Part shown: positions 1 to 58,132 of the stretch, in pieces
Numbering within the stretch: position 1 is the stretch's first letter
How the letters are laid out: each line of letters opens with the position of its first letter
Assembly: GCA_040771865.1 (NCBI GenBank)
Contig: JAXGZF010000005.1
Coordinates: forward strand, 372,001-430,132
Length of the DNA: 58,132 nt
Direction: 5' to 3'
Origin: Desulfobacterales bacterium
GTDB taxonomy: Bacteria; Desulfobacterota; Desulfobacteria; Desulfobacterales; UBA2245
Made by a program: the position numbers and the translations under genes
Notes under the pieces: model-generated
What the model saw: only the letters and a program-made list of their open reading frames with translations
What the model was told of the DNA's origin: nothing
The model's database searches: none

Positions 1-69
1 GGCCTGACCCTCGAGGCCATCGTGGTCATGGTCAGCGTACCCATGATTCTTTGGGTGTGGCCGCTCTGA
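1..69 (+). CDS. 3' end of a membrane protein, resembling the C-terminus of SLC13/DASS-family permeases (partial)
   Basis: Frame 1 reads GLTLEAIVVMVSVPMILWVWPL-stop, a hydrophobic helix ending in WPL; truncated by the window edge. Confidence 0.5.
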   Translation, partial: GLTLEAIVVMVSVPMILWVWPL

Positions 70-428
70 GTCCATGTTCGAACTGCCGGCATGGGCTTGG
101 GATGGAGAACACACCCATTGAGTTATTCGGAAGTCATGGCAAGTAATAGACGCTCGAATGATGTAACTTATTTAATTCAAAAGAAAAACATAATTATTGG
201 CCTTTGTGAAAAACAGGTCTCGGATCGGCATTATCTCTTTAGATACTTGAAATCGCATTTGAGATTTCTCGAAAACACGGGATGCATGGCGTTGAATCTT
301 TAGAAAGATCAAAAAAACACTTTAAAAATACTGTATGTTGGTATAACGTAACAAGGCAGTTGAATGATCCAACAAGCGGTTTGCCGCCGATACAAAGCCG
401 GCCCTTTTATTGATTTTCTAGTTTTTTG

Positions 429-443
429 TGGAATGGATGTTGC
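429..443 (+). promoter_or_regulatory. Possible sigma-54 (-24/-12) promoter upstream of HU
   Basis: TGGAATGGATGTTGC has GG-N10-GC spacing and TTGC; about 110 nt before the HU start. Confidence 0.35.
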
Positions 444-552
444 GTTCGGCGTGTTATGGATAAGGACGTTTTTTGAAATATTCACAGGTGGTATGGCGCT
501 TTCGAACAGGGCGCCAGGATGATGAAACGGCGATTTCATGAAAGGAGAGGGA

Positions 553-822
553 ATGAATAAGAGTGATTTGGTCAACGAGATAGCCAAGGTGGTCAGCACG
601 AAAAAAGAAGCACAGGCAGCAGTGGATGCCGTATTTGCAAGCATCACCAATGCTTTGAAGAAAAAGGAAAGCGTTACGCTGATCGGCTTTGGAACCTTCA
701 AGGTTGCGGAGCGCAAGGCCAGAACCGGCAGAAATCCTCAGACCGGCGCAACCATTAAGATCAGCGCCAGAAAAGCGCCCCGGTTTATTCCCGGCAAAGC
801 CCTGAAGGATTCCGTTCAATAA
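553..822 (+). CDS. hup: Histone-like DNA-binding protein HU
   Basis: MNKSDLV..., GFGTF, RKARTGRNPQTG; ATG at 553 follows RBS GGAGAGGG. Confidence 0.95.
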   Translation: MNKSDLVNEIAKVVSTKKEAQAAVDAVFASITNALKKKESVTLIGFGTFKVAERKARTGRNPQTGATIKISARKAPRFIPGKALKDSVQ

Positions 823-1007
823 TAATATTCCGGGTGCCGTTGGTCCACCATCCCGGATTCCACCGTACAAGCTAAGATTTTCTTCTGCTCCGGTATGGGT
901 TGAGCTGTTTCACCAAACACATACCGGTCATTGAAGAAGCGGCATGGTGATGATTCCGGGCGGGGAATTTAAGGCATACCGGCCCTTTCTCAAGTTTCTC
1001 TGCATTC

Positions 1008-1080
1008 AAAAAGCCAACCCGCGGCTGAAACATTTCCGGTGTTATGTTGACCGGAATTTTGGCGGGGTTGGCTTTTTTTT
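1008..1080. terminator. Bidirectional intrinsic terminator between convergent HU and larB
   Basis: AAAAAGCCAACCCGC...GCGGGGTTGGCTTTTTTT with an inner TTCCGGT/ACCGGAA stem. Confidence 0.7.
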
Positions 1081-1150
1081 ATTAAAACACCGCCACTCCA
1101 TGCCTGAAGGCGGGATATTCGCTTTTACAAGGCCGCATGCCTGTAAGATA

Positions 1151-1915
1151 CTATTTATCTGATGCGCGGTTGATGACGGACGCCATATAGCCTGCTCCGA
1201 AACCATTGTCGATGTTGACTACCGCCACATTGGAGCTGCAGCTGTTGAGCATGGCGAAAAGGGCGGTAAGCCCGCCGAAGCTTGCTCCGTAACCCACGCT
1301 GGTGGGAACGGCGATGACGGGGCGATCCACCAGCCCTCCGACCACGCTGGGCAATGCACCCTCCATGCCCGCGACGACAACCAGCACCGATGCGCGGCTG
1401 AGAAGGTCTTTGTAAGAAAGCAGCCGATGAATGCCGGAAACTCCCACATCAAACACGGATTCAACATTGTTTCCCATTGCCTGAGCGGTCAGGCAGGCTT
1501 CCCTGGCGACCGGAATGTCCGAGGTGCCTGCGCAGACCACCACAATCAGACCCTTGCATAGAATGGAGACCTTTCGGTGCTGAACAATCAGCATTCGGGC
1601 GTCTGAATGATATTCCGCCTCCGGAAACCGCGCCATAACCGACCGGGCTTTTTCCGGATCGATGCGTGTCGCCAGAATCACATCCTCCTGAGGCTGCATG
1701 CGTTCGATGATGCCTACAATCTGGTCGGCGGTTTTACCCTGGCCGAAAATAACCTCCGGAAACCCCTTGCGCAGGGAACGGTGATGATCTATATGGGCGT
1801 AGTGAATATCCTCGAAGGCAAGGTGTTTCAGCGCATCGGCTGCGTCATCGACACCGCGCTCGCCTTCGGCGACCGAACGTAAAATTTCATGTAATGATTC
1901 AAGATTCATCGACAT
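1151..1915 (-). CDS. larB: Nickel-pincer cofactor biosynthesis protein LarB (PurE-like carboxylase)
   Basis: DHHRSLRKGFPEVIFGQGK, AGTSDIPVA, VAGMEGALPSVVGG, PTSVGYG, VNIDNGFGA. Confidence 0.92.
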   Translation of the reverse strand: MSMNLESLHEILRSVAEGERGVDDAADALKHLAFEDIHYAHIDHHRSLRKGFPEVIFGQGKTADQIVGIIERMQPQEDVILATRIDPEKARSVMARFPEAEYHSDARMLIVQHRKVSILCKGLIVVVCAGTSDIPVAREACLTAQAMGNNVESVFDVGVSGIHRLLSYKDLLSRASVLVVVAGMEGALPSVVGGLVDRPVIAVPTSVGYGASFGGLTALFAMLNSCSSNVAVVNIDNGFGAGYMASVINRASDK

Positions 1916-2056
1916 TAACCCGCGCTAGGCGTAAAAGTCAGAGCGATATGCATTGCCTGGATAGATAAAACAGACGCAGGCAGCAGGTCAACACAAATTC
2001 GTTTTGGCGATGAAGACGTCATCATAGAGATAAAATTTAAAAAAACAGGGCACTTT

Positions 2057-2794
2057 ATGAAAACTGTTGTCATTATTCCCGCTCGATATGGTTCCACCCG
2101 ATTTGAGGGAAAACCTTTGGCTCAAATCGCTCAGAAACCCATGATCGCCCATGTCTGTGAGCGATGCGGCCGCGCGGACTGTGTTTCGGAAGTCGTTGTG
2201 GCTACCGATGATTCCCGCATCTTTGATGTCGTCACCCGCCTGGGTTGCCGGGCTGTGATGACCGGAGAGAAGAACCGTTCGGGCACGGATCGCGTGGCCG
2301 AAGCTGCCGATCGAATGGGTCTTGGGACCGATGATATCATCATCAACGTTCAGGGAGATCAGCCTCTGATCGATCCGCGATGCCTCGATGCGGTAGCCGC
2401 ACCCCTGCAGGAAGACCCTTCTACGGATATGAGCACGCTGGCTTTTAAAATCGTCAACCCGGAAGAAATCACAAATCCCAAGGATGTGAAGGTCGTCTTT
2501 GATTATCAGGCGAGGGCCCTGTATTTCAGCCGCTCGCCCATCCCCTGCGCACGGGATGCCTCTGAGGTTTTCGACACATTCAAGCACCTTGGGGTGTATG
2601 CTTATACGAGGCGGTTTCTCGATATTTTCAGAAAGCTGCCTGAGGGGGTTCTGGAGAGAATTGAAAAACTGGAACAGCTTCGGGCCCTGGAGCACGGCTA
2701 TACAATTCGGGTGGTTGTCACGCCATATGATTCGCCTGAGGTTGATATTCCGGCGGATATCGAGCGGGTCGAAAGAAAGATCAGGGAGCAATGA
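2057..2794 (+). CDS. kdsB: 3-deoxy-manno-octulosonate cytidylyltransferase (CMP-KDO synthetase)
   Basis: IIPARYGSTRFEGKPLA, SGTDR, NVQGDQP, ALYFSRSPIP, EKLEQLRALE. Confidence 0.95.
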   Translation: MKTVVIIPARYGSTRFEGKPLAQIAQKPMIAHVCERCGRADCVSEVVVATDDSRIFDVVTRLGCRAVMTGEKNRSGTDRVAEAADRMGLGTDDIIINVQGDQPLIDPRCLDAVAAPLQEDPSTDMSTLAFKIVNPEEITNPKDVKVVFDYQARALYFSRSPIPCARDASEVFDTFKHLGVYAYTRRFLDIFRKLPEGVLERIEKLEQLRALEHGYTIRVVVTPYDSPEVDIPADIERVERKIREQ

Positions 2795-2899
2795 AAGAGG
2801 AGAGCCGGTTCGCAAGGTCCCGGCTCTGAAAATCGGAGTGTTCGGCCGGGAAGATCCGACCTGATTGGTTGCTCGGTATATCTACCCTTACAGCCGGCC

Positions 2900-3463
2900 T
2901 TATTTTTTGACCCGTTCAACGTATTGCCCGGTGCGGGTATCCACGCGGATCATTTCGCCCTCTTCCACAAAGGGAGGCACCTGAACCACGTATCCGGTTT
3001 CCAGTTTGGCGGGCTTAGTGCTTCCCGCCGCGGTATCTCCCTTGGCCCAGGGTTCTGCGCTGATGATTTTCAATTCAACAAAATTAGGCAGAGAGATGCC
3101 GATAGGTCTGTCTTCGAAAAACAGGATGTTGCAGATGGTGTTTTCCTTCAGAAAGTTTTTAGCCTCATCAATCTGATCGGCTGAAAGCAACTCCTGCGTG
3201 TAAGTGGAAGTGTTCATGAAACAGTACTGGTCGCCATCGGCATAGAGATATTCCATCTCGTGCTCTTCGAGTCTTGCCTCGTTGAATTTATCGCCGGATC
3301 GAAATGTCCGTTCAAACTGGGTTCCGTTCACCATATTCTTGAGCTTGCACTTGTAAAGCGCCTGCCCCTTGCCCGGCTTGACAAAGGAAAACTGGGTAAT
3401 GATATACGGGTCGCCGTCAATTTCAAGCTTCAGCCCTTTTCTCAGGTCGCCGGCTTCATACAT
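2900..3463 (-). CDS. efp: Elongation factor P
   Basis: KPGKG loop, KPAKLETG, VPPFVEEGE, VDTRTGQYVER. Confidence 0.97.
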   Translation of the reverse strand: MYEAGDLRKGLKLEIDGDPYIITQFSFVKPGKGQALYKCKLKNMVNGTQFERTFRSGDKFNEARLEEHEMEYLYADGDQYCFMNTSTYTQELLSADQIDEAKNFLKENTICNILFFEDRPIGISLPNFVELKIISAEPWAKGDTAAGSTKPAKLETGYVVQVPPFVEEGEMIRVDTRTGQYVERVKK

Positions 3464-3507
3464 GGGTTTCTGGCTCCTTCCTTATTGGATGCTTCGGTTT
3501 ACAGTTT

Positions 3508-4299
3508 TCAACCGTTGTCGACTTCTGGACGCGAGACAGCCTTCTGCGCCTTGCGGACCGCCTCAACCAGCAATTTAACTCTTAGATGATCTTTTTTAAA
3601 ACGAACGGGACTTCCGTCGGCGTCGCTTGCATTGGTCTGAGTGCAGCTGTCGACGCCCCGGGGTCGCACCCTTATAATTCCATCATAGACATTTTCCGGC
3701 GATATGCCCCCGGCAAGCACAACCGGTATTCGAGTTTCCCTGACCAGTCGCGCAGCCGTCGGCCAGTCGCAGGTTTTTCCGGTGATGCCGACAAACCCGC
3801 TGACCGGTTGAACATCGGCCGGGCCGGACGAGGCTTTGATCAGAAACGTGTCTGTCAGAAAACAGTCGCTGTATTGTTCGAACATGCGCGCCAGATCGAG
3901 GGTGGGAATCCGGTTCGCGGAACCGGGCGGTCCGATCGGAATGGAGCGCATGATTCCGGTTTGCGGAAAGCGTTTTTTAACTTCCTTTTGAAGGGAAACC
4001 AAACGGCGGCACGAAGAGGAAATGCCGTTCGCGTCCGCCAGGGTTTCACAGAAATGAACGTAGTCGGGCCGGTAGTACTCGATGACTCGAAAGACGGTTT
4101 CCGGTGCAGTGAACAGCGGAATCAGGCTGCTCTGCGCACCGCAATCCCTGACCGCATCGATGGTGTTTCGAATTTCTGGAATTTTCCAGTTTTCGGCGGA
4201 AGTCAGAACGCTTCCGATCCGGTCCACGCCGAGCTGAACCATATGAACCGCTTCCTGGGGCGTTTGAACCTCATAAATTTGAACGATAATGTGCGGCAT
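3508..4299 (-). CDS. TrpF/PRAI-like TIM-barrel protein of uncertain function
   Basis: GITGKTCDW, PVVLAGGISPENV and GVDSCT match the PRAI C-terminal half; the N-terminus has QIYE instead of KICG; start taken at MPHII (4299). Confidence 0.65.
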   Translation of the reverse strand: MPHIIVQIYEVQTPQEAVHMVQLGVDRIGSVLTSAENWKIPEIRNTIDAVRDCGAQSSLIPLFTAPETVFRVIEYYRPDYVHFCETLADANGISSSCRRLVSLQKEVKKRFPQTGIMRSIPIGPPGSANRIPTLDLARMFEQYSDCFLTDTFLIKASSGPADVQPVSGFVGITGKTCDWPTAARLVRETRIPVVLAGGISPENVYDGIIRVRPRGVDSCTQTNASDADGSPVRFKKDHLRVKLLVEAVRKAQKAVSRPEVDNG

Positions 4300-4520
4300 G
4301 AATCCCGTGCAACCTGGAATATCTTTAATCTCCTCCGAATCATTCGAAGAATCGGCGGAACCGTTTTCGAACGGATATCTCCGCTTCCGTCCGGCCGTTA
4401 AAATCCGATTGACTTTTGAAGCGCTCTCTAACATATTCACCTTATTTTCGCAAACCGTTTAAGGCTTTTCTTGCACATGGAATTGCCGGAAATAAATTGT
4501 GCCCCGCTCAAGAGGTCTTC

Positions 4521-6050
4521 ATGATTCTGATCGTTGATTTCGGTTCCCAGTATAATCAGCTCATTGCCCGACGTGTCCGAGAGGCACGGGTTTATTGTCA
4601 GATTGAACCGCCTTCGATTCCGGTGGATCGCATTCGGGCTTTAAATCCAAAAGGAATTATTTTATCCGGAGGTCCTTCGAGCATCTATGATCTCAACAGC
4701 CCGAAGGTTGATAAGGCCGTTCTTGACCTTGGCATTCCGGTTCTCGGAATCTGCTACGGCATGCAGTTCATGGCCGATGCGCTGGGAGGCGCCGTGCAGC
4801 GTGCGGAAAAACGGGAATACGGGTTTGCGGAACTTTTGATTATCGATGAGGCAGCTTTATTTAAAGATATTGAATCTCCCACATCCTGCTGGATGAGCCA
4901 CGGGGATTCTGTCACAACGCTTCCCGACGGTTTCCATGCGACAGCCTGCACACCCAACACGCCAGTTGCGGCAATGGCTGATCCGCAGAGGAAATTTTTC
5001 GGACTTCAGTTTCATCCTGAGGTGGATCACACGCCCCTGGGCAAGAAAATGCTGGCCAATTTTCTGTTCGAAATAAGCGGCTGTTCAAGCGACTGGACAA
5101 TGAAGAATTTTGCGGTTGATGCCATCGAAGGGATACGGGAAACCGTTGAAAACAAGAAAATCATTCTGGGACTCAGCGGCGGCGTGGATTCTTCGGTTGC
5201 CGCCGTATTGATTCACAAGGCCGTCGGAAAGCGCCTGACCTGCATTTTCGTGGACAACGGACTGCTGCGGAAAAACGAAAGAGAAAAAATTCAAATGGTT
5301 TTCAGGCAGCATCTAAATCTGAACATCCGTTTTGTCCATGCAGGGGCCCGGTTTCTTGCGGCTCTGGCCGGAGTGACGAATCCAGAGAAAAAACGTAAAA
5401 TCATCGGCAGGATTTTCATGGATGTCTTCGAGGCCGAGGCCAGTAAAATTAAAGGCGCAGAGTTTCTTGCCCAGGGGACCCTGTATCCGGATGTGATCGA
5501 ATCCATCAGCGCTTATGGGGGTCCCAGCGCCATGATCAAATCTCATCACAACGTTGGAGGTCTGCCCAAAAAAATGAAGCTCAAACTGGTGGAGCCTCTG
5601 AAGTGCCTGTTCAAGGACGAGGTCCGCCTTCTGGGCAAAGAACTGGGGCTTTCCGATGAACTGATCTGGCGTCAGCCCTTTCCGGGTCCGGGACTCGCCA
5701 TTCGAATAATTGGAGAGGTCACTCGAAAGCGTCTCAAAATCCTGAGAGAGGTGGACGCGGTTCTGCTGGAAGAAATCCGCGCTGCCGGATATTATCGAAA
5801 ATTATGGCAGTCCTTTGCCGTTCTGCTGCCGCTGAAAAGTGTCGGCATCATGGGTGATCAGCGAACCTACGAAAACATTGTCGCCATTCGCGCCATGACC
5901 AGCCAGGACGCCATGACGGCCGACTGGGCCAAATTGCCGCACGATCTTCTGGGGAACATATCAAACCGCATCATCAACGAGGTCAAGGGGGTCAACCGGG
6001 TGGTGTACGACATCAGCTCCAAGCCCCCCAGCACCATTGAATGGGAATAG
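4521..6050 (+). CDS. guaA: GMP synthase (glutamine-hydrolysing)
   Basis: [44 protein letters not shown]. Confidence 0.98.
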
Positions 6051-6053
6051 ACG

Positions 6054-6893
6054 ATGGCAGAAAATCAACTTCCCCCATCCTTCAAGATCAAGATGGATTT
6101 AGAACCTGAAGAGCCTCCATATATGGAGGATTTCAAAGAGAAGCGCACGGAAAAGTCCGGCCGGAAAATCACCCTGATCTCGATTCTGATTGCCTGCGTG
6201 ATCGTGGCCATTCTGCTGGCCGGATATTTAGACCTCAAGGGCCGGATATCGGGCCTTGAAAGTGTCGGCGCCCAGCAGAGCCAGAACATTTCCGAAACCC
6301 TGGAATCGCGGTTTTCCGCTCTGTCCATCAAACAGGCCGCTCTGGAAGAGGCTTCGGCCAAAAACATACTGTCCGTTCAAACCGCTTTGGCCGGCATCAG
6401 GGACAATCTTCAGAAGAACAAAGCGTTATTGGATCAAACAGCCGCTGCCAAGGCCGATCGAAAAGAAATCAGCCAGATTCAGGCGGACCTGAAAAAAAGT
6501 ATTTCTGATCTGAATGCGGTGATCCAGAACCTTGAAGAATCCCGCCTTGCGCCGATTTCGGCCCAGGTCTCAAAGATTGGCGCTGATCTGAAAACGTCTC
6601 AGGCGCAGGTCAATGGAATGGAAGCTGCCGTTGCGGATCTTTCGAAGACCCGGGTTGATCGACAACAGTTGGTCGCCCATGTTGCGGCCAGCGAAAAAAA
6701 GATGCTTGAAACCATCACCCAGATTCGAAACAGACTGGACGTCGCGATCAAAGACCTTGAAAAAAGGATAGACAGGGTTGCTGCCGCCAGCAGCCCGCAG
6801 CCTACCGTGCCGGCATCGGTCGGTTCTGACGGAAAAAGCATTGATGACAGCACCTCGAAGCCTGGAAGGATCGTCGAAGAAAATCTTCCTTGA
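6054..6893 (+). CDS. Hypothetical membrane-anchored coiled-coil protein
   Basis: One hydrophobic segment (ITLISILIACVIVAILLAGY) followed by heptad-rich sequence; starts 3 nt after the guaA stop. Confidence 0.75.
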   Translation: MAENQLPPSFKIKMDLEPEEPPYMEDFKEKRTEKSGRKITLISILIACVIVAILLAGYLDLKGRISGLESVGAQQSQNISETLESRFSALSIKQAALEEASAKNILSVQTALAGIRDNLQKNKALLDQTAAAKADRKEISQIQADLKKSISDLNAVIQNLEESRLAPISAQVSKIGADLKTSQAQVNGMEAAVADLSKTRVDRQQLVAHVAASEKKMLETITQIRNRLDVAIKDLEKRIDRVAAASSPQPTVPASVGSDGKSIDDSTSKPGRIVEENLP

Positions 6894-6915
6894 GCGGACG
6901 CCTCTGAAATCTATG

Positions 6916-7063
6916 TAGCAGGCTGTTGAAAAACTGCGTCTGAGGCCGCCATTCCGCGTTGTGCGGCGCTCGCCAATGTTCACATATGCTTGAATATGCT
7001 GCGCTTGTCGTATCGCTGCGTGCCTTGCCTGACGGCCTGATTTTTGTTTTCAATGCCCTGATA
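6916..7063 (+). mobile_element. MITE-like repeat, copy 1 (about 148 bp)
   Basis: Imperfect terminal inverted repeats TAGCAGGCTGTTGAAAAAC ... GTTTTCAATGCCCTGATA; aligns end to end with the reverse complement of 15939-16082. Confidence 0.75.
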
Positions 7064-7170
7064 GAGAAGAGAATAAGTGTTGCGCCGGAAGGTTGTTTCT
7101 GCATCGCCATATGCCCGCCGTCCCGACACGGTTTGTTTGTCAGTTAACGCTGTTGACTGGCGGGCCGACA

Positions 7171-7220
7171 TAATAAAATGGGGATGATGGAAGGCTCCGA
7201 TCGTCCCGCCATCATCCCCG
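7171..7220 (-). terminator. Intrinsic terminator of the OmpA-family gene
   Basis: GGGGATGATGG/CCATCATCCCC stem followed on the minus strand by ATTTTATTA. Confidence 0.6.
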
Positions 7221-7239
7221 GTCAGTTTCCAATCAGCTT

Positions 7240-8421
7240 CTAATGGATGACGTTAATCTGAACACGGCGGTTCTGTGCACGCCCCTCATCCGTATCATTC
7301 GAAGCAACAGGGTCGGCAGCACCGTAGCCGACAGCTTTCAAACGATCGTTGGCAGCACCCTGCGCAATAAAATATTCCATGACGGCATTGGCTCTTCTTT
7401 CCGAAAGCTTCTGATTGTATGCCGCCCCGCCAATCGAATCCGTATGGCCCTGTATTTCAAACATAATATCCGGATACTGTTTGAAGCACTCTGCTACCTG
7501 ATTCAGATTGGCGGTATATTCGGGTTTGATGTTCGCCTTGTCAAAATCAAAGTTAATCCCTTCGATCACCCAGCAACCTACCTCGTTGACCGTTGCGCAC
7601 TTAGGCGTCCCGGGGCATTTGTCCAGATCATCCGGCACGCCATCGCCATCGGAATCCAGTGGAGCCGCGGGAGGAGCAACGGGCGGGGGAGCGGGAGCGC
7701 TCACAACTTCGGACAGGAAGACCGATTCGACAAAACCGCCCATGCCCACATCGGCGTATATTTCATCGCCATTGGCGGCGAAACCGCATCCTGCTGTCTG
7801 AACTATTCTTTCCTGAAGATTTTTACCATTGGCATTATTGCCGATCAATACCGGGTAAATGCAGATCCGGCCGGAGTACTGGTTTTTCAGATTTTCAATA
7901 GCCTGAAGGGTGACCTCTTCATTCTGAATGAAGTCGCTGAATATGATCAAGGCAATCGGCCCCTGGGTCGCATTGAGATCCTCGGCCGCCGCATTCAAAG
8001 ACAGATAAAGAGGACTTACGCCTCCCGGAGTTTTGATCGACTTGAGTCCGCCTTCAAATCCCTCAGGCGTATAAGCCGCCACACCGTAAAGCAGCTCGGT
8101 GTATTCTCGAAACGGGCATGGGGTGGTGCCAAAGGTGCGCAAGGCGCCAACCAGCGGAATTTCCGGAATAGTCTCATTCAACCGGTAAGCCAGATTCCAT
8201 GCAAGATTAAATTTTTTTTGCCCTTTATACGAATCGGTCATGGAATTCGAACCATCCAGAATCACCAAAAAGTTATCCACCTTGGGCGCAAGCTGGCCGG
8301 TTTCAATTTTAGGGTACAGATCAAGGGCCTCAAAGTCAGACGGGGTCGGCGCTGCCGCGCACCCTGCAAAAAAAGCCATCAGAGCTGCAACAAAAAATAC
8401 TCCAAAACACTTTTTGCCCAT
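7240..8421 (-). CDS. OmpA-family lipoprotein with a VWA domain and a TSP3-like Ca-binding repeat
   Basis: Lipobox FFAGC; MIDAS-like LDGSNSM; DSDGDGVPDDLDKCPGTP; C-terminal FDFDKA, GHTDSIG...YNQKLSERRA, RAQNRRV. Confidence 0.9.
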   Translation of the reverse strand: MGKKCFGVFFVAALMAFFAGCAAAPTPSDFEALDLYPKIETGQLAPKVDNFLVILDGSNSMTDSYKGQKKFNLAWNLAYRLNETIPEIPLVGALRTFGTTPCPFREYTELLYGVAAYTPEGFEGGLKSIKTPGGVSPLYLSLNAAAEDLNATQGPIALIIFSDFIQNEEVTLQAIENLKNQYSGRICIYPVLIGNNANGKNLQERIVQTAGCGFAANGDEIYADVGMGGFVESVFLSEVVSAPAPPPVAPPAAPLDSDGDGVPDDLDKCPGTPKCATVNEVGCWVIEGINFDFDKANIKPEYTANLNQVAECFKQYPDIMFEIQGHTDSIGGAAYNQKLSERRANAVMEYFIAQGAANDRLKAVGYGAADPVASNDTDEGRAQNRRVQINVIH

Positions 8422-8749
8422 TTCTCTCCTCCTTTGTGTTTTCAGCCTTTTTAAAAAAAATTGCGTGATTTGTTGATAAAACAGAACTGGCAGGCAAACA
8501 AAAAAATTGAAGCCTGAATTTCTACAAATTCGACCCGGACGTTTCCGAATCCGATTTTTACTTTTTTGTGATGAGTATTTTATGAGCTATATTATTGAAC
8601 CTTTACACCCTCGTAATATCAGGTGTCAAGCAATGTATTATTTTGTCGAATACGATCTTCAATACCACAAATGCGGAATTCGGCGCGTTTGCCGGATAAG
8701 ACAAGAAAAAAGGAAAATACTCCTGATGATCGCAATCCATCGTTCTTTA

Positions 8750-10534
8750 TTAAGGTTTTGGCATGATCCGCTGCCTTTCAAGAATTTGAGGCCGCGAGCA
8801 TTCGATAAATATTCTGGAAGCGCAGCGCCTGCATTCATCCGGATCGAGCCTTTTGAGTATTTCTTCGATAGCCTGGGCTTTTGAAACAAATAAATGCGTG
8901 TTACCGATGGCTTCCAGATATCCGCTTTTTTGAAGCATGCGAAGCGGTTCTTTCTTGAGACCGCAGAAATACAGACCGCCGCCGATTTTTTTTCGTCGGC
9001 GCGCTTCGTGAGCCAGCATTTCGGCGCCGGACAGATCGATGAAATTGATACCGTTGGCGATAATCAGGACGTGTTTCAACATCGGGCTTTGCATATCAAT
9101 GGCTTGCAGCTGCTGCTCGATGTGGTGGACCGCGCCGAAAAACAGGGAGCCGTCGATCCGAATCAATTTGAGCTGGCGGCATTCGGGAAGAGATCTCCCC
9201 TCGACTTCGATCAATCGGCGATTTGAACACTGAGGGTCAGGGGAAAGGCTCGCAATGCTCGGCCGTCCGGTGCGGTTTAGATAAAATCCCAGTGAAAGCA
9301 GAACCCCTGCGAGGATGGAAAATTCCAGTTCCAGAAACAGGGCTGAGAAAAAGGTTGCCAGCAGGACGGTTGCTTCCGCTCTGCTAGATTTCATGATCGA
9401 CCGGATATGTTTGAGGTCGATGAGATGAAAGGCTACCAGCAGAATAATTCCGCCCATGGCGGCGGATGGAAGATAAGCGCTGAGGGGGGCGATGAGCAGA
9501 ACAATCAGAGCCAGGAAAGCCGCGGAAAATACAGCGGCCAGCGGGGTCTGCGCGCCGGCTTGGAAATTGATCGCCGATCGGGTGAAAGACCCTGAACCCG
9601 CGTAGCTTGAAAAAAAGCTTCCCACGATGTTGGACAGCCCCTGGCCGATGAATTCCTGGTTTACATGGATACGCTGGTAAGACAGCATGGAGATGGAACG
9701 GGCGATTGAAACGGCTTCGATCAGACCCAGCAGGGCGACGGCCATTGCCTGGGGCGCCAGTTGGCGCATGGTGCCCAGGGAAAAATCCGGAAGCGACAAC
9801 GGCGGAAGCCGGACGTGAAGCTCTCCAACCAGATGAATGCCGCGTTCCTGTCCCCCGAGGAGAAAACTGACTATACCGCCCAGGATCATGCCGATCAGCA
9901 TATGTGGCCATCGTGGGAGAAACCGGTGCACCAGCAAGGCGCAGATCATTGTGGACGCTGCTACAATCAGCACATAAGCATTGGTGTGCGGTAGCTGCCT
10001 TATGAATTCGGCCCATGTTTGAAAAAATGAACTTCCGTCTCCCATGGCGATGCCGAAGACGTGCTTCAGCTGGCTGGTTGCGATCAGAATGGCGGCGCCG
10101 CTGACAAATCCGATGAGTGCCGAGTGGGAAATAAAATTCACCAGCACACCGAGACGTCCCAGCCCGAAAGCCGTCTGAAACAATCCCGCCATCAGTGTGA
10201 GGGAAAGCGTCAGGCGAATAAAATCCGCAGAGCCGGGTTCCGCGTACGGGCTGATGGATGTAAACACCAGAATGGAAATGGCCGTCGTCGGGCCGGAAAT
10301 CATATGGTGAGAAGATCCGAAAAGGGCTGCCACAACCGGCGTGATCATGGCGGTATAAAACCCGTACTCCAAGGGAAGACCGGCGATCATGGCAAAGGCC
10401 ACACTCTGGGGCAGAACGATCACCGCGCTGGTAAATCCCGCGAAGAGATCGGTCTTCAGGCTTTGCGCGGATATGCAGCGGACCCATGTCAGAAAGGGCA
10501 GCGCAAAGCTTTTTTCCGAAGAAGGAATGGTCAA
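8750..10534 (-). CDS. SulP/SLC26-family anion transporter with STAS domain
   Basis: DLFAG...LPQSVAFAMIAGLP, GPT, NQEFIGQGLSN, GSFTRS; STAS RIDGSLFFG/FIDLSG. Confidence 0.93.
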   Translation of the reverse strand: MTIPSSEKSFALPFLTWVRCISAQSLKTDLFAGFTSAVIVLPQSVAFAMIAGLPLEYGFYTAMITPVVAALFGSSHHMISGPTTAISILVFTSISPYAEPGSADFIRLTLSLTLMAGLFQTAFGLGRLGVLVNFISHSALIGFVSGAAILIATSQLKHVFGIAMGDGSSFFQTWAEFIRQLPHTNAYVLIVAASTMICALLVHRFLPRWPHMLIGMILGGIVSFLLGGQERGIHLVGELHVRLPPLSLPDFSLGTMRQLAPQAMAVALLGLIEAVSIARSISMLSYQRIHVNQEFIGQGLSNIVGSFFSSYAGSGSFTRSAINFQAGAQTPLAAVFSAAFLALIVLLIAPLSAYLPSAAMGGIILLVAFHLIDLKHIRSIMKSSRAEATVLLATFFSALFLELEFSILAGVLLSLGFYLNRTGRPSIASLSPDPQCSNRRLIEVEGRSLPECRQLKLIRIDGSLFFGAVHHIEQQLQAIDMQSPMLKHVLIIANGINFIDLSGAEMLAHEARRRKKIGGGLYFCGLKKEPLRMLQKSGYLEAIGNTHLFVSKAQAIEEILKRLDPDECRRCASRIFIECSRPQILERQRIMPKP

Positions 10535-11079
10535 GTTGAATCAGTTCCTTTTGTAAGTGGCGCAAGAATCATGTTATTTATTGCTACCACAGCCTTCCGT
10601 CCTATGTCAAAATTCCGGAACCGGATGCTTCTGTCCGCCGCATTCCGATTTCTTATCGAAAGTCTGCATGAATCCAAAAAAATGAATGGAATTAAATGAT
10701 TAATATTTATTTGGCTGACTGATTGTGAATTGATATGAGATAAATAATGATTATATGACAAACGCCGTGCTCACATCCTTCAGGTGGTCCGACAATACGA
10801 TGCTAAGTAAATAAATTAAAAACAGTATGTTAAAAAGTATTTATGGATTGATCTTTCAATTTTTGGCAGTGGCGGATCAAAAAGCCCTTGACAATTCATC
10901 CGTACTGAATTACTTATCAAATCGTCAAAAGGAAATAGTAATAAAATTCAAAAACAAATATTATCAATGTCATATAAAAAATTGGAGTTTGAATATGAGT
11001 CATATTCAAACCGGTGGCGCTTCCGGCTCTTTCGGGACCGGTTGCATGATTTGAATTCATTGATCAGAGGAGCATTGAA

Positions 11080-11307
11080 ATGTCCATTGCAGAACAGATG
11101 ATGGAAATAATCGCGGAAAAACTCAGCGTCGATATCGAGGATGTGACCCCTCAGGCCTCTTTTGTAGAAGATCTGGGCGCCGATTCTCTGGACCTGGTCG
11201 AATTGATCATGACCATGGAAGAAGCGTTCAATATCGATATATCCGATGAGGACGCGGGCAAGCTGGTCACCGTTCAGGATGCGATTCAGTATGTTGGCGC
11301 ACATTGA
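11080..11307 (+). CDS. acpP: Acyl carrier protein
   Basis: [14 protein letters not shown] phosphopantetheine site; RBS GAGGAG. Confidence 0.95.
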
Positions 11308-11341
11308 CCAAAGGATTTTTTCTGGAAAAGGAGGCTCTGTA

Positions 11342-12598
11342 TTGCGGAGACGTGTAGTTGTGACGGGTCTGGGTCTAGTGACTCCGCTGGGCACGGGTGT
11401 AGAGAAGACATGGGCGGCGATATGCGCGGGGGAGTCGGGCATAGGACCGATCACGCGTTTTGATGCGTCGGGGTATGCCACGCAGATTGCCGGCGAGGTG
11501 AAGGATTTTTGTGCGGAGGATTATCTTCCGAAGAAGGAGGCTGGTCGCACGGAGCATTTTATAGCCTATGCGGTGGCGGCTTCTCGAATGGCGCTGGAGG
11601 ATTCGGGTTTGAAGGTTGACGGGTCCAATGCGTCGCGGGTGGGGGTATTGACGGGCTGCGGACTGGGGGGGTTGTCGCTTTTGGAGACGACCACGCGGGT
11701 TTTGGATGCGCGGGGTCCGCGCCGGGTCAGCCCGTTTTTCATACCGATGATCATCGGGAACATGGCGCCGGGGATGATATCGATTTATCTGGGGGCCAAG
11801 GGTCCGAACGCGTCGATCGCGACGGCCTGCGCTGCCGGGACGCACGCGGTGGGCGAGGCGTACCGGATGGTTCAGTGCGGACAGGCGGAGGCGATGATTA
11901 CCGGCGGGGTGGAGTCGGTGATATCGCCGACCTGCATAGCGGGTTTTAATGCGATGAAGGCGCTGTCGACGAGAAACGATAATCCGCGAAGGGCGTCGCG
12001 TCCGTTTGATCGGGACCGGGACGGTTTTGTAGTGGGCGAGGGTGCCGGGATGCTGGTGCTGGAGACGCTTGAGAGTGCGCGGAATCGGGGGGCGCATATA
12101 TATGCCGAGGTTCTGGGGTTTGGAATGAGCGGGGACGGTTTTCACATGACGGCGCCGCCGCCGGACGGAGACGGAGCGGTTCGCTGCATGCAGGCGGCTC
12201 TGGACGATGCGGGAATAGGACCTGAGTCGGTGGACTACATCAATGCGCACGGGACCTCGACGCCGATGAACGATCTGTACGAGACGCGGGCGGTGAAGAC
12301 GGTATTTGGCGAGCATTCCCGGAGGGTGGCGATCAGTTCGACCAAGTCGATGACCGGCCATCTGCTGGGGGGGGCCGGGGGGATCGAGTCGGTGTTTACG
12401 GTGCTGTCCATCGACCGGGGGGTGATTCCGCCGACGATCAACCTGGAAAATCCCGGGGAGGAATGCGACCTGGATTATGTTCCCGGCAAGGCCCGAAAAC
12501 AGAAGGTCGAAGTCGCCATGAGCAATTCCTTCGGCTTCGGAGGAACCAACGGAACGTTGATTTTCGGCAGCTTGAATAACAGAAGGAATGACGAATGA
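11342..12598 (+). CDS. fabF: Beta-ketoacyl-ACP synthase II
   Basis: TTG start after AAGGAGG; RRVVVTGLG, TACAAG, NAHGTST, KSMTGHLLG, SNSFGFGGTN. Confidence 0.95.
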   Translation: MRRRVVVTGLGLVTPLGTGVEKTWAAICAGESGIGPITRFDASGYATQIAGEVKDFCAEDYLPKKEAGRTEHFIAYAVAASRMALEDSGLKVDGSNASRVGVLTGCGLGGLSLLETTTRVLDARGPRRVSPFFIPMIIGNMAPGMISIYLGAKGPNASIATACAAGTHAVGEAYRMVQCGQAEAMITGGVESVISPTCIAGFNAMKALSTRNDNPRRASRPFDRDRDGFVVGEGAGMLVLETLESARNRGAHIYAEVLGFGMSGDGFHMTAPPPDGDGAVRCMQAALDDAGIGPESVDYINAHGTSTPMNDLYETRAVKTVFGEHSRRVAISSTKSMTGHLLGGAGGIESVFTVLSIDRGVIPPTINLENPGEECDLDYVPGKARKQKVEVAMSNSFGFGGTNGTLIFGSLNNRRNDE

Positions 12599-13629
12599 AA
12601 AGGAACTGGGGCAACATGGCCTATGCGACGCAAATGATCGGAACCGGATCCGCTTTCCCGCAAACAATAATGACCAATTTCGAAATTATTGAAAAGCTGG
12701 CGGCAATGGGCATTGAAAGCAGCGAAGAGTGGGTCCGGGAACGAACCGGTATTCGTGAAAGACGGATTTCCGACCCGGACAATCCGCTTGAGCGCAACTC
12801 GTCTCTGGGCATGTGTGCGGCGCAGGAGGCTCTGGATATGGCCGGGAAGACACCGGCCGATATCGATCTGATTATTTACGCCACCTGTTCTCCCGACACC
12901 AAGGTGCCCTCCACGGCATGCTGGATGCAACACAAACTCGGAGCGGACCGGGCGTGGGCCATGGATATCAACGCTGCCTGCTCGGGATTCGTGTACGCGC
13001 TTTCGATTGCCGAGAAATTCATATTCTGCGGGCAGGTCAAAACGGCGCTGATCATCGGCAGCGAGGTGCTTTCTTCCTTCATCAACTGGGAGGACCGCAA
13101 CACCTGTTTTCTTTTCGGAGACGGCGCCGGTGCGGCCGTGCTTGAACGGGCGCCATTGGATTCAGATCACCGCGTCCTGTACAGTCATCTGTATTCAAAC
13201 GGCCATTTCTGGGAACTGATTCACGTTCCTGCCGGAGGATCCTCCATGGAGCTGACGCCTGAGCGGTACGCCCAGAAACTGGGCAAGGTCAGAATGAACG
13301 GGACGGAAGTGTTCAAGATCGCGGTTCGAACCATGACCGATCTGGCTAATAAAGCCCTGGCCGATCAGAACATGACGACCGAAGACCTGACCGCCTTTGT
13401 TCCGCATCAGGCCAATATTCGGATCATCGATTCCGTGGCAGGGCGTTTAAAAATTGCTTCGGAAAAGGTGATCGTGAATTTGGACCGTTTCGGCAACACC
13501 TCGGCGGCCACGATTCCGACGGCTTTGGACGAGGCGGTTCGGGACGGGCGCGTCAGATCCGGAGACGCGGTGCTTATGGACGCCTTTGGCGCCGGATTGA
13601 CCAGCGGTTCCCTTCTTATGCGCTGGTAG
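12595..13629 (+). CDS. fabH: Beta-ketoacyl-ACP synthase III (start may be 12616)
   Basis: RTGIRERR, AACSGF (Cys), FGDGAGA, PHQAN (His), GNTSAATIP (Asn). Confidence 0.93.
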   Translation: MKRNWGNMAYATQMIGTGSAFPQTIMTNFEIIEKLAAMGIESSEEWVRERTGIRERRISDPDNPLERNSSLGMCAAQEALDMAGKTPADIDLIIYATCSPDTKVPSTACWMQHKLGADRAWAMDINAACSGFVYALSIAEKFIFCGQVKTALIIGSEVLSSFINWEDRNTCFLFGDGAGAAVLERAPLDSDHRVLYSHLYSNGHFWELIHVPAGGSSMELTPERYAQKLGKVRMNGTEVFKIAVRTMTDLANKALADQNMTTEDLTAFVPHQANIRIIDSVAGRLKIASEKVIVNLDRFGNTSAATIPTALDEAVRDGRVRSGDAVLMDAFGAGLTSGSLLMRW

Positions 13630-13713
13630 CTGCACTCAAATCCTGACTTTTCTTAGAAAAGCATGAAACACCGGTGAGCCCGGCGGATAGTCTGTTTCAG
13701 ACCCAAAGCCGGA

Positions 13714-15741
13714 TCATGCGATGGCCTTGTCCGCGGTCAATTGCACCAGTTCCAGGACGTCTTTGGCCAGAAGCCGGCTCACATGATGATACCGTGCGCC
13801 CAAAGCCCTGGCGACCTGTTGCATTTCACCGGAACTCTGTGACCGAGGCTTGGTGTCGATCGCCACAGATGCGATGCCGTCCTGTCGGATATGATCGGAC
13901 AGCGCAAGCACCTCATCCATGATCTTGCACCCCTTTTGAAGGGGCACGTTGGCCTCCCCGTCCGATATCACCACCAGAAGCGGATTTAAATCCGGGTCCT
14001 TGGCGCGTTCGGCCTTGATCAGCTGCCAGGATTTCATCAGGCCGTCGGCAAAAGGCGTCGCGCCGCCGGTGGGAAGACGCTGAAGCCGTTCGCGGGCCAG
14101 CGTGACGCTGGAAGTGGGCCGCAGGAGAACCCGGGCCGATTCATCGCGAAAGGCCACCACGGCGACCCGGTCCCGCTTTTGGCAGGATTTGGCCAGCAGC
14201 GCCAGCGCCGCACCCTTGGCCGCGCGCATGCGAACAACGGTTCCACCGCCCATGGAATCCGATGCATCGACGGCAAAGACTACAAGCGCATTCTGGGGCC
14301 GTTTTCTGATTTTTTTGCGAAGGTCCTCGGCTTGCACGCAGAACTCGCCGTTGGCGCCTTCCTGGGCCTGGCGCAACATGGCCGCGCGCATCGTGGCGTC
14401 AACGGCCACGTCAAATCCGTTTTCCCCTTTTCGAACCGGGACCGAGCGCACATATCGTCCTGTCCGGGCCTCGGTCGTGTTCCGCTGCCGCCTGCCTCCG
14501 TAACTTCCGCCATTGGCTTTGACTTCTTCAAGATCGATCTCGTCTACGATGACGCCTTCGTCCGGATCATGGGTTTTTTCTTCTTTTTTTTTTAAGAAGG
14601 AAAACAGCGAATTTGTATAGCCGGCCCCCATGGCGCCGGGAATGTCCCGGTCGATCTCGAAAATATTGTCCTCGTCCTTTTCTTCGGCGTCCTCTTTTAA
14701 AGACGGATCATCAGATAGCACCCGTTTGATGGCCGAATTAATTTTTTCAGTCAGTTGGGCGGAGGCAGAGAGCGAGGCGTTCTGAATGCGATGGGGAAGT
14801 ACATAACGCGCGGCTTCCGCAATATGGCCGTGTTGCACCCGGGTTCTTTCGGTCAGGGCCGCCAGGGCTCGAGCGGTTTTCAGAATGGCGATGTCCGCCC
14901 GATGGCCGTGTACATCGACCTCGACGGCCAGTCTGACCGCCATTTCCAGTAGATCGTCCGGAATTTCGATTTTTGCAAGGTTGTTCCGGGCGTATAGAAT
15001 CTGTCCGGCAAGCAGGTCTTCCACCGGCTGCCATTTTTTCTGAAAACGGTCGGGGTCCTTTTCGAATTCAAGACGCTGGCGAATGACATCCTGCCGTTCC
15101 TTGACATTGGTCAGACCGGTTACGGTAACATTGAGACCGAACCGGTCGAGGAACTGCGGCCGAAGATCTCCCTCTTCGGGGTTCATGGTGCCGATAAGCA
15201 TGAAGCGCGCGGGATGCACATAAGAGATGCCTTCGCGCTCAACCACGTTGACTCCGGATGCCGCGGCATCCAAGAGCATGTCCACCAGGTGATCGTCGAG
15301 TAGGTTGACCTCGTCCACGTAGAGAATGCCCCGGTTGGCGGTTGCCAGAAGTCCGGGTTCAAATTTTCGGGTTCCGGTTTTCAGCGCGTGTTCAACGTGC
15401 AGCGCGCCGACCAGCCGGTCTTCGGTTGCGCTCAGGGGAAGTTCCACCACGGGCATGCGGCGGAAAACGGTTTCAAGTTTTTCTCCGGACTGGAACCGCG
15501 CAAGGCATTCCTCATCCATGTTTTCAGGTTCGGATGGAGAACAGTGATACGGACAGCCGGCGACGACCTCTATGGGGGGAAGAATCTGCGCCAGGGCACG
15601 AACGGCGGTTGATTTTGCAGTGCCCTTGTGGCCGGAGATCAGAACGCCGCCGATGGACGGATCGACGGCATTGAGAACCAGGGCCGTCTTCATGGATTCC
15701 TGACCGACAATTGCGCTGAACGTATAAATATGGCGTTTCAT
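13714..15741 (-). CDS. ChlI/ChlD-family metal-chelatase subunit: AAA+ ATPase plus VWA domain
   Basis: FSAIVGQE, Walker A GHKGTAKST, ATEDRLVG, Walker B LYVDEVNLLDDH, MNPEEGDLRPQFLDRFG; VWA DASDSM, GGATP, ISDGEAN. Confidence 0.92.
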   Translation of the reverse strand: MKRHIYTFSAIVGQESMKTALVLNAVDPSIGGVLISGHKGTAKSTAVRALAQILPPIEVVAGCPYHCSPSEPENMDEECLARFQSGEKLETVFRRMPVVELPLSATEDRLVGALHVEHALKTGTRKFEPGLLATANRGILYVDEVNLLDDHLVDMLLDAAASGVNVVEREGISYVHPARFMLIGTMNPEEGDLRPQFLDRFGLNVTVTGLTNVKERQDVIRQRLEFEKDPDRFQKKWQPVEDLLAGQILYARNNLAKIEIPDDLLEMAVRLAVEVDVHGHRADIAILKTARALAALTERTRVQHGHIAEAARYVLPHRIQNASLSASAQLTEKINSAIKRVLSDDPSLKEDAEEKDEDNIFEIDRDIPGAMGAGYTNSLFSFLKKKEEKTHDPDEGVIVDEIDLEEVKANGGSYGGRRQRNTTEARTGRYVRSVPVRKGENGFDVAVDATMRAAMLRQAQEGANGEFCVQAEDLRKKIRKRPQNALVVFAVDASDSMGGGTVVRMRAAKGAALALLAKSCQKRDRVAVVAFRDESARVLLRPTSSVTLARERLQRLPTGGATPFADGLMKSWQLIKAERAKDPDLNPLLVVISDGEANVPLQKGCKIMDEVLALSDHIRQDGIASVAIDTKPRSQSSGEMQQVARALGARYHHVSRLLAKDVLELVQLTADKAIA
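14584..14593 (-). other. A10 homopolymer, a putative programmed frameshift/slippage site in the chelatase gene
   Basis: Minus strand TTC TTA AAA AAA AAA GAA (FLKKKE) at the AAA+/VWA boundary; both alternative frames stop within 16 codons. Confidence 0.65.
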
Positions 15742-15938
15742 GATGTCTATTTCCTTGCATAAATCGAATCTCGTTTACGATAAAGGCCTATTTATATATT
15801 CGGAGGCTATTGGATGCAAGGGCAAATCGGCGAAAGGCATTTTTTCGGCGTATCACCCGGACGATTGAGCGGATCTTTCGCAATCCGGACTACGGTCTGC
15901 CTGATGCTGCCTGAGATTTCGAGGAATGGTTCTGCGCG

Positions 15939-16082
15939 ACAGGTTGTTGAAAAACAAGAATCGGGTCGTCAGGCAATGCGAGCGGCGATGCGACATGCGC
16001 AGCATATTCAAGCGTATGTGACATTGGCGGGAGCCGTGCAACGCTGTGGCGGCCTTAGAAGCGGTTTTTCAACAGCCTGCTA
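15939..16082 (-). mobile_element. MITE-like repeat, copy 2 (about 144 bp)
   Basis: CAGGTTGTTGAAAAAC ... GTTTTTCAACAGCCTG inverted ends; homologous to 6916-7063. Confidence 0.75.
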
Positions 16083-16155
16083 AACCGGATTCCGCACTTG
16101 AATCAGGGGCGGTCTCGTCCGCAGAAGGCGGAGGTAAGGGAAGGCATTACAATCT

Positions 16156-17367
16156 CTACAAAGTTTCCCGGTCTCTGAATCCCATCAGATACAGGATCCC
16201 GTCGAGTCCCAGGGTGGAGATGGCCTGTTTGGCCGATTCCCGTACAAGGGGTTTGGCGCGGAAGGCGATTCCCATGCCGGCCCGGCTTAGCATGGGAAGG
16301 TCGTTGGCGCCGTCGCCCACGGCGATCGCCTGTTCCATGCGGATATTCTCCCTGCTCGTGATTTCTTCGAGCAGTTCGGCCTTCCGGTTTCCATCAACGA
16401 TCGGACCGAGGATGTTTCCGGTCAGCCGGCCGTCTATTATTTCAAGCTCATTGGCATAAACATAGTCGATCTGAAGGCGCTTTTGAAGTTGGCGGCCGAA
16501 ATAGGTGAATCCGCCTGACAGAATGGCGGTTTTGAAACCCAGATTTTTCAGGGTGCCGATCAGTTTTTCAGCGCCCTCAGTGAGCTGAAGACCTGCTGCG
16601 ACCTTTTGCAGAGCGGTTTCTTCAAGGCCTTTGAGCAGGGCAACCCGTTTTTTCAGACTGGCCTTAAAATTAAGTTCTCCCTGCATGGCCCGGGCGGTGA
16701 TTTCGGATACCCGGTCCCCGACGCCGACCGCTTTGGCAAGTTCGTCGATGACCTCCGATTCGATCAGGGTCGAGTCCATGTCAAAGGCCACCAGCCGGCA
16801 GTTTCTGCGGAAGAGGGTGTCCTGCTGAAATGCCAGGTCCACAGCCAGCGTTTCAGCGGCCCTGAAAAGATCGGTCCGCATCCTGTCGGGATTTTCAGGC
16901 TGCCCCCGCAGGGAAAACTCCACGCAAGCCTTGGTCCTGCCGGTGGTTCCGGTCAGAGGGATTCGTCCGGAAAGCCGGCTGATCTGATCGATGTTCAACC
17001 CGTTCTGAACCATGATCGACGTAACGGCCGAAATCTGCTCAGCCGTAATCTTCCGGGCCAGCAGGGTGATGATGTACCGGGGTTTTCCCTGAAGACCTAC
17101 CCACTTCCGGTAGGTGTCTTCGTCGATCGGAGTGAACTGCGTGCTGACGCCGAGCTTGTGGGCGCAGAACAGAATGTCTTTTAAAATCGGGGCGGACTCG
17201 GATTCGGGCGGAACCTCTACGAGCATCCCCAGCGAAAGCGTGTTGTGAATCACCGCCTGACCGATATCCAGAATATTAATCCGGTATCTGGCCAGCACGC
17301 CGGTGATCGCTGAGGTCAGACCCGGTTTGTCCGCACCGGAAATGTTGATCAGTATGATTTCTTTCAT
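16156..17367 (-). CDS. serB: Phosphoserine phosphatase with N-terminal ACT domains
   Basis: ACT-like GADKPGLT/NILDIGQ; HAD motifs FDMDSTLI, SGGF, GDGANDL. Confidence 0.95.
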   Translation of the reverse strand: MKEIILINISGADKPGLTSAITGVLARYRINILDIGQAVIHNTLSLGMLVEVPPESESAPILKDILFCAHKLGVSTQFTPIDEDTYRKWVGLQGKPRYIITLLARKITAEQISAVTSIMVQNGLNIDQISRLSGRIPLTGTTGRTKACVEFSLRGQPENPDRMRTDLFRAAETLAVDLAFQQDTLFRRNCRLVAFDMDSTLIESEVIDELAKAVGVGDRVSEITARAMQGELNFKASLKKRVALLKGLEETALQKVAAGLQLTEGAEKLIGTLKNLGFKTAILSGGFTYFGRQLQKRLQIDYVYANELEIIDGRLTGNILGPIVDGNRKAELLEEITSRENIRMEQAIAVGDGANDLPMLSRAGMGIAFRAKPLVRESAKQAISTLGLDGILYLMGFRDRETL

Positions 17368-17373
17368 GACCTT

Positions 17374-17727
17374 TTAACGGGGTTCGTCTTCGGCCGGTCG
17401 CCATTCGTGAAGTGTTTCGCATATCGTCAAGAAATTAACTCCGAATTCGCACGAATAATCCAGATATTCGTTGTAGCACATGGGTTTTTCGGCCTCGGAT
17501 TTTCCCTCCATGGCCTGGGTCGGAAAATTGAGGGCCCGGGCGACCTTGAACAGGGCCTGATTGAGAAATATGCGTTTGAGGTGATCGGGCACATCCCGGC
17601 TCATGAATTCCTTGCCTGTGGAGAGCATGTGGCGAAGAATCTGATTGGAAAAATCCGTGTTCTTTTTTTCCATGCGGTCTTCAAAACTGTCCCGCTCCTG
17701 GGCGGCGACATGTTCTTCCTGGATCAT
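17374..17727 (-). CDS. Hypothetical protein
   Basis: ATG after AAGGAAG; co-oriented with and 6 nt upstream of serB. Confidence 0.55.
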   Translation of the reverse strand: MIQEEHVAAQERDSFEDRMEKKNTDFSNQILRHMLSTGKEFMSRDVPDHLKRIFLNQALFKVARALNFPTQAMEGKSEAEKPMCYNEYLDYSCEFGVNFLTICETLHEWRPAEDEPR

Positions 17728-17842
17728 GGCGTCTTCCTTTCTGAGGTATTGAACGGTAAAATAACGCCTCGCATCATACGCATGATTCGAAGGCATGACA
17801 ACATCAAATGCGCCGGAGCGGTTTCAAGCCGGACAGCCGGCC

Positions 17843-18490
17843 TTACTCGAAATCCTTCAGAAAAGCATCGGCTTCCTGAATCGATCTCGTCATATCGGCG
17901 ATCAGTACGTCTACATCGGTTTCAATACTTCCGGCCTCCTTCTGGAGTGCTCCGATGGCCTGAGCGTTGAGGTTGTGCTTCAGGTACAACACATAATCAT
18001 TGAGCTTTGCTATCACAGGCTTCATGCGGTCTCTTGCCGCCACGGTGGTCCTGCTTAGCTGGGCATAGCGTTTTTGGGTGTCTTCAAGAGATCGCCGGCT
18101 TTGTTGCTTGAAATTTTCATTGGTCATGGCCTTGATTTCAGATTCCCATTCCTTGAAAAGATCCTTTGCGATGCGTTCCATCTGGTCGATACGTTCATCG
18201 ATGATTTTGGCCCGTTCCCGGCAACGGTCGTAGTCGGCTTTGAGCTGGTTGTAATAGCTTTCCATGTCTCCGCCGCTGAATCCGTAAACCTCCTTGACAC
18301 GGGTCAGCGCGTCCTTGAACTCTTCGGAGGCTTTTTCCTGATCGTTTCGAGCGTACTGGACATGGTCTTTTAAAAGATGTCGCTTTTCCTTTCCCAGCTG
18401 TTCCCATACCTTATAATAGGTGGTTTGGCATCCCGCCAACATGGCCGTGGCGCAGAACAGAGCTGAAATTTTTACGGCAAACCGGGTCAC
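17843..18490 (-). CDS. DUF2959-like helical lipoprotein
   Basis: GTG start after AAGGAGG; lipobox LAGC; YYKVWEQLGKEKR and DYVLYLKHNLNAQAIGAL recognised by eye. Confidence 0.8.
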   Translation of the reverse strand: MTRFAVKISALFCATAMLAGCQTTYYKVWEQLGKEKRHLLKDHVQYARNDQEKASEEFKDALTRVKEVYGFSGGDMESYYNQLKADYDRCRERAKIIDERIDQMERIAKDLFKEWESEIKAMTNENFKQQSRRSLEDTQKRYAQLSRTTVAARDRMKPVIAKLNDYVLYLKHNLNAQAIGALQKEAGSIETDVDVLIADMTRSIQEADAFLKDFE

Positions 18491-18876
18491 TTTTACCTCC
18501 TTCTTCGGTGTGGGTGGGGTGAAATACATTGTGAACCTTGGCAGCGTTGTGGCCGAAATATATCATGCGGGGCGGTATCCTGTCCATTTGGGTTTTCAAG
18601 GCTGCACGATAATGGGATGAAACTGAAACAATCATTTTGCTTGATAAGCCCTTACGGGTTGCCGTAGAACGAACCAGCGGATGATGAAGCGATATTCCCA
18701 TTCGGAAGGCGACCGCGCATCGGGCGGCAGCTTTCCAGTGCAAGAGTCGCCCGCAAAGAAATTCAGGCAAAAACACCATTGAACTTCTGATGAATAAGAT
18801 CAATATTTACATCATAACAAAAAGATTTCATTGAGAATCACAAGCATGATGCTTTTCTATACAAGGAATATTAACC

Positions 18877-19788
18877 TTGACGCCAGCGGAAGATTCGGTT
18901 CTGAATAACAAAAAGCCCTTTGAAATCAAGCAGGTCAACCGGCTGGGGACGGCCGCTCTTTGCGTACTGATCGCCGCCATAGGATTTGCGACAATGGCCG
19001 CGTTGATCAAGCTGGTTTCGCCGATTCTGCCAAACCCGATGATTGTGTTTGCCCGGAATCTTTTTGCCCTGATCGCGCTCCTGCCCTGGATCCGGTTTCA
19101 CCATCACGGCTTGAGCCTTCGAACCGGATGTCTCCGGTACCACCTGATTCGATCCGTGTCGGGTCTTGCGGCCATGTACCTGTTTTTTTACACCATCGGG
19201 CACATGCATCTTGGAGAGGCTGTATTGCTGGGCTTTACCTCTCCGCTGTTCATTCCCCTGATCGCCTGGATCTGGATCAGGGAGCCCCTTTCAGCCAGGA
19301 TCTGGGCCGCAGTAGGGGTGGGCTTTGCCGGCGTGGTTCTGATTATGAGGCCTGACAGCGGGATGTTTCAGCCGGTCGCTTTTCTGGGACTGATGGCTGG
19401 CGCGTTTGCCGCCATTGCCATGGTGAGCATTCGGCGCATGTCTGCATCAGAACCCGCGGTTCGAATCGTATTTTATTTCAGTCTGCTTTCCACGGTAATT
19501 TCGGCAATCCCGGTGCTGAGCGCCTGGCAGCAGCCCAGTTTGGACATTCTGGCCACCCTGGCTCTGATCGGCATGCTGGCCGCCTGGTCCCAGCTTATGC
19601 TGACCCGGGCGTACAGCCTTGCGCCGGCGGCACAGGTCGGGGTGTTCGGATATTCCAACGTGGTGTTTTCTTCGCTGATCGGCTGGGTTTTCTGGGAAGA
19701 GCGACTGTATCTTACAACCATTCTCGGGGCGGTTTTAATCGCCTTAGCCGGAGTGATGATCTCCTATGCGGCCGAAAAGAGAAGATGA
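18877..19788 (+). CDS. DMT/EamA-family transporter
   Basis: About 10 TM helices; FTSPLFIPLIAWIWIRE, LTRAYSLAPA, LIGWVFWEE. Confidence 0.88.
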   Translation: MTPAEDSVLNNKKPFEIKQVNRLGTAALCVLIAAIGFATMAALIKLVSPILPNPMIVFARNLFALIALLPWIRFHHHGLSLRTGCLRYHLIRSVSGLAAMYLFFYTIGHMHLGEAVLLGFTSPLFIPLIAWIWIREPLSARIWAAVGVGFAGVVLIMRPDSGMFQPVAFLGLMAGAFAAIAMVSIRRMSASEPAVRIVFYFSLLSTVISAIPVLSAWQQPSLDILATLALIGMLAAWSQLMLTRAYSLAPAAQVGVFGYSNVVFSSLIGWVFWEERLYLTTILGAVLIALAGVMISYAAEKRR

Positions 19789-20083
19789 TATTCGGAATTC
19801 TGAAGGAAAGACAGCCGGATGAATACCGTATGACCCTGGACCCGGCGGGCGTTGAACGCCTGGTTTATGGTTAATGTACTTTTTTTACTTGCGCCGATTT
19901 TAAATCCGTGGCACTGATACCCACTTTTAAAAAGAAACGGGTATTGTTGAATGTTGAAAGCCGTCTGCCGGTTTAAATATTTCTGCCGCAAGCCTTTCCT
20001 CGAAGCATAAATTTCCCATACAACCGTTTCCATGATGTCCGAAAGCTCCGGAATTATTTAACTATTTCAAGGTATTGAATTAT

Positions 20084-21943
20084 ATGAAAGCAAAAGCGTC
20101 GAACCGGTTTCAAAAAAACCAAGCCATCAGAAACATCGCGATTATCGCTCACGTCGATCACGGCAAGACCACCTTGGTGGATGCCATGTTCCGGCAGAGC
20201 GGACTTTTCAGGCCGGGCATGGATGTGGATGAACGCATCATGGACAGCATGGACCTGGAGCGGGAAAGAGGCATCACCATCGCCGCCAAGAACTGTTCCG
20301 TTCAGTGGCAGGGCGTCAAGATCAACATCCTCGACACGCCCGGTCATGCGGATTTCAGCGGCGAGGTCGAACGCGCCCTGTCCATGGTGGACGGCGCCAT
20401 TCTGCTGGTGGATGCATCCGAAGGGCCGCTGCCCCAGACCCGTTTCGTGCTCAAAAAAGCACTGGAAAAGGGTCTCAAACTCGTTGTGGTGATCAACAAG
20501 ATCGACCGGAAAGACGCCCGCCCGGACGAGATTCTCGATGAGATCTACGATCTTTTCATCGATCTGGACGCCGATGAGGAGCAGCTGGATTTTCCCTATC
20601 TGTACGCCATTGGAAGAGAGGGAATCGCCAAAAGGGATCTGAAAGAGGAAAGCAAAGATCTTCACGTCCTCTTTCAAACCATTCTCGAACAGATTCCGGC
20701 GCCCGAATTTGATCCGGCGGCGCCTTTTCAGATGCTGGTTTCCGATCTGGGGTATTCGGACTATCTGGGCAGGCTGGCCATCGGAAAGGTTCACAATGGA
20801 AGAGCCCAGGCCAACGAGGCCATGGTCTGCATCAACAACCGGAACGAAAACATGCCGTTCAAGATATCCAGGCTTCAGATCTATGAGGGCATGAAGCTTT
20901 CCGAGGTCGACAGCGCGGATACCGGAGATATCGTGGTGCTTTCCGGAATCGAGGATGTCATGATCGGCGATACGATCTGCATTCGGGAGTTTCCCAAGTC
21001 CCTGACGCGCATCACCGTGGATGAGCCGACGATCTCCATGGAATTCACGATCAACACCTCGCCCTTCAGCGGCAAAGAGGGAAGGATCGTCCAGTCCGGA
21101 AAGATCCGCGAGCGTCTGATCAAGGAGACCCTGAAGAATGTGGCCATCCGCTTTGAACAGACCGATGACAAGGACCGCTTCATCGTCAAAGGCCGGGGCG
21201 AGTTTCAGATGGCCATTCTGATTGAAACCATGCGGCGCGAGGGATTCGAGATGAGCGTCGGGCGTCCCAAGGTGATTTACAGGCGGGAAAACGGCAAAAA
21301 GCTCGAACCCATCGAAAGACTCTTCGTGGATTGCGAAGAGAACTTTCTGGGAATCGTGACCGAAAAAATGTCCCTGAGAAAGGGCCGGCTGACCAACCTG
21401 GTCAACAAGGGAAGCGGAAGAATACGGGCCGAGTTTTCCATTCCATCCCGGTCCCTGATCGGTTATCGGAATGAATTTCTGACGGACACCCGGGGAACCG
21501 GCATTCTGAACACCCTTTTTTCGGGATACGAGGAATTTCGCGGCGAATTTCCCACGCGGTTTACCGGATCCATCGTCTCGGACCGGCAGGGAAAAGCCGT
21601 TGCCTATGCCCTATTTCACCTGGAGCCCAGAGGACGCCTTTTCATCGAGCCCGGTGAAATGGTCTACGAGGGCATGATCATCGGAGAGCACAGCAAGGAC
21701 TCGGACATCAACGTGAATCCCGTCAAGGAAAAGAAGCTCACCAACATGCGGGCCGCGGGAAAGGATGAGAACACGGTCTGCTCGCCGGTTCAGCCAATGA
21801 CCCTGGAACGGGCGATCAACTTCATTCGGGACGACGAGATGGTGGAGGTGACGCCCAGATCCATTCGGCTGCACAAGCGTGTACTCTCCGCCCAGAAACG
21901 ATACACGATGCGTTCGGCGGCGTATAAGCAGGGGGAAGAATAG
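20084..21943 (+). CDS. typA: Translational GTPase TypA/BipA
   Basis: [53 protein letters not shown]. Confidence 0.97.
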
Positions 21944-21980
21944 ATTTTACAATCGACCCGAATCGTGCGGACTTTCATCA

Positions 21981-22021
21981 AAAAAGCAGCCGGCCTTTCA
22001 TGAAAGCCGGCTGAAATTTTT
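21981..22021. terminator. Bidirectional terminator between typA and tRNA-Pro
   Basis: A-run, then CAGCCGGC-CTTTCATGAAA-GCCGGCTG, then T-run. Confidence 0.6.
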
Positions 22022-22025
22022 AAGA

Positions 22026-22102
22026 TGGTCGGGACGACTGGATTTGAACCAGCGACCCCAGCGTCCCGAACGCTGTGCTCTACCAGACTGAGCCACGTCC
22101 CG
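22026..22102 (-). tRNA. tRNA-Pro (anticodon CGG)
   Basis: CGGGACGTGGCTCAG...; anticodon arm CAGCG-TTCGGGA-CGCTG; T-loop GGTTCAAATCC; encoded CCA. Confidence 0.95.
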
Positions 22103-22174
22103 ACATCGGTTGCCCTTTTATGTTACTTGGCGGGCGGTTGTCAATCAAAAAAATGCGGTTTTCCGGCCCCTGTC

Positions 22175-23479
<1,305 letters not shown>

Positions 23480-23522
23480 TCAGAGGTTGCCGGCAAAGCG
23501 GATTTCGAATCTGACGCTCGAA

Positions 23523-23996
23523 TCAGACTCCGTTTCGCTTTTCCCTAAAAAACGACTGAATCAGGTTTCTGCACTCGTCCCGGCAGATGCCGCTGATGAT
23601 TTCCGGTTTATGGTTCAGCCCGGCATTCTCGGCAAAGTTGTACAGGGATCCGGCAGCGCCCCATCTGGGATCCATTGCGCCGAACACGACGGTCGACACC
23701 CTGGCGTGAATGACGGCCCCCATGCACATGACGCAGGGTTCCACCGTAACATAGAGCACCGTGTTTAACAACCGGTAATTGCCCAGAATTTCCGCGCCTT
23801 GCCGCAGTGCCAGCATCTCCGCGTGGGCGGTCGGATCGCACAGGGAAATCACCCGGTTGCGATCCCTGGCCAGAACGTTTCCGAATTCGTCGATCAGCAC
23901 CGCGCCCACCGGAATCTCCTCGGCCCGAGCCGCCATGGCAGCTTCCTCGATCGCCAGTTTCATATAAAGTTCGTGGATATTAAGCACAGTTTTCAC
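23523..23996 (-). CDS. tadA: tRNA adenosine(34) deaminase
   Basis: EIPVGAV, DPTAHAE, LYVTVEPCVMC, LNH. Confidence 0.92.
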   Translation of the reverse strand: MKTVLNIHELYMKLAIEEAAMAARAEEIPVGAVLIDEFGNVLARDRNRVISLCDPTAHAEMLALRQGAEILGNYRLLNTVLYVTVEPCVMCMGAVIHARVSTVVFGAMDPRWGAAGSLYNFAENAGLNHKPEIISGICRDECRNLIQSFFREKRNGV

Positions 23997-24079
23997 CGGT
24001 AAAAGCGGTCTCTGTTCGACGGTTGCAGAATGGAACCAGCGAAGTTTTATATTCGGATTCGAAAATAATCAAGTTATCA

Positions 24080-24108
24080 TTGACAATCTGCAGCAATTGG
24101 CTTAAAAG
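24080..24108 (+). promoter_or_regulatory. Sigma-70-type promoter of tRNA-Arg
   Basis: TTGACA-N17-TAAAAG, about 30 nt before the tRNA. Confidence 0.5.
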
Positions 24109-24137
24109 CAGACCGAATTTACAGATTGACTTATATT

Positions 24138-24214
24138 GCGCCCGTAGCTCAGCTGGATAGAGTGCCGGACTACGAATCCGTAGGCCGCAGGTTCGAATCC
24201 TGCCGGGCGCGCCA
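24138..24214 (+). tRNA. tRNA-Arg (anticodon ACG)
   Basis: GCGCCCGTAGCTCAGCTGGATAGAG...CT-ACG-AA...GGTTCGAATCC...GCCA. Confidence 0.95.
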
Positions 24215-24218
24215 AATC

Positions 24219-24254
24219 AAGGGGTTACAGTCTTACGGTTGTAACCTCTTTTTT
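24219..24254 (+). terminator. Intrinsic terminator after tRNA-Arg
   Basis: GGGGTTACAG...TTGTAACCTC stem followed by TTTTTT. Confidence 0.75.
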
Positions 24255-24392
24255 GTGTGTGAGAATCGCATGCAAGCCGCCGCCTTAATCGTTATTTTAT
24301 AGATATCATGGCGATTCAAAGTCATCCAGCACTCGGTTCTACAGAGGCTGGATTTTTTTGTCTCCCGGTTCAATGGGTCCGGTGTTGCACGA

Positions 24393-24436
24393 GCAAAAAA
24401 AATGATGCGGAAAAGTTTTCCGCATCATTTTTTTGC
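24393..24436 (-). terminator. Intrinsic terminator of amtB (bidirectional form)
   Basis: Near-perfect palindrome GCAAAAAAAATGATGCGGAAAAGTTTTCCGCATCATTTTTTTGC. Confidence 0.8.
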
Positions 24437-24453
24437 GCCTTTGCAGGAGGGTT

Positions 24454-25863
24454 TTAGTTCGAGGTTTTGGCGGTTTCGCCGGTCGCAGCATAATACGCTT
24501 CGGGCGACCGGTATGCGGGAGCAGGGATTCCCCCGCCGTGGGTTGAAAGCACTACGTAATCCGGATATGCATTTCCGCCGTGTTCAGCGCCGTCCAGGCC
24601 CTCGATTTCTTCTTCGGCCGTTACTCGAAGCCCGAGGGTTTTATCGATGAGTTTGAAGAGAATGAAAGCGGTTGGAAACACCCAGATAAAACAGGCTCCA
24701 ATTCCAAGCAACTGCGCCGAGATGATTTTCAGGGATGTTCCGCCCATATTAAACAGGCCGGCTCCCAGGGTTCCCCATGCGCCGCACACCCCGTGAACCG
24801 AGATGGCGCCGACAGGGTCATCCACCCGAATTCTGTCAAAGAAGAGGATGGAAAAGACAACGATCACGCCGGCGATCAGGCCGATCAGGACGGCGCTTGC
24901 GGGCAAGACGTTGGCGCATCCCGCGGTAATGCCGACAAGACCGGCCAGGGCGCCGTTCAGGCTCATGCCGATTTCCGGTTTGCCGAACTTGATCCAGGAA
25001 AAAAACATGGCCGCAACGCATCCGGAGGCCGCGGACAGATTCGTGTTTACAAAGATCATGGCGATGTCTTTGTTGGCAGCGGTTGTGGACCCCGGATTAA
25101 AGCCGAACCATCCGAGCCAGAGAATGAAAACCCCAACGGCCGCCAGCGGTATGTTGTGACCCAGAATGGGTTTGATGGAACCGTCCTTTCCGAATTTGCC
25201 GATCCGGGGTCCGAGCACCAGCGTTCCGGCCAGAGCCGCCCATCCGCCGACGGAGTGCACCACCGTGGAACCGGCAAAGTCGATAAAGCCGAATTTTTCA
25301 AGCCATCCGCTTCCGTTAAACAACCCGCCCCAGGCCCATCCGCCGAAAATCGGATAAATCAGGGCCGAGATAAAAAAGCTGTAGAGCAGATAGCCGGAAA
25401 ACCTGGTGCGCTCGGCCATGGCGCCTGAAACGATGGTGGCTGCCGTGGCGGCAAAAACTACCTGGAACATCCAGAAGGCCAGAACCCAGGGGTCGCCTCC
25501 GACTTTGAAGTCGCTGAGAAAGAATCCCGATGTTCCGATCAGTCCGCCTGCGGATGTCCCGAACATCAAACCGAACCCGATCGCCCAGAACGCCAGAGAT
25601 CCAACGGAAAAGTCCATCAGGTTTTTCATCATGATGTTGATGGCGTTCTTGGCGCGGGTGAATCCCGCTTCGACCATGGCAAAACCGGCTTGCATGAAAA
25701 ACACCAGCGCGGCTGCAATCAGGGTCCATACGTAATCGGCATGGGACTGAACCAGTTCGATGGCGTTTCGATTGGATTCCGGGGTAGGGGGCTCGTCACC
25801 CGCCCATGCCTTTGCCAGGCAGAAAATCATGATCAGAAGAATGGGGCCGATTCTTTTTGTCAT
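24454..25863 (-). CDS. amtB: Ammonium transporter (Amt)
   Basis: MQAGFAMVE, TIVSGAMAER, DFAGSTVVH, WLGWFGFN, NGALAGLV, DDPVGAISVHG. Confidence 0.96.
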   Translation of the reverse strand: MTKRIGPILLIMIFCLAKAWAGDEPPTPESNRNAIELVQSHADYVWTLIAAALVFFMQAGFAMVEAGFTRAKNAINIMMKNLMDFSVGSLAFWAIGFGLMFGTSAGGLIGTSGFFLSDFKVGGDPWVLAFWMFQVVFAATAATIVSGAMAERTRFSGYLLYSFFISALIYPIFGGWAWGGLFNGSGWLEKFGFIDFAGSTVVHSVGGWAALAGTLVLGPRIGKFGKDGSIKPILGHNIPLAAVGVFILWLGWFGFNPGSTTAANKDIAMIFVNTNLSAASGCVAAMFFSWIKFGKPEIGMSLNGALAGLVGITAGCANVLPASAVLIGLIAGVIVVFSILFFDRIRVDDPVGAISVHGVCGAWGTLGAGLFNMGGTSLKIISAQLLGIGACFIWVFPTAFILFKLIDKTLGLRVTAEEEIEGLDGAEHGGNAYPDYVVLSTHGGGIPAPAYRSPEAYYAATGETAKTSN

Positions 25864-25910
25864 TGATTTGATCCTCCTTGATCGCAGTTGAATTGTTTGC
25901 CCACATATAG

Positions 25911-25926
25911 AGCAAGGAGGGTGCCA
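25911..25926 (-). promoter_or_regulatory. Sigma-54 promoter of amtB
   Basis: Minus strand TGGCAC-CCTCC-TTGCT matches the TGGCAC-N5-TTGC consensus exactly, about 48 nt before the ATG. Confidence 0.85.
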
Positions 25927-26178
25927 GTTTTGCAGAGAGCGTTATTTGTCTGTATAACCACTTGGAATAAAACAACAAAACCATACATTGGAAATGGCTG
26001 TAATGGGCTGCTAAAGATTACATAAAAGTAACAAATGCAGATTTATGAAACCAAAATGAAATATAGCGGGTTGCGTGTAACAAAAAGGTGATCCATGGAG
26101 CCGGTGGAAAGCAAAGGCCGCCAGCCGGGGCCGGCATCGCTGAAAAAACGTGTTTCGTTTTTTCTCTGAACCGAACTC

Positions 26179-28593
26179 CTATCGAAAATCCTTAACATTT
26201 TTGGCGAACTGATCGAGCTGCGAATAGATCCGCTGATGGAGGGTGTTTTCAGGAAATTTTTCCTGGGAATCGGGTTTGCCGGCAACTGCGCCGGTCAGTA
26301 TTTCCAGGGCCTCGTCCACGGTTTCGACGGCCCAGACATGGAAAAGCCCTTTTTGGACCGCATTGACCACGTCATCGCGAAGCATCAGGTGGGCCGTGTT
26401 GCTTCTGGGGATCAAAACACCCTGGCCGGGTTGCAGCCCTTTGGCCTTGCAGATGTCGAAAAAGCCTTCGATCTTCTCGTTCACGCCGCCGACGGCCTGA
26501 ATCTGGCCATTCTGGTTGACGGATCCGGTGACGGCGATTTCCTGGCGGATAGGCGCCCGGGCAAGGGCGGAAAGCAGGGCGTAAAGCTCGGCGGATGAGG
26601 CGCTGTCGCCCTCAATTCCCTGATAACTCTGTTCAAAAACGATGCGGGCGGAAAGCGAGAGAGGGAATTTGCGGGCATAGGTTTTGGTCAGAAAACCTTC
26701 CAGAATATGGATGCCCTTGCTGTGAACGGGGCCTCCGAGTTCAACCGCCCGTTCGATGTCGATGATTCCGCTTCTGCCGGGTCCTACGCTGGCGGTGATT
26801 CGATTGGGTGTTCCAAAGCAGTAATTGCCGAGGCTTATAATCGACAATCCGTTGATCTGTCCGATGGCTTCTCCGGCCACATCCAGAAGCAGGGTTCCCC
26901 GGACCGTCATTTCCCGAAGGTGCTCCTGCATCTGGTTGGACCGGTAAATCTGCTGGTCGATGGCCTTTTGAATATGCGTTTTCGAAATATGGTCTGCTGC
27001 TTCCTGCCCGGACCAGTAGTTGGCTTCCCGGATTACATCCGCCAGAGCGCCGAAATGGGTGGAGAGTTTTTCCCGATCCCCGGAAAGACGCAGCGAGTAT
27101 TCTAGCAACCGGGTCATCGCCCCGGAGTTCAGGTGTTTCAGGGATTCCTTTTCACAGAAGGATAGCGCGAAGGCGACCACGCTTCGAACATTTTCATCCG
27201 TGCAGGGCATCGAGGTGTCGAAATCGGCCTTGACCTTGAAAAGTTCGGTAAACTCTTCATCCTCTTCCTGAAGCAGATAGTACAACAGGTGCCGGCCGAT
27301 CAGAATAATCTTGGTGTCAAACGGAATCGGTTCGGGGCGAAGGCTTTTGGTGACAAGGGCGCCGGCAAGCTCGGCGGGCTCTTCGATTTGAATCATTCCG
27401 CTTTGAATCGCCCTTTTCAGGCCCTGCCAGCTGAATGGGTGGGTCAGCAGGCTTTCGACCGGGAGTACCAGATAGCCGCCGTGGGCGCGGTGAACGGCGC
27501 CGGGCTGGATCATCAGAAAATCGGTGTGAAGCACGCCGTATCGGGTTTCCTTCTCGATGCGTCCGAAAAGGTTGCCGTAACTGGGATTCAGTTCGATCAC
27601 CACCGGCGCTCCGGTCTTGCGGCTGTTGTCCACAAATACGTTGACCTCGTATTTTCGAAGATGCCGTGACAGGGCCGTGGCCGGGGGAACTGGCACCTCG
27701 GGTTCTTCGGTTTCGACCTCTTCTTCGCTTTGAGTTTCGCTTTGAAACAGGGCGATGTTTTCCAGGACGTCTTTCAGCACGGCGTTCAGATAATCGACGA
27801 CGTCCGGAAAATCCTGATAAAGCTGTTTGACATCTTCGATCGGATCCTCGACCGCCATTCGGGCGATTTCCCGGTCGAGTTCCTGAAGTTTGTCCTGAAT
27901 CTTGCGCTGCATTTGACGCAGCTGTTTCATCCCAGCCTTGATATCGGCTTCCAGAGCCTCCTGGCGCTGCTGTAGATTCCTTCGATCCGCAGCGGACATC
28001 TGGGCCACCTGATCATCGGTCAGGATTTTTCCGTCTTTCAGGGCGATGATCAGGATACCCAGTTTTCCGTTTTTGATGCGCATGTCCTGGGCAGCCGCCT
28101 GTTGGTTGAGCGTTTCTATAATCTTGTTCTTCTCATCGGAAAACTCCTTGATGACCGCCTCGCGCCTGCTGCTGTAATCCTCGCTTTCAAATGCCCTGGG
28201 AATCGCCGAGCAGAACTGGTCGATCAGACTCTTCATGTCCTGCTGGAACTTGCGGCCGCTGCCCGCAGGCAGCCTGCAAGACCGGGGTTGAGACGGGTCC
28301 TCGAAATGGTTCACATAGCACAGATCCGGCGGCGGAGATTTTTCACAGGCGTGCTGTTTCAGAAATGATTCCACGGCGGTCATCTTGCCGATGCCCGGCG
28401 GACCGGCGACATAGATGTTAAATCCCTTTTCTTCGATTCCCAGCCCGAATTGAAGGGCCGCAACGGCCCGATGCTGACCGATGATTTCGATCAGCGGCGT
28501 GAAGTCCGCTTCCGCGTCGATTCCCAGTTCCGACAGATCAAACCTTCTTTTAAGGTCAGAGGCGGATAACTCCCTCGATTTCGCTGGACCCAT
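26179..28593 (-). CDS. Lon-family (S16) ATP-dependent protease-like protein: AAA domain plus Lon protease domain
   Basis: IIGQHRA, Walker A GPPGIGK, AHGGYL, GQINGLS; catalytic Ser in EGDSAS and Lys in VNEKIEGF. Confidence 0.9.
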   Translation of the reverse strand: MGPAKSRELSASDLKRRFDLSELGIDAEADFTPLIEIIGQHRAVAALQFGLGIEEKGFNIYVAGPPGIGKMTAVESFLKQHACEKSPPPDLCYVNHFEDPSQPRSCRLPAGSGRKFQQDMKSLIDQFCSAIPRAFESEDYSSRREAVIKEFSDEKNKIIETLNQQAAAQDMRIKNGKLGILIIALKDGKILTDDQVAQMSAADRRNLQQRQEALEADIKAGMKQLRQMQRKIQDKLQELDREIARMAVEDPIEDVKQLYQDFPDVVDYLNAVLKDVLENIALFQSETQSEEEVETEEPEVPVPPATALSRHLRKYEVNVFVDNSRKTGAPVVIELNPSYGNLFGRIEKETRYGVLHTDFLMIQPGAVHRAHGGYLVLPVESLLTHPFSWQGLKRAIQSGMIQIEEPAELAGALVTKSLRPEPIPFDTKIILIGRHLLYYLLQEEDEEFTELFKVKADFDTSMPCTDENVRSVVAFALSFCEKESLKHLNSGAMTRLLEYSLRLSGDREKLSTHFGALADVIREANYWSGQEAADHISKTHIQKAIDQQIYRSNQMQEHLREMTVRGTLLLDVAGEAIGQINGLSIISLGNYCFGTPNRITASVGPGRSGIIDIERAVELGGPVHSKGIHILEGFLTKTYARKFPLSLSARIVFEQSYQGIEGDSASSAELYALLSALARAPIRQEIAVTGSVNQNGQIQAVGGVNEKIEGFFDICKAKGLQPGQGVLIPRSNTAHLMLRDDVVNAVQKGLFHVWAVETVDEALEILTGAVAGKPDSQEKFPENTLHQRIYSQLDQFAKNVKDFR

Positions 28594-29046
28594 TGGCTGC
28601 CGTTCTCCTTGAGGCGCGAAATGCGCCGTTTATTAATGCAAGCCGTTCGAACCGCCATAAAAAGCCTTTTTGGCTGTATCACACGATCCGAAAACCGACT
28701 GAAGCGGAAGATGAGCCGGAATGCTTCAATCAGATGGACATTTGTATCAGCGCTTTGCATCCGGGTCAAGAGCGCTTCCAGGCGGAGCGCGTTCCAAAGA
28801 TGGCAATTGCACAAATCATAAAACCGATTCACAATATTTTATTGTCAACTGCAATCCGGATGCATTAAAGAGGATGTTTGAAAATCGGTCCCGGTTCCGG
28901 CGTATTGCCTGAACTCTGCCGCGGCGGCCGATGATTTTGGATTGATCTTTTTTGAAAAGGCCGGTTATGATTTACAGGCAGAGGTGAGTCCGGGACTATG
29001 CGAAAGAGAGCTTATACGCTCAAATTCGGGCGACAGGATAAACTGT

Positions 29047-29496
29047 ATGATGCTGATTTTCCGTTGGTTTATATTATCCATTTCGATTATGGCGGCGGCC
29101 TATCTGATCGACGGCATTCAGGTCAGCGGTTTCTGGGGCGCATTTTTGACCGCAGCCATTCTGGGCCTGCTGAATACCTTTCTGCGTCCGATTCTGCTTC
29201 TGCTGACGCTTCCGATCAATATTCTCAGTCTGGGGTTGTTTACTTTTGTAATTAATGCCATGCTGCTGATGATGGCGTCGGGCGTGATCGCCGGATTCGA
29301 GGTTCGCAGTTTCGGTTCCGCGCTGCTCGGGTCTCTGGTCATCAGCAGCGTCAACTGGATTTTAAACATTCTGGTCAGCGAAACAGGATATCCGGCCCGG
29401 GGGCAATCTTCGGGCAATGGCCCGTTTCAAAAAAGAACCGACGAATCGAATGATTACATCGATCTGGAAAAAAAAGATGATGACCGATGGGAATAG
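29047..29496 (+). CDS. YvlD/DUF360-like 4-TM membrane protein ('phage holin family 4')
   Basis: LGLLNTFLRPILLLLTLPINILSLGLFTFVINA. Confidence 0.85.
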   Translation: MMLIFRWFILSISIMAAAYLIDGIQVSGFWGAFLTAAILGLLNTFLRPILLLLTLPINILSLGLFTFVINAMLLMMASGVIAGFEVRSFGSALLGSLVISSVNWILNILVSETGYPARGQSSGNGPFQKRTDESNDYIDLEKKDDDRWE

Positions 29497-29550
29497 AATC
29501 ATTCATCTGATTGATACCGCGCAGTTTCGACATAAAGGGTTTTGAGACGC

Positions 29551-29973
29551 ATGAACGACAAAGAACGGCTGGTTCGATTTTCAGACAGTATTTTAAATGA
29601 TTGCGGTTACTTCGAAGAAAATTCTTTGAAACGCATTGCCAAGACGTGCACCAAGCTGATGATCAGTGAAAAATTTGACGATATCTGCCAGGGGAATTTC
29701 GATCTTCCCACGTCCGAGGAGATCGAGGAATGCGTGATCGAGGAGATGCGGCAAACCTTTGATGAAAAAGTGGTGGCTGCCGTTGAAAGCGCATTTCCGG
29801 ATATGGATGAGGATGACATGGAAAAATATCTGGCCGAGATCGAAAACAGCTACCGGAAACTGCACGACGAGAAGTTGAGATCCGCCGTAACTTCCGTGTC
29901 CAGGGAGTTGCAGGTCCAGGTGCAGTCGATTCAGGAAGAAATCCGAGAATTGAAACGCAAATACACGGTCTGA
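29551..29973 (+). CDS. Hypothetical acidic helical protein
   Basis: Clean ORF between co-oriented genes; no recognised motif. Confidence 0.65.
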   Translation: MNDKERLVRFSDSILNDCGYFEENSLKRIAKTCTKLMISEKFDDICQGNFDLPTSEEIEECVIEEMRQTFDEKVVAAVESAFPDMDEDDMEKYLAEIENSYRKLHDEKLRSAVTSVSRELQVQVQSIQEEIRELKRKYTV

Positions 29974-30052
29974 TGCCCGGCAGGGTTTCAAAACAGTCCC
30001 CCTATTTTCATAAAATCGATTCCGTCCGTCAATCACATTCAAACTTGGCCGA

Positions 30053-31075
30053 ATGAAAGAAAATATTCAAAAAACAGCTGCCGGTCTGCGGACCGGTCCT
30101 TTTGCGATGAAGCCGGTGAAGGAAACCGGGGGTGCGCACGGCCATGAACATGGCGCTCCCGATGAGGGACCGCGTCTGCTGATCACCCTGGGGCTGAATT
30201 TCATCATTCCGGCGATTCAGATCACCGGAGGATTTTATGCGCACAGCATGGCCCTGATCTCGGACGCGGTTCACAATTTCAGCGATTTCACCGCGATCCT
30301 GATCGCCTATGCGGCATACCGCATAGGTCGCAGGGGCCCGACGGCTCGGAACACCTTCGGGTATCGCCGGGCCGAAATCATCGCCGCTTTTCTCAATGTC
30401 GGACTTCTCACGGGCGCGGTTTTCTTTATTCTCTATGAAGCCTTTCTTCGGCTGCAGAATCCCCATGCGGTCTCAGGCCATATTGTTGCCTGGGTCGCCG
30501 GCGCGGGAGTTCTGGGCAACGGTTTTTCGGCCTGGATGCTTCATCGGGACGCCAGGCACAGTCTCAATGTACGGGGCGCATTCCTGCACATGATCGGAGA
30601 CCTGCTTACTTCCGTGGCGGTGGTGATCAGCGGTCTGGTTCTCATCTTTAAACCCTGGTACTGGCTCGATCCGGTTCTCTCGTTTCTGATCGCGGCCTTT
30701 ATTCTGAAGAACTGTTTTTCGATTTTCAGGGAGTCTGTCGCCATCCTGATGAACGCAACTCCCAAGGGGCTGGATCTGAATCAGATCAACACGTTTCTGA
30801 ACCAGATTCCCGGGGTCTGCGGGGTCCATTATCTTCATGCCTGGAATCTGAGCTCAAAAAGCGTGGCCTTTTCCTGCCATGTGGTGGTGCCCGACCAGCC
30901 GGTGAGCCAGGCCGAGGCCCTGGCAAAAACCATTCGCCAGGCGCTTCTGGAGCGCTTTGACATCGATCATCCCGTCCTGCAGTTCGAGACCGCTCAATGC
31001 GGCGAGGGAAACATCTTCTGCGAGATATCCTGCGGTCCGGCTTCAAAATCGCCGCAAAAGAATTCGAACTGCTGA
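30053..31075 (+). CDS. Cation diffusion facilitator (CzcD/ZitB-like)
   Basis: SMALISDAVHNFSD, TFGYRRAE, NVRGAFLHMIGD, HYLHAW; His-rich N-terminus; start uncertain. Confidence 0.92.
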   Translation: MKENIQKTAAGLRTGPFAMKPVKETGGAHGHEHGAPDEGPRLLITLGLNFIIPAIQITGGFYAHSMALISDAVHNFSDFTAILIAYAAYRIGRRGPTARNTFGYRRAEIIAAFLNVGLLTGAVFFILYEAFLRLQNPHAVSGHIVAWVAGAGVLGNGFSAWMLHRDARHSLNVRGAFLHMIGDLLTSVAVVISGLVLIFKPWYWLDPVLSFLIAAFILKNCFSIFRESVAILMNATPKGLDLNQINTFLNQIPGVCGVHYLHAWNLSSKSVAFSCHVVVPDQPVSQAEALAKTIRQALLERFDIDHPVLQFETAQCGEGNIFCEISCGPASKSPQKNSNC

Positions 31076-31192
31076 GCGGAATGGCGGGCAGGTCACTTCT
31101 TATTTCTCTGAATCCGCGATAACGACCATTTGAATAACTGCACGGATCTTTCCTCTCAATATCATCATGCCTCGTGAGATAAGGAAATCTCC

Positions 31193-31221
31193 TTGACACT
31201 CGGAGGAATTGTCGCTACCCT
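31193..31221 (+). promoter_or_regulatory. Sigma-70-type promoter of the ileS operon
   Basis: TTGACA-N17-TACCCT. Confidence 0.5.
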
Positions 31222-31262
31222 TTCACAATTTCATAAATAAAATCCGTTTTTTGGAGGATTCC

Positions 31263-34052
31263 ATGGACTATAAGGCAACACTGAATCTACCGGTAACCGA
31301 TTTTCCCATGAAGGCCGGTCTGGCCCAGCGTGAGCCGGGTCAGCTCAAGGCCTGGGAAGACGAACGTTTGTATCACCAGATCCGACAGGCATCCAAGGGC
31401 AGGGAGCGTTTCATCCTTCATGACGGCCCTCCGTATGCCAACGGTCATATCCATATCGGCACGGCCCTGAACAAGATATTGAAGGACATTATCATCCGTT
31501 CCCGCCAGATGAGCGGATTTGATGCGGTTTATGTACCCGGGTGGGACTGTCACGGTCTTCCCATCGAGCACAACGTGGACAAGGAGCTGGGCGACAAGAA
31601 GAAAGATCTTTCTCTGACGGAGATTCGAAATCGCTGCCGGGCCTATGCGGAAAGGTTTATCGACATTCAGCGGGAAGAGTTCAAAAGACTTGGCGTCATG
31701 GGCGAATGGGAAAATCCCTACCTGACGATGAGCCGCAACTATGAGGCCTCGATCGCCAGGGAATGTGGAAAATTCGCTCTGGACGGAAGCCTGATTCGAA
31801 GCAAAAAACCCATATACTGGTGTCCGCAGTGCCGGACCGCGCTGGCCGAAGCCGAGATCGAATATGCCGACGAATCCTCTCCGTCGATATTTGTCAAATT
31901 CCGGCTTCAGGACGACCTGAGTTCTCAGGTTCCGGACCTGTCCGGAAAAAAAGTTTTTGTCGTGATCTGGACCACGACCCCCTGGACCCTGCCGGCCAAT
32001 AACGCCGTGGCCCTTCATCCGGATTTTACCTACGCGGCGGTGGATGTCGGGAAAAATGAGGTCCTGATTCTGGCCGATGAACTGGTTTCGCACTGCATGA
32101 TGAGCTTCGGAATTTCCGACTATCAGGTGGTTTCGAAGATGTCCGCCAGAAGCCTGGAGGGCAAAAAATGCCTTCATCCCATGTGTGACCGGACCTCTCT
32201 GATCATCCTGGGCACCCATGTTACCTTGGATGCCGGCACGGGATGCGTGCACACCGCTCCCGGACACGGCCGGGAAGACTACGAGGTGGGGCTTGCCTAC
32301 GATCTGGATGTGTATTCCCCGGTCGACGAGTATGGACGCTTTACCAGCGATGTGAAGGATTTTGCCGGGCAGTTTGTGTTCGACGCCAACGCTCCGATCA
32401 ACGCTCAGCTCAAACAGAGCGGCGTTCTTCTGGCCCAGGAGGACATCGTCCACTCCTATCCGCACTGCTGGCGGTGCAAGAAGCCGGTGATTTTCCGGGC
32501 AACGCCTCAGTGGTTTATTTCCATGGAAAAAAACGGTCTCAGGCAAAAAACACTGGCCGCGATTGATGCGGTTGAATGGATTCCGCACTGGGGACGGGAA
32601 CGGATTTACGGAATGATCGCCAACCGTCCGGACTGGTGCGTTTCCAGACAGCGCGCCTGGGGGGTTCCCATTCCGGTATTTTACTGCAAGGACTGCGATC
32701 AGCTCCTGATCAAGCCGCAGGTCTATGAACGGATTTTTGAACTTTTTTCAGCTCACGGCGCGGATGTCTGGTTCGATAAGCCGGCCGCCGAGCTTCTGCC
32801 GGCCGATGCGGTCTGCTCAAAATGCGGCGGCAGAAACTTTGCCAAGGAATCGGATATTCTCGATGTCTGGTTTGACTCCGGGGTCAGCCATGCGGCGGTC
32901 TTGGAACACCGCCCATACCTGAAATGGCCGGCGGACCTTTATCTGGAAGGCAGCGATCAACACCGGGGATGGTTTCACAGTTCGCTTCTCACCGCGGTGG
33001 GTACCCGAAGCCAGGCGCCGTACCGTTCTGTTCTGACGCATGGATTCGTGGTGGATGCCGAGGGCAAGAAAATGTCCAAGTCCGTGGGCAATATCGTTGC
33101 GCCCAGGGAGGTCATCGACAAGTTCGGGGCCGAGATTCTTCGGCTCTGGGTGTCGGCTTCCGATTACCGAGATGATATTCGAATCTCGGATCAGATTCTC
33201 AAGCACCTCAGCGACGCCTACCGGCGTATTCGCAATACCTGCCGGTTCATGCTGGGCAACCTCTATGATTTTGATCCGAAGACCGATGCGGTGGCGCTTT
33301 CCGATATGCCGGAACTGGACCGTTTCGCCCTCTGCCGGCTTCAGGACCTGATCGAAAGAACCCTGACCGCATACGAAAAATACGAATTGCATGTGATCTA
33401 CCACTCGTTGCACAATTTCTGCACGCTGGATCTTTCGGCGTTTTATCTGGACATTCTCAAGGACCGCCTCTACACCTCTCCGCCAAGGTCGCAGGCGAGG
33501 CGAAGCGCTCAGACGGTTATCTTCAAGGTTCTCGATTCCATGGTCCGGCTGATGGCGCCGATTTTATCCTTTACCGCCGAGGAAATATGGAAATACATGC
33601 CCCAATGGGAAGCGAAAGAACATAGCGTCCATCTGGCCGCTTTTCCGCAAATCGATCCTCAATGCTGCGACGGCGGTCTGGTCGAAACCTGGAAACGTCT
33701 GCTGGATGTCCGATCCGACGTGACCCGCGCCATCGAACAGGCCCGTGCGGAAAAACGCGTGGGACACTCGCTGGATGCCAGGGTGACCCTTGCGGCAGAT
33801 CCTGCGCTGGCGGAATTTCTGAGGCCCTATGAGCCGGAGCTTCGATCGATATTGATCGTATCCCAGGCGGTTCTGATCGACGGCGCCGGTGCTGACGACT
33901 CTTTCCAAAAGGGAGATGTTGAAGGGCTCGCCATCCGCGTGGAACCGGCCAAGGGAGAAAAATGTCAGCGTTGCTGGATCTACGATGCATCGGTTGAAAG
34001 CGATGCGGACCATGTGTGCGCCCGGTGCAGGTCGGCGCTTTCCGATTTCTGA
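31263..34052 (+). CDS. ileS: Isoleucine--tRNA ligase
   Basis: [13 protein letters not shown] (HIGH-like), [23 protein letters not shown]-terminal KCQRCW zinc finger. Confidence 0.98.
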
Positions 34053-34083
34053 GCTCACGTTAAGGCCGGAAAAGGAGGGCGGA

Positions 34084-34566
34084 TTGAAAAACAAACACCG
34101 AATGCTGGCGGCTGTTTCCGGCGCCGTGATTCTGGCGGACCAGTTCACCAAGATGCTGGTCGATAAAACAATTGACCTGCATCAGAGCATCGAGGTGATA
34201 CCCGGCTTTTTCAGCCTGACCCATATTCTGAATCCCGGCGGCGCATTCGGTTTTCTGGCAAGACAGAGCGCTTCCGTGCGCCGGCTGGTCTTTCTCGGGG
34301 CAACCCTGGGCGCCATGGGCCTGATTTTGTATCTGTACCGGAAAACACCGCCAACCCACAGCTGGCTGCTGGCCGGATTCGCCCTGATTTTCGGAGGCGC
34401 CGTCGGCAACCTGATCGATCGGATTCGAACGGGGAAGGTGGTGGATTTTCTCGATTTTTACATCGGGACCCTGCACTGGCCGGCATTCAATGTGGCGGAC
34501 AGCGCAGTATCGATCGGCGTAACGATATTTCTGTTTCATCTGATTTTCAACAAACTCCCCGATTGA
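34084..34566 (+). CDS. lspA: Lipoprotein signal peptidase II
   Basis: TTG after GGAGGG; DQFTK, NPGGAFG, GNLIDR, VVDFLD, FNVADSA. Confidence 0.95.
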   Translation: MKNKHRMLAAVSGAVILADQFTKMLVDKTIDLHQSIEVIPGFFSLTHILNPGGAFGFLARQSASVRRLVFLGATLGAMGLILYLYRKTPPTHSWLLAGFALIFGGAVGNLIDRIRTGKVVDFLDFYIGTLHWPAFNVADSAVSIGVTIFLFHLIFNKLPD

Positions 34567-34589
34567 ATTCGGTCTGCGGAAAGGGCTTT

Positions 34590-35375
34590 ATGTATCCGGT
34601 GCTTTTCAGATTCGGCGGTTTGTCCGTCTATGCCTACGGCCTGTTTGTGGGCATGGGGTTTCTCCTGGGCCTGTATCTGGCCAGGAAGGAAGCCGTCCGG
34701 GCGGAGTTGGACCCGAACCGGATTGTCGACCTGTGTTTTTATATCCTGATCGCCGCCATTATCGGTTCCCGTCTGTTTTACGTTTTCACGCGCCCGGATA
34801 TCTTCATGAAGGATCCCGTGGAGATCTTCCGAATCTGGAACGGCGGGCTTGTCTTTTACGGCGGCTTTATCGCCGCCGTGATGACAGCCGTGGTCTACCT
34901 CAAGCATCAGGCCCTTCCCCTGTGGAAAACCGCCGACATACTGGCGCCCGCTCTGGCCGCCGGGCATTTCATGGGGCGGATCGGGTGCTTTTTTGCGGGA
35001 TGCTGCTACGGCCGGCCCTGCGATCTTCCCTGGGCGATTACCTTTACCCGTCCGGACAGCCTGGCGCCGCAGGGCACTCCGCTTCACCCCACGCAGCTTT
35101 ACGAATCCCTGAGCAACCTGGCGCTGTTCGGAATTCTCTGGGCGTTTCGCAGACATACCCGGTTTGAAGGACAGCTCTTCTGGATTTATGTGCTGCTTTA
35201 CGGCGTTATCCGTTCTGTCGTCGAGCGCTTTCGAGGCGATTTCCGGGGAGCGCTTTTTTTCGGCATGTTTTCCCCCTCCCAGTTCGTCGGAATGTGCGCG
35301 GCCCTGGTCGCTGTCTTCATGCTGATTCGTCTGAGCCGAAGATCCCGGGTCGGCGTTCGAAACAACCGGGCCTGA
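34590..35375 (+). CDS. lgt: Prolipoprotein diacylglyceryl transferase
   Basis: GSRLFYV, IWNGGLVFYGG, GRIGCF, HPTQLYE, ERFRGD. Confidence 0.95.
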   Translation: MYPVLFRFGGLSVYAYGLFVGMGFLLGLYLARKEAVRAELDPNRIVDLCFYILIAAIIGSRLFYVFTRPDIFMKDPVEIFRIWNGGLVFYGGFIAAVMTAVVYLKHQALPLWKTADILAPALAAGHFMGRIGCFFAGCCYGRPCDLPWAITFTRPDSLAPQGTPLHPTQLYESLSNLALFGILWAFRRHTRFEGQLFWIYVLLYGVIRSVVERFRGDFRGALFFGMFSPSQFVGMCAALVAVFMLIRLSRRSRVGVRNNRA

Positions 35376-35381
35376 TCGCTC

Positions 35382-36851
35382 ATGACCGCGATGGATTATT
35401 CCGCTTTTAAATCTTATATCAAAGATCTGACCCCTGAGCAGGCAAGGGCAATCTACCTGGTCCACGGCCAGGAAATGCTGTGCGGTACCGTTGTTCAGGA
35501 GCTGATTCAGGCTCTGGTGCCCGAATCCGATCGTGAGTTTAACTGTGAATACTTCGAAGGCGAACATGAGCGTGTGGTGGAAGCGGTTCAGAAACTCAGA
35601 ACCTTTTCCATGCTGCCCGGTCCCAAACTAGTCATCCTTCAGGATCCTGAAATATTTCAGGGGCGGCGGGACCCCTCTTTGTTTTTCAAAAAGGCGAAGG
35701 ATGCCCTGGACAAGGAAGACATAACCCGGGCCGCCGGCTATCTGGCCAGGGCCCTGGCGCTTCAGGGGCGCGTCTTCGAGGACCTGAGACCGGGACAGAG
35801 TGAGAAAATCTTCGATTCCGCCGATCTTGCCGAAGATGAAAGCTGGATGGAAACCCTTGCCGCCCATGCGGTCAGTCACAACATCGCGGTGCCTTGCACC
35901 GGAGATACGGCCGGACTGCTGGAAAGGGTTATTGAAAAAGGTTTTCCGCAGGGAAACCATCTGATCCTGGTGCTTCAGAGCGTGGAAAAGCGAAGCGCGC
36001 TTTTCCAGGCCATTGAAGAAAAGGGCATGGTCGTTGACTGTTCGGTTCCGGCCGGGGAGCGGAAGGCCGATCGAAAACTTCAGGACGCGGTATTGCATCA
36101 GCAGATGTCCGAAAGGCTTCAGAAAAGCGGAAAGCAGATGGCCCGCGATGCCTATGATGCACTTTTCGACATGACCGGCTTTGACCCGAGAAATTTTTTC
36201 AACAACCTGGACAAGCTGATCGATTTCACCGGGGAGCGAAAGCGGATTACCGTCGCGGATGTGCGGGCCGTTCTGAGCCGCACCCGGCAGGATCCGATCT
36301 ACGCTCTGACCGGCGCCGTGGCGGAAAGAAAGCTCGCCGATTCGCTGGCACTGGTTGACTCCCTGCTGAAAACCGGCCTGCATCCGCTGCAGATTCTGTC
36401 CGCCCTGATCAATCAGGTTCGAAAGCTGCTGCTGATTCGGGATTTCTCGGAAAGAAATCCACAGATCCGCAAACTGCGGGATCAGTCCTTTCCGGTATTC
36501 AACAGCCAGGTGGCGCCACTGATGGCATCCTACGATCAGATGCTTTCCGACCGCCTGAATCACTGGCAGGAAGCGCAGGCAGAAAGCGCAAACGATTCCG
36601 GATCCAAATCCAGGCGTCGCAGACAGCCGGCTTCGGATCTTTTTATTGTCAAAAATTCAAAAAGTACTTATCATATCTATTCCTTGTGGCGGCTTTCCTA
36701 CAATTTTTCCCGGGCCGATCTTATGGCCGCGGTCGATTGCCTGGCCGAGGCGGATTATCAGCTCAAATCCACCGGACAGGCCCCGAAGATCATTCTGGAA
36801 CACGCGCTGATGCGGATCTGCCTGCCTGCCGGCGCGGAGGCCGAAGGATGA
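35382..36851 (+). CDS. holA: DNA polymerase III delta subunit-like protein (long form)
   Basis: IYLVHGQE, FN..F.G, NNLDKL...ITVADV, IYALTGAV, HPLQIL, ADYQLKSTG..P..ILE follow the HolA pattern, with insertions. Confidence 0.75.
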   Translation: MTAMDYSAFKSYIKDLTPEQARAIYLVHGQEMLCGTVVQELIQALVPESDREFNCEYFEGEHERVVEAVQKLRTFSMLPGPKLVILQDPEIFQGRRDPSLFFKKAKDALDKEDITRAAGYLARALALQGRVFEDLRPGQSEKIFDSADLAEDESWMETLAAHAVSHNIAVPCTGDTAGLLERVIEKGFPQGNHLILVLQSVEKRSALFQAIEEKGMVVDCSVPAGERKADRKLQDAVLHQQMSERLQKSGKQMARDAYDALFDMTGFDPRNFFNNLDKLIDFTGERKRITVADVRAVLSRTRQDPIYALTGAVAERKLADSLALVDSLLKTGLHPLQILSALINQVRKLLLIRDFSERNPQIRKLRDQSFPVFNSQVAPLMASYDQMLSDRLNHWQEAQAESANDSGSKSRRRRQPASDLFIVKNSKSTYHIYSLWRLSYNFSRADLMAAVDCLAEADYQLKSTGQAPKIILEHALMRICLPAGAEAEG

Positions 36852-36879
36852 GGCCGCCGGTTTCAAAGGGAGGGTGATC

Positions 36880-38283
36880 ATGCCCAAAACCAAGATCGTT
36901 TGCACCATCGGCCCCGTCAGCGAAACGCGGGACATGATCCGTGAACTGGTTGCCGGCGGAATGGATGTGGCCCGGTTGAATTTTTCCCATGGAACGCATG
37001 CCGAACATCTTGAAAAAATTCGAATCATTCGCGCGGTTTCAGAAGATCTGGGAAAACCGGTCGCGATTCTTCAGGATCTGTGCGGCCCGAAAATACGGGT
37101 CGGCGTGATTCCGGAACCCGGATTGCGGCTTTCGCCGGGGCAGACATTCGTTTTGACCGGTGATCCGGTCGAAGGCACTTTGGAACGCGTTTCGGTTTCC
37201 TACGATGATCTGTCCAAAGAGGTCCGTCCCGGAGATTCCATCCTGATGGCCGACGGGATGTTGGAATTAACCGTGCTGTACTCCGCCGGGCCCGACATTG
37301 TCTGCAAGGTGATCACCGGCGGTGTTCTGACCTCTCACAAAGGGGTCAACCTGCCGTCTTCGACGATATCGGTCGACGCCATGACGTCCAAGGATTACGA
37401 GGACCTTCTTTTCGGACTGGAAAACGATGTGGATTTTGTGGCCCTGTCTTTCGTGCGCAGAGCCGAGGACATTCTTCATCTGAAACGCATTATTTCGAAG
37501 AACCGGAAAAGCGTGCCGGTCATCGCCAAGATCGAGAAACACGAGGCCCTGGACAACATCGAGGCAATCATGGACGCGGCTGACGGCATTATGGTGGCCC
37601 GGGGGGATCTGGGTGTGGAGATCGCGCTTGAAAGAGTGCCCGCCATTCAGAAAATGCTGGTGAAAATGGCGAACAAACTGGGCAAGCCGGTCATTATCGC
37701 CACCCAGATGCTTCGATCCATGGTGGATTCTCCCCGCCCCACCCGTGCGGAAGCGGCCGACGTCGCCAATGCGGTTCTGGACGGCGCCGATGCGGTCATG
37801 CTTTCCGAAGAGACGGCCTCGGGAGGATTTCCGGTCGAGTCGGTGAAATTCATGGCGCGCATCGCTGAAAACGCGGAGAAAAGCTTCGACCATGAACGGT
37901 ATCTGAAGATGATGCCCGAAAAGAATATTTCCGAATCAGTGGCCTATGCATCCTGCATTCTGGCCGATCACCTGAATGCCGCCGTCATTGCGGCCACCAC
38001 CCGGTCCGGATTCACGGCGGCAAACATATCCCGGTTCAAACCCCGTTCCAGGATTCTGGCCCTGTCGCCGGATTTACGCACTGTCAGACGTCTAACGCTT
38101 TACTGGGGCTGTATTCCCAGTCTGGTTCGGGAAACCCGGGATACGGACGAAAAAATCGAGCAGACCGCCCAGACAGTCTGGAAGACCGGATTGGTCGGCA
38201 AAGGCGATCTGGCCGTCATTACGGCCGGTCATCCGGTATGGGCGCAGGGCACAACCAATATGCTCAGGGTCAAACAATTCTGA
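36880..38283 (+). CDS. pyk: Pyruvate kinase
   Basis: KTKIVCTIGP, ARLNFSHG, IAKIEK, MVARGDLG, ATQML, DAVMLSEETA. Confidence 0.97.
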   Translation: MPKTKIVCTIGPVSETRDMIRELVAGGMDVARLNFSHGTHAEHLEKIRIIRAVSEDLGKPVAILQDLCGPKIRVGVIPEPGLRLSPGQTFVLTGDPVEGTLERVSVSYDDLSKEVRPGDSILMADGMLELTVLYSAGPDIVCKVITGGVLTSHKGVNLPSSTISVDAMTSKDYEDLLFGLENDVDFVALSFVRRAEDILHLKRIISKNRKSVPVIAKIEKHEALDNIEAIMDAADGIMVARGDLGVEIALERVPAIQKMLVKMANKLGKPVIIATQMLRSMVDSPRPTRAEAADVANAVLDGADAVMLSEETASGGFPVESVKFMARIAENAEKSFDHERYLKMMPEKNISESVAYASCILADHLNAAVIAATTRSGFTAANISRFKPRSRILALSPDLRTVRRLTLYWGCIPSLVRETRDTDEKIEQTAQTVWKTGLVGKGDLAVITAGHPVWAQGTTNMLRVKQF

Positions 38284-38312
38284 ACCCCGGTGGTATGGAG
38301 GAAAGGACGGCA

Positions 38313-38534
38313 ATGGGATTTGTCAGAAATCAGGAAGAGAAGCTGGCGATGCGGCTGCTGGCATGGAAATATCAGAAGGCCGGCATGCCGCTCCCTGAAC
38401 TGTCGGTGCTTCGCGAGCAGGCGGCCGGCGTGGTGGACGAGGCGCATCAGATTGCCAAAAAACACGGACAGAACGTGATGTCTATTATTAAAGATCTGAC
38501 CTCGAATTTGACCCAAAAACATCCTGACGCATGA
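38313..38534 (+). CDS. Small hypothetical protein
   Basis: ATG after GGAGGAAAGG; 73 aa, between pyk and argC. Confidence 0.6.
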   Translation: MGFVRNQEEKLAMRLLAWKYQKAGMPLPELSVLREQAAGVVDEAHQIAKKHGQNVMSIIKDLTSNLTQKHPDA

Positions 38535-38603
38535 AGCCGTGCGTCGACCGATACGGTTGCACCGGCATTTTGCCGTGCGCCGTTATTTTGAAGGAGGAAT
38601 TTT

Positions 38604-39641
38604 ATGGTGCGAGTCGGTGTGCTGGGCGCAACGGGATATGCCGGCGCAGAACTGGTTCGATTGCTGATCGGGCATCCGGATGTCGAGTTGACGATCATTA
38701 CCTCCCGGCAGTATGCCGGAATCCGGCTGGACAAGATATATCCGGCCTTTTCCGGGTACGTGGATCTGGTCTGTCAACCGTATTCCGAAGAAAAGGTCAG
38801 CGAAATGGCCGATGTGGTGTTTACCTCGCTGCCGCATCAGCTTCCCATGGAACTGATTCCAGGGCTGATCCGCTGTCAGAAACGGGTCATCGATCTTTCG
38901 GCGGATTTCCGGTTCCGGAATCTCTCGACCTACGAGGCCTTTTATCAGCCGCATGCGGCAAAGGAGTTGACCGAACAAGCCGTGTACGGCCTGAGCGAGG
39001 TGTATACCGAACAGATACGCAAAGCGGACCTGATCGGAAATCCGGGGTGCTATCCGACCAGCGTGCTGCTGCCGCTGGTTCCCCTGATTCGAAAGCGCAT
39101 GATAGACCTCGATCACATCATTGCCGACTCCAAGTCCGGGGTCAGCGGCGCGGGGCGTTCGCTTTCCATTTCCAGCCATTTCTGCTCGGTCAATGATTCG
39201 TTCAAAGCGTATAAGGTCGGCGCTCACCGGCATACTCCGGAAATGCAGGAGATCCTCGGCCGGGAGGCGGGGAGGCCGGTGCCGCTTTGTTTCGTGCCTC
39301 ACCTTGTGCCCATGACTCGGGGCATGCTCACCACCCTGTACCTGAGGCCCGCGGGCGCGGTTTCCGCTGAAGCCATGCGGAGCTGCATCAGCGAGGCTTA
39401 CGCGGGAAGACGTTTCGTGCGCCTCTGTTCGGATGATCTGATGCCCGATACGCTGAACGTTCGCGGAACGAACATCTGTGAGATCGGCGTTCGAAAAGAC
39501 AAGAGAAGCGAACAGATCGTCCTTGTCTCAGTGATCGACAACCTGGTGAAAGGCGCGGCCGGACAGGCTGTTCAGAACATGAACATTATGCTGGGGCTGA
39601 ATGAGGCCCGGGGGCTGGACGCCGTCCCTTTTCCGCTTTAA
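38604..39641 (+). CDS. argC: N-acetyl-gamma-glutamyl-phosphate reductase
   Basis: GATGYAG, DLSADFR, NPGCYPT, SGVSGAGR, DNLVKGAAGQA. Confidence 0.97.
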   Translation: MVRVGVLGATGYAGAELVRLLIGHPDVELTIITSRQYAGIRLDKIYPAFSGYVDLVCQPYSEEKVSEMADVVFTSLPHQLPMELIPGLIRCQKRVIDLSADFRFRNLSTYEAFYQPHAAKELTEQAVYGLSEVYTEQIRKADLIGNPGCYPTSVLLPLVPLIRKRMIDLDHIIADSKSGVSGAGRSLSISSHFCSVNDSFKAYKVGAHRHTPEMQEILGREAGRPVPLCFVPHLVPMTRGMLTTLYLRPAGAVSAEAMRSCISEAYAGRRFVRLCSDDLMPDTLNVRGTNICEIGVRKDKRSEQIVLVSVIDNLVKGAAGQAVQNMNIMLGLNEARGLDAVPFPL

Positions 39642-39660
39642 CGGGTCGCCGGAAAACTGC

Positions 39661-39697
39661 GCCCGACGACCGGATTCTTGTTTTTTCAACAGCCTGT
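39661..39697 (+). repeat. Truncated end of the MITE-like repeat (copy 3)
   Basis: CCCGACGACCGGATTCTTGTTTTTTCAACAGCCTGT matches the right end of copies 1 and 2. Confidence 0.65.
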
Positions 39698-39720
39698 ATT
39701 ACAGTTTTTTCAGAAACAAC

Positions 39721-39750
39721 GGAGCCGAAGTCCTTTAGGGACCTCGGCTC
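39721..39750. terminator. Hairpin between convergent argC and dctM
   Basis: GGAGCCGA-AGTCCTTTAGGGACC-TCGGCTCC. Confidence 0.5.
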
Positions 39751-39775
39751 CGATCGTTTTGTCGACGCGTGTATT

Positions 39776-41077
39776 TTACCGTATCAGACCCGGCAGGTAC
39801 AGGGCGATCTGCGGAAACGGAATCAGCAGAAAGGTTCCGATGATCAGCGCAATCAGAAAGGGCACCACCCCCTTGAAAATCACCTCAAGCGGAACGTCCC
39901 TGGCCACGCCGTTGACCACGTAGACGTTGATTCCCACCGGCGGGGTGATGATTCCGATCTGCGTGATCAGAACGATGATCACGCCGAACCAGATCGGATC
40001 GTATCCGAAGTGGGTGATGACCGGATAGAAGATCGGAACCGTCAGCATGATCAGGGCCAGGGCATCAATAAAACATCCACCCACCAGATAGACGAGAATG
40101 ATGAAAAACATGATTACGTAAGGCGGCAGATCAAAACCCGATATCCAGTTGGCGATGTCAAAGGGGATTCTGGATACGGCCAAAAAGTGGCCGAATATGG
40201 TTGCTCCGGCCACGATGACCAGAATCATGCACGAGATTCGCGTGGTTTCAAACAGGGCGGCAATAAAACCCTTCCAGGTCAGATTGCGTTTCACGACGGC
40301 CAGCGCCAGCGTGCCGAAGGCGCCGATGCCGCCGGCTTCCGTGGGCGTGAAGAAGCCGGCAAAAAGCCCTCCCATCACCAGCAGAAACAGGACCAGGGTT
40401 TCGACCAGACCGGAGAGAGAAGCGATCATTTCCCTGAAGCTTGCCCTTTGCGCGCGCGGCGCGAGCTCGGGTTTCAGCATGGCCCAGACAACAATGGTGA
40501 CGATGAACAGCAGGGTCAGCAGGATTCCGGGAATGATCCCTGCTATGAAGAGCTTCCCGATGGACTGTTCGGTCATGATTCCATAAACGATGAAAATCAC
40601 GCTGGGAGGAATCAATATGCCGAGGCTGCCGCCGGCTGCCACCACGCCGGTGGCAAGGCCGGCCTTGTAATTATACCGTTTCATTTCCGGCAGGGTGGCT
40701 GCAGCCATGGTGGCCGCCGTCGCGTTTGTGGAACCGCAGATGGCCGAAAACGCGGCGCAGGCCCAGATGGTGGCGATCGCCAGGCCTCCGGGCAGATGGC
40801 CCATGAATTTATAGGCCGTGTCGAACAGACGCGCACTGATTCCGGAATGAAAGGCGATCTGACCCATGAGCACGAACAGGGGAATGACCGTCAGATTATA
40901 CGATCCGAATACCGCAAACACATCCCTGGCGATCAGGTTCAGCGAGGCTTCAAAGGATACCAGAAAGCCGAAGCCGACGAAACCGATCAATGCCATGAGA
41001 AATCCCACCGGCATCTTGGAGAATATCAGGATCAGCAGCGCAGAAATGCCGATCAGGCCGACGATCGTGGGGCTCAT
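39776..41077 (-). CDS. dctM: TRAP transporter large permease (DctM)
   Basis: IPLFVLMG, GGSLGILIPPS, FTPTEAG, ITPPVGIN; start overlaps the dctQ stop. Confidence 0.93.
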   Translation of the reverse strand: MSPTIVGLIGISALLILIFSKMPVGFLMALIGFVGFGFLVSFEASLNLIARDVFAVFGSYNLTVIPLFVLMGQIAFHSGISARLFDTAYKFMGHLPGGLAIATIWACAAFSAICGSTNATAATMAAATLPEMKRYNYKAGLATGVVAAGGSLGILIPPSVIFIVYGIMTEQSIGKLFIAGIIPGILLTLLFIVTIVVWAMLKPELAPRAQRASFREMIASLSGLVETLVLFLLVMGGLFAGFFTPTEAGGIGAFGTLALAVVKRNLTWKGFIAALFETTRISCMILVIVAGATIFGHFLAVSRIPFDIANWISGFDLPPYVIMFFIILVYLVGGCFIDALALIMLTVPIFYPVITHFGYDPIWFGVIIVLITQIGIITPPVGINVYVVNGVARDVPLEVIFKGVVPFLIALIIGTFLLIPFPQIALYLPGLIR

Positions 41078-41556
41078 TGAACGATCCTTCTGATTGATTG
41101 AATCAACTCCAGCAGCAGCACAATGCAAAGCGCCGCGCATCCGATCGCGATTCCGTACACAAAGGGATAAATCGGCATCTGAATGGTGAGGCTGACCTCG
41201 CCGCTCTGTTTCAGGACGCCTGCATACACGACGCATTGCCGGCAGATGAAGAAAAACAGAACCAGTGAAAGAAAATCGTTTGCCGCGGCAACGACTGCCT
41301 GAGTCTGTCGGGACAGCTTGCTCACCAGAAATTCAACGGCGATGTGTCCTTTTTCCACGGAGGTGTAGGCCAGGGAAAAGGAAACCGCGACGACGCCCAG
41401 CAGACCGACGATCTCGTAGACTCCGGGAATCGGCGTCGCCACCAGCCGCATGATTACATCGGTCGTGGTCAGCAGCATCATGATCACAATTGCAATGCAT
41501 GCGATCCAGTTGAATCCGACGGCAAACGATTTGGTTTTTTGATACGCTCGGTCCAT
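41074..41556 (-). CDS. dctQ: TRAP transporter small permease (DctQ)
   Basis: 4 TM segments, DVIMR, GHIAV; lies between dctP and dctM. Confidence 0.88.
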   Translation of the reverse strand: MDRAYQKTKSFAVGFNWIACIAIVIMMLLTTTDVIMRLVATPIPGVYEIVGLLGVVAVSFSLAYTSVEKGHIAVEFLVSKLSRQTQAVVAAANDFLSLVLFFFICRQCVVYAGVLKQSGEVSLTIQMPIYPFVYGIAIGCAALCIVLLLELIQSIRRIVQ

Positions 41557-41580
41557 GAAAGCATTCCTTACGGATTTTGA

Positions 41581-42606
41581 TCAGTGCTTCCGATATTTTT
41601 CAATCAGGGCCCTGACCGTTGCGACGGCCTTTTCACCGTCCAGTCCCTTTTCTTTCTGGGCATTGGCATACTGATCGATGATCGGCTGAACCTTTTCGGC
41701 CCAGCGCTTGCTTTCGGCATCGGTCAGCGGAATGATCGCATTGCCCAGGCTCTGAGTGTAGTTTCGACCCTCGATGTCCAGGTCATCCCAGATTTTTCCA
41801 TGACGACCCACCCATTCCGAGTTGATCTCCTCAATCGTCTTCTGAATATCGGCGGGCAGGGCGTTCCACTTGCTTTTGTTCATGACCACATACATCGCAG
41901 TGGTGTACCCCACCGAGAAGCTGTCCGTCGTGGAGCGGACCACTTCGGCCTGGCGCCATCCCTTCAGGGTTTCGATGGGCGTGAAGGTTCCGTCGACCAC
42001 GCCTTTCTGCAGCGATTCATAGGTTTCCGGCTGCGGCATGGCCACGGGAACTCCGCCGAGCGCCTCGACCACCTTGGCGCTGAGCCCGGTCGACCGGATT
42101 TTCATTCCCTTGAGATCCTCCATGGTTGCAACCGGCTTCTGCGTGTGAAGCAACCCGGGGCCATGGGCGTGAATGTAAAGCACCTTGACGTCATCCAGTT
42201 CCTTGGGCGCCATGGTCCTGGCATATTCGTCGGCTACGCGGGTGGCGACCTGACCGCTGGGATATCCCATGGGAAGGTCCACGGCCTCCATCAGGGGAAA
42301 CCGTCCGCGGTTGTAGGCAAAACAGGACATGCCGATATCCGAGATGCCGTTGACCACGCCGTCGTAGCACTGATCGGCCTTGGTCAGCGTTCCGCCGGGA
42401 AAAACCGTAATCTTGACCGCGCCGTTGGTGCGTTTTTCAACTTCCTGGGCCCATTCCACACCCGCTTTGCACTGGCCGTGGGTCGGGGGAAAGAAAATGC
42501 TGTAAGTCAGGTTAAAGGTTTTGCCCTCTGCGGCAGATGCGAATCCAGGCATCAGGCAGGCGGCGCCGAAGACAAGGACCAGACTCAAGAAAAGCAGACG
42601 TTTCAT
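41581..42606 (-). CDS. dctP: TRAP transporter substrate-binding protein (DctP family)
   Basis: Signal peptide; [40 protein letters not shown]. Confidence 0.93.
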
Positions 42607-42736
42607 AAATTCCTCCGTTTAAAGTTGGAAGTTTTATCCGTGGATAGAAAACTCGATCCAGTGGGTTGTCAAAAAAGCCTTGCGGCGAAAAACTGCGGGG
42701 AAGCCTGCTCACCCTTGGGGTTCAGGGCGGCAGGCA

Positions 42737-42778
42737 TTAATACTTGTAGGTGTATGCGATGTGGTGCCTGATCTGCAT
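42737..42778 (-). CDS. Putative Tyr-rich leader peptide MQIRHHIAYTYKY
   Basis: ATG CAG ATC AGG CAC CAC ATC GCA TAC ACC TAC AAG TAT TAA in the dctP leader, followed at once by a GC hairpin. Confidence 0.55.
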   Translation of the reverse strand: MQIRHHIAYTYKY

Positions 42779-42825
42779 GGTTCTCTGCTTATGCGCAATC
42801 CATATTGCTTTCAATCATTCGTTTC

Positions 42826-42854
42826 CCTTTAGGAAGTTTTCCGGAATCTGTCAA
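42826..42854 (-). promoter_or_regulatory. Sigma-70-type promoter of the TRAP operon leader
   Basis: TTGACA-N17-TAAAGG. Confidence 0.5.
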
Positions 42855-42920
42855 GACAAAATCACCACCATCACGACGGCTTCCGTAAAAGGCCAGCCGG
42901 GGATTGCGCGACGCATCCCG

Positions 42921-43841
42921 TCACCGGGGCCCGGAAAGCGCTTTCAGTCTGAACTTCAGCGAGTTGAGGGTGTTTCTCATCAGCATGGCGATGGTCATGG
43001 GTCCCACGCCGCCGGGTACGGGCGTAATAAAGCCCGCAATCTTACGGGCCTCTTCAAAATCCACATCTCCGCGCAGCATCGCTACCTTCCGGCCGGTTTT
43101 CTCGCTGATCTTTTCTCCGACCCGGTTGACGCCCACGTCGATCACGCAGGCGCCCGGCTTGATCCAGTCCGGCCTGACCAGACCGGGCATACCGGCGGCA
43201 ACGATCAGAATGTCCGCTCTGCGGCAGTGGGCCTCTGGGTTCCGGGTGCCGGTATGAACCACGGTGACCGTGGCGTTGGCGCCGTCCGCTTTTTGAAGCA
43301 TCATGTTGGCGATGGGTTTGCCCACGATATTGGAGCGCCCGACCACCACGACTTCGGCGCCGTCGGTAGAAATTCCGGCCCGGCGGATCATCTCCTGAAT
43401 GCCGGCGGGCGTGCAGGGCAAAAATTTCACGTGAGAACCGCCGATGAGCAGCCGCCCCAGGTTGACCGGATGAAAGCCGTCCACGTCCTTGTCCGGATCA
43501 ATGGCGTTGATGATCGCATCCGCATCGATGTGGCCGGGAAGCGGGAGCTGAACCAGAATGCCGTGAATGCTTTCGTCCCGGTTGTAGCTTTCGATGATCG
43601 CCAGCAGATCCCTCTGGCTGATGGTTGCCGGCTGGTTGTCCTGGACCTCCTTGAACCCGACCTGCCTGGCTGTTCGAATTTTCAAGGATACATAGGAAAG
43701 CGATGCGGGGTTGTCTCCCGCCAGAATCGTCGCCAGGCCCGGAACGATGCCGTGTTTCTCCTGGATTGCCCGAACCTCCGAGGCGATTTCATCGATGATC
43801 TCTTTTGAAATTTCCGTGCCGCTGAGTATTCTTGCCGACAT
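42921..43841 (-). CDS. folD: Methylenetetrahydrofolate dehydrogenase/cyclohydrolase
   Basis: GILVQLPLP, KDVDGFHP, PCTPAG, GRSNIVGKP, PVPGGVGPMT; start MSARIL after AAGGAG. Confidence 0.97.
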   Translation of the reverse strand: MSARILSGTEISKEIIDEIASEVRAIQEKHGIVPGLATILAGDNPASLSYVSLKIRTARQVGFKEVQDNQPATISQRDLLAIIESYNRDESIHGILVQLPLPGHIDADAIINAIDPDKDVDGFHPVNLGRLLIGGSHVKFLPCTPAGIQEMIRRAGISTDGAEVVVVGRSNIVGKPIANMMLQKADGANATVTVVHTGTRNPEAHCRRADILIVAAGMPGLVRPDWIKPGACVIDVGVNRVGEKISEKTGRKVAMLRGDVDFEEARKIAGFITPVPGGVGPMTIAMLMRNTLNSLKFRLKALSGPR

Positions 43842-44087
43842 AACGGTCTCCTTGTGTGCAGAAATTAAAACGGCAGGCGATCGCCGCGTCTGTAACGAAG
43901 TTTGTTTAAGCCAATGTCCGGCTGATGTCAAGCGGGCGCCGGCGGATAGCATGCCGCCATATGAAAGCGCCCGGAAATGCCGCGCCGGTTTTTCCTTCTT
44001 GCTTAAGTTCAGCTCTTTTGCTAATAAAAACAAACCCGTGCATCATTTCCGGGTCCGAAGTTCAGCTCCCGGATCGGATCAAGACAT

Positions 44088-45503
44088 ATGAACGCATCGG
44101 ATAGCTATCGAAACAGGCTGATTGAAGCCAACCGGCGGGAATACGCCACAGATTACGAGGACCTGCGATGGCTTTCAATCGATGAGGCCCTTGCCGCAGA
44201 GAAACGTCGCGCCGGCATTCTTTCCGATCTGCAGGGGAGGGTGAAATTCGGCTGCCGGGACACCAAGCTCGATTGCGCCCGGCTGTCTTCGGGGTGCGAA
44301 ATCTGCGGACAGGGCCTGTGGTCCTGTCTGTTTATCAACGGCAAATGCAACTGCCGCTGTTTCTACTGCCCCACGGAACAAAGCGGGGTCGACGTTCCCA
44401 CCACTCAGACCGTGCAGTTTTCCAAGCCTTCGGACTATGCGGACTATATCGAAAAATTCCGGTTCAGGGGCGTGAGCATCAGCGGCGGAGAGCCCCTGCT
44501 GACCTTTGAGCGGAGCCTGAGCTATCTGGCCGCCGTCAAGAAAAAATTCGGCGCCGGCATCTACGCCTGGCTGTACACCAACGGAACCCTGGCAACACGG
44601 GACATGCTTTCAAGGCTTCGGGATGCGGGCCTGGACGAAATCCGGTTCGATATCGGCGCCGTGCAGTACTGCCTGGAAAAAGCCGCATCCGCCGTGGGGA
44701 TCATTCCCCGTGTGGCCGTCGAGATTCCGGCCGTTCCGGAAGATTCTGAGCTCATGAAGGCGAAGATCGTGGAAATGGCAAACGCCGGAATCGATTTTCT
44801 GAATCTGCACCAGCTTCGGCTCACGCCGCACAATTTCAACCAGGTGGTTCGAAGAAACTACACCTTTCTGCACGGGGAAAAGGTTACGGTGCTCGAATCC
44901 GAACTGGCGGCCCTGGAGCTGATCCGGTTTGCGAGGGGCAGACGAATCGATCTTCCGGTCAATTACTGCTCCTTTGTCTACAAGGACCGGTTCCAGAAGG
45001 CGGGGGCTCGAAGGCGAAGCGCGGCCTGGACGAAGAAGAGCCACGAAGACGTCACGGAAAACGGATATATCCGCGCCCTTTGCCTGAAGGGCGACCCGAA
45101 TGCGCTTCAGATGCAGGCGTCCCGTTTTCAGGCGGCCGGTTGTGATAAAACGCTCTGGTCTGTTTCCGGCGACCGGCTTTACTTCAGCGCCCGCCTGTGG
45201 CATCTGGTGGATTTTAACGGTTTAGAAGTTCGGGTTTCTTATTTTGAAGCCAGAATTCTGCCTTCCATGACCTATCGGAACTTTTTCGTTCCGGTCTCCC
45301 TGAACCGGGAAAAGCAGGTCGTGGTTGAAAAGATGCGGGCGAGCCGGGAGCTGACGCTTTCCGGCGAAGATCGGATCTTCTTTGAAACGCAATTTGTTCA
45401 CGATGAACGGAAAACCGGCATGGATCAGATCGACAACAGTTCGAACGGGTCCGAAATTCAAAGTTTCGAGTCCGTTGTTTCCGGATTGCAGGCATATTTC
45501 TGA
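44088..45503 (+). CDS. Uncharacterised radical SAM protein
   Basis: CxxxCxxC (CNCRCFYC), SGGEP, YTNG, LDEIRF; extra N-terminal SSGCEICG. Confidence 0.88.
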   Translation: MNASDSYRNRLIEANRREYATDYEDLRWLSIDEALAAEKRRAGILSDLQGRVKFGCRDTKLDCARLSSGCEICGQGLWSCLFINGKCNCRCFYCPTEQSGVDVPTTQTVQFSKPSDYADYIEKFRFRGVSISGGEPLLTFERSLSYLAAVKKKFGAGIYAWLYTNGTLATRDMLSRLRDAGLDEIRFDIGAVQYCLEKAASAVGIIPRVAVEIPAVPEDSELMKAKIVEMANAGIDFLNLHQLRLTPHNFNQVVRRNYTFLHGEKVTVLESELAALELIRFARGRRIDLPVNYCSFVYKDRFQKAGARRRSAAWTKKSHEDVTENGYIRALCLKGDPNALQMQASRFQAAGCDKTLWSVSGDRLYFSARLWHLVDFNGLEVRVSYFEARILPSMTYRNFFVPVSLNREKQVVVEKMRASRELTLSGEDRIFFETQFVHDERKTGMDQIDNSSNGSEIQSFESVVSGLQAYF

Positions 45504-45607
45504 CTCCAGCCCATGACGGAATTCAGGGACATCGCCGATGGCGGGGTCCTGCCGGAAAAACCCTTCCTTCGCTCCGAACCCGGCGGACGGAGGACAGACC
45601 AAGGGGG

Positions 45608-46027
45608 TCATTCAGGGGGCGGGGGTATACGGTTTTTGCCGCCGTGCGTGTTTTTCCACGCCTTTCTTCGTTCTTCGAGCTCCAGCCGAAGCGCATCGAG
45701 CTTTTCGCGCTGTTCAGGGCTCAGAATCCGTGCCATCTGCGCAAAGCTTCCGTCGATAAAGCCCTTCATTTCCGCTTCATGCTTTTCAAAGCTTTTTCCG
45801 ACCTTCTGCTCGGTTTCGTTGATAATGCTTAGAAATACGGATCGTTGCGCATCCGTGAGCCCGAGTCTTCGGTCGAGCCGTTCCAGGATGGAGGCTTTTC
45901 GACTTTCGGGGTTTTCTCTGAACCGGTCCAGCCGGTTCCGCAGATACATGCCGGTTCCCCAGGAGCCGACGACCAGTCCCAGAATGAATACCAGCAGGAT
46001 TCCCGCGATCAAACGCCATTTTTTCAT
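45608..46027 (-). CDS. Spy/CpxP-like or periplasmic metal-sensor helical protein
   Basis: N-terminal TM/signal segment; LGLTDAQ and ILSPEQ (LTxxQ-like) motifs. Confidence 0.7.
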   Translation of the reverse strand: MKKWRLIAGILLVFILGLVVGSWGTGMYLRNRLDRFRENPESRKASILERLDRRLGLTDAQRSVFLSIINETEQKVGKSFEKHEAEMKGFIDGSFAQMARILSPEQREKLDALRLELEERRKAWKNTHGGKNRIPPPPE

Positions 46028-46036
46028 AAGAACGCC

Positions 46037-46342
46037 TCAGATCGTCCAATACCGGGCGATGCCGTCCTGGTTGAATCCGTTGAAAAGACAGTGAACCATT
46101 TCCGAATCCGGTATCAGATCCATGCTGAACAGGGCAAGGGTGAAAAGAACAACCAGCGCGGCGGCGGCCGGCGCGAATTTCCAGACCAGCGCTTCAAACG
46201 CGGCCAGGTGGTTTGAGCCTCGGAAATGCGGCAGGCGCCGGATGGCCCGCATCGTGTTCTGTTCCCACCGATCGCCGACAGGAAGTTTTTCCTTTTCAAG
46301 ATAGGCTTTTCGCAGCAGCGCTTTCAGCGCATCGTTTTTCAT
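46037..46342 (-). CDS. Putative anti-sigma factor (single TM)
   Basis: Start overlaps the ECF stop (ATGA); short cytoplasmic domain followed by a TM helix. Confidence 0.7.
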   Translation of the reverse strand: MKNDALKALLRKAYLEKEKLPVGDRWEQNTMRAIRRLPHFRGSNHLAAFEALVWKFAPAAAALVVLFTLALFSMDLIPDSEMVHCLFNGFNQDGIARYWTI

Positions 46343-46935
46343 GACAGCCTCCCTGGTTTGGATAACAGCGAGTGGAGTTTTTTTCTGGATCTGAAGGCCC
46401 GAACCTTGACGTTGACGATGGACCATCCCAGCAATTCGGCCGCTTCCCTGCAAGACAGGCCTTCCAGATAAACGAGTTCGAGCGCCATCCGGTCTTTCGG
46501 TCCGAGATGATTCAAGGCTTGGTCCAGCATTTCCCGGACTTCCCGACGCGCATTGTCTTCGATCCAGTCCTGATTCGATTGGCTGGACAGGATCTGATCC
46601 AGCCGGTTGCATTGTTCGGTGGAAAAATTCGAGATCGATATTTCTCTGGACCGGTATTTCTTACGCCAGAAATCGCAGCAGGTTTTCACGGCAATGGAAC
46701 TCAGCCAGTGTTTGAACCGGTCCTGTTTTTCAAGCGCCGGCAGCGATTGATAGGCGCGGATAAATACCTCCTGGGCGATTTCTTCAACCTCGTCGTACGG
46801 CGCATGTTTCCGGACGATGCCAAGAACATGATGCCGGTGCCGGGTCAGCAGGATCGCAAAAGCCTCCGTGTCGCCATCCAACACCTGCTGCACGATGAGG
46901 GCGTCCGCCGCCGCAGTCAGATCCATAAGATCCAT
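46339..46935 (-). CDS. ECF (group 4) RNA polymerase sigma factor
   Basis: GDTEAF, EEIAQEVFIRAY, FKHWLSSIA, region 4 GLSCREAAELLGWSIVNVKVRAFR. Confidence 0.93.
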   Translation of the reverse strand: MDLMDLTAAADALIVQQVLDGDTEAFAILLTRHRHHVLGIVRKHAPYDEVEEIAQEVFIRAYQSLPALEKQDRFKHWLSSIAVKTCCDFWRKKYRSREISISNFSTEQCNRLDQILSSQSNQDWIEDNARREVREMLDQALNHLGPKDRMALELVYLEGLSCREAAELLGWSIVNVKVRAFRSRKKLHSLLSKPGRLS

Positions 46936-46972
46936 TCAGAACAGAGCCGTCGCCAAAGTGATTGTATTTTTG

Positions 46973-47296
46973 TCAGCGCCGCCTTTCGCGCGGCAGCCCT
47001 GCATTCTCAAATTCGTCCAATTTCAGAACGCCGTCCGTGTTTTGGCCCGGACGTTTGAACATATCATCGGGCGTCCGCCTGAAAGGAGAAAACTTTTTGA
47101 ACGCTTCCAGGCTGATTTTCCCGTCTTCATCCGTATCGAACCGGTCGAAGGCCGGCCTGCCCAATCGATCCGAACCATGAAACTCATTCGAGCAACCGGG
47201 CGGCAATCATGTGCAAAGACCCATAATCATTATAAATACCGATAGCCCGGTAATCATTGCACATACCGCTATGGATGTCATCAGGTTTTTCATCAT
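46973..47296 (-). pseudogene. Secreted EF-hand protein interrupted by an in-frame TGA (47207-47209)
   Basis: MMKNLMTSIAVCAMITGLSVFIMIMGLCT*LPPGC...FDRFDTDEDGKISLEAF...MFKRPGQNTDGVLKLDEF in a single frame. Confidence 0.6.
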
Positions 47297-47359
47297 TGTC
47301 GTTCGCGCCTTTCTTCGGTGCGTCGGGTTGTCGGCGGCCGTGGCATTATTCTGAAAACT

Positions 47360-47389
47360 TTGTCGGGGAAACGAATCAAAAGGTTACAG
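47360..47389 (-). promoter_or_regulatory. ECF-type promoter for the EF-hand/ECF operon
   Basis: Minus strand CTGTAACCTT-N14-CGACAA. Confidence 0.75.
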
Positions 47390-47485
47390 GTTGGAATCGA
47401 TCCAAAAAGAAAACCGACTTTGCATCAAAAAACTTCAGAATAATCGAATTTCCCGGACTGTGGATGGCCTGCATTCAAATTGATT

Positions 47486-47515
47486 CTGTAACCTTGTGCA
47501 CATGAAATGCGACAA
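47486..47515 (+). promoter_or_regulatory. ECF-type promoter for the efflux operon
   Basis: CTGTAACCTT-N14-CGACAA, same boxes and spacing as the divergent copy. Confidence 0.75.
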
Positions 47516-47650
47516 CAACAAAAGCCGTTGATGCCGAAACGGTTGCGGCGTATTCATGAAACAGGGCGATTCGTCCTTGACGAACCTTCGGCGCATGCTA
47601 TTGTGTGGTTGTTCAAAAAGTCCTGTAAAGCAGAGGGGTTTGGAGTTTAA

Positions 47651-48943
47651 ATGAATTCTCTTTCTTCGAAAGATTCAGACCCGATTGCCGATAAAATCGG
47701 AATCCGCAAGTCCGCATTCGGCCGGAAAAGAATCCTCATCTGGAGCGCGGTTGCCGTCCTGCTGCTTGTTGCCCTTGTCCTTGTCAGACATTATGGTTTT
47801 CAAAGCCGGTCGCCGGTCCGGTATCAAACCGCTTCGGCAAAACAGGGCCGTCTGGCGGTGACGGTGACGGCAACCGGCACCATTCAGCCCGTCAACAAGG
47901 TGGAAGTGGGCACGGAGGTGTCGGGCACGGTCAAGACCGTGATGGTCGATTTCAACGATACGGTGAAAACCGGGCAGGTGCTGGCCCTGCTGGACGCTTC
48001 CAAGCTCGAGGCTCAGGTGCTTCAGTCCAAGGCGTCTCTGGAGTCCGCACGGGCCGAACTGCTTCAATCCCAGGCCTCTGTTTTCGAGGCCCGCAGCGAG
48101 CTTGACCGTCTGAATCATGCCCGGGAACTCAGCGGCGGCAGGCTGCCCTCGCTTCTCGAACTGGATTCGGCTCAGGCGGCCCTTCAGAAAGCGCTGGCCG
48201 ACGAGGCCGCCGCTCAGGCCGGGATTACCCAGGCCGAAGCGGTTCTGAACGAATATGAGTCGGATGTGAAAAAAACCGTTATCCGTTCTCCGATTGACGG
48301 GATCATTCTGGAGCGCAAGGTTGAACCCGGCCAGACCGTGGCGGCATCGTTCGAAACTCCGGTTCTCTTTACCCTGGCCGAGGATCTTTCCCGAATGGAA
48401 CTTCACGTGAATGTGGATGAGGCCGATATCGGACAGATTCGGGAAGGGCAGGAGGCGGATTTTTCCGTGGATGCCTATCCGGACCGGTATTTCAAAGCGC
48501 GGATTGTGCAGGTACGGTATGCTTCCAGTACGGAAAGCGGCGTGGTGTCTTATGAAACCGTCCTGTCGGTCGAGAACCCGGACATGCTGCTGCTGCCCGG
48601 AATGACGGCAACGGCGGACATCATGGTTCAGAACCTTGCCGACGCTCTGCTGGTTCCCAACGCCGCGCTGCGGTTTTCGCCCGCGGAACCCGAGGAAGCA
48701 AAGATCGAAGAAAGCCGCGGATTTCTGTCCAGACTCATGCCCAGACCGCGCCGGACCCAGCCAAAGGACAAAAGCGCCGGTTTGCCGGGTGACTCAAACA
48801 TGCGCCGCGTCTGGATTCTGAAGGACAACGCGCCGCTTCCGGTGTCCGTGACCACCGGCGCAACCGACGGCAGCATGACGGAAATACGGTCCGGCGAAAT
48901 TCATGCCGGCGACCTGCTGATCATCGACATGGAGAAATCCTGA
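47651..48943 (+). CDS. MacA-like periplasmic adaptor (membrane fusion protein)
   Basis: TATGTIQP, VGTEVSG, IRSPIDG, GQTVAASF, VDEADIG, LPGMTA. Confidence 0.93.
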   Translation: MNSLSSKDSDPIADKIGIRKSAFGRKRILIWSAVAVLLLVALVLVRHYGFQSRSPVRYQTASAKQGRLAVTVTATGTIQPVNKVEVGTEVSGTVKTVMVDFNDTVKTGQVLALLDASKLEAQVLQSKASLESARAELLQSQASVFEARSELDRLNHARELSGGRLPSLLELDSAQAALQKALADEAAAQAGITQAEAVLNEYESDVKKTVIRSPIDGIILERKVEPGQTVAASFETPVLFTLAEDLSRMELHVNVDEADIGQIREGQEADFSVDAYPDRYFKARIVQVRYASSTESGVVSYETVLSVENPDMLLLPGMTATADIMVQNLADALLVPNAALRFSPAEPEEAKIEESRGFLSRLMPRPRRTQPKDKSAGLPGDSNMRRVWILKDNAPLPVSVTTGATDGSMTEIRSGEIHAGDLLIIDMEKS

Positions 48944-48945
48944 TC

Positions 48946-49665
48946 ATGAATGAACGGCTTTTGCAGGCGGTCGAGCCCGAAGCCGGGGTCCCGCTGATCG
49001 AACTGTCCGGCATCACCAAGACCTATGGCCACGGGCAGTCCGTCCTGCATGCCCTGCGCGATGTCGCCCTGCGCATCGAGGAGGGCGACTTCATGGCGGT
49101 GATGGGGCCCAGCGGTTCGGGAAAATCCACCTGCATGAACATTCTCGGCGGTCTGGACACGCCCACCAGCGGGTCGTACCGGTTCAAGGGCGTTGAGGTC
49201 GGAGGGCTTTCGCGCGATCAGCGGGCCCGGCTTCGTCGTCACTACCTGGGGTTCGTCTTTCAGGGGTTCAACCTGCTCAAGCGCACTTCCGCCCTGGAAA
49301 ACGTGGAACTGCCGCTGATTTACCGGAAACTGCCCGCTGGAACGCGCCGGGAAATGGCACTGAAAGCGCTCGAGTCCGTCGGTTTGAAAGGCTGGGAACG
49401 CCATACCCCCGGAGAGCTTTCCGGCGGGCAGCAGCAGCGCGTCGCCATTGCCCGGGCCATTGTCACGGAACCGGCCGTGCTTCTGGCCGACGAGCCCACC
49501 GGGAATCTGGATTCGGCGCGCAGCCGCGAGATCATGGAACTGCTGTGCGAGTTTAACCGCAACCGGAGCATCACCATCGTCATGGTGACGCACGAGCCGG
49601 ATATGGCCCGGTATGCCGGAAGAATTGTTCGATTCATGGACGGCGTCATTCAAAGTCAGGATTAG
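48946..49665 (+). CDS. ABC transporter ATP-binding protein (MacB/LolD-like)
   Basis: [32 protein letters not shown]. Confidence 0.95.
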
Positions 49666-49679
49666 ATCAAGGACGCATT

Positions 49680-50888
49680 ATGGTCTGGAATTCGTTGGTG
49701 CTGGCGCTGCGGGAAATCCGGCGCAATGCAATGCGATCCCTGCTGACGATGCTGGGCATCGTGATCGGCGTGGCCGCGGTCATTGCCATGGTCACCATCG
49801 GCGGCGGCGCCACGGCCCAGGTCTCGGCCGATATCGAAAAGCTGGGAAGCAATCTGCTGGTGATCCGGATCGGGCAGCACCGCGGTCCAGGCGGCAGTTC
49901 GGCCAGCGCGAGCCCTTTTGACGCAAAGGACGTTCAGGCCATTTCCCGTCAAATCCCCAATCTGGCCGCAATCGCCCCGTCGGCATCCAGCTCCGGCACG
50001 GTCGTATTCGGAAATCAGAACTGGTCCACCACGGTGACGGGGACGGACAACGGTTTTTTCAGGGTTCGGGACTGGCCCCTGGAAACCGGGCGGCAATTCA
50101 CGGAAAACGAGCTCAGATCCGGCAAGGCGGTCTGCATTCTGGGAGCCACGGTGCGAAAGAAGTTTTTCGGAACCCAGGATCCCACGGGAAGCAAGATGAG
50201 AATCGAAAAGATTCCGTGTCAGGTTATCGGCGTGCTGTCGTCCAAAGGGCAATCCGGGTTCGGCACCGATCAGGACGACCTGGCGCTGATTCCGCTGCGG
50301 ACCTTTCAGCGGCGCATCGCCGGCAATCAGGACATCGGCATTATTCAGGTTTCGGTGGAAAAAGGCGCCTCCACCGAGAAGGCCGCCGGCGATATCGCCG
50401 GACTTCTGCGGGAGCGGCGCCGCATTCCGGCCACGCAGGATGATGATTTTCACATCGCCGACATGAAGGAAATCGCTGAAACCCTTACCGGAACCACCCG
50501 CGTGCTGACCGCGCTTCTGGGCGCCGTCGCCGCGGTCAGCCTTCTGGTCGGCGGCATCGGCATCATGAACATCATGCTGGTTTCCGTTACCGAACGCACC
50601 CGTGAGATCGGCATCCGTCTGGCCGTCGGCGCCCTGGAACGGGAGGTGCTGCTGCAGTTCCTGATCGAGGCCGTGGTGCTTTCCTCGATCGGCGGTGTCA
50701 TCGGCATTGCGCTGGCGCTGGTGTCCTCCGCAGTTCTCGTTCGCATTCTGCAGGTCCCCTTTATTCTGAACACGGGCATCATCGCGCTGTCCTTTGTTTT
50801 CTCGGCGGCCGTGGGCGTTGTCTTCGGATATCTTCCCGCCCGGCAGGCCGCGCGGCTGGATCCGATCGAGGCTCTGAGGCACGAATGA
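49680..50888 (+). CDS. MacB-like ABC permease (FtsX family)
   Basis: RSLLTMLGIVIGV, GGIGIMNIMLVSVTERTREIG, PARQAARLDPIEALRHE. Confidence 0.95.
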   Translation: MVWNSLVLALREIRRNAMRSLLTMLGIVIGVAAVIAMVTIGGGATAQVSADIEKLGSNLLVIRIGQHRGPGGSSASASPFDAKDVQAISRQIPNLAAIAPSASSSGTVVFGNQNWSTTVTGTDNGFFRVRDWPLETGRQFTENELRSGKAVCILGATVRKKFFGTQDPTGSKMRIEKIPCQVIGVLSSKGQSGFGTDQDDLALIPLRTFQRRIAGNQDIGIIQVSVEKGASTEKAAGDIAGLLRERRRIPATQDDDFHIADMKEIAETLTGTTRVLTALLGAVAAVSLLVGGIGIMNIMLVSVTERTREIGIRLAVGALEREVLLQFLIEAVVLSSIGGVIGIALALVSSAVLVRILQVPFILNTGIIALSFVFSAAVGVVFGYLPARQAARLDPIEALRHE

Positions 50889-50889
50889 C

Positions 50890-52314
50890 GTGATCCGGAA
50901 AATAATGATAAAATCGTTCTCATGGATCTGCCTGACGGCGTGTCTGCTGTTCTGGGGCTGCGCGGCCGTGGGGCCGGATTACGCGCCTCCGTCACCCGCT
51001 GCGCCGGAAAGGTGGAACAACCAGCCGGATACCGCATCATCTCCCGGTTCCGAATCGGTGCAGTCCTTTGTCCAGTGGTGGACGGTCTTTGATGATCCGG
51101 TTCTGACGGATCTGGTCGAACAGGCGGTTCAAAGCAATACCGATGTTCGAAAGGCCCGCGCACGAGTGCTCGAGGCCCGGGCACGCAGAGGAAAGAGCGC
51201 ATCGGAACAGTATCCCGTTCTCGACGCCTCGGGTTCGGCGACCTACAGCGGCGCCCGACAGTCTTCCGGCGGATGGCGGCATGACGAGTCATACATGCTG
51301 GGTTTCGATGCGGGCTGGGAGCTGGATTTCTTCGGAGGCGTTCGCCGCTCCGTCGAGGCGGCGCAGGCGGATCTGGAGTCGGACCAGGAAGCCCTGAACG
51401 ATGCGTGGGTGAGTCTGTCCGGCGAGGTGGCGCTCAATTACGTGGATGCGAGAACCCTGCAGGCGCGACTTCGCTCCGCCGAAGCCGGTCTGCGGATTGC
51501 GCAGGAGCTTTACGATCTGGCCATGATTCGATACCGGGCAGGGCTTGCAAGCGATCTGGACGTGCAGCAGGGCAGGGCGTATCTGGAAGATGTCCGGTCC
51601 GGCATTCCCTTGCTGCGAAGCGATATCGAGGCGGCCGAAAACCGGCTGGCCGTCCTGCTGGGCGCTTATCCCGGAGCGGTGCGCGAAAAACTGGTCGAGT
51701 CTCAGCCCATACCTGCCGGCCCTCACGAAATCGTCTTGAAGGCGCCGGCCGAGGTGCTGCGAAACCGGCCCGATGTGCGCCGCGCCGAGCGGACCCTGGC
51801 CGCGGAAACGGCGCGAATCGGCGTTGCCGAGTCCCGGCTTTACCCGCGGTTTTCGCTTTTCGGTTCTCTCGGGCTGGACGCGCCGAACCTGTCGACGAGC
51901 GCGAATCGATATTACAGCTTCGGGCCGCAGTTTTCCTGGAATGTTTTCGATGCGGGCGCCATTCGCCGGGACATCGAGGTTCAGGACGCCGTCCGTCTTC
52001 AGGCGCTGATCGAATACGAATCCGTGATGCTGGCCGCCCTGGAAGAGGTGGAAAATGCCCTGAAGGCCCTTGCCGAGGAGCGGGCGCGGCTGCAGGCACT
52101 GGAGGCGGCGGCGGATGCCTTCGAACAGTCCCTGGCCCTGGCCCGGAACCGGTATTTTGCCGGATTGATCGATTACCGGGATGTTCTCGATATCCGCAGG
52201 TCCCTGCTCTCGTATCAGGATCAGGCGGCGATCAGCCGGGGCGCGGCGGCCTCCAATCTGATCCGTCTTTACAAGGCTCTTGGCGGAGAATGCCCCGATT
52301 CGGCGTCCCCATAG
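50890..52314 (+). CDS. Outer-membrane efflux lipoprotein (TolC/NodT family)
   Basis: Lipobox FWGC, VGPDY, WELDFFG, RPDVRRAE, LYKALGG. Confidence 0.93.
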   Translation: MIRKIMIKSFSWICLTACLLFWGCAAVGPDYAPPSPAAPERWNNQPDTASSPGSESVQSFVQWWTVFDDPVLTDLVEQAVQSNTDVRKARARVLEARARRGKSASEQYPVLDASGSATYSGARQSSGGWRHDESYMLGFDAGWELDFFGGVRRSVEAAQADLESDQEALNDAWVSLSGEVALNYVDARTLQARLRSAEAGLRIAQELYDLAMIRYRAGLASDLDVQQGRAYLEDVRSGIPLLRSDIEAAENRLAVLLGAYPGAVREKLVESQPIPAGPHEIVLKAPAEVLRNRPDVRRAERTLAAETARIGVAESRLYPRFSLFGSLGLDAPNLSTSANRYYSFGPQFSWNVFDAGAIRRDIEVQDAVRLQALIEYESVMLAALEEVENALKALAEERARLQALEAAADAFEQSLALARNRYFAGLIDYRDVLDIRRSLLSYQDQAAISRGAAASNLIRLYKALGGECPDSASP

Positions 52315-52519
52315 GTCTTGCAACGTTTGCGATTCTTGTCAAAGCGGGTTATGCCGCGTTCGAAGAGACCGGCCGGGTTTCTCGAATTCTTCTATTGACC
52401 CTTTGCCCAAAAAAAATTATCAGCAGAAGGATTCGCCGCGGGGTTTTGAATCCGGCGGTCGAACCTGAATTGAGCGCGAGTGTTTTTCGGCGCGGAACAT
52501 TGTGAACAGGAGGAAACGG

Positions 52520-52864
52520 GTGAAAATCTTTGATTCATTCAGGAAAAAGGGCGGGGCAAACGACGCTGTGGAGACGGAGGAAATTCAGGATCAGGCCAAG
52601 CTGCAGGCCGAAGCGGACATATCTTCAAGAGATACTTTAAGTTCGGCCGTCAGAGAGACCAGAAAGCAGGCCCAGCTAAAAGAACACCGGTACCGTGCCG
52701 GCGTCATCAGCTTCGTGTCCGTGGTCATGGATGACCTGCAATCGGCGAGTGAAAAGAACTACCCGGCCGTGATCAGCATGACCGTGGCGACGCTGAAACA
52801 CTTTATCGAAGCGGAAAGCAGCGCCAATGCCGATCTGCTGGCTTTTCTGAAAGATTCGGAATGA
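52520..52864 (+). CDS. Hypothetical protein
   Basis: GTG after AGGAGGA; directly upstream of the CoA-transferase. Confidence 0.6.
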   Translation: MKIFDSFRKKGGANDAVETEEIQDQAKLQAEADISSRDTLSSAVRETRKQAQLKEHRYRAGVISFVSVVMDDLQSASEKNYPAVISMTVATLKHFIEAESSANADLLAFLKDSE

Positions 52865-52912
52865 GCGGGACGGGACGGCTGCCGGAATGCGGACCAATGC
52901 GGGAGTGAGCCC

Positions 52913-54139
52913 ATGAAAGGAAACAAGGAAGATCGCGCCTGCCTGCTCGACTCGATTCGGGTCGTAGAATGCGGGGTGTTTCATGCCGGCCCGGGCGCCG
53001 CCGCCATTCTGGGAGAACTGGGGGCCGAGGTGATCAAGGTGGAAACCCTGTCCGGTGATCCGGAAAGAACCTGGTACGGCCTGGGTCATATCAACCTCAA
53101 GGCGCCGGATTCCAATTCCATGATGTTCGAGGTGTCCAACCCGAACAAGAAAAGCATCTGCCTGGACATCGAACATGCCCAGGGAAGACAGGTGTTTGAG
53201 GAACTGATTCGAACCGCGGACGTGTTCATCACCAATCTTCGCCAATCGACCCGGATTCGCCTGAAAATAGATTGCCCGTCCCTGGCAAGAATTCGTCCGG
53301 AACTGATCTATGCCGGCATTTCGGGCTTCGGTCCGAAGGGCCCGCTGTCGGATGCCGGCGCCTTCGATCCCATGGCCCAGGCCCGTTCCGGCATGATGTT
53401 CGCGACCGGAAACGGCGAACCCCTGGTGATGCAGCTCGCGGTTCTGGACCAGGCCGCGGCGATTTCCGCATCCCAGGCGATTCTCGGCGCTCTGTTCTAC
53501 CGGGAGCGGTTCGGCACGGGGCAGGAGGTTCATGTCTCGCTCTATGGAACCGCCCTGTGGCTGATGCAGTCCAATGTGACGATCCGGGGCATGTTTTCCC
53601 TGGATCCGGCCGTTCTCTGGGCCCGCGAAAACAACTCCCCGCTTCGAAACAGCTTTCTGTGCAAGGACGGAAACTGGATCATGGGAACCCATCATCCCGA
53701 GGAAAGATACTGGAAGCCGTTCTGCGAGGCCACCGGCCAGAGCCGGCTGCTCGACGATTTCCGGTTTTCCGATGAAGCCGGCCGCCAGCAGCGCTATCCC
53801 GAGCTGGTCGCGATTTTCGATCCGGTGTTTGCCGGTAAAACCCGGGATGAATGGATGGAGATTTTTCCGGCATACGGCCTGATGTTCAGTCCGGTTCTGA
53901 GAATCGAAGATGTGCTTTGCGACGACCAGGCCCTGGCCAACGGCTATGTTCGGAGTTTTGAGCATCCGGTTTACGGGGAGGGCAAGGCCGCCGGCTTTCC
54001 CGTTCACTTCGGCAAGGCCCGCACGATTGCCCGAAAATCCGCGCCCGCGCTTGGCGAGCACACCCGGCACGTTCTGGGCGATCTGGGGTATACGGAGCGG
54101 GAGATCGACCGCCTTTTTGCCGTCAAGGCCGTCGGATGA
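52913..54139 (+). CDS. Family III CoA-transferase (CaiB/BaiF)
   Basis: AGP...LGAEVIKVE...GDP, NPNKKSI, ADVFITN, GFGPKGP, APALGEHT. Confidence 0.93.
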   Translation: MKGNKEDRACLLDSIRVVECGVFHAGPGAAAILGELGAEVIKVETLSGDPERTWYGLGHINLKAPDSNSMMFEVSNPNKKSICLDIEHAQGRQVFEELIRTADVFITNLRQSTRIRLKIDCPSLARIRPELIYAGISGFGPKGPLSDAGAFDPMAQARSGMMFATGNGEPLVMQLAVLDQAAAISASQAILGALFYRERFGTGQEVHVSLYGTALWLMQSNVTIRGMFSLDPAVLWARENNSPLRNSFLCKDGNWIMGTHHPEERYWKPFCEATGQSRLLDDFRFSDEAGRQQRYPELVAIFDPVFAGKTRDEWMEIFPAYGLMFSPVLRIEDVLCDDQALANGYVRSFEHPVYGEGKAAGFPVHFGKARTIARKSAPALGEHTRHVLGDLGYTEREIDRLFAVKAVG

Positions 54140-54145
54140 CCGCCG

Positions 54146-54187
54146 AAAAAGGGGTGCCTTCCGCCGCCGCGGTTGACGGCGGAAGGC
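54146..54187 (-). terminator. Terminator between the CoA-transferase and degQ
   Basis: GCCTTCCGCCG/CGGCGGAAGGC stem; minus-strand T-run nearby. Confidence 0.55.
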
Positions 54188-54202
54188 TGGAGGAGGAAAA
54201 AA

Positions 54203-55645
54203 TCAGCGGGTCAGCGTAACCACCCTGAATCCTTCGCGCGGTCTTTGAATCAGAAGGGATGTGGACTGGTCCTTCTGAATCTTGTCCATTCGGGCCGTGA
54301 AGGTTTTGATGTCCGGGACCGGCTCGTGATCCATTTCCTTGATCAGATCTCCCCGCTGCAGGCCGGCTTTTGCCGCAGGACTGTTTCCGCTCACGCCGGT
54401 CACGAGAATGCCGGTTTCATTCTTTTCCAATCCGAACTGCCGTTTGATCTCAGGGGTGAGCTCCGTCACCGCCAGGCCCCAGTCGTCGCTTTGATCCCGA
54501 CTCCTGGCCGGGCGGGATGCGGTCTCGGCCCGCTTGGCCAGTTTGACCTCGATGGTTTTCCTTTGTTCATTTCTCACGACGGAGAGCTTGGCCGCATGGC
54601 CGACCGGAAGATTGGCGATGAGGGCGGAAAGCTCCCGGCTGGTTGAAACCGGTTTTCCATCAACGGCAACGATCACGTCGCCCGCCTGAATTCCGGCTTT
54701 GTCCGCCGGGTCGTCCTTGAATACCTCGGTCACCAGAACGCCCTTTTTCTCGCTGATCCGGTAGTATTCGGCGAGCTCCGAAGAAAGATCCTGAATGCTG
54801 ACGCCCAGCCAGCCCCGTGTCACCTCTCCCTGGGTCTTGAGCTGCGCAATGATGCCCTGGGCCAGGTTGATGGGAATGGCAAAGCCGATTCCCTGGCCGC
54901 TCGAGACAATCGCCGTGTTGATTCCCACCACCTCTCCGTCCATGTTCACCAGCGGGCCGCCGCTGTTTCCGGGGTTGATGGAGGCATCGGTCTGAATGAA
55001 GTCGTCATAGGGTCCGGAACCGATCACGCGTCCCTTGGCGCTGACGATTCCCGCCGTAACGGTTTGCTCCAGGCCAAAGGGGCTTCCGACGGCGACCACC
55101 CAGGAGCCCACTTCCAGGGCGTCGGAATCGCCCATATTGAGAAAAGCGATGTTCCCGGGCGCCTTGATCTTGATCAGCGCGATGTCGGTGTTGGAATCCC
55201 GCCCGACCAGTTCCGCGTCGAACTCTTTTTCATCGGCAAGACGGACGATGATCTCATCGGCGTTGTCGATCACGTGATTGTTGGTCACGATATAGCCTTC
55301 GGCATCGATGACGAATCCGGACCCCAGGCTTCGCTGCTTGAATTCCCGGCCCTGGTCGTTTTCGGGAAAGAGATTGAAAAAATCCTCAAAGGGGTTCTTG
55401 CCGTCGAATTGATCGCCGAAGCGGTCGCCGAAAAAATGCCGGAAAACGCGCCCCCCTCCCTTGATGGTTTTGACGGTTCGAATGTTCACCACGCCGGGGC
55501 TCACCTTTTTGGAAAGCTCGGTAAAGCTTTCCGGAACCCCGGCCTGCGACGCATCGACCCATGGCGAAAACGCCCCGAATCCCGTCAGCATGAGCGAGGC
55601 CAGCAAGACGGAAATCGATTTTGAAAAACGCTTCAGTGGATTCAT
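54203..55645 (-). CDS. degQ: DegP/DegQ (HtrA) periplasmic serine protease with two PDZ domains
   Basis: SLGSGF, TNNHV, DIAL, QTDASINPGNSGG, RGWLGV; ATG after AGGAGG. Confidence 0.93.
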   Translation of the reverse strand: MNPLKRFSKSISVLLASLMLTGFGAFSPWVDASQAGVPESFTELSKKVSPGVVNIRTVKTIKGGGRVFRHFFGDRFGDQFDGKNPFEDFFNLFPENDQGREFKQRSLGSGFVIDAEGYIVTNNHVIDNADEIIVRLADEKEFDAELVGRDSNTDIALIKIKAPGNIAFLNMGDSDALEVGSWVVAVGSPFGLEQTVTAGIVSAKGRVIGSGPYDDFIQTDASINPGNSGGPLVNMDGEVVGINTAIVSSGQGIGFAIPINLAQGIIAQLKTQGEVTRGWLGVSIQDLSSELAEYYRISEKKGVLVTEVFKDDPADKAGIQAGDVIVAVDGKPVSTSRELSALIANLPVGHAAKLSVVRNEQRKTIEVKLAKRAETASRPARSRDQSDDWGLAVTELTPEIKRQFGLEKNETGILVTGVSGNSPAAKAGLQRGDLIKEMDHEPVPDIKTFTARMDKIQKDQSTSLLIQRPREGFRVVTLTR

Positions 55646-55715
55646 GATGATTCCTCCTGTAAATTGATTCAATGATTCATAACGACCCGGCAGTTTCGTT
55701 TTCCTGCCTGATCGA

Positions 55716-55759
55716 ACCATAGCACGCAAAGCTTACCGCAATATGACCGAAACATTACC
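55716..55759 (-). promoter_or_regulatory. degQ promoter with tandem OmpR-family-type direct repeats
   Basis: Minus strand GGTAAT-N5-GGTCAT-N5-GGTAAG (11-bp period), then extended -10 TGCTATGGT. Confidence 0.6.
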
Positions 55760-55809
55760 ATTTGGTCATGTTACCGCGAATCCGGATTTTTTTCGAAAGC
55801 ATGCCGGTT

Positions 55810-57231
55810 CTATGCGGTTTTCTGCACCGGATTTTTCGGCAGAAGAATCCGAATGCGAGTTCCCCGGCCCGGCGCACTGTCCACGGCGATGTCTCCGCCG
55901 TGAAACAAAACGATGGCCCTGACCAGGCTCAACCCCAGTCCGCTTCCGGGTTCGGACCGGCTTCGATCGCACCGGTAGAAGCGTTCGAAAACATGCGGCA
56001 GATCTTTTTCCGAGATGCCGATGCCGGTGTCGGACACCTCCAGGCGGACATGGTCGGTTTCCTCCGCCAGGGTCAGGGCCACGGAGCCGCCCGAAGGCGT
56101 ATATTTGACGGCGTTGTCGATCAGGTTGGCGACCATGCGCTGAATCTTTCCGATCTCGCCCTGGATCACGGCCCGATCCGGCGCGATGCAGGACAGGCCG
56201 ACCTTTTTGTCTTCGGCAAAGGGCTCGAACAGTTCGCAGGCTTCCCGGACCACGGCCGCCATGTCCAGGGATTCGGGCTGCAGCCGCTGAACGCCGGCCT
56301 CGGTCTCGCTGATGACCAGCATGGTGTTGATCATGTCCAGAAGCCGGTCGCATTCCTCGACCGTACTGGCCGCCATGGCTTCAAACGCGGGAAGGGACCG
56401 GTCCGTGGTCAGGGTGACCTCGGCCAGGCCGCGGATCCGGGTGACCGGGCTCTTCAGGTCGTGAGCGATATGGTCGTTCATTTCACGAATGCCCGATACC
56501 AGGGCCTGAATGCGGTCGATCATCTCGTTGAAGGTGGTGGCCAGCCGGTTGATCTCGTCTTGTCCCGGCAGGGAGGGCACCCTTTTTTCGAGCGCTCCGT
56601 CCGCGATCTGGCGCGCGGTCCGCGTCACCGCCTCGACCCCGGATACGGCCCGTCGCGCGATGAACCATCCGGCCAGGGCGGCCAGCACCACGAGCAGACT
56701 CATGGTGGCGATGAATATCTTTTTAAACGCCTCGATAAAACGGGTGTATTCCTCCATGGACTGCCCGAACTGCAGCAGAATTCCCGGACCGATCATGCCG
56801 TAGCAGACCCGGATCTCCGATTTGCGTTTGGCGATGACCATGGTGTCGAAAACCGGGGCGCCCCGGCTGAGAACCTGATCCAGGGCCCCGCGGTTCACAT
56901 CGATATCCTGCCAGTAGGTCATGTTGGAGGAGGAAAAGATCTCTCCGTTCCGGTAGAGCAGGCGGATGAAGATCTTTTTGACCCCCGCGGCCTGGGCTTC
57001 CAGAACCGCGACCCGCTTGACCGCATCGACGCCCTTGACGGAAAGCAGGGTCGAAAACTGGTTGACCTGGCTGAGCAGATCCGCATCGACCCGCTGCCGG
57101 ATCACGGAAACAATCAGCATGTAGAACATCAGGAAGGCCACGCAGGAGGTGAGGGTGAATATTCCCGCATGCCAGAGGGTGAGGCGGAAGGCCAGGGTGC
57201 GGCGCAGTCTATTCGGCTTTCTTGAGAACAT
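55810..57231 (-). CDS. Sensor histidine kinase (HAMP, CusS/CpxA-like)
   Basis: 2 TM segments, DEINRLA, H-box AHDLKSP, NLIDNAVKY, DTGIG, GSGLGL. Confidence 0.95.
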   Translation of the reverse strand: MFSRKPNRLRRTLAFRLTLWHAGIFTLTSCVAFLMFYMLIVSVIRQRVDADLLSQVNQFSTLLSVKGVDAVKRVAVLEAQAAGVKKIFIRLLYRNGEIFSSSNMTYWQDIDVNRGALDQVLSRGAPVFDTMVIAKRKSEIRVCYGMIGPGILLQFGQSMEEYTRFIEAFKKIFIATMSLLVVLAALAGWFIARRAVSGVEAVTRTARQIADGALEKRVPSLPGQDEINRLATTFNEMIDRIQALVSGIREMNDHIAHDLKSPVTRIRGLAEVTLTTDRSLPAFEAMAASTVEECDRLLDMINTMLVISETEAGVQRLQPESLDMAAVVREACELFEPFAEDKKVGLSCIAPDRAVIQGEIGKIQRMVANLIDNAVKYTPSGGSVALTLAEETDHVRLEVSDTGIGISEKDLPHVFERFYRCDRSRSEPGSGLGLSLVRAIVLFHGGDIAVDSAPGRGTRIRILLPKNPVQKTA

Positions 57232-57886
57232 AGCCCACTCCCCGCACCGTGTGAATCAGCCTGGGTTCCACGCCCTTGTCGATCTTGTCACGCAACCGGC
57301 AGATTCTGGCTTCCACCACGTTGGTCTGGGGATCGAAATTGTAGTTCCAGACGTGCTCCATGATCATGGTTTTGGAAACCACCCTTCCGGCGTTTCGCAT
57401 CAGGTACTCCAGAAGCGAAAACTCCAGGGGCTGAAGATCCAGCTTCCGGTTCTTGCGAAACACCTCCCGGGAGAGCAGGTCGATGGTCAGGTCCTCCACG
57501 CTCAGCCGGGTCGGATCGGATATGCCGCCGGCCCTTCGAATCAGGGCCTGAACCCGGGCGAGCAGTTCGGAAAAGGCGAACGGCTTGGTCAGGTAGTCGT
57601 CTCCGCCCGTCTGAAGCCCTCGAACCCGGTCGTCGATGGATCGCCGCGCACTGAGAATGATGACCGGAATGTTGATCTTCTGGGCGCGCAGGCGTTCAAT
57701 CAGGCTCAGGCCGTCCAGGCCGGGCAGCATGATGTCGATGACCGCGGCATCATAGGGACAGGTCTGGGCCAGGTGCAGCCCCTCGTTTCCGTCGGCGGCC
57801 GCATCCACGGCGAATCCGGCGGCGGTAAACCCTTTTGTGATGAAAGAGGCGATCTTTGAATCGTCTTCGACCAGAAGAATGCGCAT
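57209..57886 (-). CDS. OmpR-family response regulator (CusR/CzcR-like)
   Basis: LLVEDD, DIMLPGLDG, DDYLTKPFAFSELLAR, IHTVRGVGY. Confidence 0.95.
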   Translation of the reverse strand: MRILLVEDDSKIASFITKGFTAAGFAVDAAADGNEGLHLAQTCPYDAAVIDIMLPGLDGLSLIERLRAQKINIPVIILSARRSIDDRVRGLQTGGDDYLTKPFAFSELLARVQALIRRAGGISDPTRLSVEDLTIDLLSREVFRKNRKLDLQPLEFSLLEYLMRNAGRVVSKTMIMEHVWNYNFDPQTNVVEARICRLRDKIDKGVEPRLIHTVRGVGYVLKKAE

Positions 57887-57915
57887 GCACGTTCCTTAAC
57901 GGAAGTTTTTTGAAG

Positions 57916-57944
57916 AATATATGCATAAAATGACGCGTTGGCAA
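57916..57944 (-). promoter_or_regulatory. Sigma-70 promoter of the response regulator/kinase operon
   Basis: TTGCCA-N17-TATATT. Confidence 0.5.
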
Positions 57945-57964
57945 GGAGGTTGATCAGGGAGTCG

Positions 57965-58095
57965 AAGCTCAAAGCTCAAAGCTTCAGGTTTCAGGTTTCA
58001 TCCCTCAGCCCTTCTTCCTCAGGTCTCAGGTCTCATCCCTCAGCCCTCAGTCCTTCCCCCTCAGGTCTCAGGTTTCAGCCCTCAGCCCTTCTTCA
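57965..58095. repeat. Heptamer tandem array with higher-order structure
   Basis: Units TCAAAGC, TCAGGTY, TCATCCC, TCAGCCC, TTCTTCC in a 7-nt register. Confidence 0.85.
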
Positions 58096-58132
58096 AAATC
58101 TTTTCCTTGACCCAAAAACAACATGAATTGTA

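Follow-up and report, generated by a model that had tools for sequence, protein, structure and literature searches.

In dnaX, the long product, tau, is encoded in the default frame. Slippage on poly-A brings nearby stops into frame, and the result is the shorter gamma, which has the N-terminal AAA+ part in common with tau; both products occur in one complex. The slippage is transcriptional at an A9 run in Thermus thermophilus, and E. coli uses a -1 frameshift at A_AAA_AAG (PMC3711429). A poly-A site has also been described in chlD genes. Antonov et al. 2013 (PMC3711429) reported 23 frameshifted Mg-chelatase genes (fs-genes), and in their E. coli reporters of the family's sites the frame shifted at 63% with 11 A, at 40% with 9 A and at 10% with 7 A. 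The same chlD site appears in the review of Atkins et al. 2016 (PMC5009743) and in Kuznetsov et al. 2022 (PMC9227772). In the available text of these sources, fs-chlD consists of two overlapping ORFs, of which normal reading gives the short product and a -1 shift the long one.

The initial annotation of the locus described here had stated that programmed frameshifting in chlD-like genes was already reported, and the available text of these three papers does describe the site. Recoding at the poly-A run of chlD is therefore not new; the in-frame, long-by-default state is its less usual form. A further paper on frameshifted chlD genes was reportedly published by Antonov in Mol Biol Evol in 2020. 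The available text of PMC3711429 cites fused homologues solely as evidence for a common function, and the words "in-frame", "fused" and "fusion" are absent from that of Kuznetsov et al. 2022 (PMC9227772). We found no mention of in-frame poly-A chlD genes in the available text of the three papers or elsewhere in the literature searched.

In this report, we describe a chlD-type gene of a Desulfobacterales bacterium (assembly GCA_040771865.1) that has an A10 run where related genes slip frame; this single gene therefore probably makes both a long and a short protein. It occupies positions 13714 to 15741, on the minus strand, of the stretch of 58,132 nucleotides that was analysed (the window). ORF translation and family profiles define a protein of 675 amino acids in which a ChlI-type AAA+ module is followed by an acidic linker and a VWA domain, which is the architecture of fs-chlD. 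Residues 2-342 (14716 to 15738, minus strand), with the Walker A motif GHKGTAKS and the Walker B motif YVDEV, span the full length of ChlI in PDB 6L8D (E 1.6e-97) and of BchI in 1G8P (E 3.7e-94), the alignments to the ChlI/BchI structures scoring 319-331 bits. The acidic linker, which separates the two domains, ends in ...NSLFSFLKKKEEK. The VWA domain comprises residues 484-663 (13753 to 14292, minus strand) by its match to the C-terminal domain of BchD (fragment PDB 2X31; E 6e-22, 81 bits) and residues 487-644 by the Pfam VWA profile, and a DxSxS MIDAS-type motif, VDASDS, can be read from the translation. The top NCBIfam profile is TIGR02442, "putative cobaltochelatase", which matches residues 6-653 over model positions 1-639 of 641 at 704.3 bits, under its curated cut-off of 779.45. 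The protein thus resembles the Mg-chelatase subunits of known structure (BchI/BchD and ChlI; PDB 1G8P, 2X31, 6L8D, 8OSF) in having a ChlI/BchI-type module at its N-terminus and a BchD-type VWA domain at its C-terminus. It differs from them in that this D-type protein retains a fully ChlI-like ATPase module and that its genome has no ChlH/BchH/CobN partner.

Two details of the AAA+ module deserve comment. GTAKS in place of GTGKS in the Walker A motif was considered as the mark of a dead ATPase and ruled out, GxKGTAKS being the usual form (of 52 standalone chlI rows inspected, 51 carry GTAKS). Separately, residues 63-79 (15505 to 15555, minus strand) read GCPYHC...EEC, with Cys63, His66, Cys67 and Cys79 in an insertion; in the alignment to structures, cyanobacterial ChlI has no cysteine there. 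The C-x3-C is conserved across the gene's clade, and the motif may be a metal site.

The slippery run (T10 on the template strand) lies at 14584 to 14593, minus strand, from the third base of codon 383 to codon 386, and contains zero-frame A_AAA_AAA heptamers. Codon 383 is TTA (14595-14593), codons 384-386 are AAA AAA AAA, and codon 387 is GAA. Thus the run follows the whole ChlI-like module and precedes the VWA domain, exactly where the initial annotation had placed it, as the ORF, the homopolymer and the domain alignments agree; the tested fs-chlD sites, of A7-A11, likewise stand where the ChlI-like part ends. The zero frame encodes all 675 residues, which bears out the view of the long form as the default. 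The gain of one A, or a -1 ribosomal shift, would lead to the TGA at 14567 to 14569 (minus strand) and a protein of ~391 amino acids ending in ...LKKKRRKNP, whereas the loss of one A, or a +1 shift, would lead to the TAG at 14544 to 14546 (minus strand) and one of ~398 amino acids ending in ...KKKKKKPMIRTKASS (tail PMIRTKASS). These ends, too, had been given in the annotation, and recomputed frames reproduce them. The frame that ends at the TAG is the counterpart of the short-product frame in split relatives (cf. L018, L020).

The length of the run was examined in independent DNA. A wastewater metagenome contig from a different study (run X3; 697 nucleotides) covers 14293 to 14989 with no gap and one substitution, and the orthologue in a second species of the same genus (G001; 92% protein identity) has an in-frame A10 of identical length. 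Since both show A10, the run is not an assembly error, and the caveat of a mis-assembled homopolymer that the annotation had attached to it falls away. Across the 2.98 Mb of the genome, runs of A or T number 329 at length 8, 38 at length 9, two at length 10 and none beyond; in the window, the A9 word is unremarkable, with 2 overlapping matches against 1.8 expected. The other genomic A10 lies outside the window (C7:323581-323590), in the ATG AAA AAA AAA ATT that opens a 152-aa frame. From the codon usage of 991 long ORFs (Lys AAA 52%, AAG 48%; Leu TTA 2.4%), the probability of TTA AAA AAA AAA given L-K-K-K is 0.0034.

The longest stretch of identity between the gene and its congeneric G001 orthologue, 62 nucleotides at 14546 to 14607 (minus strand), covers the run together with the tails of both alternative frames, and contains the sole difference-free 60-nt window among those tested in 10-nt steps. 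The two genes share 87.6% nucleotide identity, with a mean of 7.2 differences per 60 nt; a p of ~0.07 estimated from that identity gives the observation modest weight. No significant stimulatory RNA structure was found when the 90 nt after the run were folded (z = +0.79), and the weak hairpin that CUUCUU and AAGAAG can form about the run was not significant either (z = -1.07). Contigs of two metatranscriptome runs cover only 13714 to 14211, outside the run, and may even derive from DNA.

Of 151 genomes searched at the level of the order, 32 gave a match at E<=1e-30, and the closest relatives were inspected at the junction. In a FastTree tree of 143 N-terminal modules only (11 of 154 rows were left out as cut or too short), the gene groups with frameshifted chlD genes, apart from conventional chlD. 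It belongs to a clade of seven genes, four fused and three split (SH-like 96), whose sister is a split Omnitrophota gene, and all eight have at least eight A at the same junction (A8-A13). Among the fused genes, ours and that of G001 have A10, that of G098 has A8, and that of G017 has A13; the split genes, each with its VWA part in the -1 frame, have A11 (G051) or A9 (G104, L044 and L045). The runs of A8-A13 are retained in all four fused lineages at ~65% protein identity. The initial annotation had listed a conserved poly-A, split versus fused frames in orthologues and the lack of a separate chlI among the checks of its reading. The run is present in 8/8 genes, four fused and four split, and no separate chlI was found in our genome, which is 98.3% complete and where our gene is the sole ChlI-type module. 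The remaining Mg_chelatase match in the same genome belongs to a frame of the YifB/ComM type.

The clade has no common genomic neighbourhood. When the flanks of six members were compared, no neighbour was shared by all: serB and fabH flank the gene in our genome and G001, and the other members lie beside LysR and AcrB, PdxS/PdxT and arginine decarboxylase, cytochromes, a HerA-like gene, or AbiEii/RloB. Elsewhere in the window, at 26179 to 28593 (minus strand), a gene encodes an 804-aa Lon-like protein with LonC-helical, LonB-type AAA and Lon_C protease domains.

The position of the run also matches that in split relatives farther afield. A scan of genome contigs confirmed 593 of 602 stretches as relatives, of which the 80 best were retained. 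Among these 80 are 33 split genes, mostly of Anaerolineae, whose two frames overlap across an A-run (A7 in five, A9 in 23, A10 in five); 32 require a -1 shift and one a +1 shift. The latter, a Chloroflexia fs-chlD (L107:3980-4101) with A9 and its VWA part in the +1 frame, is alone in this among the 33. More in-frame runs were also seen, an A10 in one gene of Leptospirales and an A9 in each of two genes of the order searched above.

Whether in-frame runs go with the lack of a standalone chlI was addressed in 401 genomes of the phylum, from which 100 genes were fetched for analysis. Exactly one ChlI-type module is present in 60 genomes; three of these genes are cut by contig ends, 16 are standalone chlI, 18 are split and 23 are fused. 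In the 18 split genes the frames overlap at A7, A9 or A10, and each gene requires -1. Among the 23 fused genes, six carry A9/A10 in frame within codons 356-367, and the other 17 (L129, L134-L139, L141, L146-L148, L151, L157, L159, L164, L174 and L176) have neither a run above A7 nor a separate chlI. Genomes with at least two modules contribute 40 further fused genes, of which 32 have a standalone chlI in the genome, four belong to genomes whose only modules are two fused ones, and four are unclassifiable. No run of at least nine A occurs in the 32; four of them have A8, at codon 363, at codon 370 and, in two, at codons 403-406, a conserved FKVKKI-type site. An in-frame A9/A10 is present in two of the four genes whose genomes hold two fused modules and no other. 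In both of these genomes (G288 and G376; genes L212/L227 and L211/L226), which have two fused chlD-type genes each and no standalone chlI, the shorter gene (590 aa) has its run at codon 357 and the other gene has none.

Taken together, in-frame A9/A10 occurs in 8/27 fused chlD genes without a standalone chlI in the genome and in 0/32 with one (Fisher p = 0.001, uncorrected for relatedness), an association that is overstated because the eight positives represent about three lineages. In this sample the in-frame runs of at least nine A were seen only in genomes that lack a standalone chlI. The annotation's premise that these enzymes need a short I and a long D subunit is nevertheless weakened, since 17/23 fused genes of single-module genomes have neither run nor chlI, a figure which means that the short form may be dispensable.

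The genome context casts doubt on a role in chelation. The initial annotation had framed the gene as part of a class I chelatase, a framing that fails here, since no candidate for the large subunit CobN/ChlH (PF02514) was found in the 98.3%-complete genome. Nor did a search for three families of corrin-ring markers, CbiK, CbiX and CbiG (CbiG_C), yield a match. Without these components a chelatase role for the gene product is doubtful, and "chelatase subunits" is a name taken from homology rather than a demonstrated role. The same combination, with neither large subunit nor corrin-ring genes, is the "stage 1" genotype of Kuznetsov et al. 2022 (PMC9227772), as far as the available text defines it. 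Within the clade, G001, G051 and G104 have neither CobN nor a separate chlI. CobN is present in G017, where the clade gene is the only source of I and D, and in G098, which has a second chlD-chlI-cobN cluster and yet retains A8.

Our preferred reading, to which we assign a probability of about 0.65, is that the A10 is the conserved poly-A recoding site of the chlD family, present here in frame, and that slippage on it would yield short forms beside the default long form. The site exists, it is homologous to the frameshift site of the split relatives, it is conserved, and a separate chlI is absent. From these observations we infer that slippage reaches a useful level in this organism and that the short and long forms cooperate. 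Standard decoding would give the 675-aa protein with its ChlI-type AAA+ module, linker and VWA domain. The likeliest mechanism is that RNA polymerase, on the T10 template, adds or drops A in a considerable fraction of the transcripts, so that those with A9, A11 or A12 would run into the nearby stops; ribosomal -1 slippage on A_AAA_AAA is a possible extra contribution. The predicted products are short ChlI-like proteins of ~391 (tail RRKNP) and ~398 amino acids (tail PMIRTKASS), which may assemble with the long form into an I/D-type AAA+ motor, like BchI with BchD. With slippage close to one half, a level that the reporters with 9-11 A suggest, fused and split states would yield similar mixtures, and this would explain the toggling between them within the clade.

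The gene shares with fs-chlD its protein architecture, the poly-A site at the junction of AAA+ module and linker, the tree clade, the lack of a separate chlI and the "stage 1" genotype (as given in the available text). It differs in being a single 675-aa frame rather than two overlapping ORFs; its normal reading is long and slippage would make the short form. That is the arrangement of the Thermus dnaX gene, with the long product in frame and the short one by slippage. The gene and complex are unrelated to dnaX, however, and the dnaX products have been shown experimentally, whereas those of our gene are predicted.

Other explanations of the run must be weighed. It might be a relic. A one-base change within the run would have joined the two frames of an ancestral split fs-chlD, only the long protein would now work, and the run would persist by descent as a Lys-rich linker. 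The 17/23 single-module fused genes that have neither run nor separate chlI speak for this account, for they suggest that the long form alone may suffice, and so does the intact ChlI-type ATPase module that the long form retains. A neutral run should, however, decay by AAA-to-AAG changes, given that 48% of Lys codons in this genome are AAG, and four fused lineages nevertheless keep A8-A13. Further, the run is lengthened here by a rare TTA codon, and no in-frame run of at least nine A is found in the 32 fused genes beside a separate chlI. We regard a mere relic as unlikely, though not negligible.

Less probable still is phase variation at the level of DNA, in which replication slippage would toggle cells between a fused (long) gene and a split gene with the short form as default. 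Poly-A is slippery for DNA polymerase too (PMC3711429, in the text available), and the frame state of close relatives does vary with run length (A9, A10, A11, A13). But the assembly, the independent contig and a species that differs at 12% of the gene's nucleotides all have the same A10, the opposite of what a hypervariable tract would show, although contigs hide minority variants. The least credible account is an assembly artefact, with A9 or A11 as the real length of the run and an ordinary split fs-chlD as the gene. Homopolymers are prone to error, and the split relatives are a single A away; against this stand the gap-free independent contig, the equal run of G001, and a further six genes with A9/A10 in frame, all from the 23 fused ones in genomes with a single module.

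The recoding site of the preferred reading, probably with two products from one gene, has consequences for annotation. A gene caller annotates one ordinary protein here and would miss the probable second product, while in the split relatives it calls two genes. With its A8, A9, A10, A11 and A13, the clade also offers a natural series in which run length and default frame can be set against subunit ratio.

As an orphan, with no large subunit, corrin-ring genes or conserved neighbours, the gene extends a published question, that of the function of a ChlI/ChlD motor on its own. We tentatively suggest, as a possibility somewhat short of even odds, that in-frame poly-A chlD is a distinct and recurrent mode of expression rather than a decayed fs-chlD, and that the I/D motor serves a client other than a chelatase in strict anaerobes without CobN/ChlH and corrin-ring genes, our organism among them. 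Should slippage on A9-A13 runs approach one half, the default frame would matter little: changes of a single A would let lineages move from a long default to a short one and back, and both proteins would always be made.
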